Shown: positions 1 to 64,000 of the stretch, in pieces
Layout: every line of letters starts with the position of its first letter
Numbering within the stretch: the stretch's first letter is position 1
From: Mobula hypostoma
Lineage: Eukaryota
Direction: 5' to 3'
Length of the DNA stretch: 64,000 nucleotides
Assembly (NCBI RefSeq): GCF_963921235.1
Contig: NC_086108.1
Coordinates: 50,842,001 to 50,906,000 of the forward strand
Notes under the pieces: generated by a model
What the model was told of the DNA's origin: nothing
Databases searched by the model: none
Seen by the model: only the letters and a program-made list of their open reading frames with translations
Made by a program: the position numbers and the translations under genes

Positions 1-399
1 GACTCGTAAACCTTAAATTTGTAGTCAGGAATCTGCCAGTTAAAATCTGAGCATAAAATCTGAGCATCATACCACAGCAACTTTAAAAAGGTACATTGGT
101 CTTAAAGTTAATGCACTCCAGGATAAGATCACAGAAACGAGAAAGGCTAGACCAGTAAGAAATACCTGTATTTTTGAAACTGTACACCAAATTCACACGC
201 CCTAATTTGTCTTGAGTAATTGCGAAACTGAAGTTGCCTCAAAATATACCTTTTTAATTTCTTATTAACAGAAAGATTAGTCTGACAATAGGTGAAGGAA
301 AAATTAAATATACATTAAATCAAAGTAAGAGGCAGTTAACATTTCCAGAAATAGCAGCAGGCCTGTTGATTGAGAGTATTTTAAAACTCAGCAAAAGAA

Positions 400-857
400 A
401 GCCAAGCAAGGGAAAATGGAACTGAGCCAGTAAACTAGCAGAAAATGTTTAAGTAAACCTGCAAAAGCTTCTTCAGATCCATAACAAGTATAGGATGATT
501 AAAAGCAAATGTGAGACCCCTGTAGATATGAGAGTTTATAAAGAGGAAGAAGCAAATGGCATAGAACTCAAATGCAATTTTAGAGTATACATCTGTGGAA
601 AGGACAGAATTCTGCCAGAAATACTAGAGAACCAAAGCTTAGTGAGAATGGGAGCTTAAAAGAAAGTTAACATTTGTTTATTTTTTAAGAAAAGGTATTA
701 GATAAATTGTTAAGATTGAAAGCTGGTAAATCCCAAACATCTGACAACCTACATCACAGAATTTTGAAGGCAGGGGCTTTGGTGAAGGTTTATATGAATT
801 TCATTGTTCAAACTTTTATAGATTCTAGAATTGATTCAGTAGGTTGGAGGGCAGCAA
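400..857 (+). mobile_element. Old, degraded CR1 LINE ORF2 fragment
   Basis: Translation around 690-770 (EKVLDKLLRLKAGKSQTSDNLHHRILK) parallels CR1 EKVLGKLKRLKVDKSPGADGVHPR seen in the 1973-2497 ORF; ends where a younger CR1 tail begins. Confidence 0.65.
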
Positions 858-3800
858 TAAGATATAGGAGCAGAATTACGCCATTTACCACACCGTCTGC
901 TCTGCCAATTCATCATGTTTGATCCAAATTTCCTCTCAGTCCCAATCTCCTTCCTCCTCATCTTATCTCTTCATGCCCTGATCAATCAAGCCTCAAATAT
1001 ACATAAAAACTTGGCCTCTATGACTGCCTGTGGCAACAATTTCCACAGATTCACCACTCTCTAGCTAAAGAAATTCCTGCTCATCTCTGCTCTGAAAGGA
1101 TGCCCCTCTATTCTGAGGCTGAGTCCTCTGGTCTTAGACTCTCCCACCATAGGAACATCCTCTCCACATCCACTCTATCAAGGCCTTTCAACATTCGATA
1201 GATTTCAATGAGGTCACCCCTTATTCTTCAGAATTCTAGTGAATATGGGCCCAGAGTCATCAAATGCTCTTCATATGACACGTCATTTAATCTTAGCATC
1301 ACTTTTGTGAACCTCATTTGAACCCTCTCCAGTTTCATCACATCCTTTCTAAAGTAAGAGGCCCAAAACTTCTCACAGATGAGGCCTCACCAGAACTTTA
1401 TAAAGCCTCAATATTACATCATTGCTTTTATATTCTAGTCCTCTTGAAATGAATGCTAACATTGCATTTGCCTTCCTTATCACAGATTCAACTTACAAAT
1501 TTAACCTTTCGGGAATCCTGCACAAAAACTCTCAAGTGCATTTGCGCATCAGTTTTTTTAATATTTTCTCTCTATTTAGTAAAAGGTCAACCCTTTCATT
1601 TCTTCTACCAAAGTGCATGGCCATACACTTCCCAGCATATATTCTATCTGCCATTTCTTTGCCCATTCTCTTCATCTGTCCAAATCCTTCTGTAGCCTCT
1701 TTACCTCGTCAACACTACCTGCCCCTCCACCTATCTTCAATCATTTGCAAACTTTTCAACAAAGCCTTCAATTCCATCATCCAAATCATTGACATATAGA
1801 GCAAAAATAAACGGTCCCAACACAGACCCCTGTGGAACACTACCAGTCACTGACAGCCAAGCGAAAAATGCTCCTTTTATTCCCACTCTTTGCCACCTGC
1901 TAATCAACTACTGTTTTATCCATGCTAGAATCTTCTCTGTAATACCATGGGCTCGTAACTTGTTAAACAGCTTCATGTTGGCACCTTGTCAAAGGCCTTC
2001 TGAAAATCCAAGTACACAACATCAACCAATTCTCCTTTGTCTATCCTGCTTGTTGTTTCTTCAAAGAACTCCAACTTTCCTTTGCAGAAACCATGGTGAC
2101 TACAGCTTATTTTATCATGTGCCTTCAAGTACCCTGAGACATCATCCTTAATAATCAACTCCAACATCTTCCCAACCAATGAGGTCAGACTTACTGGCCC
2201 ACAGTTTCCTTCCTGCTGTCTCTCTCCCATCTTGAAGAGTGGAGTGACATTTGCAATTTTCCAGTCTTCTGGAACCATTCCAGAATCTAGTGATTCATGT
2301 AAGATCATTACTAATGCCTTCACGGACTCTTCAGTCACCTGTTTCTGAACCCTGGGGTGTACACCATCTGCTCCAGGTGACTTATCTACCTTCAATCTTT
2401 TCAGTTTCCCAAGAACCTTCTCTCTGGTTATGGTACCCCCTGACACCTGGAACTTCCACCATACTGCTGGTGTGTTCCACATTGAAGACTGATGCAAAAT
2501 ACTTATTCAGTTCATCCGCCGTTTCGTTGTCCCCCACCGCCCCATACCTATCTCTCCAGCATCGTTTTCCAGCAATCCAATATCCACTCTCATCTCTCTT
2601 TTAAACTTTATGTATTCATAGAAACTTTTTGCATCCTCTTTATTATTATTGGCTAGCTTATGTTCGTCTTGCATCTTTACCTTAATTACTTTTATAGTTG
2701 CCTTCTGTTGGTTTTTAAAAGCTTTCCAATCCTCTAACTTCCCACTATTTTTTACTGTATTATATGTCCTCTCTTTTGATTTTATGTTGGCTTTGATTTC
2801 TCTTTATCCACGGCTGTGTCATCTTGCCTTTAGGATACTTCTTCCTCTTTGGGACGTATATATCCCGTGCTTTTCAGAAATTCCAGCCATTGCTGCTCTG
2901 CTGTCATCCCTGGCAGTGCTCTTTTCGAATCAATTCTGGGCAACTCCTCTCTCATGCCTCTGTAGTTCCCTTTTCCTCACTGTACTACTACTGATACATC
3001 CGACTTTAGCTTCTCCTTCTCAAATTTCAGGGTGAATTCAATCATATTACGATCACTTGGCATGTCTTTTCTATCTCCCATTGTAATTTATAGACTATAT
3101 CCTAACTACTGTTTGGTGGTCTGTACACAACTCCCATCAGGTAGTTTTATCCTTGCAGTTCCTTAGCTCTATCTACAATGATTCAACGTCCTCCAACCTT
3201 ATTCACCTCTTTCTAATGATTTGATTTCATTTTTTACAAACGGAGCAAAGCTGCCCCCTCTGCCTTCCAGCCTACCTTTCGATACAGTATGTATCCTTGA
3301 ACATTAAGCTCCCAGCTATAATATTCTTTCAGCCATGATTCAGTAATGCCAATACCTGCCAATTTACAACTGTGCTGCAAGTTCATCTACCTTATTCCAT
3401 ATGTACGCCCATTCAAATACAACACCTTAGTCCTGTATTCCCCCGTTTCGATTTTGTCTGCCCTTTACGTTGCAACTCATCCCATTGATTGCAACTTTGC
3501 CCCATTAACATCCTCTCCTCACTACACATTGCCTCTGTTTGTAAACCAGAAACCTCATCTTCAGCACCATTAACCGCCTCTCCTACGATACTTCTTGCAT
3601 TGAAATATATGGAGCTCAGGACACTAGTAGCACCATTTTCAACCTTTGTATTCCTAACTTTGTCTGATGTCTTACCAATATCTGCCTCCACGACTTCTCC
3701 ACTAACTGTTTAGCACTCTGGTTCCCATCCCCCTGCATCTCTAGTTTAAACCTCATCATGCAGCATTACCAAACCTTCCCACTAACTTAGTACCTTTAAC

Positions 3801-3860
3801 TTAGTAACTCCCTGAACTGCCTATGCAGAACCTCACCACCCATCCTACCCATGTCATTGG
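858..3860 (-). mobile_element. CR1 LINE, internally deleted and frameshifted (APE endonuclease + RT + 3' tail)
   Basis: Minus ORF 1973-2497 has PEDWKIANVTPLFK...VDVVYLDFQKAFDKVP (RT); 3413-3691 has IYFNARSI (APE start); CR1 3' tail reverse complement from 858. Confidence 0.92.
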
Positions 3861-4563
3861 GTACCCCCCCCCCCATTAAATATGTTGAAGCAATACCTTA
3901 CGATGTGTCAGCCAGGACATTTAGGTTTTGATTTTGATATTTAGTCAACAGTATTTAAGAAGTTCCTCCAATTCCACTAGAAGCCTCCAAATTAAAATTC
4001 CCTGGTCACTGTAAACAGCCTCTGTAATAATATCTAAGGCATTTTTATGACATCTCGTTAAACTTATTTCTTTCTCTTGAATGTAGTCATTTATTTAAAA
4101 TTATGGCTGGTCTTCCATAGGAACTTGGTGCACAAATATCTTAGTTCACTATGTGGTTCAGGTAGACCAAAAGTTCTTATGTAAGGTCTACCTACAGATT
4201 TCGTACCTCAAAAATAGATCTGGAAAAGAAACTCATCAACTTTCAATGGGGAAAATTTAAATTATCCCCCTTTAAGCTATTGAGGGCCTCTTAGAATTGT
4301 AGAAAAACTAAAAATGTACTGCTTATTCTAGTACTTAAACTAACTCACAAGCCAAATTTCGGATTTCAAGATTGTTTCATTACTGACCTATGGCATGACA
4401 CAGGTTTGTTCTATTTTATTACATGTCTATAGATTGGGAAGGGAATCCTATAAATTTTCAGTGGCCTCACCCTTCAACAGTGCACCAAAGCCCTTAGCAT
4501 AAAGTACTCATCCGTCAGACTGATTCATTGGCTATGAAAAGTATGGATAACATTTTCCTTCAG

Positions 4564-4626
4564 AACTTGAGGCCGAGCACTTTCGTCTATGGCCTACACT
4601 TTACATTTATGGACAGTAATTCCATC
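4564..4626 (+). other. Candidate 63-nt spliced exon (NLRPSTFVYGLHFTFMDSNSI), gene unidentified
   Basis: ttttccttcag acceptor and gtgagt donor bracket one open phase-0 frame in non-repetitive sequence; no protein family recognised. Confidence 0.3.
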
Positions 4627-5689
4627 GTGAGTTTCCTTCACTGCCTGTTCATCTCTTACAAAAAGTATATTCCTTGGAATGTAAATGCCCTGTCTTAGCA
4701 ACTTTGTAAATCTCTTCATGAGAAAGGCAATAATCTCACAAACTGTGCCAACAAATCGATGTACTCCTTGGCATTTTCTCACCAAGTGTATTTTTAATTG
4801 TCGCTATCAGAGTAAAATTCAATATATTTTTGGTAGACTAACTTAAAACTCCCGATTAAACATTTATAGCTTTCAGACTCACCTTTACTTAATTTTAACT
4901 TTCTGTTCATAGCCAGCATTTCTCATTTCTCTTCTTATTTCTAAACTCAGTACGGCCATATCGATGCTTCCAGAATGCTTGCGAGCTCAGGCACAAATAT
5001 CTCGGATTGAAAATGGCAGCACACAGACTTGTTCAGTCGGAATCTTGAATGCATTTGTGTTTCAGATGAACTAGGCCTATACATGTTTTGATTAGAGATT
5101 TTCCACTTAATGATACTGCAGCAAGTGACACTAAGAAAGTAAGAGGAGTGCAAAAAGTCACATGACATCAACTCGTCTCCTCTTTAAGACTACTGTTTGG
5201 AAAAGTTAGTTACAACTTTACATAAGTAGGGTGCCATAAAACGTGTGGGATGTGTGGCGGTGAGGTAGATGGAAGAGAATTAAGAAATTTGCTCCTATAA
5301 TGACACTGTGAATGCAACTAAAATGTGCTTTATATTTTTGTATTTTTCATATATTAGATTAATACAAATTATTTATAACATAAAGACTTGGCTGTTCACC
5401 TCAACAACAGACTTGTGGAAAAACAACACCAAGGCTGTTTACAAGAAGGGGATGAGAGCAGACTCTAAGGAAGTATATATATATTTCTTTTCATATTTTT
5501 TTCAGTTTCTGCTTGTAATGTTTAAAACATAAGGCACCATGGTGAAAATGGTTTAGTCTTTAGTTGTCCATGCATTACTAATATTTGATTTGTCCTATTT
5601 GAAACAAGTCAATTAAAATAAGTGATAAATGACAATCAGCAGTACTGAGGTGTAACATTGCTGACCTGCATCTCCTTGCACTCATCTCC

Positions 5690-6035
5690 ATGACCTACTG
5701 AATAAGCAGCGGGGCACCCTTTCAAACAGGCTTATTTATCTCCGCGGTCACAAAGATCGTTACAGAAAATCTTTCCTACCAGATGCAATAAGCATATACA
5801 CCAGGAGAACACACATCATAGTACAATAGTCTCTGTTTTATTACTTCATACATTATTATTGCACCGGTAAATTACTATTTTGTATATTATTATTCCATAA
5901 TTTATTATTAGTTAATATTATTATTATATTTATTATTATTGCTAAGTGTATTTTTAAATGCTGCTGTAATGAAATAATTTCCAACTTGGGATCAATAAAG
6001 TACTTATTATTATTATTATTATTAATATTATTATT
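5690..6035 (+). mobile_element. Rex1/Babar-like LINE 3' end with (TAT)n tail
   Basis: RYRKSFLPDAISIY-type C-terminal coding remnant, then gggatcaataaagta and a (tta)n tail. Confidence 0.7.
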
Positions 6036-6548
6036 ACATAAAGAGTATAATTGCCCAAAATACCAGCTAATAAGTCAGAGGCAATCAAACGGTGGAGGAA
6101 ACTGGCCCTGATGTTTTCAATTATATATTTTCCATATAATTTTACATTATTTCAACCTCTTGCTTTTTTTACAGTTTGAATTGGAAGTACTGGTGGTGTT
6201 TCTCAGCTGTGGTTTCTTTTCGGAGAAGGATGGCATGATTGAGACCATTCTCCAAATCCAAGTAGGCATAGTTTGTAAACATTTCCTAAAGGAGTTCATG
6301 TCAATTAATGTGAAACTCATAAAGGGGGATTGATTCCATCTGACACACAGAGGCCAAGTGATGCAGATGAAAGCATGAGGTCAGCCTGAAGTTTGGTGAA
6401 TTTGTCAAAGACAAAGCGTATTGTACCTATAACTTTATGGTAAGTGGCAGGAAGATGCAGGTCAGCAAAGTTACACCTCAGTACTGCTGATTGTCATTTA
6501 TCACTTATTTTAATTGACCTGTTTCAAATAGGACAAATCAAATATTAG

Positions 6549-6743
6549 CAACTCACACAAAATACTGCAGGAACTCAGCAGGCCAGGCAGCATCCATGGA
6601 AAAAAGAAAAGTCGATGTCTCGGCCCGAAATGTCAGCTGTACTTTTCTCTATGGATGCTGCCTGTCCAGCTGAGTTCCTTCAGCATTGCGTGTGCCTTGC
6701 TTGGATTTCCAGCATCTGCAGATTTTCTCTTGTTTGTGTTTTG
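6549..6743. mobile_element. Penelope-derived short foldback element (inverted terminal repeat unit) with AAATATTAG TSD
   Basis: Arms cacacaaaatactgcaggaactcagcaggccaggcagcatcc and ggatgctgcctgtccagctgagttccttcagcattgcgtgtg; TSD 6540-6548 and 6744-6748 plus 7354-7357. Confidence 0.85.
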
Positions 6744-6748
6744 AAATA

Positions 6749-7351
6749 CAGGTATGCATCACTTAACACTCACGATATGTTCTGTGAAATCGGTCATTAT
6801 GTGATTTGGACGTTGTGCGATCACCACATTGTATACTTAACAAACCTATATGGAGTACTGTAGTACCTGTATTGACTAAATCCACGTCATTAGCAATTTC
6901 TCCATATCTGATAAAGGTCCCTCTCGCATTTTCATGAGCCTCGTAGTTTTCAGTGAAGCAGATCCTTTAACAGCTTCGAGAATTTTTTCTTTGTTTTTCA
7001 GGATCGATGTGAATGTCGAGTGCAACATGCCTAAATCCCGAGCAATAGCATTCACTGATTTTCCACCTTCATGTTGTTTAATAACCTTTTGTTTCACTTC
7101 CAAATCAATACTCTTCCTTTGCCTCTTGCTGCTGCTATCACTAGGAGTGGTTTTGCTGCGTTTGGAAGCCATGATGCACTTTACGGTAATATTTTTGAAA
7201 GAAAATTAAACAGAGAGATAACGATACTATACTCAAGAGATGTGCAATACACGAGATTGGTTACATCCGCTACATCACGTTCTCCGATCCGGACTACAGA
7301 TGTATATGTGATCGGACGTTGCCCGAATGGACATTAAGCGGCGCACACCTG
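6749..7351 (-). mobile_element. Tigger3-like (pogo/Tc1-mariner) DNA transposon, internally deleted, retaining the transposase N-terminal CENP-B-type HTH
   Basis: TIRs CAGGTATGCATCACTTAA and TTAAGCGGCGCACACCTG flanked by TA; ORF 6876-7172 RKSIDLEVKQKVIKQHEGGKSVNAIARDLGM...MEKLLMTWI. Confidence 0.92.
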
Positions 7352-9289
7352 TATTAGTAATGCATGGATAACTAAAGTCTGAACCATTTTCATCCAGGTG
7401 TCTTACGTTTTAAACATTATGATCAGAAACTGAAAAAAAATCAAAAGAAGTAAATATATATTTTTCAGAGAGCAAATACCAACAAAGAAAGCCACTCAGA
7501 TTCTTCATGGGATGTTTGTGACATACTCACCAAATACACTGAGACTTCTAACATACAGCATATGCAAGATCATTAAAGAAAAATATTAATAGCATAATTA
7601 TGAGCCAAATTGATGGCTGGCAATACTGGATTTAAGCCTTGCTTTACAGAATTAGCACTGAAACCCACGCTGTTGTTGCACAGGACTGAGGTGTAGTCAG
7701 ACTCGTGTGAAAAGCTTATGTGGACAGAGAAAATGAAGTGAAAGTGGTTCAATTGCACAAGATAATTGTGTTACTCTCAATAATTGAGCATATTTTATGT
7801 TTGAAAATAAGTCCAGGGAACATTGTATAGAAAAGTCAAACCATGTGAATAAAGGGGAACCATTACAAGGCAAATGTAAATGCAAATATATACGCAATCT
7901 GTACGAGGAATAAAATAAATATTTTCAAAGTACTTGTGTAGCAGATAAATAATTCTAGATGGGATAAGGAGTTAAGATAAGGTTAAAAGATTTCAATTTA
8001 AGTTATTTCACTTACAATTGTGCAGCAGATTTATTGCTTCTGAATTTCCTTCCATAATCCTGATTCAATTTATGCTCACAATCCAACTCCTCGCTCACTG
8101 GCTCTGAGGGAAATTCTCCTGCCCTGATCTTTGACCCTCATGTCGTTTCCCCTCAGGTTTGTTCTCTGATTTACTGGTGCCCTTCCCTCTCTGGCACTTG
8201 TCATATTTTCGGCATGCGGCAGAGTTATGAATGAAGTGGAGTCTGGGTAGAATATGATTGTGATGTGGGAGGAAACCACCATAGAGACAGTTCTTGGAGG
8301 AACAACAGTGAATGGGCAAAGGAAGGCAGCAATCGCCGCCTTTCACAATGATTCTAGATCAGCATACCCATTCTGATTATCCTTGTGTTATCAGTGCTGG
8401 CAAATTGATTGATTTATTTTTCAAGTTGCCTTCATTCTTTTGAGTAAGGTGAAGAAATGCAATATTCTAAAAACATCAGTGACAAAATGATCCGTTCATA
8501 AATTTCAATGTATGCACATGTTCTTAAATTTGAAGTCCCCTAACTCATTGTTGCAGAAATGATAGAACAGGTAAAATCCAGTTGAAGTGTTTGCCTTTGT
8601 TCATTGTTGTCTAAATTGGAAGCTAAATCCCAACATGCAGATAGTACAAAGAACTACTATCTTCTTTGTAGTAAAGCGCATTTCCTGAGGCAATCACTGA
8701 AAAACTTTGCACACTGCTGGCAAAAGCAGCAGACATTTGGACAAAAGCACTGTTATGCTAAGGTCAGAACAAGGTGGTGCTCTTAACGTGAGTAAACCTT
8801 ACATATGTGTGAAGTTTCAGTGATGATTCATCTCAGACAAAAATAGTAAACTTTATTTATAGCATTATAGTATGAGATCATTTATAGCTCAACACTCCTT
8901 CAAATATTTTTCATGAGTCAGAATTTACTCCAATACTAAATACATGAACACCTAACTCCATGGTAATATAAACAAGAGACAAATAAATTGCCGCACCTTA
9001 AATGTATCAAGCAAAATCACACATTCTATCAAAGCTGTAGGAATTCTTTTTGTGAATTGAAGCTTAACATGAATATTTGTGAAGCTAGAAATAAGCTTGT
9101 CTATAAATAGTTACAATCAATTTGTCAACTATGATGAAATAAAATAGATTATTGACATAGGGTTGAGACCATCTTGGTGTTAACCTGCTGAGTAGGAGAC
9201 AGAACTGATTTTGGTCTTTGTTTTCTTAACACGTTCAATTCCCAGAGGGACAATCAATCTGCGGGTCATACTTGGCGTGGGACCAGGGG

Positions 9290-9820
9290 AGGGGGAAAGG
9301 AATTAATGATGTTTTGTGTCAAAACCCCTGTATCAGGACTGAGAGTGGAGAGGCAAGATGGCTAATATAACAAGGGGAAGATAAAACAAGAGTCTGAGGT
9401 GACTTGGAGGATGTGGGGGGCGGGGGGAGGGAGGAATGAGGTGATAGGTGGGTTGTGCCAGGTAGAGGAGAGGAGCTGGGAGACAGTGGCTGGCTGGTGA
9501 ATGATAGTTTGGGGCATACAAAGAGAGAAAGAAAGTTATCTTCCCCATCTCAATCCAACAATCACTCCTGTCTCACCACTCTCCTTCACCTCTTTATCCT
9601 GGCCATTTTCCCTCCCCACTCTCATTCTAAAGCTGGGCTTCGAACCGGAACGTTAAATATCCTGTCTCTTCAGGACAGACACACCTCGAACAGACTTCAC
9701 TGTGGAGCAGCAAATCGTAAGCACGAGAGTTTCTGCAGATGCAGGCTGGGGCTCCTCGACCTGTTGAGTTCCTCCAGCAGATTGTTGCTTGATGTTCCAG
9801 CATCTGAAGTCTGTCCTGTT
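9290..9820. mobile_element. Degraded Penelope-like inverted terminal unit
   Basis: Purine-rich arm followed by pyrimidine-rich arm, decayed hammerhead remnants, and ctgttgagttcctccagca terminal motif. Confidence 0.65.
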
Positions 9821-10577
9821 TAAATTTCTGTTCCATTTTTAACTGAGGCATCTGAGGGTACTGTAAATGGTCTTTGGGTGAGGGACAGTGGATTAGAGAT
9901 AGTGCAGATATGTCAGAGTTTTTGTGTTTCATTACTTTACAATGATGATGCCTTATTGGAAATTACCTATGAACCTGTGTGTATTTACATGTGTGAGAGA
10001 TTCCTTACATATATATTTATATGTATGTATATACTTGGAGGAATTCATATGCATATGGAAGGTCATACACCTCATGCCCCATTCTGACCCTCTGGTTGGT
10101 GCACTTTCATTTCAATAAAAACAATGGGAATTCTCTGTACTTGCTTGTCATTAGTAGGTCTTTTCAACTGCTCTGCTCCTAAATATTTGGGTATAAATTT
10201 ACACCAGGAACTGCATAAAATATTGTCTGTCTTACTTGGATTGAACATAGTTTGCAGCATTAAATGTTCCAAAGTGCTCAACAAATATTGAAAAGTATTT
10301 CCACTTTAGTCCACAAGTACTAAAGAAAGAATGTCAATCAATTACTGACCAGATTTTGTTTTGGGAGAAATTATTAGAGATTTTATTTGAGAGAAATGTT
10401 TGCTAGAGTGCTAGATGTGCTCCTCTGCTCCTCTTTGAGCCTTGTCAAGTTAGGTTTTGGATTTGCTTGAGGTCTCATTTTAACACATCATGCAAAGAGA
10501 GCACCTCAGGAAATGCAAGTTGATTGCACCACTATGAAGCCTCAATATAGATGACATCAAAATTAAAATAATATATA

Positions 10578-11235
10578 TGAACCCCCTGGTTTCCTTAGCT
10601 GAGTAAGTCTCGGGAAGACGACCTCCGGCCCCGCCAAACCCGTGAGGTTGAGGCGCGTTCGATCCTACCCCAAACCACAGTTTGTGTGGATGCTGTGTTT
10701 TTTGCTACCCTGTTACAAATTAATGCCATGAAATACCAGAGAATACACTGCATAGAATTAAAGGAATTATATTTATGAATCTTAACTAAAGGGTTAGTAA
10801 AGAATAACAAAAGGAAAAGGGCTCATTCTAATTAAACAGTCAAATGTGCACAAGTTGGAGCTCATCTTGAACTTTTCTGTCACTCACGCACTGGGCCCTC
10901 GGTCAGCGTGAAAGCACACACCACCTTCCAAACGTCGCTAGCAATCCATCTCAAACAAACGGGTCTCCCACCGGATCGTATGCTACGACCGGTTCTCCCC
11001 AGTATCTTCTCTCATCATCTCCTCACAAACCAAAGCCCCAAGCCCAACCTTAGTGTCCCTCACTAGAGAAACCTCCCCTTAATCCAATCATCCTAATCAG
11101 ATGGCACACATTCCTCCTCTCCCTTATCTTCAACAGTAACCCAAACAAGCTGGAAACAGAACAGATTGCTCTTACAGAACTGCCAAAATGAAATACATAC
11201 AGCATAACAGTAAAAATATGAGCCAGGGCATTACA
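10578..11235. mobile_element. Solo LTR (Gypsy-like)
   Basis: TG...CA ends with imperfect terminal inverted repeats (TGAACCCCCTGGT / AGCCAGGGCATTACA) and a 4-bp TATA TSD at 10574-10577 and 11236-11239. Confidence 0.75.
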
Positions 11236-11239
11236 TATA

Positions 11240-11620
11240 TAAAGTGCAGATATTGGAAATCTGAAATAAAAGTAGAATGCTGGAAATACTCAGCAGATCA
11301 GGTAGCATCTGTTAAAAGAGAAATAACTAATAATTCATGTTCATCAGAACGAGGAAATAGGGTAGAAATGGTGAGAGGTGGGTGCTGGTTGGATAGCACA
11401 AAAGGAATATCAGTGATGTGTTGCCATTGGGATAAATTGTAGAAGTCATCTTGCTGACTAATTACTTGGCATAATTGGAGAACGAACAGAAACAAAAGAG
11501 CATAAGGTTGCAAAATGCAGAGAAGAAGGAAGTGCTCAATTAGTCAGATTGTGCAAGTGGAAGTAAAAAAACGGAGTCTATGTCGTCAACGGGTGAAGGA
11601 TGATCAATTTCCCTCACCTC
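11240..11620 (-). mobile_element. Old Penelope-like 3' fragment
   Basis: gcagatattggaaatctgaaataaaagtagaatgctggaaatactcagcagatcaggtagcatct terminal motif followed by a purine-rich tract. Confidence 0.55.
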
Positions 11621-12869
11621 TGTTCTCTCTTGCCTCCTGTTCTTTTTAATATAGACTGTGAATTGATTCATACAGCAGGGCCTACAGCTGCAGCCTTCTA
11701 CTTTTTGACGACACGAAGATGACCCTCTACCTTACTGTGTGGGCAACTAGCCTGCACTGTGAAGGAGCACTAAGTGTTTATTTGAATACAAAACTAATTA
11801 GAGTTCTAAATAATAACAGAAGACAGCGGAGCCACAGAGAAAATGCTGAAAGTGTCTGTGAATGTTTCACTGTCAGTCAGTATAGTTTGGCTCTCTGCTT
11901 TTATTTGCCCTGCCAATAGTTTGGAGTCCATTTGTGGAGCAGCTTACATTTTCTTATTAGTAAATATGAAATACTTGTTTTAGTTTCTTTCTAATACCTT
12001 ATAATATCTTAAACTGCTCAATGGTCACTGAAACTGTGGTCAACAATTTTACCACAGCAACTGTGGTAACAGTGCCCTATGATTGACTTGGAACTTTCAG
12101 GGGGTTGGACAAGCCAGCAGTTAAGTATTGGCAGGAATATTGGAGAACCCCTTACAATAATGTTACTGTGAGATAAAATCTCTTAAGTATAACTGAAAAG
12201 GCAATGGAGCTGAAAGACAACACTACTAAAATATAGTCCCAGGCAATGCTATGTTGACCTGTCCGCACTAATAATCTGCTCAAACCTCTGGAGCAGTTCA
12301 TGAACTCATTACCTAATCTGAGGGGTGGAGTGTACATACAATAAAGATTATCTATAGTCCGTGTGAGGTGACAGGATATGGTAATTTACGTCAGTCAGTA
12401 AGAGGATTTCACTCTACTGGTTTGGCTTAATATTTATTAAACATAATAAAGCCTTTCATTACAGCAGATAAAGCGGTAATTGTCAAGAATGCTTTCCAAA
12501 TGAATTACAGATCATTATCTCAAGGTATTGCTCCCAAAATATGTACAGACATTCAATTTCACAGAATGCACACAGCAAACAACTTCAGTATTTCAGTCAA
12601 CGTGATTTAAAAGGATAACTGAATGTGATAAAGTATGGATTATTTCTACATTTGAAGGTTTTAGAACAATGAAGTGCAGTTTTAAAATTACAATAGGGCC
12701 ATTTGGGAGTGAAATTGAGAAGCAATTTCCCACACAATGGTTAAACGAGATTTGGATACTATATGTTCCATCAGAGTGACTGCCATTGATATCAATGTAG
12801 TATGTGATTAAGAAAGGCACCAAGGAGCTTTGGTAAAACTGAATAAAATAGCATTAAGGGCAGAACATT

Positions 12870-13600
12870 CTAATGTTGGAGTCATACAGGAGAAAAGTGG
12901 TTGCTGTTGTTGATCATCCCAGCTCAAGGACAGGACATGAATACAGTTCTTCTTACCTGCTTCATCAATGGCTTTCCTTCCATCATGAGACTGTAAGTGT
13001 TGATTGGATAATGTTCAATTCTATTAGCAATTTCTCAGCAAAAAAAGAAGCCAGTGGCTACAGTTAACAAGATTTAAGTTCCCATTCAGGCATGGGCTGA
13101 TATGTGACAACAAACATTAGCACCACAAAATCACTGGGCAATGACCAACTCCAACAAGAGAGGATTTAAACGGATGTCCTTGACATTCAGTGGTATTAAC
13201 ATCGTTCACTTCCCCACCAGCAGGAGCCTGGGCTCACTTCTAACAGTGAAGTATGTCTGAGAGACAGGCATCTTGCCATTAATGATTAAACTTCAGACAC
13301 CCTGGAGACTTTTTCCCATTAACAAGGTACAACTCAGACATGTGATGGAGTTCTCTCCACCTGCCTGGATGCTCCAGATCTTTAAAGAAGCTCAGTACCA
13401 TCCATGACAGAGAACCCATTTAATAGGCATCTCATCAACAGCCAAGACATTAATTCCTTCTACAGGTGGTGTGCAGGCTGGCAGCAAGTCTTTGAAAGCA
13501 CCATCACCTGAAGGTTCCTTTCCAGCCTGCGATCATCCTAACCCAGGAACACCAAATGATTCAGAAAGGCTGCTCTTAAGGACAATTAACGTTGGCAATA
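12870..13600 (+). mobile_element. Old CR1/L2-group LINE RT 3' fragment
   Basis: Decayed ...IQAWAD.WQ..FAP.K..AMT.SNKR-like sequence at 13080-13200. Confidence 0.6.
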
Positions 13601-14131
13601 ACAGGCCTGACCCTTTCCAGCAAATCATAAACACAAGGGATTCTGCAGATGCTAGAATTCCAGGTCAACACATGCACACACAGTCTTGGAGGAACACAGC
13701 AGGTCAGGCAGCATCTTCTTTATTAATCTTTTTATTGATTTAAAAGGAACATGAATACAAACAAGAGGAGAATTATCTCAAATATATATATATCAATAAC
13801 AATACAGACCGAGATTAGAATAGACATTATCAAAATCATACATAGTGTTAAGCTAGTATATAATATATAATAAAAAAAGGAAACAGCAATTCTCCTCTTA
13901 TCAGTTCATGAAGAGGAAAGAAAAAACTTCGAATTTTAAATGAAGAAAAGAAACCACTACACTATACAAAAAAAAAACAAAAATAAAAAGGGACTGGGCA
14001 GTCCATTTTGAGGATACGACCAAAAAAAAAAGATTTTCTGATGAAATCTAAAACTTCAAAAAAAATTGGAAGAGTAATAAATCAAATTAAATGAAAATAT
14101 TGAATAAGTCACCAGATTTGCTCAAATTATT

Positions 14132-14864
14132 ATTTTTTAGATTATGAGAACACTCAGTCCTCTTTTATTGTGTAACTGTAATGAAAACCAATTTCCCTCG
14201 GGATCAATAAAGTATGATTATGACTATGACTATTGTCATTTAGAAATGAATACATGCATTAAGAAATGATACAATGTTTCTCCGGAGTGATATCACAGAA
14301 AACAGGACAAACCAAAGACTAACACTGACAGAACCACATAATTATAACATATAGTTACAGCAGTGCAAAGCAATACCATAATTTGAAGAAGAACACACCA
14401 TGGGCACGGTAAAAAAAGTCTCAAAAGTCCCCGAGTCAATTGACTCCTGAGTCCCCGATAGCAGGCGGCAAAAGGGAGAAACTCCCTGCCATAAACCTCC
14501 AGGCACCGTCTACTTGCCGATGCCTTGGAAGCAGCCGACCACAGCCGACACTGAGTCCACCTGTCCAAAAACTTCGAGCCTCTGACCAGCCCCTCTGATA
14601 CAGCCTCCCGAGCATCTTCAACCTAGCCCCGGCCGCTGAAACAAGCAAAGCCGAGGATTTGGGGCCTTCTGCTCCAGAGATTCCGGTTACCACACAGTAG
14701 CAGCGGCAGTGAAGCGGGCATTTCAGAAGTTTTCCAGATGTTCCTCCGCACTCTCAAGTCTGTCTCCATCAAGTCAGAATTGTGCACGGTCCCCTACTTG
14801 ACAGATTATAGATATTCATCACCGGAAAGGTTGCACGCACTGCCGTCACACCGCCATCTTCTCC
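14132..14864 (-). mobile_element. Non-autonomous ~0.7-kb retroelement, copy A
   Basis: Highly similar to 32304-32998; starts AAGATGGCGG on the minus strand and ends in an (aatct)-type tail. Confidence 0.85.
14172..14230 (+). mobile_element. 59-bp LINE 3' tail insertion with TATTGT TSD
   Basis: gggatcaataaagtatgattatgactatgac tail; TSD at 14166-14171 and 14231-14236; absent from the paralogous copy near 32340. Confidence 0.85.
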
Positions 14865-15659
14865 TCCCAAAGGATGTATCAAATGTCCGACTTCTTATTT
14901 TCTCTAAACTTAAACAGGACATAATGGAGGAGAGCCAATAAAAGACCGTAGGTGGATTAGAATCCTTCCACTTCAATAAAATGGCTCTCCTAGCCAATAA
15001 AGTCAAAAGGGCTATCATACGTTGAGCGGAAACAGGAATGTTTCCTGCTTCAGATGGGATAATCCCATCAGGCAGCATCTATGGAGAGAAATAAGCAGCT
15101 AACATTTTGGACCAAGTTCTTTCATCAACCCTGGACAAAGGAAGGGGGAAGAAGCCAGAATGAGAAGGTGGGAGGAGGGAAAGGAGTACAAGCTCACAGG
15201 GCAGATGATAGGTGAAGCCATGTGAGGAAGAAGGTGGGTAGGTGGGGGGTGGGTATGAGAAGAGAAGCTGGGAGGTGATAGGTGGAAAAGGTAAAGGGCT
15301 GAAGTAGAAGAAATCTGATAGGAGAGGAGAGTGGATCATGGGATAAAGGGAAGGAGGTGAAGCACCAGAGGGAGGTGATAGGCAGGTGAAGAGAAGAGGA
15401 GAGTCAAGATGGGGAATGATAAAAGAGGGTAGTGGGAGGGGGAGAGATTAACAGAATTTGGAGAATTCAATGTTCGTGCTTCCTGGTTGAAGGCTACCCA
15501 GACAGAATATAAAGTGTTGCTCCTCCATTCTGAGAGTAGTCTAATCTGGCAGTAGAGGAGGCCATAGAGCGACATGTCGGAATGTGAATGAAATACAACT
15601 AAAAATGGCTGGCCACCAGGAAATCCAGCCTGCTGTGATGAAGGGAGCAAAGGTGCTCA

Positions 15660-16925
15660 AGGAACCAGTCCTTTCCAGCAAAGCCAAGATCTGAAAAGTA
15701 AATGGAGAAGGAGTCAGGAACCTTGGGCTAGCTGAAGTTCTCAAGAAGGTTTTTATTAGGGAAGATATGAAAAGAAGTGAGGTGATCGCGTTAGGTAATG
15801 AAGCTGAAGTATGTCTAAACATATTCCAGCCCAAGATGAAGATGCGAAATGGTTTTCATTTGCTTCCAATGTCACCTGGCTGCTATAATATACTATATTA
15901 TGACCCCTAGCCACCAAGTACCTGACAGGCTCAGGGACAGTGGTCTTGAGACTCCCACCTATGCATTAAGCAACGGTGAAATTCGATAACATGACTCACA
16001 AAGAAGGCCAAACTCAGCGCTCTTCTATGGGCAAATAGAAATGGTACCTAGTTGATCAGACAGAGAAAGGCCTTGATGGGCTGAGTCACCTCCATGAGCA
16101 GATTATGGCCTGCCTGCCAGTGACATAGCGTCTCTGAAGAGGTTGCAGCCTTCAACCTCTTGCCTGTACAATGATGCCCTAACCCCGGAGGAGAGTACAG
16201 GGAATAGTGTTTCTGAATGCCCAAGGATTAACTAAAAGGGAGTGGTAGTGTGCTCCCCTACATTACAGAAGTTGCCACGACATTGCTGCTGCTCCTCGCC
16301 ACAGCAGTGACTGTGATCTCGACTAATACCTTTCACAGAATGCCGTATGAGTGTGCTTACTGTCGGAACATATCGGAGTGTTTGGTGATCTCTTGGATTC
16401 CGATGCACTCCAGCATGGAAGCATTGATCCCCGTCACTCTGAATGGTGAATATGGGAAGAGTCCATCAGGATGGGACTCTAAAAGGAGGGTCCGTTTAAG
16501 GAATAGTATGTACTGCCATACTGTCAGAGTAAGACCGAAGCACCAGCATTGCATGTAATAGCATGAGTTGGGAATAATTGCCAATGGTCAGATTCCAATG
16601 TGGAATAGCTCGTGCACCTCTATGTACCTTAATGGTACAGAGCAGTGCAGCACTGCTACAGTGGGAATATACTGTTTCGGGGCAAGTTTGTTTCCCACGT
16701 TGAATGGCATGTACTGGGTGTGTGACACCTGGGCCTACCTGTGCCTCCCCATGGATGTGTCTGGCTGCTGCTCCCTGGGGTATGTTGTGATCATCTGGCC
16801 CAACACCTGACCCACAAGTTGAAATGTCATATCGCGGAGGCTGATGGGTTCTAGATGATAGCTTTTTCCCCAGTATGGTACTGTCTCTTTATCAAGGGGG
16901 ATCATCCTGATGGTGTCAGCCAGAA
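15660..16925 (+). mobile_element. Degraded endogenous retrovirus: pol 3' remnant and env SU
   Basis: ORFs 16250-16558 (RNISECLVISWIPMHS, decayed CWVC region) and 16568-16810 (NGMYWVCDTWAYLCLPMDVSGCCSLGYV); FFPQYGTVSLSRGII fusion-peptide-like segment near 16865. Confidence 0.7.
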
Positions 16926-17682
16926 TAAGACCATAAGAGCATAAGATATAGGAGCAGAATTAAGCCATTTGGCCCATTGAGTTTGCTTCTTCATTTCACC
17001 ATGAGCAATCCATTTTCCCTCTCAGTCCCAATCTCCTGCCTTCACCTCCATATCCTTTCATGCCCTATCTAATCTAGAATCTAGTAATCTCTGCTTTAAA
17101 TATACCCAATGACTTGGCTTCTACAGATGCCCGTGGCAGCAAATTCCACAAATTGGCCATGCTCTGGCTAAAGAAATCCCTCTTTACCTCCGTTCTAAAA
17201 GGATGCTCCTTCTATTCTGAGGCAGTATCCTCTGGTTTTAGACTCCCCAACCATAGGAAACATCCTCTCCACATCCACTTTGTTAAGGCCTTTCAATATT
17301 TGATAGGGTTTATTGAGTTCATCCCTCATTCTTCTGAATTCCAGTGAGCTGCCTAGAGTATAAAATGCTCCTCATCTGAAAAGCCTGCTAATCCCAGAAA
17401 TATTTTGTGAACCACCTTTGAACCCTCTCCAATGTCAGCACATCCTTTCTTAGATAAGGAGCCCCAAAACTGCTAAAATACTCTGTGCGGCCTGACCAAC
17501 GCTTGATAAAGCTTTCGCATTACATCCAGGCTTTTCTATTCTAGTCTTCTTGAAATGAATGCTAACATGGCATTTGCCTTCCTCACCACAGACTCCACCT
17601 GCAAATTAACTTTTAGGAAATCCTGCACAAGGACTCCCAAGTCCCTTTGCGTCTCAGATTGTTTATTTCTCTCCATTTAGAG
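16926..17682 (-). mobile_element. CR1 LINE 3' fragment
   Basis: (ataag)n-type tail at 16926-16950; sequence parallels 858-1570. Confidence 0.88.
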
Positions 17683-19289
17683 CAATGATTCTCAAGGGGG
17701 TGGTTATATGTCCTAAGGGGGCGTTAGATGAAATAGAAGTTGTTGAGGAGGCATTCAAGAATCTTGGGGGTGGGGGGGAATAAGTGGCACCCTGAGGCAT
17801 GAAACCTGACCGACCGTGTCAACTCGCTGCAGTTGTCAACATCCGATGGGCGTTCCCAGTTTGTGTTAATTTTTTATTTTAATTTAGCCCCACTAATGTC
17901 GGATAAATATGTACTTCGCAATCTCTATGAGTCTGAAGGGAGTGAAGCTTTGAATTCTAATCCTGCCAAGAAATGGAAACTACAGAAAGTGATTCAATAC
18001 CTGGAGTATGGTTTTATTCTATTCCTGTCAGATCAGCAATGCCCCATGCCTTATTTGTAATACTGTACTGTCTAACGAAGCCATCAAACATTCAAGATTG
18101 CAGGAACACTTCCGTAAAAGATACCCTGAAAGGCTACGTATGCTATTAACGTACTCACTTCCAGAAGCTGAAAGAAGCATTGCACACTTGAGTCATTTGC
18201 CAAGAAAGCTGAAAAGACCTTGATAGTGGTCTCATTTCTTCTTATAAATTTTCCAATATGATAGTAAAGTGTGTAAAATCTCATATAATTGGTGAAAGAT
18301 TAATAATGCATGCTGTATGAGAAGTACTCACTACTGTTCTCAAAATGGATACCAGTATTTTAAAATCAATTCCTCTGAGTAATACCTCTGTAGTTTGTTG
18401 TGTTGATTAAATAAGTGAAGATATTGAGTATCAACTATGCACAGAGCTAAAAAAAAACAGGATTTGCAATACAACTGGATAAGTCTACTGTGTGAGACAA
18501 TGAGGCATCACTAATGGCAAAGGTACAGTTCATCAAAAATGGAAAAGTTTATGAAGGGATTTTCTTTTGTAAAATTTAAAAACCTATCAATGGAGAATCA
18601 AGCTACACGAGTTGAAAATGTATATTGAGGATAAAAGTATTCCGATTAGGAACATGATTTCCTGTACAACAGATGGAGCATGACATATGACAGGTTGCCA
18701 TGCTGGTTTAGTGGCATTTATGAAAAAGAAATTCAAAATATGGTTGCAATCCATTGTGTAATTCATCATCAACATCTTGCAGCCTAAAACCTTGGCCAGC
18801 AACTTTTTTCAAGCATGACTCCTGTAATATCTGTTATCAATAAAATTAAAGCTCATCAAATTAAAGTTTGTTTATGGTAAATGTTCACAAGATCACAAGA
18901 TCACAAGACAAAGGAGCAGAAGTAGGCCATTCAGCCCATTGAGTCTGCTCCACCACTCCACCATGAGCTAAACTATTCTCCCATCTAGTTCCAATTTCCG
19001 GCTTTTTCCCCATATCTCTTGATATCCTGACTAAATAGATACCTATAAATCTCCTCCTTAAACACCCCCAATGATTGTGCCTCATTTAATATAAATCTGA
19101 TACTAGCAGCTTTGTGTTATTATGTAAAGACATAAACTGAAACGCACAATGGTAAATCTCAGCCAAGGATGCCAACGCGTGCTCATCTGAAACCATGACA
19201 ATATGTGTTGCTCAACTGTGATGTATGTACATGAAACGTCTGCAGATTTATGAGGGCATTAGGTCAGAATAAAGACTGGGAGATCACAG
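17683..19289 (+). mobile_element. hAT Charlie/Buster-type DNA transposon, decayed transposase
   Basis: Left TIR CAATGATTCTCAA; YLEYGF and PCLICNTVLSNEAIKHSRLQEHF (BED zinc-finger region); CTTDGA-like and IHCVIHHQHLAAK motifs at 18660-18790; degenerate right TIR near 19289. Confidence 0.85.
18886..19085 (-). mobile_element. Short CR1 3' tail insertion
   Basis: (cacaagat)n tail and the CR1 3' UTR hairpin sequence. Confidence 0.8.
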
Positions 19290-19717
19290 CATTGCAGAAA
19301 TCAAATGGCATTCAGGAAGTGTGAAAGTTAAGACAGGGTAGAGGAACCATCTGGTAGGGTCAATTAGCAGGAGGTCATAGGAGGCCACATGTGGAAGAAT
19401 TGGAACAGTAGCTAATCATTGCAACCAAGGCAATTCATGATTTTATATAGTGAACCACTAAATTCTCAGGGGCTTAAAAGAGAAGGGGCTACAAAGAGCA
19501 TTAGCACATTAACAGGAAGTGGGTGAACAGTAGAACATAGTAAGGTCAGAAGAACGTGCCCCAGCAATACCAAAAAGAGCAATCATCGGGGTTGAGTTGC
19601 ATTGCATACGAAGGTTCTTTGTGACTACAGATTCCAAACACTCAATAAACTCCCTCACTCAATTAAAGAACTTGAGTCCTTACCTTGTTGATCTAGATCG
19701 GTGAAGAATCCTAAGCA
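19290..19717 (+). mobile_element. ERV env TM remnant, polypurine tract and probable 3' LTR
   Basis: gcattgcagaaatcaaatggca resembles a frameshifted ALQNRMA (immunosuppressive domain); aaaagagaagggg PPT near 19477-19489; AATAAA near 19644. Confidence 0.5.
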
Positions 19718-20198
19718 AAACAGATTTGAGCAACCTCTGTCTCTCAAAAATTATTTTACCTAAAGGGGGAAAAACTATCCCTCAGTGTTAAGCTTACCAG
19801 ATATTAGAGTTGAAGCAGTATGGCAGAAAATGGAAAACTGCGAAAAAGCAGGAAAGGCAAATTCCTACCTAGGATTCAGCAGCACAGCAGACAAAAGCTG
19901 AGAAGTTGACAGTTATTGGAGACCAGTTCCAATGAAGTGCAGGTAACAGTAATATAGGAACCATTAACAGGATTGCTTCATTTAAAACTTGAAGCATTTG
20001 ATCAGCAGAGTGAATTCATGGTAACCTTTCAGTGTGGTCCAAAAGAGCATGAAGTATGGAAATCATGCAGTCTGGAGAATCACATTGGAGCTAAAGGTCC
20101 AGCCTTTCTAAAAGAACACAGTAAAAGCACCAACTGTAGTGCACCAATGGTGGGTGGCAATGATTTAGTGTAGGAAAGGCAAAGTAATAGTGTTGGCA

Positions 20199-23100
20199 TC
20201 ATCATCACCATCAGGTGCCATGCCCAGTTTGAGTTTTGACTGCCATGGCCCACACTCTCCTGTTTCAGATCAAGTGGATCAGTTCATTGGTATTCATTTC
20301 CAGTTCTCTGGCTGCTGTCTCCATCATCATTTGTCTTTGTCTTCCTCTTGCTTTCTTCCCTTCAATCTTTCCCATAATTACCGTGCATTCTAAGTCCTCT
20401 TTCCTAATCACATGTCCAATGAAGTTACGTTGCCTTTTCATGATCTCATACATTATTTCTATTTTTGTGTTTACCCTGTTCATGACATCCTCGTTCGATA
20501 TTCGTTTCGTCCATGATATTCTTTGCATCCTCCTCAAAAACCACATCTCTGCTGCTACAATTCGTTTCCTCATGTTACTAGATATTGTCCAACATTCTGA
20601 GCCATATTTCATAACTGGATAAACGTAACATTCCAGTACTCTGAGGCGAGTTGTCATGCCTAGTTTAGTATTGGTCAGTATACTCTTCATTCTCGTAAAG
20701 GTATCTTTTGCCATTCCTATTCTTCTTTTGATGTCCATGTCACACCTGCCATCTGATATCACCCAGCTTCCTAAGTAGCAAAAGTTCTGTACTTGTTTTA
20801 TGTCTTCCCCATTTATTCTCAGCCTGCAGATAGGATTCTCCTTCTTTTTGGATATCACCATACATTCTGTCTTTTTGCAATTGATAGATAGACCGACTCA
20901 TTTTTGCACTTTCTTCGACAATTATATCAATTAAGTTTTGTAGTTCTTCCTCCGTACTTGCAATTAACACAGTGTCATCTGCATATCTGAAATTATAGGT
21001 GTTTTCACCGCCAACTTTGATTCCCAAGACGTCTCTTACTTTTTGTAATATTGTTTCACTGTACACATTAAACAAATCGGGGAGAAAGCATACCCTTGTC
21101 TAACGCCTCTCTTGATTTTCATAAACTGACTCACTTCTCCATCTATTCTTACAGCAGCAGTTTGTTCCCAGTACGGATTTCTGATTAGGTGGAGATCTTT
21201 CGAATCTAGATCTAGAGTTTTCTATAATATTTCAAATAACTTACTATGCTTCACTTTATCAAATGCTTTTGTGTAGTCGATAAAACAAACAAACAAATCT
21301 TTTTGCACTTGAATAGCTCGTTCTGATAGTATCCTTAACATCAATATTGTGTTTCTTTCACAAAACCACATTGTTCTTTACCTATTTCAGCTTGTATCTT
21401 ACTTTTAGCTCTTGTCATTAAAATTCTTAGAAGTATCTTGGTGATATAACTCATTAAACTTATGGTCCTATTTAATTCACATTCTATTGCTCCAGGTTTC
21501 TTAGGAAGAGTGATAAATACTGATTTTTTCATCTCTTCTGGTATTATTCCGGTCTCGTAAATATCATTGATTAAATGAGTAAGTTTTTCAATTCCATGAT
21601 CTTCAAGGGCGATAATTTGTTCTATTACTAATTCATCAGGACCTGCTGCCTTTCCTTTCTTCATTTTATTTATTGCATTACGAACTTCAGATTTTAAAAT
21701 ACTTTGACCTTCAATGTTTTTCTTAATTTCTGGTTTTTCACCTCAATTGTCTTCAAACAATTCCTGAATATACTCAGTCCATCTGTTCATAATCTCATCT
21801 TTTTCCATGATAATGGTACCACCCTTTGCTTTCAAACATTCACCTGAGAACAGAGGAGCTTTTTACCGGTGATATTCTTGATTTGTTGATGTAACCTTTT
21901 TGGATCAGTAATAGGGATTCTTTCCATTTGCTCACATTCCTGGTTTAAGCATTCTTCTTTGGCTTTTGGACATAAGCTTTTAACTTTTTCATCTAAGGAT
22001 TTATATTCTATAGGATTTGCTTTCTTCCTTCTCCTTTCTTCCATTAGATTTTTGATTTCATCTGTCATCCATTTACTCTTTGTGCTCTTTTCTTTTTCAG
22101 GAATCACTGACTTTGCTGATTCTACCAAGGCATCCTTTACAGAGTTAAATTTCATTTCAACATGATTGCTATCATCTTCAACAGATTCTATTTGTAGACT
22201 TTGAAATCTATTCGTTACTTCAATTGTAAATTTTTGTCTTAAGTTTTCTTCTTTAATTAATTGCAAGTAGTAAAGGGATTGTTCAGGTTTTTGCTTCTTT
22301 AGTTCTTTAAGTTTTACTTTTACATGACATACTACTGGATTATGGTCACTAGTACAGTCTGCACCTGGATATGTTTTGCATTGAGTCACTGAGTTTCTAA
22401 ATCTTTGGTTTATAGTAATAAAGTCACTCATTTCTCATCTCTTTCATTTCTTTCCCCTAGTCCAAATTTTCCTATGGTATTTCCATCAGCACCTTGTCCT
22501 ACTTTAGCATTTAGATTTCCCATGACAGTAACAATATCTTGAGATTTGCATCCCTTCTTTGCTTGTTCAAGCTCTTCATAGAATTTATCTATATCCTCAT
22601 TTGTTCCATCTGTTGGTGCATATACCTGTATAATTGCTAAATCAAATGGTTGTCCTCTGAATCTAACAAGGAGCACTCTTTCTGATATTGCCTAATGTCC
22701 TAAAACACTTTTCGCCATGTTTTCATCCATAAGAATTCCTACTCCATTGGTATGGGATGTTCCACAAGAATAAATTAGTGTTTTATTTCTATTCAGACAT
22801 GTTCCAGCACCTATCCAATGAACTTCGCTAATTCCCATGATGTCAAACTTTAGTCTTTCCATTTCATTTATCAAATTGTCCAATCTTCCTGCTTGATTTA
22901 GGGTTCTTACATTTCAAGTGGAAATAATTTTCTTCTGTGTTACTTTAATTTTATGAGCAGTAGCTTGATGACGGTCAGGAATCCCCTGCTGACTAGAATC
23001 AACCCTACCGAGCGAAGCATCTTCAAAATTGTCTTGAAGATCCTCTTGACGCTGTTGTTGTGTGATACATTTTGTGAGTTTGACCATGGTTTTCTTAGCA

Positions 23101-23461
23101 AATAGATTCTAGGAAACCTAGTATCTAGCAACGGTGGTTTGCTATTGCCTTCCATTGGGCGAACTGAAGAAATCTCCATTTCTCTTCCCAAATGTTCATC
23201 CACCTGTACTATAGCCAGTGACATTTGAGGTCCTAGCTCATCCGCCTTCTCCGTCATAAGTTCAGTTACTGAACCTGCCGGATCTGCCGTTGGCCTTCGC
23301 TCGTATCCTGAACAGGAACCCTTGCAGGTGCTACCGTTCCGGGTCAGAGGGGCCCTGGGAGCAATGAATGACTAAGGAGTAACTCCACTTTCCCCAAAGC
23401 TCTGAAAGTCCTCAGTCAGAGCCTCATCACTGTTTGCAGTTTAGAGTCATACCCAGGACAA
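20199..23461 (-). mobile_element. Full-length RTE-clade LINE (APE + RT, frameshifted) with 13-bp TSD AATAGTGTTGGCA
   Basis: ORFs with IMGISEVHW, IIQVYAPT, SDHNPV, YADDTVLIA and RISNEDV; (TGA)n tail; TSD at 20186-20198 and 23462-23474; Bov-A-like GGAAGGCAATAGCAAACCAC motif in the 5' UTR. Confidence 0.95.
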
Positions 23462-25209
23462 AATAGTGTTGGCACTGGGTGGATTTGGATGGAGTTGCCT
23501 TGGGGAAGGGTTAATTAAGAGTTTGTCAGACCAAGAATCAGCAAGTTAGATGACTCAAGCATCAAAGATACAACCCATTCAGCTGTGAGCCAAGATGCTT
23601 CTTCCATATTCCTGTTTTTTAGCCAAAGATCTGCCACAGTTAGAAACAGATTCAAATTAAGCTGGCAGACACTTGTATCTAATGTTACAAGGTTTTCCAA
23701 GATGTTTCAAAGGAATGATTTCAGGCGGAATTTGGTAAAGTCACATGTTAAGACAAATGATCAAAAACCCGGTCAAAGTGAGGTACGTCTCAAGGAACAG
23801 CACAGAGACAGAATGCCACAATTGAAGATGAAATGGCAATGTTTAGGACTTGGCAACACAAGTGGCAAAGAATGGCCAGAATTTACATCAAGGAAGTGAT
23901 CACTGAAGCATCCAGATATCTATAAAGATTTTACAGATGAGAAGATTTTGTAAATTGTGAGGGGCAAGACTTTGGAAAGATTTGAAGACAATGATAAGGC
24001 TTTCAAAGCTGAGGCCTTGCTTAACAAGGACCAATGCAGGCCAACAAGTACAAGCAGAGTTGCAGGTGATATCAAGATAACCAAGAGTAGAAAATGTACA
24101 GGAGATCAGGAGCTCACTGCAGCCATCAACTGCTGAGGTAACAAGAGCATGCAGGAGGGATTCAGCTGTGGATGGAAAGTAGCTGGGAACCTCTGAAAGA
24201 CAGGAAGCTCAAACACTGTGAAAAGTAGAGTCAGTACATTGTGTTGTAGTTTATGAAATAAAGTTGCAATTTTTGAGGGAAGGAGAGTGTTAGCCATTTC
24301 TAACTGTAGTAAGAACATTTAACAGTTGCTGAATGAAAGCTTCAGTTATACAATAAGCAAAAGGAATATTTAGGATTGAAATGGATCTTTCTGTAGGGAC
24401 CTATGATTACATGTTATCCTGAGTATCAAAGTGGCAATTTGGCTTAATTGAGAGCACGTTTGCATTTGATTCAGATTACACACTTTACCTGACTTCTGAT
24501 GTGATCTTTTCAATATTGTGGGACTTCTATATTGCTCCATAAGTTATGTCTGATGAATCTTAAAACCTTAGTAAAATGTTATTCAATTTGAAGGGAGATA
24601 AGGATATCTCCCCATACTCTGCTTATCATTTTTCTCCCAACCATTTATTTTAACTTCTGAACTGGTTATTTATCTCATTTATAGCTTGTGAAACTTTGCC
24701 AGTTGACTAGCACGTTTATCAAATTAACAGGAACCACATTTTAGCAGTAATTTATCAGGCTCAAAACACGTTTCCTGAGGACATTGTATGGTGCACAATA
24801 ATTGCCAACTTTTTAAAAAATATGTTTTTTTTGAAGAGAATCTTATAAATAAGGTTTAAAGAAATTACCATTTGACATGTGCAATGCTCTAGCTAGAAAT
24901 GCTCAATTTTGTGCTTCTGGATAAGTAAGATAATAGGGGATTAGTCATCACATAACTGCAGGTTTGTGGGTATCTCAAGCTGTTGGCAGTGCTTTGCGAC
25001 AGTGCAGAAATCTACACAAATAACCTTTGCTAGGTTAGGTAGAAATTGTTTCCCCATTTATTTCAGCTGAGGAAAAAAACCTATGAGAGAATGAATGTTC
25101 TATTATTTTCTGATTGGTTTTAATTGCTTGAGGTTTTAAAATTTTTTTTTGTCTTTTTTTAATGTTTACTTTTATCAGCTTTAGTAACTTTGAGAAAAAG
25201 TATTTTCCA

Positions 25210-25400
25210 AGTGCTGTCTGTGAGAAATTTGTTCATTCCCCCGTGACTGCATGGATTTCATTTGGGTGTTCCAGTTTCCTCCCACATTCCAAAAATATAT
25301 GGGTTAGTAGGTTAACCGGTCACATGGGTGTAATTCAGTAGCTCGGGCTTATTGAGCTGGAAGAGCCTAGTACTGTGCTGTATCTCCAAATAAAATAAAA
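25210..25400 (+). mobile_element. V-SINE fragment
   Basis: ccccgtgactgcatggatttc...gggtgttccagtttcctcccacattccaaa V-domain core. Confidence 0.75.
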
Positions 25401-25794
25401 GAATATTTAATTTTTTTTGAAGGTTTGAATGTTTCGTATGCCTGACAGCTGATTCAGACAAGTTCAACTCCTTGATGGCTATCATAGTATTTTCAGCTGT
25501 TTGTTCTCCCCTTCTCTACCTCTCTTCCCCTACATTCCCAACTCTATGTGACACCATTTATGTTGCATAAGATCCTGTTCTGATTTTGGAAGATCCACTC
25601 TGGAAACTTTCCCACAGACATGATTAAGCAAAAGGAAGTACTGAAAAAAACTCATAAAGATGTTGCTGGGACAGGAGAACTTGAATTGTAAAGAGAAGTT
25701 AAATAGGTTGAAACTGTTTTCCCTGACATTAAGGAGGCTGAGGAGTGACTGTATAGAGCTTTATAGAATTAATGACATGTATACCCCAGGTTTG

Positions 25795-26020
25795 TGTTGG
25801 GCACATGGCCAAGTGGTTAAAGCGTTTGTCTAGTGATCTCAAGGTCGCTAGTCCGAGCCTCAGCTGTGGCAGCATGCTTGTGTCCTTGAGCAAGGCACTT
25901 AATCACACACTGCTCTAGTCTGTGTGAGGAGTGGTGCCCCACACAGACTTCCAATCTGTGTCTCATAAGGCATGAAAATGCCCGACACAGGCCTCTCATG
26001 GTTTGAGTCGACGTTCCCCA
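25795..26020 (+). mobile_element. tRNA-derived SINE
   Basis: A-box TGGCCAAGTGGTTAA, degenerate B-box, and gtgtccttgagcaaggcacttaa body motif. Confidence 0.75.
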
Positions 26021-26334
26021 TACCCTAGGCAGTTAATCTGATCAACCATTCTAGTTAACCATCTCCCCCACCAGCTATTACCTCAGTCACTGCACTGTAA
26101 ACACCTTAAACATTTTAAACCATTGTTTACAATGCTGTTTACGTTGTAAACAAATGCTGGAATTTATGTCTTATCCACAGTTTATTCCATATCCCTACTT
26201 TAACCTCTGTTAATTTCTTATATTATTCTTAATTCTCAGAATTGTTGAGTGTTATGTTTTTGTTGCTTGTTGTGCCAACACACCTCAGCACATGTGAATA
26301 AAATTGAACCTTGATCCTTGATACCATAGGCATG

Positions 26335-26640
26335 TTACCGGAGTCTTAAACTAAAGGTCATTGCTTCACGATGAGAAGGGAGAAATTGAAAAGGGGTGTA
26401 AGTGGCAAGTTTTTCACACGGAGGGTGGTAGGTATATGGAATGAACTGCCAGAGGAGGTGGTAGAGGCAGATACAGTTATGTTGAAAAGACAATTGGAAA
26501 GATACATGGGTAGGAAAGGTCTAGGGGGATATCAGGCAAACACATACAAATGGGATTAGTTTAGATTATCAGATTGGTCGGTATGGGTGAATTGGGCAGA
26601 AAGCCTGTTTCCATTCTGTTTAAATCTACGAGTCTATGGA
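26335..26640 (+). mobile_element. CR1 3' fragment
   Basis: FFTRRVVGIWNELPEEVVEA C-terminal motif (ORF 26371-26559). Confidence 0.85.
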
Positions 26641-27229
26641 TCTGAAGTGTGAGCACCTTAAAAATTTTCTTCTGGAAATGATTCACATCCTTTGGATAGA
26701 TTTACCCTGGTTGCTGAAATCATATATTGTGTAAATCAATCTATTTGGCAGTCAGGAAGTCTTTGCTACATCAGAGGAACTGGTGGTTCCTTGATTTGGA
26801 TCATACAGGTATTATGAACAATCAAAGGTGACGTGATGTGTGTTTCAATAAAGCTTATTTAGGAATGTTAATTTTTCAGCTCCCGCTGGAATGCAGGCTC
26901 CACAATTGTTTGAAGTTCGAGCCAAGAAAACCAAAAAGTAGTAGAATCAGAGAGCATAAAAAAACTGTTAATAACATTTAATATATACGGAGGCCTTTTA
27001 TAACCACATAATTTTCCAAAGCAATTTACTGGCAATAAAGTATATTTGAGTATAACCAAAGTTTGTGCTATAGAAAATATTATCGAAATGGAAGTAAATT
27101 CAGCACTTTCTCCGTATTTCCACTGTTATGCTTGTTTGCTGTATATGGAAGTTCAGCAGCTGTTCCTCACGCACACTTAGTGTTTGGTCAATTGCTTTCC
27201 TATCAAATTCTCAGTCTGACCGATCTTTC

Positions 27230-27780
27230 ATTCAAGTCAAGTTTAATGTCATTTAACTATATAAATGTATACCATCAAAAAAGACAACATTTCTGCAGAC
27301 CAAGGGTGTAAAGCACACAGCACACATATAACACACAATAACTTATGAAAGTAAGGATAAAACATACAAATGAATTACAATAAATAAAGTAAAATGCATA
27401 AATTAAGTATTGTCAGATACAGAACAAGTTAACCGGTGACACTTCGAATGTGATACGGCCGGGAGCTGAGGCCTGATGGCCTGGGGGAAGAAACTGTTTC
27501 CAATCCTGACCGTTCTTGTTCTTAAGCATCAGAGTCTCCTACCTCATGGTCGAAAGTCAAGAGGATGCTGGTTGAATGGGTGGGATCTTTGATTATACTC
27601 AGGGCCTTGTGTCCGCAGCACTCCTGATATATTGTCTCCGATAGATGGTAGAGAGACCCCTATGATCCTCTCAGCTGTTCTCACAGTCCTTTGTAGGGAC
27701 TTTGCTCGGCTGCTCCCGTACCAGACAGAGATGCAGCTAGTCAGGATGCTCTCAATGGTGCTCCCGTAAAACACAATTAA
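27230..27780 (-). mobile_element. Rex1/Babar LINE 3' fragment
   Basis: FYGSTIESILTSCISVWYG...LQRTVRTAERIIG in ORF 27544-27870. Confidence 0.85.
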
Positions 27781-28751
27781 GGTGGGGATGTGGGGGGGGG
27801 GGCACAGTAGTGGGGGAGAAATTAATTCCCGGGGAATTAAGGGATGTTGTGAAAATTTAAGCAGTTCCACAGGTGTAGTCCTGAAAGTCTGCGAAACGTG
27901 TTAGGATGAATTTTCCTAAACTAACACCTCCCACCCCATTATTTTCCACCATCTTCCCAGTGCACAAGTAATGTTTAAAATGATGATCCATGTTTCCATT
28001 GGGAAGCAGCATTGCAGAATGTTAGCCACTTCATTCCGAAGAGATTAACTTCCCAGTAAATCATATTTGAGTTTCCTCTGAAACTTAACATAATTTACGT
28101 CTGGTTGTGGGCAGGGCTGCTCCGGTTCTTGAGAAAAGGGTTCAATATATTGACTAATGTTACACTCCCAACCAAACACCTATATTTTTCTGAGATGAGA
28201 CATGATATGAGGAGTGGGAAGGTGCGTTTGCATTAGAACATGAAGTAATTGTGGCTGTGAGCATACTGTGTACGCTCCATCATAATCAGTGAACCCTGGG
28301 CTCACCGGATTGTCAAACGGTGAGGTTGTGTGTTTGGAACATTCAGGTGAAGCCATAATGTGCCTCCTAATCAGCAATGCACACACACTAAATAGCTGCA
28401 CTGATAATCCAGTATGAATCGAAAGCAGATTTATCCTAATATAATTCCATGTGGATATAAAGTATATCAAGTAGAAAGAGGCAACAATATCATTATTCCT
28501 TATTTGATTTTGTCTGAGCATGTGTGTATTAATTTGATGTATGAGGCAAAGACTAAATAAAATGAAGATTGATAACTCTGCATACACTAATGCAAATACC
28601 TTCAATGTAGCAATGACACAGACCTGCGCTCCCCATCTGACATGAGATGTGAAATCCATACATTCCTGGACGTACATCAGTCGATTGCCCATTGTATTGC
28701 CCATGAATAACTGGAAAACACGGTCTTTTTTATTAAAACAATACATTCTTC

Positions 28752-28915
28752 AAAGGCTGGAAATCCAGAGCAACACACAGAAAATGCTGGAGGAACTCTG
28801 CAGGTCAGGCAGCAACTATGGAGAGGAATAAGCAGTGGACGTTTTGGGGCAAGACCTTTCTTCAGGACTCGAAGGAAGGGGTAAGAAGCCAGAAGAAGGG
28901 GGAAAAGCTGGAAGT
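28752..28915 (-). mobile_element. Penelope-like terminal fragment with a decayed hammerhead
   Basis: Minus strand gtcCTGAAGAaaggtcttgccccAAAAcgtccac. Confidence 0.8.
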
Positions 28916-29244
28916 AGTCTTTTTCTTACTTCTCTATGTCTTCATGTTATTTCTCTATAATGTGTCACATTCTTCTTCTGCCTCTCCTCACTTTCTTTTT
29001 GATTCTAGTTCCTTTATTTGTCGTCACAAGAACAGAGGAAAACAGGAGCAGGATTCAGCCTGCTGATCCCTCAAGCCAACTGGCCATTCAGTATGAACTT
29101 GGCTGATTTACTCCAGGCCTTAACTCTTCCTTTATGTCAGTTTTGTCATTGCCCTCAGTTTCCTGTTTCAAATGGAGTTAAATTTGGCAGAAGGAATAAA
29201 GTACGGCATAGAAACATACAGAAGTACAAAACCGAAACAGGCCT

Positions 29245-30008
29245 TTCAGACGGTAGCAAGAGGGCGTACAGGAGAGAGATATATCAGCTGGTTGAGTGGT
29301 GTCACAGCAACAAAGTTTTACTCAACATCAGTATGACCAAAAAACTGATTGTGAACTCCAGAAAGGGTAAGATGAGGGAATACACACCAGAGGGATCAGA
29401 AGTGGAAAGGGTGAGCAGTTTCACGCTGCTGGGTGTCATCACCTCTGAGGAGGTCTCCTGGGCCCAGCATATCGATGCAGTTACAAAGGAGGCAGACCAG
29501 TGGCTATACTTCATTAGGAGTTTGAGGAGATTCGTATGTCATCAAAGACACTTGCTAATTTCTACAGATGTACCATGGAGGGCATTCTAACTGGAAGCAT
29601 CACCATCTAATATGGGGGAGCTATTGCATTAGATCAAAATAAGCTGCAGAAAGTGACAAACATCAGTCAGCTCCATCATGGGCTCTAGCCTCCCCAGCAT
29701 CCAGGAGCGATACCTCAAAAAGTCAGCATCCATCATTAAGGACCCCCATCACCTCGAGCATGCCCTCTTCTCGTTGTTTCCATCAGGGAGGAGGTGACAC
29801 ACACTCGGTGATTCCAGAACAGCTTCTACTCCTCTGCCATCAGATTGATGAATGGACTGAATCCATATGAATGCTGCTTCACTATGTCTATTTATATATA
29901 CACTTCCTGTAATTCAGTTTTTATTACTATCTATTGCAATGTACTGCTACCACAAAACAACACATTTCACGATATACACCAATGATATTAAACCTGATTC
30001 TGAATCTG
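29245..30008 (+). mobile_element. Rex1/Babar LINE RT 3' part
   Basis: AYRREIYQLVEWCHSNKVLLNISMTKKLIV; ends attaaacctgattctgaatctg. Confidence 0.88.
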
Positions 30009-30391
30009 AAATTTTTATTTATCATAACTATTCTGAGATCTCAAACTATGTGACCCAATTGATCAGCAGCCCCTAGCGGACAGACACAAGTTCCTATGCA
30101 ACAGGATCAGTGACAGTCGAGTACCATTGTGAATGAACCAAAGATATTTGTCAGGCATTTGCGCAGATATGAGTAATCAAATCAAACATCATAGTACCAC
30201 ACTGTACCACCTGTTGTTTATCCAAAGGAATCACGATACTAAAATTAATCACTTCCTATGATATGTCAAATTCCTGTTGCAACATCAATGAACCTTGTTG
30301 CAAAAGAAGCAGCGATAAAAAAAATCATTTACGTTCATGATGACAGTCAGAGAAAATTTAGTGGGAGTACTTAGGGGTTATTTCTGGTTCT

Positions 30392-30600
30392 CATAGAAAC
30401 ATAGAAAACCTACAACACCATACAGGCCCTTCAGCCCACAAAGCTGTGCTGAACATGTCCTTACCTTAGGACTACCTAGGCTTTACCCATAGCCCTCTAT
30501 TTTTCTAAGCTCCATGTACCCATCCAGGAGTCTCTTAAAAGACCCTATCGTTTCCGCCTCCACCACCGCCACTGGCAGCCCTTTCCATGCCGGCAGCCCA
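30392..30600 (-). mobile_element. CR1 3' tail
   Basis: AVVEAETIGSFKRLLDGYMELRKIEGYG; same family as 56612-56968. Confidence 0.88.
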
Positions 30601-31059
30601 TTCTCTTTCATCTTTTCATTCAAACGAGACCAGAAATATAATGGGCAACATAATTGCACATGGCACATTTGAACGGAGACGTAACGTAAAGATTTTTACT
30701 CCTCGTGCATATGCAGGATGTAAGTGATAAAGTCAGTTCAGTTAGTGTGTCGGATCCACCTGCCTCATTCAAGCTGTTTATATCATAATAGAAAATAAAC
30801 TGCTTGACAAAACATAATTTAATCAAAAAAAAAACTACTCTCCAGATCTCATGTAGTAACAAGTCCTTGGTCTAGAAGTTACATCATATAGTGCAATGAT
30901 TATGTGCAGTAATTTTGTAATAGAATTTCAACTTAAAACCCAAACACTAAATATATTCAACCTTCGTCATCTCCAGTATTAAGGTTTAATTTTCTGATCC
31001 TCCTCCATTTTGGACCTACTCTGTATGATTCCCCCCTCGCAGGACTTCTGCAGATTATC

Positions 31060-31800
31060 TAGAATCAGAGTTAAAATCAGGTTGATTATCACTGACATAT
31101 GATGTGAAGTATGTTGTTTCGAGGCTGTAGTACAATGAAAGAGATAAAAATTACTATAAATTGTGAAAGCAAATAAATAGTGCGACTGAGGAGTAATGAA
31201 ATTGCATTCATGGATTCATGACCATTCACATGTTCCTAACATGCAGAGTGTGGGTCTTCAGGCTCCAGTACCTCCTCTTCAATGGTAGTAATGAGAAAAG
31301 GGGCCCGTGATTGTGTGGCTAGGCACAGCTCAAACGCCAGCTGCAAATTCACCGATAACACCACTGCTGTGAGCAGAACCTCAGATTGTGTTGAAGAGGT
31401 GGACAGGAGTGAGATAGATTGGCTGGTTGAGGGGTGCTGCAATAACTTCACACTCAATGTCAGCAAAACTGAGAAGTTAATTGTGGACCTGAGGAAGGGG
31501 AAATCAGGAGAACACATCCCAAACAACAGGAATTCTGCAGATGCTGGAAATTCAAGCAACACACATCAAAGTTGCTGGTGAACGCAGCAGGCCAGGCAGC
31601 ATCTGTAGGAAGAGGTGCAGTCGACGTTTCAGGCCGAGACACACACCCCAGTTCTCATTGAGGGTCAGAGGTGGAAAGGGTGACCGGCTTCAAGTTCTTG
31701 GGTATCAGCATTTCAGAGGATCTGTCTTGGGCCCAGCCTTAATATGACCATGACAAAGACCTGACACTGCCTCTAATTCATTAGGAGTTTGAGAAAAATT
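31060..31800. mobile_element. Rex1/Babar pieces: minus-strand tail 31060-31300 and plus-strand RT 31300-31800, with a Penelope terminal insert at 31521-31640
   Basis: [26 protein letters not shown]; the insert is flanked by an ACACA(T/C)CCC duplication. Confidence 0.75.
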
Positions 31801-32303
31801 GCTATGTCCTGCTGATGACGCAGGGTACTTGTGCTGTATGGCCTACATAATTAATTTAGGGAGACTTAAAAAGAGCAGATCTCAGCCCAGTTCTCACAGC
31901 AGCCCTACACGTAGGAGCTGTTCATTTTACAAACATGCCCTTTCCTGCAACTCTTTTTGGCCTTGCAGTCCTTTCTGTGTCCATGCTCCCCTTTGCAACA
32001 GCTTAGTATTAACCAATCCCTCCAATCATTAGACATGAAGCAACAAGACATAGGAGCGGAGTTTTGCCATTCAGCCCAGCAAGCAATCATGGCTGATTTA
32101 TTCCATCCCCTGACTTCTCCCCGTAACTTTTAACGCCCTTACTATTCAAGAATTTATCGACCTCCACTTTAAATATACCCGTTTCCCTAACCACCCCGAT
32201 CAATTGTAATCAAACCTCTCCTCACTGGCATCTAATTGTGATTCTCCAATCAATGTCCTGACTCAACTTCATAATCTCACTCTCTCCCTTGCACACACGT
32301 TTA

Positions 32304-32998
32304 TTAGATTAGATTAGATTATGAGAACACTCAGTCCTCTTTTATTGTCATTTAGAAATGCATACATGCATTAAGAAATGATACAATGTTTCTCTGGAGT
32401 GATATCACAGAAAACAGGACAGACCAAAGACTAACACTGACAGAACCACATAATTATAACATATAGTTACAGCAGTGCAAAGCAATACCATAATTTGATG
32501 AAGAACAAACCATGGGCACGGTAAATAAAGTCTCAAAAGTCCCCAAGTCGATCGACTCCCGAGTCCCTGATAGCAGCGGCAAAAGGGAGAAACTCCCTAC
32601 CATAAACCTCCAGGCACCGTCAACTTGCTGATGCCTTGGAAGCAGCCGACCACAGCCAACATTGAGTCCATCCGTCTGAAAACTTAGAGCTTCCAACCAG
32701 CCTCTCCTATACAGCCTGCCGAGCGCCATCCTCTGCTGAGCATCTTCTACCCCGCCCCGGCCGCTGAAACACGCAAAGCCGAGGATTTTGGGGCCTTCTG
32801 CTCCAGAAATTCCGGTTACCACACAGTAGCAGCGGCAGCGAAGCGGGCATTTCAGAAGTTTTCCAGATGTTCCTCCGTACTCTCACGTCCATCTGCATCA
32901 AATCAGAATTGTGCACGGTCCCCTACTTGACAGATAACAGATATTCATCACCGGAGAGGCCGCGCGCGCTGCCGTCGCGCCACCATCACACCGCCATC
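32304..32998 (-). mobile_element. Non-autonomous ~0.7-kb retroelement, copy B
   Basis: Paralog of 14132-14864; (attag)n tail on the plus strand at 32304-32320; CpG-rich 5' end. Confidence 0.85.
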
Positions 32999-33240
32999 CT
33001 CTCCAGCCTACACCATTTCTCCACCACAACCCTCCTCCTGCAGCTTATAACTATGAGGAATGCCTACCCCTTCCTTGAATAATGAAGTTCAGGCTTCTGA
33101 AATCTCTTTTGCTGCCCTACTTGGGCAAGACATACAAAATGCTGAAGGAACCCAGGACACCAGGCAGTATCTATGTAGGGGAATGAACAGTGGATGTCTT
33201 GAGCTGAGATCTGTCATCAGAACTGAAACATTGACTCACA

Positions 33241-33550
33241 TGGCAGTGTAGTGATTGGTTCAACGCTTTATGGCGCCATCCGTAAAATTGGGGCTCATTT
33301 CCTGCCATTCTCCGTAAGGAGCTTGTATGTTCTCCCTGTGACTGCATAGATTTTCTCTGGGTGCTTCAGTTTCCTCCAGCATTCCAAAGACGTATGGTTA
33401 GGGTTAGTGAGTTGTGGGCATGTTATGTTGGCACTAGAAACATGGTGACCCTTGAGAGCTGCCCAGCATAACTCTTGCTGATTTGCTTTGACGCAAAATG
33501 ACGCATCTCACTGTGAGCTACAATGTCCATGTGACAAATAAAGCTAATTT
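33241..33550 (+). mobile_element. V-SINE (tRNA head, V domain, LINE-like tail)
   Basis: gtaaggagcttgtatgttctccctgtgactgcatag...gggtgcttcagtttcctccagcattccaaagac. Confidence 0.8.
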
Positions 33551-36228
33551 GAAGATTTCTAGCATGCTCTTTTCTCTGTTTTGCTCCGCTACTTACCCTG
33601 AAAAACCACCTCTGTCCTAATGTCTCCCTCTGTACCTTAGTACTGTTACTTTTAAAATAATATACTGTAAAATTCTTTTTACCCCTTACAGCATTAGAAG
33701 TGTAGTTTGCTGCTGCCTTCGCAGGGATTTGTGAACTAAGGAACAGTCGAAGTTTGTTTTTTAACTGATGACTTCTGACATCTACTGGTGCATCACTGAA
33801 TAGCAAACCAATAAGCTCTTCAATGCTGTGTAAAGTACTGAACCAACTTTCAAATACAAATGGTGGTTATTTAAATATACACTGCAGAAGGAGGCTGCTT
33901 TGCCTATCGTGTTCATGTTGGCGAAGTTCAGGCCAACTTGACCATCCAGTTTCCAACATGCAGCCTTAAAGATTATTGCACGTCAAATACTCATCCCAGA
34001 AACAAATGCAACAATATTTTTTAGACTTTCAGTTCCATGAAAAATAAATCGATTAGTTGCCATGAAACACTGGGAAAAATTCCTTTCGGAGCTTTGTAGC
34101 GAGGAGAATCTAATTATTTTCCCTTAACTGCTCTAAGCAACTCTGTGGGGGCGCCACAGTGAACAGAGCACAATAACTATAATCCTGGAAGCATTGCTTG
34201 TTGTGATTTTGTTGCCTCAACTATCTCATCAGTGCAAACCATCAGGACACAGGTTAAACCTGAAGTGTTTCTGTGCTATAGATCCTTGCCCTCCAGGGAA
34301 AAAACATTAAAACACAGCTCAGCTGCCTGCTTTGGTGGTGTCTAGACTTCGCCCCATTCTCTGATGAAATGCCAACACTAGGAAATTCAGTTCAAGTGTT
34401 GAGGAGTGGCAGTTAGTGCTACTACTACACAGTTCTAATAACTTGGCAACAATCACGACCTACCTGAGGTTCTGTACGTGTAAAGTTTGTAGGTTCTCCC
34501 TGTAATTAAGTGCGTTTCTCCAGATTCTCCCACATTCCAAGATGTGCTGGTAGGTTAAATTGCCCCCAGTGAAGGCATCAAAAAAATGTTGATAGGCTTG
34601 TTGGATTACAGGAAAAGAGCCATTATAGGTTTAATGGACCATGTCACCTCCTATGTTGGAAGAAAATATGAAAATTTTGTCAATGAAAAATACATCATAA
34701 TCTGGAGACATTATTTCTACATCACAGTTAGAGTGTTGGTCACCATTCAGGATGTCCGTCCATCTGAGTTTCAGCCAGCTGACCAAGTTACACACAAAAG
34801 ATAGTCAAATCCAATATTTATATTTAAAATGCAAGTAAGGTTATCCTGTAAATGTGAGCTGATTTTCATTAGCTTTAGCAAGTGTCTGTCAGTCTGTTAA
34901 GCTATGAAGTAGGATGGAACCTATTCTTCAGCATAAAGCATAGTTTTAAAACACTAATTAGGTGAGTTTCAATATATTTCCTTTCCCATAAATGCTATTA
35001 GCTGAAATATAGACATAATTTTTGACATCATCCCCAACATGAACATGAATCTGAATATTTCTAGCATTTTCCGGTTTTTATTTTGAAATTCTAGCCTTTT
35101 CGGAATTTGTGGGGAGAAAACTGGATAGCCAAAAAGGAACAAAGATTGCTGAATCATATTGGATCACATGGCTAAAGAATTAAGAACCCCTTTGTATAAC
35201 AATAATGGTGTGAATCTTTCATTGACATCTACAGGAATCAATAGAAATGAATGGATATCCTGTTTAGTTACAAATGACGTTTATAATTTAGTCAAAAGGA
35301 AGTTCATTGGGACACACCTATTCAGAATACTGTTCCATGTTAAGACACAATTAGTGTTAATGTAAGGAGTGTAAGAAGTTATTCCCTTGTTTTCAATAAT
35401 TTTCTTGTAGTTCCAGGAATTGTTTGTAGGAAAATTACATTCATAGAACATCATTTTCATAAGGAAAGATTGATATTTATTATGCTTTCGGATCAGGAAG
35501 TCTGGAGTGTTATGAATCTTGACTCTGCATTCCGGTAGAACAATGGAATTCTAAATAGTAGCAGCAGTTCATGTAACCATTAGATCTCTTTTGGCAGACA
35601 CAGAAACTGAAGGTGCTGAAATCTGGAGGGGAAAAAAAACACACTGTTTGAGAAACTCAGATGAAAGTTATCAACCCAAAATGTTGATTATCCATGTCCC
35701 TCTCGACCTGCTGAGTTCCTTCAGCAGTTAGTTTTTCCTTTCTCCCCCAATCTATTTTGGCAAGTGGTTGCACTTTTACCTAGGAAGTAAATGGTGGCCA
35801 ACTAATTTTTTTTCTCTTGTTTTCAAAAGAAATAAGATATTTGGCAGAATTTTAAATGAAATGGAACCAGTATATTATGTGGTAATTTAGCAATTTCAAG
35901 TTTATAACAAAATTGTAAGTGCTTGGAAATGTATTTCTAGTCTGTAGTTTTTAATGCTGTATAGCCAGAGTGATTAGACGTGTCCTAAAACAATCTCGAG
36001 TGTCTCATGCAAGCCTCTGCCCATATCCCATTGAAGCTATTAACCTAATTTATTCACAGGTGCCATCCAGTTATTTATAGAGACCAGAGGATTATGAAGG
36101 TTTGTATAACTCAAGAAGGAATTATGTTCAATGTAATCATAAGGAAATGAATAGTACAGAAAGTGGGGCAGGGCAGGACAGGGATAATTTAACAGAGAAT
36201 AGAGCTACAGCCCAGCAGGAAGTGAGCG

Positions 36229-36229
36229 G

Positions 36230-36286
<57 letters not shown>

Positions 36287-36294
36287 TGCACACA
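36229..36294. repeat. (GT)n microsatellite
   Basis: Long uninterrupted GT run directly visible. Confidence 0.98.
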
Positions 36295-37122
36295 CTGAAT
36301 TGCTGTATCACAAAGGATGGGGTTGCAGCTCTGAATGATTACAGGTGAGAGATCTGGCAGACACCACTGTCTCCACCCCAAACAGAGGAAGTTAAGACCT
36401 GCTACAGCATCTTGTCCTTTCACCAAAGCAGAACAAAGATTTTACCTGTCCCTCTTGCTCCAGGGTGCACGGACTGGAGTGGAGCAGAAACCAGGAAGGG
36501 AAGAGCTGCCCATCTCCAATCCCCACTATTCTGCTGCTGGCTTTCTGCCCTGTTTCACTCACCTTGTCCTTCGCCTTCACTCTTCACTTCTATTCCTCTA
36601 TTCTTCACTGCCAAATAGCCCGCCCCCCAACCTCTCCTTGATACTATGCTCTACCTGGACGATTACCTCCCACCACCACACTTCCCCTCAACTCAGCTAT
36701 GTGCTGACACTAACTTCGGCTCCATATTACCTCCAGTCCATTGTTTTCCTCACAGCTAGCCTGTGAACTAAGTTTCTTTCTCTACAAATGCTGCCTAACC
36801 TGCTGAGTATTTCCTGTATTTTACTGGACTTACTCTTGTGTACAGGAAGTAACATAAAATAAACAAATTGAATTGTGCGTAATTTTAGCATTCTTATGAT
36901 GCTACAAAATAGAGTAAATCTTCCACTTTTTACACAGTGATGACAATTTTACAAGTATAATTTTATCGATAGACAATATAAGTTAAGCTAAGCATGCCTT
37001 TCTCTGTTCCTTGCTTCCAGTCAACATCTGCAGCCTCCAACATCATCCCTTGTGCATCCTGCACCCCCTCCAGTGGCCAGAAAGAGAACTGGCTGAATAT
37101 TTGGATGTTTCGTCACTGTAAG

Positions 37123-38290
37123 TCAGAATCAGAATCAGAATTATTATCACCAGCCTGTGCTGTGAAATTTGTTAACATAGCAGCAGCAGTTCAATACAAT
37201 ATATAATATAGAAGAAAAAAAACAAAGTAAAATAATAATAATAAGTAAATCAATTACAGTATACGTATATTGAATAGATTAAAATCGTGCAGAAAACAGA
37301 AATAATATATATAAAAAAGGTGAGGTCGTGTCCTAGGGTTCAATGTCCACTTAGGAATTCGATGGCAGAGGGGAAGAAGCTGTTCCTGAATCGCTGAGTG
37401 TGTGCCTTCAGGCTTCTGTACCTCCTACCTGATGGTACCAGTGAGGAAAGGGCATGCCCTGGGTGCTGGAGGTCCTTAATAATGGACGCTGCCTTTCTGA
37501 GACACCGCTCCCTAAAGATGTCCTGGGTACTTTGTGGGCTAGTACCCAAGATGGAGCTGACTAGATTTACAACCTTCTGCAGCTTCTTTCGGTCCTGTGC
37601 AGCAGCCCCTCCATACTAGACAGTGATGCAGCCTGGCAGAATGCTCTCCACGGTACAACTATAGAAGTTTTTGAGTGTATTTGTTGACATAATAAAATCT
37701 TTTCAGACTCCTTATGAAGTATAGCAGCTGTCTTGCCTTCTTTCTAACTGTATCGATATGTTAGAACCAGGTTAGATCCTCAGAGATCTTAACATCCAGG
37801 AACTTCAAACTGCTCACTCTCTCCACTTCTGATCCCTCTACGAGATTGGTATGTGTTCCTTCATCTTACCCTTCCTGAAGTCCACAATCAGCTCTTTCGT
37901 CTGACGTTGAGTGCCAGGTTGTTGATGTGACACCACTCCACTAGTTGGCATACCTCACTCCTGTATGCCCTCTCGTCACCATCGGAGATTCTACCAGCAA
38001 TGGTTTTATCATCAGCAAATTTATAGATGGTATTTGAGCTGTGCCTAGCCACACAGTCATGTGGATATAGAGAGTAGAGCAGTGGGCTAAGCACACACCC
38101 TTGAGGTGCACCCGTGGTGATCATCAGCGAGGAGGAGAAGTTATCACCAATCTGCACAGATTGTGGTCTTCCAGCTAGGAAGTCAAGGATCCAATTGCAG
38201 AGGCCCAGGTTCTGCAACTCCTCGATCAGGATTGTGGGAGTGATGGTATTAAATCCTGAGAATAGTCAATGAACAGCATCCTGACATCAT
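37123..38290 (-). mobile_element. Rex1/Babar LINE RT and 3' end
   Basis: LCNWILDFL...[34 protein letters not shown]; (cagaat)n tail at 37123-37140. Confidence 0.93.
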
Positions 38291-38629
38291 GGTAAACTTC
38301 AGTTAAATATATCTTTGGGCTAGGATAGTGCTGAGATGTTATAAATTTATAATGCTTCTTTTAATCTTCTCTCTATAGGTTTAGAGTATTTCATGCAGGG
38401 AAAAAAAGTTCCTTGAAGCATTTACACACACAAAATGCTGGAGGAACTCGGCAGATCAGGCAGCATCTATAAAGAGGAATAAAGAGTTGATGTTTCAGAC
38501 CAAGACCTTTCACTGAACACAGGGTTGCATAAAATTCAAAGTTAAATCAAATTTGTGTACTCTTATAAGTACTACAAAAAGTTTCACATAATGTCTTAAA
38601 ATGGTTTATTTTAAAGTTTGGGAAAGCAC

Positions 38630-38950
38630 AATAGATATATAGAACAGTATAGGCCTTTCGGCCTACAGTGTTGTGCCAACCAATATAACCCTACACCGTG
38701 ATCAATCTATCACCTTCCCTCCTACACAGCCCATAACCCTCCATTTTTCTTACACCCATTTGCCTATCTAAGAGTCTTTTAAGTGTCCTTATTGTACAAC
38801 AGTTCCCGGCAGTGCATTCCAGGCAGCCATCACTCTCTGTGTAAAATAAAATTTGCTACCACTGATATCTCCCCTAAACGTTCCTCCACTCACAATGCAT
38901 ATCCTCTTGTATTGGTCATTGCCACCCTGGAAAAAGGGTGCTGGCCCTCA
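38630..38950 (-). mobile_element. CR1 3' fragment
   Basis: CR1 tail (agaacagtataggcctttcggcctacagtgttgtgcc) and antisense C-terminal coding remnant. Confidence 0.75.
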
Positions 38951-39645
38951 CATAGACACGCTGACCCTCCACTCCTCACTGCACATACACGACTCCTCTG
39001 AGGAGTGCAGATAACAGACAATCTTGCTGGTCCTTGAACACCGCCTCTTTGGTCAAGAAATCACAGCAGCATCTCCACTTCCTGAGGAGCTTGAGGTAAG
39101 CGAGGCTCCCATTCCCCCCCACAACCACAATTTTTTCCAATTTTTACAGAACACCATCAGGAGGGTCCTAACCAGCTGCAGCACCTCTGGTACGAGAATT
39201 GCAAGCCATCTGACTGCATGTCCTTACAAAGGATTGTGAGGACTGCTGAGAGGATCATTGGGGTCTCTCTTCCATCCAGTAGCATTGTCAATAATGCCTT
39301 CTATCTTTCTGACCCCTACCATCAGGTAGGCAGCACCATAACATTAGGACGAGAACTGTTAGGATGGGAAACAACTTCTACCCCCAGGCGATAAGTCTAT
39401 GGAACTCCCTGCCACCATGCAGGAGTCTCATCAGGCAGATTAATCACATCTGAAGCACCAGTAGCTTCTACTGTTTACTTTTTAAACCTGTATCATATAC
39501 ACAGCTTATTATTTAATTTATTTGTGGTCATGTGGGTGAGTTATACGTATTGTGTTGTGTACCATGGTCCGGAGTAATGTTGTTTATTTTGGCTGTATAC
39601 ACGTGTATAGTTGAATGGCAATAAACTAAATTGGAACTTGAACTT
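38950..39645 (+). mobile_element. Rex1/Babar-like 3' fragment
   Basis: FYR.TI..VLTSC-like remnant; aataaac...gaacttgaact tail. Confidence 0.75.
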
Positions 39646-39830
39646 AATATCCACGATTCCCCAAATGCTCATAAATCCTGTCCGTAAGAATCCTCTCGAG
39701 TAGTTTGCACACCACTGACGTAAAACTCACTGCCTGATAATTCCCCGGATTAACCCTATGACCCTTCTTGAACAATGGAACAACTCTTGCCATCCTCCAA
39801 TCTTCTGGCACCACTTTGTAAAGTATCAGA
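39646..39830 (-). mobile_element. CR1 RT fragment
   Basis: VPEDWRMARVVPLFKKG..NPGNYQAVSFTSVVCKLLE. Confidence 0.85.
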
Positions 39831-39971
39831 GATGCTAAGAGACAGTACAAATCCAAGGTCAACTCTTAGTGCAGCCATCAGCTGTGGCCGGGATTATACC
39901 TTATAATGGGTTATAAAATAAAGGCAGACAGCATCGCAGACGACAGCTTGACCCTTCCCAATGAACTCGCA

Positions 39972-40010
39972 CATTCCTGACGAAGGGGTCTTGGCCTGAA
40001 ACGTCGACTG
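39972..40010 (+). ncRNA. Minimal type-I hammerhead ribozyme motif (Penelope-associated)
   Basis: cauuc-CUGACGA-aggggucuuggccu-GAAA-cg-UC-gacug: both catalytic boxes intact, stem II possible, minimal ACGU stem III, stem I 4 of 5 pairs. Confidence 0.75.
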
Positions 40011-40105
40011 TACCTCTTCCTAGAGATGCTGCCTGGCCTACTGCGTTCACCAGCAACTTTGATGTGTATTGCTTGAATTTCCAGCATCTGCAGAATTCCT
40101 CGTGT
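39977..40105 (+). mobile_element. 129-bp Penelope terminal insertion with TCGCACATTC TSD
   Basis: TSD at 39967-39976 and 40106-40115; same young family as 31521-31640. Confidence 0.88.
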
Positions 40106-40369
40106 TCGCACATTCTATGTATGCTATAAACAGAAGGGATGTCACCACCCACTCTGATAGTCTCCAGTGTATCTCTTTCTGCAGTCACTATCATGGGCAT
40201 ATGATCAGTCTTCTGAAGAGTGAACCCTCAGCAAACATTGAGCTCAGATGGTGTCCCTGGCCTTGGCCTTAGACCCTTGTGCAGATCAGTTGGCAGGGTA
40301 TTTGCAGACATGTTTTAACCTCTCCCTGCTTCAGGCTGTGGTTCCCTCTGCTTTAAGAAGTCTACTATC

Positions 40370-40720
40370 ATCTAGATCCCCCAATTTACATCTTGTCTCA
40401 CCAATGTAGGAGAGGCTGCACCAGGAACACCAGATACAGTAGATGACCACAAGAGATTTGCAGGTGAAGCGTTGCCTCACCTGGAAGGACTGTTTGGGGC
40501 CCTGAATGGAAGTGAAGGAGGAGATGAATGGGCAGATGTAGCATTTCTGTTCCTTGCAAGGATATGTGTCAGGAAGAAGATTAGTGGGGAGAGACAAATG
40601 GATGTAAATTTGGTGACTGCTTTGTCGAGCACCTCCTCTGCACCAACCAAAAGTGGAACTTCCCAGTTGCCAGCGTTTTAATCCCTATCCTCATTCCCAT
40701 TCTGACATGTTCTGCTTGAT
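40370..40720. mobile_element. Penelope GIY-YIG endonuclease fragments (minus 40370-40605, then plus)
   Basis: FQVRQRFTCKSLVVIYCIWCSWCSLSYIGETRCKLGD in ORF 40331-40597. Confidence 0.85.
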
Positions 40721-41296
40721 GGTGCTATTGATGAAAGCTTACATTGCTTTGATGATGATTGAGAGTGGACTAATTGGACTTCACTTCACAGGATTGAATT
40801 TGTCCTTATTTTTGTCAACAGAAAGTACATGTGTTCGACAGTTCGAAGAAACATTGCTGCGTTTCCATGTATATTATATGGTTATATACATTATATGTAG
40901 TTAAATGACAATAAACTTCACTTCACTTGACTTGACTGTGCATTTTACATTGTACAGTGGATGCCACTGTTGAAACTGTACCAAACTGAGAAAGAAACTG
41001 CTGGGGAAGTCAGTGGGTCAGGCAGCCTATTCGAAGGAAGTGGACAGTCAATGTTTTGGGTCAAGACCCTTCATCTGGACTGAAATAACCAGTGTAGCGA
41101 GGCGAGGGGAAGAGTGGAACCAGAGCTGAGAAGCCATATGGGGAGGGGGGATAGGGAGATGGAGGAAGGATGAGTGGAAGTTGTGACAGAGACTGGGAGG
41201 TGATGGGTGGAGACAGTCTGATGGAATCTGATTGGAAAGGAAAGTGGAGCATGGAACCAAATAAAGGAGAGGGGAGATGGGAGCCCTGATGAAGAG

Positions 41297-43626
41297 TGTG
41301 ACGAAGGCCCGTCACTGATTACGGACGGCACGTGGCGCACTCGGTAAAACACTCATCCCCAGCAGTAATAGTGACTGGGTCTGAACCAGAGCTGCTGCAT
41401 GGAGCTGTCTCATGGAGGCAGCAGAACCTGCACAGGTGTGCTGATGGTGGAGGATACCATCTTTAAATGGATAATTGAGTTAATTAGCTTTTGGTTGGTC
41501 TAGGGGGAGGAGCTTAGCAGTTATAAGCCTCAGGTTAGCAAGGCTTTGGAGTTAATCAATGATGTCTTCACAAAGGTACTAGTGGATATAGGTAGGTCAC
41601 TGTTTGTGGATGATGGGGCCTTGTGGAAAAGAGGCAGGAATATGGACCATATAATCAGGAAACTACAAGAAGCAATTGATGAAGTGGTGGAGTAGGGTTA
41701 TGATTGGGGATGTAGATTTTCAGTAGATAAAACTCAAACTGTATTTTTTACCAGGAAAAGGGTTGAGGTAGGGAAGAAGTTAAGGATGTATGGGGTTGAA
41801 TTAGAAAGGGTTGCATCATTTAAATTTCTGGGAGTTATATTTGATTCACGATTAACATGGGCAGACCATATCAGGAAAGTTGAGGAGAAATGTAAAAAAG
41901 TAATAAATGTGATGAGATGTTTGACTGGTAGGGAATGGGGAGCAAGTTGTTCAGCTTTGAAGAGAATGTATGTGGTTTTAGTGAGATCTGTGTTGGACTA
42001 TGGAAATATAGCATATGGATCAGCAGCTAGGTCTCTTATAAGGAAACTGGATGTGATTCAGGCTCAGGCCTTGAGAGTGTGCAATGGGGCTTTTAAAACG
42101 TCACCAGTGTCAGCCCTACAGGTAGAAATGGGAATAAGAAGGATGCAACTGATGGCTAACTACTGGGCTAACTTGCAGGGGCACAATGATTCTCACCCTA
42201 CTAAAGGAGTGTTGCAGGAGTGCTAGGAAAATGGGAGGTTTCAGAGGGATACCTTTAGTCAGGTAGGGAATGATATCGTGAAAGAATGTGGAGTATTTGA
42301 TCTGAGGATAAGACCTTCAGTAGTTTATCTGGTTGTAGCTCCATGGAAGCTTGTATAGCCTGACATAGACTGGCATTTGTTAGAGAGGTAAAAAGGAAAG
42401 AAAGATATAAAACAGATTTGGTAAATGCATTTAACTGATTATACTCACATTTATACGGATGGTGCGAAGGAACCTGAAACAGGAGTGACAGGGTTTGGGG
42501 TGGTAATACCAGCAAAAGAAATTGGAATCAGCAGAAGAACATCTAATAAGTTAGGGGTGTTTACAGTGGAGATGCTAGCAGTGTTGGTTGCGTTGCAATG
42601 GGTGCAGAAAGCCAGACAAGCCAAAGCATTGATATGTTCAGATTCATCCTCAGTTCTAGCAAGTTTAAGGTCTTTTCACACAAACAGTTGGCAAGATGTA
42701 CTTTATGAAGTCCTTCAGTTAGTTACAAGAATTGCAAATCAGGGAGGTCAGGTAAAATTTCTATAGGTTCCAGCACATGTAGGGGTGAAGGGGAATGAGA
42801 GGGTGGATGAGTTGGCAAAGAGGGTGTTAAAGAAAGAAAATGTGGAAATGCACATTAGTATCAGTAAAGCAGAGGTTAAGTGTGTAATCTGGGAAAAAGT
42901 CAACTGAATGTGGCAAGAAAGGTGGGACAGGGAGGGAAAAGGGAGGCATTTATATCAAATGCAAAAGAGTGTTGCAGTTACTAGGGTAGGTAATGGAAAC
43001 AGAAGAGAGGAGACTGTGTGGACTAGGTTAAGGCTGGGGCATTGTGCATTAAATAAAACATTGAAAATGATAGGGAAATGCCAGACAGGATTGTGTGAGG
43101 AATGTCAGGAAGAGGAGTCAGTAGAACATGTAGTTCTGAGTTGCAGGAAGTATGGGATACAGACAGATGATGAGAAATAAATTTAAGGGAGTTGGGGATG
43201 CAGGAATTCACATTAAAAGGGTTGCTGGGCATGGGTGAGAGAGCACAAGTCTGGGTATTTGTAGCGTTTTTAAGGGGTACAGGGGTTTTTTATAGAATAT
43301 GATGAATAAACAGGAATAGGATACTAGGATGGTCAAAGATGGGAGGGTGAAGTGTAGGTTTGTAGATATAGATAGTATGTCTAGTGCACATTCTGGAGCA
43401 GAGGGTGGCGGTAATGCACCATTAAGCTGGATGCCAACCGCTGTAAAACAAGATACAGACAGGCTTTGGAGTTAGTTTTCTTTTGTGTTTAGTCTGAGGG
43501 TGACTATATATGTGGTTTTTTTCCAGTTTTTGTTTTGTTTTGAGGTAAATAAAAGCACCTCAATTTTTGCGACTCAAGCCATCTAGTTATTTTTCTTAAA
43601 GAATTGACCCACAGTTTTTTGTGACA
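41297..43626 (+). mobile_element. Solo LTR (41297-41554 and 43461-43626) split by a Nimb LINE
   Basis: TGTGAC...GTGACA ends, ttataag and aataaa motifs, GAG(T) duplication at the junctions. Confidence 0.7.
41555..43460 (+). mobile_element. Nimb/I-group LINE, 5' truncated (RT C-terminus, RNase H, CCHC) with 14-bp TSD AGGCTTTGGAGTTA
   Basis: YTHIYTDGAK..E..ICSDS..VPAHVGVKGNERVDELAK (RNase H) and CEECQEEESVEHVVLSC; TSD at 41541-41554 and 43461-43474. Confidence 0.93.
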
Positions 43627-44553
43627 GAGTCTCAGCCCGAAATGCGACTGTTTAATCTTTTCCATAGATGCAGCCTGGCCTGCTGAGTTCATGCAGTATT
43701 TTGTTTGTGTTGCAAGGGAGATGGGGACAATGAGGGAGGGGAACCTGAGGGCATGGTGTATGAGTGACGGGTAGGTGTAGTGGGAAAGGAAGAAGGAAAT
43801 GGGGTGTGAGGTGGTGTAAGAGGAACTGGGTAGATCAGTAGGAGGCAAAAAAGGGCCAGAAAAGAGGCAGTTTACCAGAGATTCAATATTTATTGCCTTT
43901 AAGTTCTTTTGTTTATTTTTTTGCCCAGGGTGAGTGTGAGGTGCTGATTCTGTCATTTGCATTTGTCTTCACTATGGACAAGTCCGGTGAGAGATATTGG
44001 TGTGGAGGTGGGAAGGGGAGTGACATGGCTCCAGGTGGCCATGATGGACAGAGTGCAGACTCATGGAAGCAAGCTGATCACTTGGTTCAGATTGCTTGAA
44101 GTTACAGGTCTTACTGGAGTACTGCCTGTTAGTACTGCCTTGGGAAACTTTCAACATAACCAGTGCTCTTGGATCATTTTTGATGTCATAGAGAGTCAAA
44201 TAAATTAACAAAAGATTGACTTCTACAGAAGTGATTCAACATAGGTAATTGGAGATAGATTATCCATTCCAGATCTGAACTTGGTTGCAAATGCTTCAAG
44301 TGTGTCTTTAACACTCAGACATTGAGAGTAGGATCTTTGTGGAATCTCCTTCCCCAGTTAACTGTTTCCCTCTTCACAACATTCATGATGAGATGTGAAA
44401 GAACTGCACAGCTTTGATTTGATCTGCTAATTGCATGCTGGCTTTGGTGTGTACCCTGCATTTTTCATCATCACTGGCATGTCCTCTGCACTCCTTATTG
44501 AACCAGGGTTGATACCCCAGCCTGAGAGTAATGGTAGAGGGATATTCTGGGCA

Positions 44554-44600
44554 AACTCCACCATGAACAGTCCCAAGCCCAGATGCAAAATGAGGATGGT
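44554..44600 (+). ncRNA. Decayed twister ribozyme (3' cleavage-product form)
   Basis: AA-CUC-cacc...cag-UCCCAAGC-ccaga..aaaau-GAG-GAUGG matches the P1-type twister order UAA-P2-...-UCCCAAGC-...-P2-GAGGG. Confidence 0.65.
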
Positions 44601-44791
44601 TAGTCATGGAGTGAGCAACCCCATCCTGTAAAAACCCAGAGCCACAAAAAACGCCAGAAGATCCAGAGACTTCATTCTTGGGAGAAGATGGGCTACACCT
44701 GGGACGACATGAAAGACTGGTCCAGGATGGACGTAAGCTGCTGTGGGTGGTCTATGCCACAGAAAGCGTGATGGACTTGAAGAGAAGAAGC
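44554..44791 (+). mobile_element. ~240-bp RTE-derived non-autonomous element inserted in an old minus-strand LINE
   Basis: RTE-type 5' motif gcaaccccatcctgtaaaaac joined to an RTE 3' end with a (gaa)n tail; imperfect TSD GATATTCTGGGCA (44541-44553) and GATATTCCAGGAA (44792-44804). Confidence 0.75.
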
Positions 44792-44874
44792 GATATTCCA
44801 GGAATGAAGTTACAGATAGTGATGGAATACATCTCTGTATTTGCTGATGCTCATAGGATCTTATGCAGTCCCAG

Positions 44875-45830
44875 TTGGAATCAGGTTTATTATCACTGGC
44901 ATATGTCAAGAAAGCTATTGTTTTACAGCAGTTGTAATGTCCAATACATTAAAAAGTCACTATAAATTACAATAACAAATATCTTAAAATACGTAGTGCA
45001 AAGAGAGTAAAAAGTGAAGTAGTCTTCATGGGTTCATGTTCTGTTCAGAAATCTAATTGTAGTGGGGAAGAACCTGATCCTAAACAGTGAATGTGTGTAT
45101 CCAGACTTGTGTACCTCCTCACTGATGGTAGCAATGAGAAGAGAGCAGGTCCTGGTCAGTGTGGATCCTTAATGGTTGATATGACCTTCTGGAGGCATTG
45201 CCTTTTGAAGATGTCCTGGATGCTGGGGAGGCTGGTGCCCATGATGGAGTTGGCTGAGTTTACAACTTCCTGCAGCTTTTTTCTGATTCTGTGCAGTAGC
45301 CCCTCCGTACCAGATGGTGATGCAGCCAGTAAGAACGCTCTCCACGGTACATCTGTAAAAATTTGCTAGGGGCTTTAGCGACATACAAAACCTCCTCAAA
45401 CTCCTAAGGAGATATAGCTGCTGATGTGATTGCATCAGTATATTGGGCCCAAGATGGATCTTCAAAGATCTTGATAAATAAGAACTTGAGGCTGCTTACC
45501 CTTTCCTGTGCTGAGCCCTTCATGAACACTGGTGTGTGTTCTCCTGACTTCCCCTTCCTGAAGTTCACGATCAGTTTCTTGGTCTTGCTGATCCAGGGTG
45601 CAAGGTTGTTGTTGTGACACAACTCAACCAACCAATGCATCTTACTCCTATATGCCTCCTTATCACCATCTGAGATTCTGCCAACAACAGTGGTGTCATC
45701 AGCAAATGTATAGATGGTATCTGAGCTGTGCCTAGCCACACAGTCGTGACTGTAGAGAGTGTAGAGCAGTGGGCTAACATGAATCTTTGAGATGCGCCTA
45801 TGTTGATTGTCAGTGAGGAGGAGATATAGA
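44875..45830 (-). mobile_element. Rex1/Babar LINE RT and 3' end
   Basis: ARHSSDTIYTFADDTTVVGRIS and FYRCTVESVLTGCITIWYG. Confidence 0.92.
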
Positions 45831-45974
45831 AAGGGTGAATGTACACGGACTTTCCCCGGGCTTGGGGAATCAAGAACTGAAAGGCATAGATTTAAGATGA
45901 GAGGACAGAATCATCAGGAACCTGATAGGTCAGAGAATGGTCAGTATATGAAATGATCAATATACCTCTAAGCA

Positions 45975-47530
45975 ATACAAACAAAATGCCGGAGGAACTC
46001 AGCAGGTCAGGCATCTGCTATGAAAATGAATAAACAGTTAATCCTTCTTCAGGACTGGAAAGGGAGGGGGAAGATGCCAGAATAAAAGGTGGGGGGAGGG
46101 GAAGGAGGAGAGCTAGAGGGTGATAGGTGAGGCCAGGTGGGTGGGAAAGGTAAAGGACTGGAAAAGAAGGAATCTGATAGGAGAGGAGCATGGAACATAG
46201 GAGAAAGGAAAGGAGGAGGGGACCCAGGGGGAGGTGATAGGCAGGTGAGAAGAGGCAAGAAGCCAGAATGGGGAAAAGAAGAGGGAGTGGGAAGGAAATT
46301 ATTTTCTTACTGGAAGGAGAAATCGATATCCATGCCATCAGGTTGGAGGCTGCCCAGACAGAATATATGGTGTTGCTCCTCCGCCCTGAGGGTGGCCTCA
46401 TCATGGCACAAGAGGAAGCCACAAGAGGAAGCCATGGACTAGCATGTCGCAACAGGAAAGGGAATCAGAATTAAAATGCTTGGTCACCAGGAAGTTCCAC
46501 TTTTGGTGGATGGAGCGGAGGTGCTCGATGAAGCAGACCTCAATTTACGATGAGTCTCACCAACTCACCACATCAGGAGCACGGGACACAATAGACAACC
46601 TCTGCAGATTCACAGATGAAGTGTTGCCTCACCTGGAAGGACTGTTTGGGGCCCTGAATGGAGATAAGGAGGTAAATGGGCAGGTGTACCACTTGGGCTG
46701 CTTGCAGGGATAAGTGTCAGGAAGGAGATTAGTGGGGAGGGATGAATGGACAAGGGAATCACAAAGTGGGTGATCCATGCGGAAGGCAGAGGGGGAGGGA
46801 GGTAAAGGTATGTTTGGCAGTAGGATCCCTTTGGAGATGACGGAAGTTGCGGTGTTGATATGTTGGATGCGGAGGCTCATGGGGTGGTAGGCAAGGACAA
46901 GAGGAACTCTATCGCTGTCAAGAAGGTGAGAAGATGAGGTGTGCACCGACGTTTGGGAAATGGAGATGTGGCAGCATCAAAGATGGAGGAAGAACAACCC
47001 TGTTCTTTGAAGGAGGCTATCTCTGATGTATTGGAAAGAAAACTAGCATCCTGGGAACAGGTACAGCAGAGACGAAGGAACTGAGAAAAGGAAATGGCAT
47101 TTTTACAGGAGCTAGGGTGGGAATTGGTTGGTTTATAAAAGATGTTGGTTGACAGTTTTCTCCAGAGATTGAGACAGAGAGATCAAGAAAGGGAAGGGAC
47201 TTGTCAGAAATGGACTAAGTGAATTTAAGGGCAGAGTGGAAGTTGGAGGCAAAGTGGATGAAATTGACGAGCTCAGCAAGGATGCATGAAGCAGCACCAA
47301 TGCAACCATCAATGTAGCGGAGGAAGAGTTGGGGAGCGTTACTGGGGAAGCTTGGAACATGGACTGTTCGATATAGCCAAGGAAAAGGCAGGCATAACTG
47401 GGGCTCATGCAGGTGCCCGTGGCTACCCCTTGAGTCTGGAGAAAGTGGGGGAGTCGAAGGAAAAGTTGTTGAGGGTGAGGACCAGCCCTACAACATGGAG
47501 GAGGGGAACTGGTTGGTTCTTTATTGAGAA
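45975..47530 (-). mobile_element. Penelope-like element (RT motif B through GIY-YIG and 3' terminus), frameshifted
   Basis: MSPSYACLFLGYIEQSMFQ (RT), DRVPLVLAYHP linker, endonuclease region and terminal motif. Confidence 0.9.
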
Positions 47531-47599
47531 AAAAGCAGAGAGTTTAATGCCCTTTATCCAGTCACAGTTTCACTTGAAGTAATGTTTTGGATGACATTT

Positions 47600-48740
47600 T
47601 CTCTCATTTCTGTCAGATCATCAGAGGTGTACACCTTCAAAGCTTCATCTCTGCCACATCTGTTCCAGGATGACGTTTTCCTTTCCAAGACATCAAATTG
47701 ATATTGCCTTCACCCATATCTTCTCCATTTCCCGGACATCTATGCTCATCCCATCTTTCCATTGCCCGAAAAGGGTTAGAGTTCTTTTTGTCCTCACTTT
47801 CCACCCAATGAGTCTCCACATCCAACACATTATCCTCTGCAACTGCCATCCTCTTCAACGGGATCCTACTACCAAACTCGCCTTTGGCTTTCCACAATCC
47901 CCACCAATTCTCCGCCTTCTACACAAATCGTTCCCACCATGATTCCCTTGTCTCAGGGAATCATGTCCTACCAATGTCCTTCCTGACACATACCCCTGCA
48001 AGTGACAGAGATGCTACATCTCATCAACCTCCTCCCTCACCTCCATTCAGGACCACAAACGGTCCTTTCAGGTGAGGCAATACTTCACCAGTGAATCTGT
48101 TGCAGTTGTCTATTGCATCCATTGTTCCCAATGCAGCCTCCTCTACTTTGGTGAAACCCATCATAAATCGGGGGACCTCTATGTCAAGCACCTCCATAAC
48201 ATCTACCAAAAGTGGTATTTTCCTTGTGTGCAACCATTTTAATTCCTAACCCCATTCCTGTTCGACATGTCAGTCCATGGACTCCTCTTTTGCCACAATG
48301 AGGCAGGTAACAGGGTGGAAGAGCAATACCTCATATTCCATCTAGGTAGCCTCCAACCTGATGGCATGAACTTCGATTTCTTTCCCATAGTTTTTTCCTC
48401 CTCCTTCCCTCTTCTATTCCCTGCTCAGGCCTCTTACCTCTTCTTCTCACCTGACTTTCACCTGCCTTCTTCCTTTTATCCCATGGTCCATTCTCCTTTC
48501 TGATTAATTGATTCTCCTCCAGACCTTTACTTTTACCTTTCGCACCCACTTGGCTTTGCTTGTCGCCTTCTAGCTAATCCTCCTTCCCTTCCTCCCACCC
48601 TTTTATTCTGGCATCTTCCCCATTCCTTTCCAGTCCCAAAGAAGGGCCTTGCCCTGAAGCATCAACTTTTTCTTCATTTCGGAAGATGCCGCCTGACCTG
48701 CAGAGTTCCTCCAGCATTTTGTGTGTGCTGCTCTGCTTTC
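47600..48740 (+). mobile_element. Penelope-like element (linker, GIY-YIG, 3' terminus with decayed hammerhead)
   Basis: RVLFVLTFHPMSLHIQHIILCN and RVEEQYLIFHLGSLQPDGMN; terminal motif at 48630-48735. Confidence 0.9.
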
Positions 48741-48899
48741 TCTCTTTTACTGTTTAATGAAATAAGACAATTTCTCATTCAGCCTCTTGTCAAGGCTGAG
48801 AAGCCCAGATCTATCTAACCCTGAATGTTGAAGCTGGGCACAAATCACTTGCTCTTGTATGGACCTTAACCAGCAGCCAGGGTCAGGGAAATCTAAGAA

Positions 48900-51800
48900 G
48901 GTGGAATCTATAAGGAGGTTAACAAAAGTTGGTGCACAAACTCATCTCTAGTTAGCAGTCACTGTTCTGTGACAATTGAACATCTCACCATTAAATGCCA
49001 GCCACATTACCGGCTCAGGTAACCTACTGTTGTGTTCATCACCACTGTCTACACCCCATCCCCAAGCGCGAATGCTAAGCATGCACTTGATGAGCTTCAA
49101 GTATCATCAGCTCTCTACAAAATAAGCACCCTGATAGTTTCTTCATAATTGCAGAAGATTTCAATCATGTTAACCTGCAGGACATTTTACCTAAGTTCCA
49201 CCAACATGTCACTATGGCCACTAGGGGAACAAACAGACTCGACCATGTCTATACAAACAGACGTGGTACTTACAATGCCATCCCACACCCCTATCTCAGT
49301 CTCCGTGATCACATCTCTATAATGTTAATCCCAGTATCCCAAGTGCTGCTGAAAAGGGGGAATCAGTCAAGAGGATCAGCATTGTATGGCCTAATGAGCT
49401 AATCTCCATGCTTTAAGACTGTTTTGAATGGACTAACCAGCAAATGTTCAGAGACCACCACAAACAGAAGACACGGACTTCAAGGAACATGCCTCATGTC
49501 ACTGGCTGTAAGTGCGCAGACAACATTGCTACCTCAAGAACAATGATCTTATGGCCCAACCAGAAGAACTAGCTAAATGCAGACCATAAGACAAAGGAGT
49601 AGAAGTCAGCCATTTGGCCCATCGAGTCTGCTCTGCCATTTTATCATGAGCTGATCCATTCTCCCATTTAGTCCCACTCCCCTGCCTTCTCACCATAACC
49701 TTTGATGCCCTGGCTACTCAGATACCTATCAATCTCTGCCTTAAATACACCCAATGACTTGGCCTCCACTGCTGCCTATGGCAACAAATTCCATAGATTC
49801 ACCACCCTCTGACTAAAAAAATTTCTTCGCATTTCGGTTCTGAATGGGCACCCTTCAATCCTTAAGTCATGCCCTCTCGTACTAGGCTCCCCTATTGTGG
49901 GAAACAACTTTGCCACATCCACTCTGTCTATGCCTTTCAACATTTGAAATGTTTCCGAGGTCTCCCCTCATTCTTCTAAACTCCAAGGAATACAGTCCAA
50001 GAGCGGACAAACGTTCCTCATATGTTAACCCCCTCATTCCCGGAATCATTCAAGTGAATCTTCTCTGTACCCTCTCCAACGTCAGCACATCCTTTCTTAA
50101 ATAAGGAGACCAAAACTGCCCACAGTACTCCAAGTGAGGTCTCACCAGTGCCTTATAGAGCCTCAACATCACATCCCTGCTCCTATACTCTATTCCTCTA
50201 GAAATGAATGCCAACATTGCATTCGCCTTCTTCACCACCGAGTCAACCTGGAGGTTAACTTTAAGGGTATCCTGTACAAGGACTCCCAAGTCCTGTTGCA
50301 TCTCAGAACTTTGAATTCTCTCCCCATTTAAATAATAGTCTGCCCATTTATAACTTCTGCCAAAGTGCATAACCATACACTTCATTTCATATGTACTTCA
50401 TTTGCCACTTCTCTGCCCATTCTTCCAATCTATCCAAGTCTCTCTGCAGACTCTCCATTTCCTCAGCACTACCAGCCCCTCCACCTATCTTCGTATTGTC
50501 AGCAAACTTAGCCACAAAGCCATCTATTCCATAATCCAAATCATTGATGTACAATGTAAAAAGAAGTGGCCCCAACACGGATCCCTGTGAAACACCACTG
50601 GAAACTGGCAGCCAACCAGAATAGAATCCCTTTATTCCCACTCTGTTTCCTGCCAATCAGCCAACGCTCTATCCACGTATGTAACTTTCCTGTAATTCCA
50701 TAGGCTCTTATCTTGTTAAGTAGCCTCATGTGTGGCACCTTGTCAAAGGCCTTCTGAAAATCCAAATATACAACATCCACTGCATCTCCCTTGTCTAGCC
50801 TACTGGTAATTTCCTCAAAAAATTGTAATAGGTTTGTCAGGCAGGATTTTCCTTGAAGGAATCCATGCTGAGTTCTGCCTATCTTGTCATATGCCTCCAG
50901 GTACTCTGTAACCTCATCCTTGACAATCGACTCCAACAACTTCCCAACCACCGATGTCAAGCTAACAGGTCTATAATTTCATTTTTGCTTCCTTGCCGCC
51001 TCCTTAAATAGCAGAGTGACATTTGCAATCTTCCAGTCCTCCGGAACCATGCCAGAATCTATCGACTTTTGAAAGATCATTGCTAATGCCTCCATAATCT
51101 CCACAGCTACTTCTTTCTGAATATGCGGGTGCATTCCACCTGGTCCAGGAGATTTATCTACCTTTAGACTATTCAGCTTCCTGAGTACTTTCTCTGTCGT
51201 AATTGTGACTGCGCACACTTCTCTTCCCTGCCACCCTTGAGTGTCCGGTATACTGCTGATGTCTTCCTCAGTGAAGACTGATGCAAAATACTCGTTCAGT
51301 TCCTCTGCCATCTCCTTATCTCCCATTACAATTTCTCCAGCGTCATTTTCTATCAGTCCTATATCTACTCTCACCTGACTTTTACTCTTTATATACTTCA
51401 AAAAACTTATAGTATCCTCTTTGATATTATTTGCTAGCTTCCTTTCATAGTTAATCTTTTCCCTCTTAATGACCACCTTAGTTTCCTTTTGTAAGGTTTT
51501 AAAAACTTCCCAATGCTCTCTTCCCACTAGTTTTTGCTTCCTTGTATGCCCTCTCCTTAGCTTTAACTTTGGCTTTGACTTCTCTTTTCAACCACGGTTG
51601 CATCCTTTTTCCATTTGAAAATTTCTTCTTTTTTGGAATATACCTGTCTTGCACCTTCCTCACTTCTCACATAAACTCCAGCCACTGTTGCTCTGCCGTC
51701 TTTCCTGCCAGTGTCTCTTTCCAGTCAACTTTGGCCAGTTCCTCTCTCATGCCACTGTAATTTCCTTTACTCTACTGAAATACCGACACATCAGATTTCA

Positions 51801-53900
51801 GCTTCTCTTTTTCAAATTTCACAGTGAACTCAATCATGTTATGATCACTACCTCCTAAGGGTTCCCTCACCTCAATCTCTCTAATCACCTCCGGTTCATT
51901 GCACAATACCCAATCCAGTACAGCCGATCCCCTAGTGGGCTCAACAACAAGCTGTTCTAAAAAGCCATCTCGCAGACATTTTACAAATTCTCTCTCTTGA
52001 GATCCAGTGCCGACCTGATTTTCCCAATCCACTCGCATGTTAAAACCCCCCACAATTATCATAACACTGCCCTTCTGACAAGCCTTTTCTATTTCCTGTT
52101 GTAATTTGTAGTCCACATCACTGCAGCTGTTTGGAGGCCTATAAATAACTGCCATCAGGGTCCTTTTACCCCTGCGATTTCTTAGCTCAACCCATAAAGA
52201 TTCTGCACCTTCCGATCCTATATCACTTCTTTCTAATGATTTAATATCATTTCTTCCCAATAAAGCCACGTCTCCCCCTCTGCCTACCTTCCTATCCTTC
52301 CAATACACTGTGTATCCTTGGACGTTCAGCTCCCAGAGACATGCATCCTTTAGCCACGTCTCAGTGATGGCCACAATATCATACCTGCCAATCTGTAGCT
52401 GTACAACAAGATCGTCCACTTTATTCCTTATGCTGCGTGCATTTAAGTATAACACCTTAAGACCAGTATTTGGTACTTTTTGCTTTGATTTCACTGCAAC
52501 TTTATTGCACTGCAACTCGTCTCAATGGCTACAAATTTGCCCCATCACTTGCCTGTCTTTCCTGACATCTTTACTGCTCACCATCTTAGATTTATTTCTG
52601 TTTTCTCCTTCCTCTGCTCTGTCATTCTGGTTCCCATCCCCCTGCCAAATTAGTTTAAACCCTCCCTAACAGCTCTATTAAACTTTCCCACCAAGATATT
52701 GGTCCCCTTCGGGTTCAGATGTAACCTGTCCTTTTTGAAAAGGTTATACTTCCCCCAAAAGAGATCCCAATTATCCAAGAATCTGAAGCCCTGCTCCCTG
52801 CACCAGTCTCTCAGCCACGCATTCATCTGCCTGATCTGACTATTCTTGCCCTCACTAGCATGTGGCACAGGTAGCAATCCCGAGATTACTACCCTGGAGG
52901 TCCTGCTTCTCAGCTTCCTTCCTAATTCCTGGAAATCTCTCTTCAGGACCTCCTCCTTTGTCCTATCTATGTCATTGGTACCAACATGTACCAAGACAAC
53001 TGGCTGCTCACCCTCCCCCTTCAGAATATTCAGGACCCGATCCGAGACATCCTGTACTGTAGCACCTGGGAGGCAACACACCATGCGGGTATCTCTATCA
53101 GGCTCACAGAATCTCCTGTCCATTCCCCTGACTATGGAATCCCCTATGACTACCGCATTCCTCTTCTCCCTCCTCCTGCACAACAGCGCCAGGCTCAGTG
53201 CCAGAGACCCAGTCACCATGGGCGTCCCCTGTCAGGTCATCCCCCTCAACAGCATCCAGAACAAGATATTTGTTGCTGAGGGGTACAGCCACAGGTGTAC
53301 TCTCCACTATCTGGGCATTTCCCTTCCCTCTCTTGACAGTGACCCAGTTTTCTGACCCTTGTAACCTAGGGATGACTACCTCCCTGTAGCTCCTGTCTAT
53401 CACCTCCTCACTTTCCCTGATAAGCAGTAGGTCATCAAGCTGCAGCTCCAGATCCCTAACACGGTTTCTGAGGAGCTGCATCTTGGTGCACCTGGCACCT
53501 GCACTCCTTACTAAAAGTCCAGGATGCTGCCTTCAAGTCAGGAGACAGAAGAGCTCTCAGAGCAGTCAAGAGAAACCTCGTCTTGGGCACCAAGAGGGAA
53601 AAGACCACTTATGCACAAAAAATTTAGGAACACCTGTCCAATAACGATCCCTACCTACAGTATGTGTTTGGGTTTCAAGGGCATTAGTGACTATGCAAAG
53701 AAAAACAGCATGGACTGTACCAGTGACACCTCCCTCCCTGATGCTCTAAACAACTTTTATGCATGTTTCAAGGCATGCACTACAACACTGGCCACGAAGC
53801 TACCCCTCTCCCAGATGAGTAGCCACTGTCTGTAACAGCAGCAAACGTGAGAAGGACTCTGCAGCAAGCCAACCCCCGTCAGGTGGCCAAACCATGGCAA
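48900..53900 (+). mobile_element. Rex1/Babar LINE APE and linker region, split by a CR1 insertion (48900-49582 and 53500-53900)
   Basis: ATRGTNRLDHVYTN..YNAIPHPYL..RDHISIML before the CR1; reading resumes after it with DAAFKSGD and SLPDALNNFYACF. Confidence 0.8.
49583..53500 (-). mobile_element. Near full-length CR1 LINE: ORF1 (coiled coil + SGNH esterase) and ORF2 (APE + RT), frameshifted
   Basis: QLLRNRVRDLELQLDDL; VVIGDSIVRG..VHVGTND..DRLHLN; LYLNARSIRNK..AITETWL..SDHNMI; YLDFQKAFDKVPH; QGSVLGP; KFADNTK. Confidence 0.96.
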
Positions 53901-56260
53901 GTTGCAGCCACAGCTCTCAGGCAACCAGGATAACCTTGAGCTACAAGGCCGGGTGAGTACGATAACAGACTACCAGATGACAGGCATCATCATATTGTTG
54001 AATAAGAGCTGCTTGAGAAAAACCTCTGATTTTGTCTACAAACAGATAGAAAGGCTTACCACAATCTGGGAGTCTGAAGGTCAATGCAGACATGAGAGCA
54101 GTAAAGGACCTGTCGACTTCAGTTGACCTCTTCAATTGCTCCGGCACTGACATAAAGTGAGGTCCTGGAAGGGGGTAACTAAGTTTAACATAGTTAAGAA
54201 TCCACTGTCAGCAATATCCGGTCATACCCAGAAAGTGTGCACAATCTCCTTGAGGACTGGTTTAGACAGACTGACAATGGCCGGCACCATTTTGTCAGAA
54301 AGCAGGTCGCAAGCCCCATTCAAGAAAAAACCCAAAAAATGCACTTTGAGTTGTGAAAGCTGCAATATTTCTCAACGCCTTGTGGCTCTTGGTAGCAGGG
54401 CACGCAAAAGGACTACAGAGGCTTTGCGATTGGGGGAACATAAAAACAGATCATCTACAGTGCATATTATGAGAGTATGGATTCAGATGGGAAAATTACA
54501 TCTACCAAGTCCTTTTGGAGAGTTGTGCTCTCAGTGTGTCCCTGTGGGAGGTGGGTCCAGGTATAATGTTTGCCATGGTTGGTGAGAGCAAACAAATATT
54601 GGGAGTCTGGGTGAAATGGGATTGAAAACATGCCCCAACTGTATCGTATTTAGTGTTTGTGGGAATACAATGGAAGATTGTAGCTGGGTCTGGAACTATG
54701 GGATAGGTTGGTATCACGGATTCATTAACAGCCCTCAGGTCTTGGACAAAATGCCAGGTGCCCTTTCCCAGCTTCAAAACAATCAATATAGGCATATTAC
54801 ATGGTGTCACTGTTGGAATGACAATCCCACTTAGTAGGATTGCTTCCAATACAGGCTTTGTGCTCTTCTCTGGTTCAAGGGATACTGAGATTTGCATGGG
54901 AGGGGTTTTGCAAATCCAATCATACTTTAAGAGGTTCTGCAGACAGTACTTGGCCCACAGTATTTCTGGTACTTGAGCGAGGAAGCTTTCGATTGTTTCA
55001 CTATCCACCTACCCACGAGAGACTTAGGGCTTGATATTTAAATTCAGCAGAATAGGAAGCAGGGTTATTGTACATAAAAACAATTGCCTAGGGAAATACT
55101 GATAGTTTTCTGTTGAATTGGGCATAGTCAACTTCTGATGGCTTATGCAAGAGACGATTCATCATGTGTCCCAAATCCCGTGAGCGATTCGATGGTGCAA
55201 AATAAAGGGTAACACGCAGGCTCACATCAAGCAGCCTTTAAACAAAATGATTCAGCTTTATTGCGGCAACAACACCTTCTGGATCCACGCAGAGGGTGAG
55301 AATAACAAGTCAGAATGACTTACAGTTACGATCTTGGAGCAATTGTTTCACTGTTTTCTCATACAAGTGGTCTGGATCCTCTGTAGAATGATGTGCCCAT
55401 ACAGTCGACAGTCATGCACCACCCAGATGTCATATGTGGAAATTTCCCTTGCCCTGTACAGGCCTCTGAAAACTCCAGCAGTTGCTAAACCGAAGTTAAT
55501 GGATTAGCAGACGATTCATCAGTGAAATTCAACCACCAGACCTCTGATCATTTTCGAATAGAGCCTTCCAATGAAGCACAAACAGTCGGATAGAGTGTCT
55601 CAGGCACCTCGAATTGTACTGCTTCTGGGGAGCATACTAATGTACATCCCAACTTACAAAGGAGGTCCCAGTCCGATAAATTAATTGGTGATTCTGGCAC
55701 TATTAAAGACTGATGTTCTCCTTCAAGTCTAAAAACCTGATAAGTGACCTTACGGGAAAGAGGCGGAGAAACTGTGTCCCCCATGAGTCCCACGACATTT
55801 ACTAATTCATCAGTTAGAGATGCTTGAGGCCAATTAGAAGCACAAATTGTAGAAAACATGGCTCCAGTATCAATCAGAAAGTCTAATTGTCATCCATCTA
55901 CAGTCAAAGGAATAACAGAAGTCCTTATAATGGGCAGGAATTTGGGCTTGACACCCCTCCTGTAGAGGCTGGGACGTTGTCCAAATGGGTTACTTACAGT
56001 GAACTGTGTAGTCCATTGCACAGGTGATGGAGGCAGGAGCTGGCTGTTTTCAAAGTTGTCTTGGTGGCAAGGACATCTTCGAGCCTAGTAACCTGGCTGC
56101 CCGCAAGCAAAACACAACCCACTACAGGAATCGCTTTTACACCCCTCTGCCACGTCCACTACTCAACACTGCGGGGTGTGGATACAAGTATTCTATCCTT
56201 ATTTCCCTTAACAGTTCTAATCTTTTGATATTGTAACTGCCTCTGACAATCTTGTAAAGC
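53900..56260 (-). mobile_element. Degraded epsilon/gamma-like ERV gag-pro-pol segment
   Basis: Gag knuckle CFACGQPGY*ARRCP (~56070-56114); protease DFLIDTGA (~55860-55883); RT PCNMPIL..WHFVQDLRAVN..VPDPATI; connection LPDCGKPFYLFV. Confidence 0.88.
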
Positions 56261-56397
56261 ACTTATGATTTTTGTTTAACTCTTCCCTGTCTCTCTCTCT
56301 CTCCACCCCCCCCCCCCCATCTCACACAAATTGCAGTGAACATTTCTTTTAACCTGGGATGCAGGCCTCTCACAATAACATTTACTAAGGAGTACCT

Positions 56398-57290
56398 GCT
56401 TCTTGCATTCGGCTTTTGTGAGTATAAAGAACCAGAATCTACTCTGAGTGCAGTAAGGTTATTGCATGAACTTCAAGTGGGAGACAAAAAGCTGCTTGTA
56501 AAAGTAAATACAAAGATCAAAGCCCAGCTGGATGAATGAATGACAAAAATGAAAGGAGTCAATGGAGATACGAAAACAGAGGATTTGTCAGATGAGGAAA
56601 CTAAGAGGAGAGATAGAACATAGAACATAAAAAAACCTACAGCAAAATACAGGCCCTTCGGCCCACAAAGCTGTGCCGAACATGTCCCTACCTTAGAACT
56701 ACCTAGGCTTTACCCATAGCCCTCTATTTTTCTAAGCTCCATGTAGTCATCCAGGAGTCTCTTAAAAGACCCTATCGTTTCTGCCTCCACCACCGCTGCC
56801 AGCAGCCCATTCCACGCACTCACCACTCTCTGTGTAAAAAAACTTACCCCTGATATCTCTGTACCTGCTTCCAAGCACCTTAAAACTATGCCCTCTCGTG
56901 CTAGCCATTTCAGCCCAGGGGACAAGCCTCTGACTATCCACACGATCAATGCCTCTCATTATCTTTATGATTGGATCATAAAGGGAACAATAAAATGATT
57001 AATAAGAGAATATTGCAATGAAGTAAATGCACCTTCCCAAGATGAAGATGCACAAACTGGAAAGAAAAGAAAGAGTAGGATGACACAAAGTGCTATGGAA
57101 ATGAAAGAGGATAAACGGGACTTAATTTCTTGAGAAATTAGCGAATTCGGAGATACTGACAGGCAACTAGAAGTTGAAAAGGAGAGAAGAGACAGAGAGA
57201 AAGAACATGAGTGAGAAAGGCATGAGAGAAGGAAAGTGAAAAAAGAGCAGAACAAAGAAAGAGAAATAAACTGAGACCAGGAGAGAAACA
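56398..57290 (+). pseudogene. RBM25: RBM25 processed pseudogene fragment (RRM end to RE-rich region), split by CR1
   Basis: AFGFCEYKEPESTLSAVRLLHELQVGDKKLLVKV..KAQLDE*..DEETKRRD, then IKGTIK*LIREYCNEVNAPSQ and AMEMKEDKRDLIS*EISEFGDT; intronless, with stop codons. Confidence 0.92.
56612..56968 (-). mobile_element. CR1 3' fragment inserted in the RBM25 retrocopy
   Basis: FFTQRVVSAWNGLLAAVVEAETIGSFKRLLD and an (agaacat)n tail. Confidence 0.92.
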
Positions 57291-57830
57291 AGGACCGACA
57301 TAGATCCCAGAACTGTCAGCATTTCTTCCTGCAGAGTCATCTTCTACAACCAGCACGGAGGAGGGCCCAGAACCTGAGATTGTTTTCACAGCCACAAGTC
57401 TCACCTGCCAAGCAGAGTGATCCCTCCTGTCAGGAAAGACGTAATCCCACAAGAGTGAGAAATCCTCCGCAGCAATTAAATCTTTAGGGCTGAATGGGAC
57501 AGTTGAAAACTCACTATGCTGTGGATGTATGTATAGTAGTTGTATTTTCTAGTTTACTGTGTATATAGTTGAGATGCATTCTATATTGAATTGGAATTTA
57601 TAGCTAAGCAGGGAGGAGTGTTTCAATAGTATTTGAATAATATTGTAAATATATTATTCAATTAAGCATTCTTGTACAATTAAATAATTTACAATGGATT
57701 ATAGGTAACAATAAGTGAATTGCATACCACGTGATACATGTGTGCCTTAAAGTAAGAACAAACTAAGATTCACATCATTCAGCTCTATTGTTTATCTTTT
57801 AACTAGTTTTATGTTTTGAAATTACAAAAT
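57291..57830 (+). mobile_element. Gypsy 3' end: pol tail, PPT and LTR
   Basis: ERRNPTRVRNPPQQLNL* pol C-terminus, PPT aagcagggaggag (57606-57618), then TG-starting AT-rich LTR. Confidence 0.7.
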
Positions 57831-60800
57831 GCATCAGTTTCTTGGAAAAAGTGGTTGAAGTCAAGACACTACACTCATTGCAAAATTGTTCAGTGCTTTT
57901 GAAGAAACAAGGATGATATGCAAGAAGGATGAAATCAAATTCTCTGAGTTCCTATATTCATTCTAATTTCTTGATCTATCAAATCTAATAATGTTATCAA
58001 TCTTTTCCTGAAGGCAACATTAATTGTAATATGGTATTTCAGCTTTGTTATGCAAGACAGTTTCTGTCCGTTTCATCCCTGAATAGAATGCAGCAACTAA
58101 CTGTGCCATCGCAATCTGATTGGATCACACTAATGAGAAAAGGTTCCTAATTCTTTTAACTCAATCCTCTTACACTTCTGCCCTTTCTGAACATATTGTC
58201 CTGATGTGGCAGTTGAAAACTCAGTGGAGCCTGGCCTGAGCTACAGTCCTGTGCTAGACTCACTGCCTGTTGCCTGTAGAGACACCAGCCCAGCTGTGAA
58301 ATTGGAGCCATTTGGAGCAGGTAGGCTTCTTTCCTTTTATCATGCCATCCTTATGCTCTGCATTTTATACCTGAAAAGCTCGTTTGTCAATGTTCCACAA
58401 GGAGCACAAATGCTATTTCTTAGATCAGTTGACATTTCCATCTGTGTGGAAATGGAAAATGTGATGGAAGCTTGTGTTGTTTATTTAAATGATAGGAAAC
58501 ACTTTCCAATTGAGTTCAATGCTTATTTCCACTTCTCTCTTTAAATGTCTTGTCTTTCCTTTTATTTTGTATTACATTTGGCTCAAGAATCAAGTTACCT
58601 GCAGAATAATTTTTAAAAATTGCTGTTACTTTTATTTTTATTGTCTTTGTATAAATCCATGATCAATAGTTTCTTTCAAGAATGATACATATATTTGTAG
58701 GCCTAAAATTCTTTTAAGCACAACATGTGGAAACTCCTGTTTCTACCTCCTCCATCTGCCACACTAAATATTCTGCTATTGAAATCAGAAAAACAGACAA
58801 CTTTGAATTTTCATTGCCTGGTAATTAATCAGAAAGGAACATGTTACCTGGATATTGTTTGAAGGTGGAGAGTTGTGAATTAAATCCACTACATTTTTTT
58901 GAAGCTACGAAAATTCCCAAGTGATTGATTAACCATACATGTTAAAGGAACCAATGTGGCTAGTTATCTAAAGTAAAAATTAAAATAGCTTTATTATCTA
59001 AACAATAAATTCAAATTTAAATCCAGGCTTGAATGTCCACTCCTTGGTGAAACACAAGCCACCAGCACAGTTACTGATTGTGTACTTGGCTCAACTTCAT
59101 ACAAAAAAAAAGTCTCCAGTTTCTCAATAGGACTATAGGATATTTCAGGTCTTTCGAACTGAGTTCACAGCAGATATTTGGGCGCAATTAGTCTGCGTCT
59201 GATAAAAGTCTATATTACATACTGAAGTTATTTTAATAGCAGCTTAATTCATAAATAAAAGTACAATTTGGAAATCTGGATGAAGTGTTATACAAGTTTG
59301 ACACCTAAAAGGCATATCCTATGTTTGTTAGTAGAAATGCTTGTTCAAACTGATGAAGAATAGTAAACATTAAATCATTAGTTTTTTTAAATTCAGTGAA
59401 CTTACATAAAATGCATTATTTTCAGCAATAGGAAATGAAAGAAATCAGATTGCCCGTACTCCATGCACTCAGCTGGAGTTTAGAGTTGCTGAAGCACCTT
59501 CTAAGTGGCCCAATTGTGTTGTTGCTGGGAGCACAGAGAATGGCCATGCAGGCTTCTTGTGAATGATCAGACAGCTCACCCAGTACCGTTGACTATCTTA
59601 ACAGTACTGCCTTCTGTGAACAAGTAGAGCTAAGTGCTGGAGCACCATGAAATTGACAGTAAGTAAATTACTCCAAAGCTGAGTAACTCATCCCAGCTTC
59701 CCAAAAGTCAACCTTGGACACATGAAAAATTTCTCAGCCTGGATGCCCAATCGCTGCAAGTGTAAGAGAGTACATTAAAGCAAGAAATTAATGGGCATGG
59801 AAATATAGCCATCCAGAATCTCCAGAGGGATTACAAAACTCAAATTAACCCATACCTGTTATACAATTTCTCAGGGAATTGACAAAGGCGTCATTGTCTC
59901 AAGAAGTGGGATGGAGAGGCCCCATAGTGGGGCCTTCTGTCTGAGGGAAACTTGGTGAGTATTTAAATGACCATTTAAAGCTTTATGGCTATTTGCAGGA
60001 AAAGCCAGAAAGTCTGATATAGCCACTTGGTAACAATATAGCAACATAGAGTCTGGCAAAGATTAATCTTGTGTTCCCGGCAGAGTACTGTAGTGTGTCT
60101 ACACCTGTGTCACTGTTGCAGACAAGGATGCACTCACTGCAATCATTATTAAATTATGGACTCATTTTAATAAAAGACAATTGTGCAAGGTAGTCAACAA
60201 GCTTTAAATATTTAGGATGTGGTCAATGTTTATGATGATCTTTCTCACACGCTGAAGAAATGAATAAATCTATTAGTTTCCCATTGAGCACACTAGCAGC
60301 TACAATTACTCAAAGCACAACACCCACATTACACAAATATTAGCAATCTCTGTTATACATAAAATACAACTTCTCCTAGTCAGCTCTCACACCTTGCACC
60401 AACAGTTCAATCACTACTGCCAGAGTGCTCAAATATTTTGAGCAACAATCATTAACCCTTTCTTTTCCTTGGAGGATGAGAAAGAAGCAGAAGTAACTGG
60501 CAGGGGACAGGTAGGCCTGTGCTCCTACCCATGAAGGAGATGGTGCTTGCCACAAGGGGAGCAGTCCTTGCTGAATCCGCAGCAAGACCAGGGCCTAAAT
60601 GATGAAATTGGAATCAATGTCTTTGAACCTTGCTCATTTCACAATCTCAAGAGATTTAGAAAGTACATTATCTGAAAGGACCATCTCTTACCAGCCTTCT
60701 AAGAAACCCTCACTATTTCATGAATGACTGGAAAAGAGCAGCAGGGTTCTTCTGTATCATCTGCAACAGTCATCCCTCAATTCACATCACCGATTCACAG

Positions 60801-61124
60801 ATTACATGGTCATTCAGCGTACTGCTTTTGTGGAAGTCCAATTCTGGGTTTAATTGCTGCTGCTCTTTCTTAAGTTACTGTAGTGAAATAATTCTTCTTT
60901 GAAATGCTTTGAGGAATCAAAGGATCATTAAGTGTCCTGCTTAAAGGCAAGTTCTTCCTTTATAGATCTATACAAATTGTTTTTACAGTTTGCCATTGCG
61001 GGACACTCAGTTCTACTAACAGTTCAACAAAATATGTGGTTTAATTTAGGGGTTTATTGGAATTATCACATGACAATGATGACGTTCCAGCGGGAATGCA
61101 GCAACTCACCAGGGAAGGTTGCAG

Positions 61125-61635
61125 CTGAAAACCTCTGGAGTATTCTGTTCAGTATTAGTTGTCTCATTATAGGAAGGATGTGGAAGCTTTAGAGAGGATG
61201 CTGCTTGGATTTGAGGGCATGTTTTATGAAAATATGTTGAGTGAGTTAGGGCTTTTCTCTTTGGAGTGAAGGAGGATGAGAGGTGTTCAAGATGATAAGA
61301 GGCAAAGATAGAGTGCATAGCCAAATACTTTTTTCCACAGGGTGGTAATGGCTAATACAAGGAGGTATGATCTTAATGTGATTGGAAGAAAGTATAGAAG
61401 GATGCCAGAGGTAAGTTCTTTATACAGAGAGCAGAAAGTGCGTGGAAAACCCTACCAGGATAGTGGTAGAGACAGGTACATTAGAGACATTAAAGAAACA
61501 CTTAAATAGGCACATCAATGATAGAGAAATGGAGAGCTACGTAGGAGAGGAGGGTTAGATTGATCTTATAGTGGGTTAAAGGGCTGGCACAACACCAATG
61601 GGCTGAAGGGCCTGTACTGTGCTGTAACGTTCTGT
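61125..61635 (+). mobile_element. CR1 3' fragment
   Basis: LEYSVQY.LSHYRKDVEALER remnant; ends gggctgaagggcctgtactgtgctgtaacgttctg. Confidence 0.85.
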
Positions 61636-61899
61636 GTTTTATGAAAACAGACAGCATGTACTTGTTCACCCTCAAATCCTTTTTCAGAATGTGATCTTCC
61701 TTTTGCATTAGATAGTAATGTAAACATTTTGTTAATTACTTGGTTGATTGCATGCATTTTAAAAATCATATTCTTGACCATTAATTGGGTAAATTCCATG
61801 AAATACTGACATTTAAGTTCTTATTTATTACTCCTTCCTCCGATGTTTACTAATCTGCTATCTCTTCACAAGTGAAGCAGTGAACAAAAGTGTTTCATT

Positions 61900-63375
61900 C
61901 CCCAAAGTCGTTGGCAGAGTGGGAGTAAAAAGAGCCTTTTCTGTTAGGCTTCTAGCGACTAGTGATCTTCCACAGCGGTTGTGTTGGGTCCACTGTTTTT
62001 CACGTTATATATTAATGAGCTGGATAGCAGAATTGATGGCTTTGTGGCAAGTTTGCAGATGATACAAAGAGAGGTGTAGAGGGGCAGGTGTTGTTGGTGA
62101 AGCAGGGAGTCCGCAGAACGGCTTGGGCAGGCTAAGAGAATCAGCAAGAAGTGGCTTATGGTTTGGTCTGGGTACGAGAGCGAGGAATAAGCTAATGTTT
62201 GGCTATTTCTGGAATGCACTTGGAGACAATTCAAAGCAGTAGAACCAAGGGGAGGCAAACGGAGGCGATGCAGAGTCTAGACACCAGGGTTCAGGCCCAA
62301 GAATGTATTGAAGCAGCGGGAGCTGCATCTGAGAGCAAGAAACGACCTAAGGTTTGGATGATTTAAGCACTGGGCCAGATTGAAAAGGTCAGGGTGTCGG
62401 GGCTGGAGATGAGGCATGGACCGGTTCAGCTTGCTGCTCGGAGAGGTTTACATGTCTCTGCACTGAACTGAGGCTGTGGCCTGCATCTGAATCCACTGCA
62501 GCGATGACGGGCTTCATGGCTGTTGACTCACTTTCGTGAACTTCAGTTCTGAATGTTATTTGCTTACCTTTATTACTTACACTTTTTCTGCACATTGGGC
62601 GTTTGATGGACTTCTTTTCTTTTAATGGATTCAATTGGGTTTCTTTGTTTTGTGCCTGCCTGTAAGGAGATGAATCCCAAGGTTGTACAAAGTATACAAG
62701 TTTTGATAATAAACGTACTTTGAACATGGAATACCATGTTGGAAAGTGTACAGTCATTCACTTTGGTGGAAGGAATAAATGCATAGACAATTTTCTAAAT
62801 GAGGAGCAAATTCAGAAATTGGAAGTGCAAGGGAACTTTGCCTAAAGGTTAACTTGCAGGTTGAGTCATAGTAAGGAAGACAAATGCAATATTAGCATTC
62901 ATTTCCAGAGCACTAGAATATAAAAGCAAGGATGTATTGCTGAGGCTTTATAAGGCATTGGTCAGACTGCATTTGGAGCATTCTGGGCAGTTTTGGCCCC
63001 CATATCTGAGAAAGGATCTGCTTGCTGGCATTGGAGAGAGTCCAGAGGAGACTTACAAGTAGGATCTCAGGAATGGCCAGGAATGAAAGAATTAACATAT
63101 GAGCAATATTTGATGGCTGTACTCACTGGAGGTTAGAAGAATGAGGTGGTATCTCATTGAAACCTACTGAATATTGAAAGGCCTAGATAGAGTGGACGTG
63201 GAGAAGATGTTTTCAATAGTGGGAGAGTCTAGGATCAGAGGGGCAGCCTTAGAATGAATGCATGTCCCTTTAGAACAGAGATATGAAAGAATTTTTTTAG
63301 CTAGAGGGTGGTGAATCTGTGGAATTCATTGCCATCGACGGTTGTGGAGGCCAAGTCATTGGGCATATTTCAAAG
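61900..63375 (+). mobile_element. CR1 RT 3' part interrupted by a non-autonomous retroelement (~62160-62726)
   Basis: FVASLQMIQ/KFADD-type region near 62040 resumes at 62727 (yhvgkctvihfggrn); the insert ends gataataaacgtactttgaac. Confidence 0.8.
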
Positions 63376-64000
63376 GTTCATTTATTATCAAAGTATATAA
63401 CTCTGAAATTCTTCAATTCTTTGTGTAGCCATGTAACTAAGAAAGAAAAGAATGCATGATCACCAACCTCCAAATCACAGCTCCCTGCAAAAAAAAAAGA
63501 ACAAAAATGTAACAGGCACATTGACCCCCAAATCCCTCTTAGAACACAAAAAAATAAACAAAACACATCAGGCACATTGACCCTCAAATCCCCCTCCCCA
63601 CACAAGAAACCAGGAAAAAAAACACATCATATAAAAATGATAAGACTGAAAAAAAGAGTCTATAGTCAAAGTCCACATCCAAAATGCAGCAAAAACCTGG
63701 GCAACACATCCAGGTGGAGCAGCAAGCTTTCCTGTCTCTGGTACAGAGCAACTGATCAAAAATTAAGCAGCCCTCTGTACTCACTCTAATGCTTCAACCT
63801 CCCTTGTTGTTTTAGTTGGTGAACAATGGAAGCTATAATCAGCAAAATGGAGCCAAGCATCAGCCTCGTGCCCCATCCTGCGGCCTGCCCAATTCAGGGT
63901 TTTTGCATGCTACCTGTCTCCTGAAATCTCCTCAGAGACTGCAGAGTGCTGGAACCCGAACGATATCCAAACTTAGGCACTCACCTTGATGCTTCAATCA
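63376..64000 (-). mobile_element. Retroelement 3' UTR and tail, running off the window end
   Basis: Antisense of tactttgataataaatgaacc tail with T-rich UTR on the minus strand. Confidence 0.6.

What the first reader, a model, noticed from the sequence alone, without database searches (positions are those of the whole stretch)
39967..40115. Hammerhead ribozyme with intact core in a 129-bp Penelope insertion, with stem I completed by the target site
Seen: the insert starts at the C of CUGACGA (39977) and continues aggggucuuggccu-GAAA-cg-UC-gacug. The left TSD supplies cauuc, pairing 4 of 5 with gacug where other copies have caguc. Established: Penelope-like elements carry minimal type-I hammerheads with a palindromic stem III that favours dimeric folding. 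Inference: this is the only copy in the window likely to still cleave, and microhomology with the target may have set the 5' junction.
Basis: partly seen in the sequence, partly recalled or inferred. Interest (0 to 1): 0.7.

Follow-up and report, generated by a model that had tools for sequence, protein, structure and literature searches.

The report
Penelope stub starting at ribozyme edge
This is a real 129-base stub of a very abundant Penelope-type jumping gene carrying its known minimal hammerhead ribozyme motif; this copy is predicted to be a weaker ribozyme than tens of thousands of its sisters, but it begins where a quarter of the sampled copy ends pile up, at the ribozyme's front edge, which likely marks where the copied RNA starts.

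Summary
Confirmed: a 129-bp insert (39977-40105) between 10-bp target duplications, with empty sites in two other organisms' contigs, and a minimal type I hammerhead whose core letters are intact. It belongs to an RT + GIY-YIG Penelope-like family (Neptune-type linker; 3.5-kb unit; 44,564 exact hits of one anchor). It is the only copy in the window with an intact core, but 46,499 genomic copies keep core plus native stem I. This copy has an extra G in stem II, no G10.1-C11.1 pair and a U·C mismatch in stem I; with its flanks stem I is predicted not to form, so cleavage is unlikely. The junction is not set by microhomology alone: 58 of 229 sampled arm ends lie at -5..+4 of the core (8.5-fold over background, peak -3/-4), many flush or with extra bases. 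Best reading (inferred): the enzyme starts inside an uncleaved RNA about 95 or 130 nt downstream and runs off its 5' end; microhomology only shifts the register, and target 'completion' of stem I is a by-product. The ribozyme is known; the pile-up was not in the papers searched, but this scan noted it before on other DNA.

The parts
39967..39976 (+). left target-site duplication (10 bp); its last two bases TC also match element positions -2 and -1 (microhomology)
   Evidence: empty site in runs X19 and X23
39971..39976 (+). target-derived 5' arm of stem I; pairs 5 of 6 with 40006-40011, U·C mismatch at the third pair
39977..40105 (+). 129-bp 5'-truncated Penelope-like insert: ribozyme plus the first ~128 nt of the repeat unit
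   Evidence: up to 98% identical to other genomic copies
39977..39983 (+). hammerhead core CUGANGA (C3-A9), intact
39984..39997 (+). stem II region, one G longer than in sisters; no register gives G10.1-C11.1 (A-U or G·U instead)
39998..40005 (+). GAAA, palindromic ACGU (40001-40004, intermolecular stem III) and predicted cleavage nucleotide C40005
   Evidence: layout as in PMC4209133
40006..40011 (+). 3' arm of stem I
40073..40105 (+). approximate 'tail' between the family's two 3' start zones (inverted arms begin at +82..+106 by alignment, mostly +92..+101; tail arms at about +128..+140)
   Evidence: tail concept from PMC11167929
40106..40115 (+). right target-site duplication
39950..39957 (+). 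target flank complementary to the core end and stem II; predicted to sequester the ribozyme in a read-through RNA

Best explanation
The insert is a short copy of a Penelope-like retroelement, likely made when the element's enzyme started copying inside an uncleaved RNA about 130 nt downstream of the ribozyme core and ran off that RNA's 5' end just before the core; the copy's own ribozyme is predicted to be inactive in place. Shown: the insertion with TSD and empty site; the family with RT and GIY-YIG; two 3' start zones; a sharp excess of 5' ends at -5..+4 with a peak at -3/-4; copies read through the cleavage site. Inferred: the RNA 5' end is a transcription start at A(-4) in an initiator-like YYANWYY motif. 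The cDNA end, complementary to AGTC, annealed to the target end ATTC (3 of 4), which set the register within a few bases. Because those bases are also the 5' arm of stem I, a target that anneals automatically 'completes' the stem. The extra G and the C-to-T changes likely came later or during copying.
For: Full-length tandem units of 3511-3528 bp (6 of 7 loci; L166 shorter) with an intact 1043-aa frame in L160, L163 and L164; RVT_1 and GIY-YIG hits. Survey of 182 copies picked by 3' anchors: 58 of 229 scored ends at -5..+4, rate ratio 8.5 versus +5..+74 and 7.2 versus -75..-6; 0 of 5000 constant-hazard simulations reached this in any 10-nt window. The excess holds in tail arms (34 of 126 at risk), inverted arms (24 of 51) and inserts without an inverted arm (9 of 63, against 10 in the seven downstream bins together). 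Genome-wide exact counts: 2,027 with non-G at -3 (3.9%), 4,064 with non-A at -4 (8.0%), 4,093 with non-T at -5 (up to 8.8%); only 5 of 30 loci are point mutations. Flush junctions at G(-3) without microhomology: L260, L265, L266, L276/L277, L279. A G not in the TSD before A(-4) in 20 simple inserts versus A in 14 (p=0.028 against 0.41), as a copied cap would give. In vitro, an anole PLE starts internally at two sites, extends both strands and uses unprocessed RNA (PMC11167929).
Against: No RNA end was observed: only contigs were available. The cap-G excess is weak and post hoc (all simple inserts: 24 G versus 21 A, p=0.065), and three G cases elsewhere in that sample are plain T-to-G changes. 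The peak also lies in the loop of a predicted hairpin and on an AG resembling a 3' splice site. The two arms of one insertion are not independent. Set A (100 copies) comes from the first 5.4 Mb and set B (82 copies) from the first ~49 Mb of one contig. A small excess at the cleavage site (8 ends at +26..+30, p=0.024 uncorrected) hints that some templates were cleaved. In D. virilis the start lies 121 nt (46-nt exon plus 75-nt intron) upstream of the intron end that abuts helix I (PMC2377424; PMC4209133), not at the ribozyme edge.
Confidence: 0.6

Rival explanations
1. The pile-up comes from a hairpin (-19..+8, loop -6..-1) that forms in read-through RNA or in the cDNA. Nicking in the loop, or fold-back and annealing at its arms, gives ends at -5..+4 without any transcription start there.
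For: The hairpin is predicted with probability 0.93 in L160 RNA carrying 20-60 nt of upstream sequence. The peak lies in its loop. Hazard stays raised at -6..-25, most in inverted arms. Several inverted joints use the GTC/GAC and CCTTC/GAAGG self-complementarity (L081, L123, L216, L234).
Against: A pause at a stem would leave ends at its 3' base (about +8), not in the loop. Simple inserts with flush junctions need no fold-back. Insertions whose inverted arm is far longer than the tail arm (L082, L172, L240) cannot be fold-backs of one cDNA. Weak G excess at -5.
Confidence: 0.2
2. The AG at -4/-3 is a 3' splice site (branch-like TACTAAC/TACTCAC and a pyrimidine tract upstream). Templates begin there as a 3' exon or splicing by-product, as the D. 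virilis intron ends at helix I.
For: Sequence resemblance; precedent in PMC4209133 and PMC2377424.
Against: None of 11 copies joined near the core to other element sequence has its break at a GT donor, and no donor recurs. No recurrent exon among the extra bases. Ends include the AG itself (-4, -3) more often than they begin at -2.
Confidence: 0.1
3. One reading: microhomology with the target set this junction, and the target-completed ribozyme still cleaves a host read-through transcript as a dimer.
For: 2-nt exact and 3-of-4 microhomology. Core letters intact; 5 of 6 stem I pairs. Gap to competing folds in short constructs close to that of sisters.
Against: The junction sits on a family-wide peak that mostly lacks microhomology (28 of 41). 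Four or more of five stem I pairs occur in 33 of those 41 inserts. Extra G and no G10.1-C11.1; stem I probability 0.0 with flanks. Such ribozymes cleave poorly even as dimers (PMC4209133) and the anole one needs the element's protein (PMC11167929).
Confidence: 0.1

Closest known systems
Minimal type I hammerheads (min-HHR) in pLTRs of metazoan Penelope-like elements (Cervera & de la Pena 2014, PMC4209133; parts 1-2 of 4 read)
   Same: Intact core, unpaired base after A9, short stem I, palindromic 2-nt stem III needing a dimer, thousands of lone motifs from truncated copies.
   Different: This copy has lost G10.1-C11.1, has an extra G, and takes its stem I 5' arm from the target. The parts read report no survey of 5' junctions.
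Endonuclease-bearing PLE insertions, Neptune/Nematis type (Craig et al. 2021, PMC8557442; passages read; Arkhipova et al. 2013, PMC3846280; passages)
   Same: RT plus C-terminal GIY-YIG, CX4CXXC linker, partial tandems, inverted 5' copy, one-sided 30-40-bp tail, TSDs, occasional microhomology junctions.
   Different: The passages read describe frequent 5' truncation but no preferred end at the ribozyme edge. Clade placement here rests on the linker motif only; no tree was built.
Anolis Poseidon element PAc (Frangieh et al. 2024, PMC11167929; parts 1-2 of 4 read, supplement text searched without hits)
   Same: Two internal start sites bounding the tail, both strands extended, uncleaved RNA as template.
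   Different: Different clade. Its ORF starts at stem II, whereas here the long frame begins about 85-170 nt after the core. Run-off at the RNA 5' end was shown only on truncated in vitro templates, not as a genomic hotspot in the parts read.
Non-LTR retrozymes (Li et al. 2026, bioRxiv 10.64898/2026.07.22.740005; part 1 and passages read)
   Same: PLE-derived, non-coding, carries a type I hammerhead.
   Different: Retrozymes are tandem arrays of units; this is a single TSD-flanked stub with one motif and no sign of spreading on its own.

Membership tests
EN+ Penelope-like element | single ORF with RT and C-terminal GIY-YIG in the family's full-length copies | tested here: met
   1043-aa frame in L160, L163, L164; RVT_1 E=1.7e-5 and GIY-YIG E=4.3e-4 on L122, both below Pfam's curated cut-offs
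EN+ Penelope-like element | partial tandem (pLTR), inverted 5' copy, one-sided tail | tested here: met
   units of 3511-3528 bp in 6 of 7 loci; 76 inverted arms starting at +82..+106 among 182 copies
Neptune/Nematis clade | CX2-5CXXC zinc-finger-like linker between RT and EN | tested here: met
   CX4CXXC in the L122 frame; definition from PMC8557442
Neptune/Nematis clade | phylogenetic placement of the RT | not tested
   no named reference proteins were fetched
PLE minimal type I hammerhead | core C3-A9, G12-A14, A15.1-U16.1, H17 | tested here: met
PLE minimal type I hammerhead | palindromic positions 15.2-16.2 | tested here: met
   ACGU at 40001-40004
PLE minimal type I hammerhead | one unpaired base after A9 and a G10.1-C11.1 pair | tested here: not met
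   this copy gives A-U or G·U in all three registers, and its 4-bp register leaves two unpaired bases; 29 of 43 sisters keep C at that column. Met by the family, decayed in this copy.
PLE minimal type I hammerhead | uninterrupted stem I of 4-5 bp | tested here: inconclusive
   2 bp, a U·C mismatch, then 3 bp; predicted not to form with flanks
PLE minimal type I hammerhead | self-cleavage as a dimer or with protein | not testable with these tools
   needs a bench assay
Rfam hammerhead families | covariance-model match | tested here: not met
   0 matches at gathering score in the window; 0 at E<=10 in 39900-40150
non-LTR retrozyme | tandem units each with a complete hammerhead | tested here: not met
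   single copy between TSDs

The most novel reading that the evidence does not exclude
Penelope-like elements make a 'strong-stop' product: the mRNA starts with a cap four bases before the hammerhead core, the enzyme initiates at the internal sites ~95 and ~130 nt downstream, and thousands of 100-135-bp run-off cDNAs are inserted. An upstream hairpin keeps the 3' copy of the ribozyme switched off in read-through RNA, while only the 5' copy can fold. Genomic stubs then map the transcription start and show that the ribozyme is normally uncut when copied.
Probability: 0.45. Interest if true: 0.6.

Novelty: new member of a known kind. Interest (0 to 1): 0.35.

Why it matters
The single copy matters little: it is one of more than 50,000 with an intact core and is more damaged than most. 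The family pattern matters more. The role of PLE hammerheads and the origin of PLE tandem and inverted structures are open questions (PMC8557442). A sharp pile-up of cDNA ends just before the core, rather than at the cut site, says that templates are mostly uncleaved. It also gives a base-precise prediction (RNA start at -4/-3) that one CAGE or RACE experiment, or an in vitro TPRT assay, can test.

Tried and rejected
Rfam found nothing. The bare core pattern is at chance level in the window. Folding z-scores of the motif are unremarkable (-0.51 to +0.59). No RNA holder on record was listed; all eight run layings were contigs, which cannot show RNA ends, strand or cleavage. The unique flanks 39870-39943 and 40129-40239 had no cover in the two guessed-RNA runs, which is no evidence either way. 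No splice-type joint at the core appeared. My first label 'Poseidon' was dropped on finding the zinc-finger linker. A cap-G for a start at G(-3) was not seen: 31 of the first 100 listed places have G at -4 (counted by hand). The G excess at -5 in the raw listings (63 of 100 each, counted by hand) was discounted because inverted joints and point changes inflate it; only simple inserts were tested. Rows set aside in the survey: 8 set-B copies duplicating set A, 29 of 182 tail arms censored as internal deletions, duplications or locus edges, inverted matches not starting at +80..+110, and the last 10 of 100 places, which were not fetched. The 30 loci were not used for junction statistics because the query selects for full cover. 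The host gene context was not resolved: 179 open frames were listed but not scanned. Literature searches for a junction hotspot returned no paper stating one; most subscription papers are not searched, Lunse et al. was seen only as a reference entry, bioRxiv supplements are closed, and figures of PMC11167929 (Fig. S2) could not be seen and may bear on this.

Full report
Observation. The window reads TCGCACATTC at 39967-39976 and again at 40106-40115, enclosing 129 bp. Contigs of two other organisms carry the empty site with one copy of the duplicated stretch: X19 record 10 joins 39966 to 40106, and X23 record 16 skips from the 3995x-3996x flank to 40109. The insert opens with CTGACGA, a stem II region, GAAA, CG, TC and GACTG, so C40005 is position 17. 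The target arm pairs 4 of 5, or 5 of 6, with a U·C mismatch at the third pair. The motif alone is not beyond chance and Rfam does not see it; its identity comes from the family. Below, position 0 is the first C of the core (39977).

The family. A 32-base anchor from the insert's 3' part has 44,564 exact hits in the 3.5-Gb own genome; the variant closest to this copy has 5,329. Long copies lead upstream into a frame with RT and GIY-YIG hits. Of seven loci with an upstream ribozyme, six have units of 3511-3528 bp, three with an intact 1043-aa frame; L160 is a 99.7% identical tandem. A CX4CXXC linker before the nuclease fits the Neptune/Nematis type as defined in PMC8557442; no tree was built. 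The insert is the ribozyme plus the first ~128 nt of the unit, the usual 3' end of such copies.

Is this copy special? Within the window, yes: of 18 profile hits only 39977 passes a core-plus-stems descriptor, and five older copies aligned to it have a broken core or GAAA. Genome-wide, no: 46,499 exact matches keep the core and the native AGTC arm, and 68 of 98 surveyed copies reaching -4 have an intact core. This copy has an extra G found in 0 of 118 surveyed copies, and T where most sisters have C at columns 14 and 19. No register gives G10.1-C11.1, a pair listed as conserved in PMC4209133. The modelled active dimer is -5.5 to -7.9 kcal/mol with 7 nt of flank, against -12.7, -12.9 and -17.9 for L007, L160 and L013. 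Relative to competing folds the difference is small (best gap 12.4 versus 11.6, 12.6 and 10.2), so a short construct could still cleave weakly. With 10, 30 or 60 nt of real upstream flank, stem I has probability 0.0, and with 30 or 60 nt the target at 39950-39957 pairs with the core end and stem II. These models ignore tertiary contacts. Published min-HHRs cleave poorly even as dimers, and the anole one only with protein. Whether the locus is transcribed is unknown.

Junction survey. Copies were chosen by 3' anchors, blind to their 5' ends: all first 100 places and 90 of the first 100 (82 after removing overlap), all on contig C1. Ends were mapped against two real long copies. Of 182 tail arms, 153 gave an end and 29 were censored; 76 inverted arms were added. 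Fifty-eight of 229 ends fall in -5..+4, 8.5 times the downstream rate and 7.2 times the upstream rate; the window was chosen after seeing the data, but 0 of 5000 simulations reached it anywhere. The peak is -3 (15), then +2 (11, inverted joints sharing GTC), -4 (9) and -2 (7). Inserts without an inverted arm show it too (9 of 63 at risk). The cleavage site has 8 ends at +26..+30 (p=0.024, uncorrected). Whole-genome counts agree: 3.9% of intact-core copies break off at -2, 8.0% at -3 and up to 8.8% at -4, including roughly 1-2% point mutations (5 of 30 loci).

Microhomology. This copy shares TC exactly with the element and ATTC versus AGTC 3 of 4 at the 5' joint, and one T at the 3' joint. Among 41 TSD-resolved simple inserts starting at -2..-4, 13 have microhomology, 9 are flush and 19 carry extra bases; 33 have four or more of five stem I pairs, mostly from element bases (this sample is enriched by the patterns used). 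So microhomology tunes the register but does not make the peak. Since the element's bases -4..-1 are the 5' arm of stem I, any target that anneals to the cDNA end also 'completes' the stem. Given that TC may be element-derived, two more matches in three positions is about a 16% event (my calculation).

Mechanism. Inverted arms begin at +82..+106 and tail arms at about +128..+140; many simple inserts run from -3 or -4 to about +95. This matches the two internal start sites and two-strand extension shown for the anole element. Insertions whose inverted arm is much longer than the tail arm need two independent cDNAs. Both kinds stop at the same place, and both contain the cleavage site, so their templates were uncut. 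The simplest cause is an RNA 5' end. TTAGTCC fits the initiator consensus YYANWYY (consensus recalled) with A at -4. A G outside the TSD precedes that A in 20 simple inserts against A in 14 (p=0.028; 24 versus 21 overall, p=0.065), weakly as a copied cap would give (cap copying recalled from LINE-1 work). A hairpin at -19..+8 buries the core in read-through RNA (probability 0.93) and is absent from RNA starting at -8 or -4, where stems I and II form at about 0.5. It is both the main rival cause of the peak and a possible off-switch for the 3' ribozyme. Splicing is the other rival, but 0 of 11 element-to-element joints use a GT donor.

Comparison and novelty. The ribozyme type, the insertion anatomy and microhomology joints are in print. 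A preferred 5' end at the ribozyme edge was not found in searches. Earlier notes of this scan report the same pile-up in this and other genomes; I read them after completing the survey, they are not independent support, and they prompted only the re-check of the clade. Verdict: a real but ordinary and partly decayed copy of a known kind, sitting on a family-wide feature of moderate interest. Interest 0.35.

Noticed in passing
L160 (G000:C2:157228400-157235400), positions -19..+8 of the core: A hairpin pairs the pyrimidine tract with the core (probability 0.93) whenever 20 nt or more of upstream sequence is present; it would keep the 3' ribozyme off in read-through RNA.
   Followed up: partly
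L160, L163, L164: Intact 1043-aa frames; L160 is a 99.7% identical tandem, so the family is very young or still active. The core reads ACG where older window copies read ATG, and the long frame begins about 85-170 nt downstream of the core.
   Followed up: partly
L231, L382, L389, L415, L066: Copies starting near -4 are joined directly behind another head piece ending at +33, +45, +128 or +157, as if the enzyme jumped template after running off.
   Followed up: no
window 45970-48732: Older Penelope-like insertion, about 70% like the young unit, with RT/EN remains on both strands (47482-46317 minus, 47718-48381 plus) and decayed ribozymes near 46053 and 48636.
   Followed up: no
window 31521-31640, minus strand: Young sister copy (96.6% to L160) truncated at about +11, lacking the first half of the core, with an apparent 10-bp TSD carrying one mismatch.
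   Followed up: partly
window 6543-6735: Older head-to-head two-arm insertion of a related subfamily with both arms ending inside stem II.
   Followed up: no
window 39950-39957: The target flank, 10 nt before the TSD, is an exact 8-nt complement of element +4..+11; probably chance (about 1-2% allowing for choice of word, my estimate), but it could have helped capture the cDNA.
   Followed up: partly
G000:C5:220460965-220468715: Four matches spaced exactly 2,572 bp apart: a tandem array that carries one truncated copy per unit.
   Followed up: no

What the first reader, a model, noticed from the sequence alone, without database searches (positions are those of the whole stretch)
44541..44804. 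Twister ribozyme remnant defines the exact 5' end of a ~240-bp RTE-derived mobile element
Seen: after an imperfect TSD the element starts AA-CUC, carries the UCCCAAGC loop (44571-44578) and GAG-GAUGG (44592-44599), then RTE-like 5' and 3' ends with almost no ORF. Established: twister ribozymes cleave U/AA, have this motif order, and occur at 5' ends of RTE-type retroelements. Inference: the insertion begins at the cleavage site, so this is a ribozyme-processed non-autonomous retroelement. Most stem-breaking differences (cacc, cag, cca) look like CpG-to-CpA decay, implying an active ancestral family.
Basis: partly seen in the sequence, partly recalled or inferred. Interest (0 to 1): 0.8.

Follow-up and report, generated by a model that had tools for sequence, protein, structure and literature searches.

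The report
Twister-headed mini-RTE with paired ends
This is a worn-out copy of a short jumping element built from the two ends of an RTE-type LINE; it starts exactly where a predicted self-cutting RNA would cut (a known arrangement), and its two ends share a base-pairing pattern conserved across RTE families that likely explains why such two-part miniatures arise.

Summary
Confirmed. 44554-44791 is a decayed copy (83% to consensus) of a family of about 2,000 or more short elements in a 3.48 Gb genome. Conservation starts abruptly at AA; 44 of 105 copies repeat the 8 bases before the AA just after the tail (control 2.5%). The consensus head carries the Perere-3 twister core and restores P2, P4 and both pseudoknots, but scores below Rfam's cut-off, and this copy is broken. 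The element is the 5' UTR plus the last codons of an RTE LINE whose decayed full-length copies carry the same head. All of that is of known kinds. In five RTE families from metagenome contigs this 13-bp helix ranks first of 4.1 million long-range placements, with 7 of 13 pairs compensatory, and 51 of 54 deletion junctions leave it in place. I found no paper describing it. This scan noted the family (e1-7807837) and such a helix (e1-8169279, e1-8169641) before. Cleavage and the helix's function are inferred, not shown.

The parts
44541..44553 (+). Target-site duplication, upstream copy; ends on the base before the AA
   Evidence: family-wide TSD tests
44554..44599 (+). Decayed twister core (AA, P2, T2, short P3, P4, loop, GAGGG); 8 differences from consensus, 5 of 12 pairs broken, the first A and the G that begins GAGGG kept
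   Evidence: Rfam alignments of sister copies; assignment of the catalytic A and G and of T1/T2 pairs is recalled and by analogy
44600..44603 (+). 3' strand of P1 (UUGG in consensus); its partner must come from flanking DNA
   Evidence: Table 1 of PMC8501958
44602..44628 (+). 5' UTR hairpin shared by all RTE families aligned here, whatever their head
44652..44682 (+). 5' strand of the end-joining helix (2-nt deletion in this copy)
44683..44685 (+). Junction of the LINE's 5' UTR with its 3' end at an AGA microhomology; same junction in L005 and L026, and by eye in L019 and L006
44686..44780 (+). Remnant of the last codons of the RTE ORF (MGYTW..AQDRGLW..CP.. in intact-reading copies)
44721..44749 (+). 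3' strand of the end-joining helix
44750..44777 (+). Predicted 3' terminal hairpin, directly next to the helix
   Evidence: consensus fold; decayed in this copy
44778..44791 (+). Short GAA-rich tail
   Evidence: tail types
44792..44804 (+). Target-site duplication, downstream copy

Best explanation
This is a dead copy of a non-autonomous retroelement made of the 5' UTR and the 3' end of a Perere-3-like RTE LINE, whose RNA was likely cut out of host read-through transcripts by its twister head and likely copied in by the LINE's enzyme, which is predicted to recognise a helix formed between the two retained ends. Shown: the exact AA start, the abutting TSD, the two-part anatomy, decayed full-length parents with the same head, amplification from short masters, and covariation of the 5'-3' helix across RTE families. 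Inferred: (1) read-through transcription; (2) cleavage before the AA, with P1 borrowed from flanking sequence or dispensed with; (3) in the 3-kb LINE RNA the helix brings the 5' UTR next to the terminal hairpin and loops out the ORF; (4) deletions inside that loop give short RNAs that keep the whole signal, while deletions that cut the helix are rarely propagated, which is why the derivatives are two-part.
For: AA start and TSD; also in full-length L241 and metagenome L130/L131. Twister: all P2, P4, loop and GAGGG/UUGG motifs equal Sma-1 twisters in Table 1 of PMC8501958; Rfam twister-P1 hits at the start of 8 of 20 copies, of L111, L130, L131 and L241; head 42/46 identical to L130. Parent: L241, L112, L111; relatives have one ORF of about 1,000 aa with endonuclease then RT. 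Short form dominates: 27 of 30 head-picked and 29 of 30 tail-picked copies carry both parts within 600 nt. Masters: exact junctions recur, and 29 of 31 short copies with a long 5' part lack a 9-11-nt segment present in all three LINE copies. Helix: best partner of the 5' segment is the 3' end in 10 of 10 full-length loci; rank 1 of 10,296 aligned window pairs; rank 1 of 4,114,146 13-bp placements, 58/65 cells paired, 7 of 13 pairs compensatory, next unrelated 56/65 with 3; held-out family L233/L240 11-12 of 13; 51 of 54 junctions lie inside the helix's inner ends.
Against: No cleavage, binding or expression data. All Rfam scores are under the cut-off and the twister shows no covariation beyond shuffles. 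Flanks are not enriched for P1 pairing. In single elements the helix is not the strongest long-range duplex and is absent from whole-length minimum-energy folds of L130 and L122. The short consensus folds it only when two CpG positions are intact, and overall folding z is only -0.7 to -2.2. Only 19 of 30 head-picked copies keep both outer strands nearly whole, and a small deletion of the outermost 5' pairs recurs. The most distant family (L239, L242, L236) pairs at 7-8 of 13, no better than its best slid control. Helix length 13 was chosen after seeing the data. No intact parent ORF was found.
Confidence: 0.68

Rival explanations
1. The helix is real but serves the LINE's translation or stability (an uncapped, ribozyme-cut RNA closing its ends); short elements keep it only because template jumps happen near its base, not because the enzyme needs it.
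For: Junctions cluster within about 90 nt of the helix's inner ends and often at microhomologies; 11 of 30 head-picked copies lack a whole outer helix.
Against: Short elements are not translated, yet about ten junction classes that amplified all stop at the inner ends, several exactly there (131 on the 5' side, 88-91 on the 3' side).
Confidence: 0.27
2. The AA start is inherited from the master's transcription start (internal promoter) and the twister is vestigial in this family.
For: No P1 enrichment in flanks; sub-threshold scores; a 5-nt P3 and longer linker than published Sma-1 twisters.
Against: The start coincides to the base with the published cleavage site, the core is 42/46 identical to a distant family whose ORF region is far more diverged, and variants with any base before AA cleave (PMC8501958).
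Confidence: 0.1
3. Each short copy was made afresh from the full-length LINE by a template jump and never propagated itself.
For: Many different junctions.
Against: Exact junctions recur in many copies, a second derived deletion is shared by 29 of 31 long-5' copies and absent from three LINE copies, and none of 30 tail-picked copies has LINE body upstream.
Confidence: 0.08

Closest known systems
Twister T-variants at the 5' end of Perere-3 (RTE clade), Schistosoma mansoni (PMC8501958; abstract, sections 17, 18 part 1, 19, 21, 22 and two supplement rows read)
   Same: Same core motifs, AA start, TSD abutting the cut site, P1 5' strand from the flank, same downstream hairpin and UTR layout.
   Different: Here the head sits mostly on ORF-less two-part elements; P3 is reduced to 5 nt; cleavage untested; no 5'-3' helix in the sections read.
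Bipartite ORF-absent non-autonomous RTE LINEs (RTE-N families, WALLSI3, RTESINE, Bov-A; PMC5786205, parts 1-4 of 5 and supplement part 1 of 15 read; PMC7245038 passages)
   Same: 5' end plus 3' end of an RTE LINE joined by internal deletion.
   Different: That paper names a 5' ribozyme only as a general possibility and says such derivatives arise in few clades 'for unknown reasons'; here a twister head, about ten junction classes and a covarying end-joining helix are documented.
R2 SIDEs of Drosophila (PMC3414825; abstract only)
   Same: Ribozyme head joined to the 3' end of the parent, mobilised in trans.
   Different: HDV-like ribozyme, site-specific in rDNA, rare; this family is twister-headed, dispersed, in thousands.
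Rfam twister-P1 (RF03160)
   Same: L1, P2, P4, L4 and both pseudoknot motifs align to the model.
   Different: No encoded P1 5' strand, minimal P3; best score 46.9 against 67.2 bits.

Membership tests
Twister ribozyme, type P1 | Conserved core motifs in order (AA, P2, GC, P4, UCCCAAGC, AAA, P2', GAGGG) | tested here: met
   Consensus and Rfam alignments; broken in the window copy
Twister ribozyme, type P1 | P2, P4 and two pseudoknots can pair | tested here: met
   86% of cells against 31-61% slid; outermost P4 pair unpaired in this family; no covariation beyond shuffles
Twister ribozyme, type P1 | Rfam gathering score 67.2 bits | tested here: not met
   Best 46.9; window copy no hit
Twister ribozyme, type P1 | Encoded P1 stem | tested here: not met
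   Flank pairing equals control; as in the published T-variants, to which it is better assigned
Twister ribozyme, type P1 | Self-cleavage before AA | not testable with these tools
   Needs an assay
RTE-clade LINE (parent) | Single ORF of about 1,000 aa, endonuclease then RT, short tandem tail | tested here: met
   L113, L122; decayed parent L241 aligns along that ORF
RTE-clade LINE (parent) | Placement in the RTE clade on an RT tree with named references | not tested
   No named references held; clade assigned from anatomy and the Perere-3-like 5' UTR
Bipartite non-autonomous LINE | Only the 5' and 3' ends of a LINE, no ORF | tested here: met
Bipartite non-autonomous LINE | TSD and short tandem tail (retrotransposition marks) | tested here: met
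Bipartite non-autonomous LINE | Propagation from short masters | tested here: met
   Recurrent exact junctions and a shared second deletion; no tree built
tRNA/5S/7SL-headed SINE | Small-RNA-derived head | tested here: not met
   No such Rfam hit over the element; the head is the LINE's own

The most novel reading that the evidence does not exclude
RTE LINEs close their RNA into a loop: a 5' UTR segment pairs with the end of the ORF next to the terminal hairpin, and this two-ended structure, not the 3' end alone, is what the reverse transcriptase recognises. This would be a built-in check for full-length RNA, would explain why RTE-mobilised elements are two-part, and would be a design rule for RTE gene-writing templates.
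Probability: 0.4. Interest if true: 0.8.

Novelty: new variant of a known kind. Interest (0 to 1): 0.57.

Why it matters
The element itself combines published kinds: twister-headed RTE, two-part RTE derivatives, ribozyme-headed SIDEs. [quoted passage not shown] A covarying 5'-3' helix gives a cause that one compensatory-mutation experiment can test. RTE-derived gene writers use templates flanked by both cognate UTRs (PMC13708176, passages), so the rule would be of practical use. It also shows the 5' ribozyme as a swappable module in front of a constant hairpin-plus-helix core.

Tried and rejected
Rfam on the window copy: no twister hit; its fold is no better than shuffles, z 0.0. Exact head pattern in metagenome contigs: 0 matches. 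RTE relatives in viral and prokaryotic collections: none. Single-element all-against-all duplex scan: helix not on top in any of 5. Whole-length folds of L130 and L122: helix absent. P1 enrichment in flanks: none. U preference at -1: 41 of 105, mild and partly biased by copies chosen with the Rfam model. Expression: no RNA holder listed; the contigs laid are other copies of the repeat and say nothing on this locus. The breakpoints printed were over-extended and are not used; searches are. An alternative pairing of the 5' hairpin with the 3' hairpin scored fourth but dropped after composition correction; rejected. The intact 1,018-aa RTE ORF in the genome (L233) has another head and is not the parent. 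The 3' end of Perere-3 was not found in the paper's supplement, so the helix is untested there. A Pfam scan of the decayed parent's own peptides was not done; its class rests on relatives. Literature searches for the helix and for the twister-RTE link found no description of the pairing; Gogolevsky 2008, Okada and Hamada 1997, Ruminski 2011, patents, bioRxiv supplements and 14 of 15 parts of the PMC5786205 supplement were not read and may bear on novelty.

Full report
Observation. The element runs 44554-44791 between two copies of a 13-bp target duplication. A search of the window's genome (3.48 Gb, unnamed) gave 2,347 first-look candidates; head-only and tail-only queries gave 1,746 and 2,139. 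These are lower bounds. In 71 copies information content is near zero up to -1 and 1.5-1.7 bits from the AA on. In 105 distinct copies with an alignable start and tail, 90 begin AA and 44 repeat the 8 preceding bases (at least 7 of 8) just after the tail, against 78 of 3,121 shuffled pairings; the match peaks at offset 0 and falls to 7 at +5. Where the target's next base is not A, 16 of 22 copies still begin AA, so the first A belongs to the element.

The head. The consensus has the P2, GC, P4, loop, GAGGG and UUGG motifs of the Schistosoma Sma-1 twisters listed in Table 1 of PMC8501958, with a 5-nt P3 and a longer linker. Rfam twister-P1 hits the start of 8 of 20 copies at E up to 0.5, at best 46.9 bits genome-wide, always under the 67.2 cut-off. 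In 20 aligned heads 86% of cells pair for P2, P4, T1 and T2, against 31-61% when slid, but there is no covariation beyond shuffles; the pseudoknot assignment is by analogy with the known fold (recalled). Flanks form P1 no more often than control DNA. The window copy differs from consensus at 8 of 46 core positions, 4 by CpG decay, and loses 5 of 12 pairs; it gives no Rfam hit and folds like its shuffles. It is dead. The family is old: median 85% identity to consensus in 26 copies, 83% for this one.

The body. The 3' part reads as the C-terminus of a LINE ORF. Following it upstream gave decayed long copies with the same head: L112, L111 and L241, about 3.06 kb, with a TSD abutting the AA and 104/120 and 94/105 identity to the short consensus. 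Relatives in metagenome contigs (48 loci; I examined the best 42) have one ORF with endonuclease and RT domains and short tandem tails. One family (L128, L130, L131) has the same twister head, 40-42 of 46 identical, again with the TSD next to the AA; others have different heads before the same hairpin. The published Perere-3 5' UTR has the same layout. The short form dominates: 27 of 30 head-picked and 29 of 30 tail-picked copies hold both parts within 600 nt. Junctions fall into about ten classes, several exact in many copies, often at microhomologies; 29 of 31 short copies with a long 5' part also lack a 9-11-nt segment found in all three LINE copies, which points to amplification from short masters.

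The helix. While reading the alignment I saw that a 5' UTR segment is reverse-complementary to the 3' coding end (note), and tested this on the metagenome families, which had not been used to find it. In 10 of 10 full-length loci (four families) the segment's best partner along the element is the 3' end, z -3.3 to -5.7 against 200 shuffles; for L113 the tie is its duplicated tail. Within single elements this duplex is not the strongest of about 5,000-9,600 window pairs. Across aligned families (61-68% identical) it is rank 1 of 10,296 window pairs, with and without composition correction. A scan of all 4,114,146 long-range 13-bp placements in five families puts it first on both pairing (58 of 65 cells) and compensation (7 of 13 pairs; next unrelated placement 56 of 65 with 3), although the 3' strand is coding. 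In fixed register, a second RTE family of this genome pairs at 11-12 of 13, the short consensus at 10, decayed L241 at 7, and the most distant family at only 7-8, no better than slid controls; own-family pairing beats swapped pairing in all but 3 of 40,320 permutations of eight families, five of them the scan set. A consensus from 60 copies folds 11 of 13 outer pairs at probability 0.78 or more and the inner helix at about 0.73, directly beside the terminal hairpin; an earlier consensus with decayed CpGs did not, and whole-length folds of two LINEs lack it. Of 60 copies picked by head or tail alone, 54 could be split; 51 have the junction inside the helix's inner ends and 53 keep both outer strands at the junction, though only 19 of 30 head-picked copies have both outer strands nearly whole once other deletions and insertions are counted.

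Mechanism. Shown: anatomy, exact start, TSD, parentage, covariation. Inferred: read-through transcription, cleavage before the AA, mobilisation by the LINE protein, and recognition of the two-ended structure. I put 0.9 on the element's identity, about 0.85 on a ribozyme-set 5' end in the ancestral family, 0.85 on the helix being real, and 0.4-0.5 on its being needed for template recognition rather than for translation or as a deletion hot spot.

What is known. Twister at the 5' end of an RTE with the TSD beside the cut site is shown for Perere-3, with cleavage of any N before AA (PMC8501958); PMC7761336 states that truncated twisters are conserved at RTE 5' ends (passage). Two-part RTE derivatives are common (PMC5786205; PMC7245038) and R2 SIDEs are the ribozyme-headed precedent (PMC3414825, abstract). 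Searches found no description of the helix; older subscription papers and patents were not seen. Within this scan, the same family was reported as e1-7807837 and an end-joining helix in elements with another head as e1-8169279 and e1-8169641; I read these, and they are not independent support.

Verdict. A real, dead member of known kinds, plus a well-supported but functionally untested 5'-3' helix that makes an open question testable. New variant of a known kind; interest 0.57.

Noticed in passing
L233 (G000:C36:131598600-131603600, minus): An RTE ORF of 1,018 aa with no stop, of a second family with a different head (HDV-like by recalled motif; no Rfam hit). It could in principle mobilise related short elements.
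   Followed up: partly
L178, minus strand 1501-2180: One element holds a tandem array of about seven 85-nt units spanning the helix 5' strand and the junction, with different junction variants, inside one TSD.
   Followed up: no
L113 3530-3660: The 3' end is tandemly repeated, each repeat starting at the inner end of the helix's 3' strand; could be re-initiation or an assembly artefact at the contig end.
   Followed up: no
L052, minus strand 1288-1430: Two twister heads in tandem before one body.
   Followed up: no
L114, L122, L154, L239, L242, L236 5' ends: A longer shared 5' domain without Rfam match replaces the twister in front of the same hairpin; RTE heads look modular.
   Followed up: partly
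family-wide: The base after the downstream TSD is a purine in 35 of 44 copies (A in 22), suggesting microhomology with the first A at 5' joining.
   Followed up: partly
L032, L056, L063, L168, L209: Recurrent short deletion between two ACAGAA repeats removes the outermost 5' pairs of the helix, mostly in long-5' junction classes; may be a subfamily.
   Followed up: no
window 20250-22973, minus: A decayed endonuclease-RT LINE of another group, 28-37% identical to L113's protein.
   Followed up: no
L154 7908-7952, minus: Type I hammerhead-like match, 31.8 bits against a cut-off of 34.
   Followed up: no
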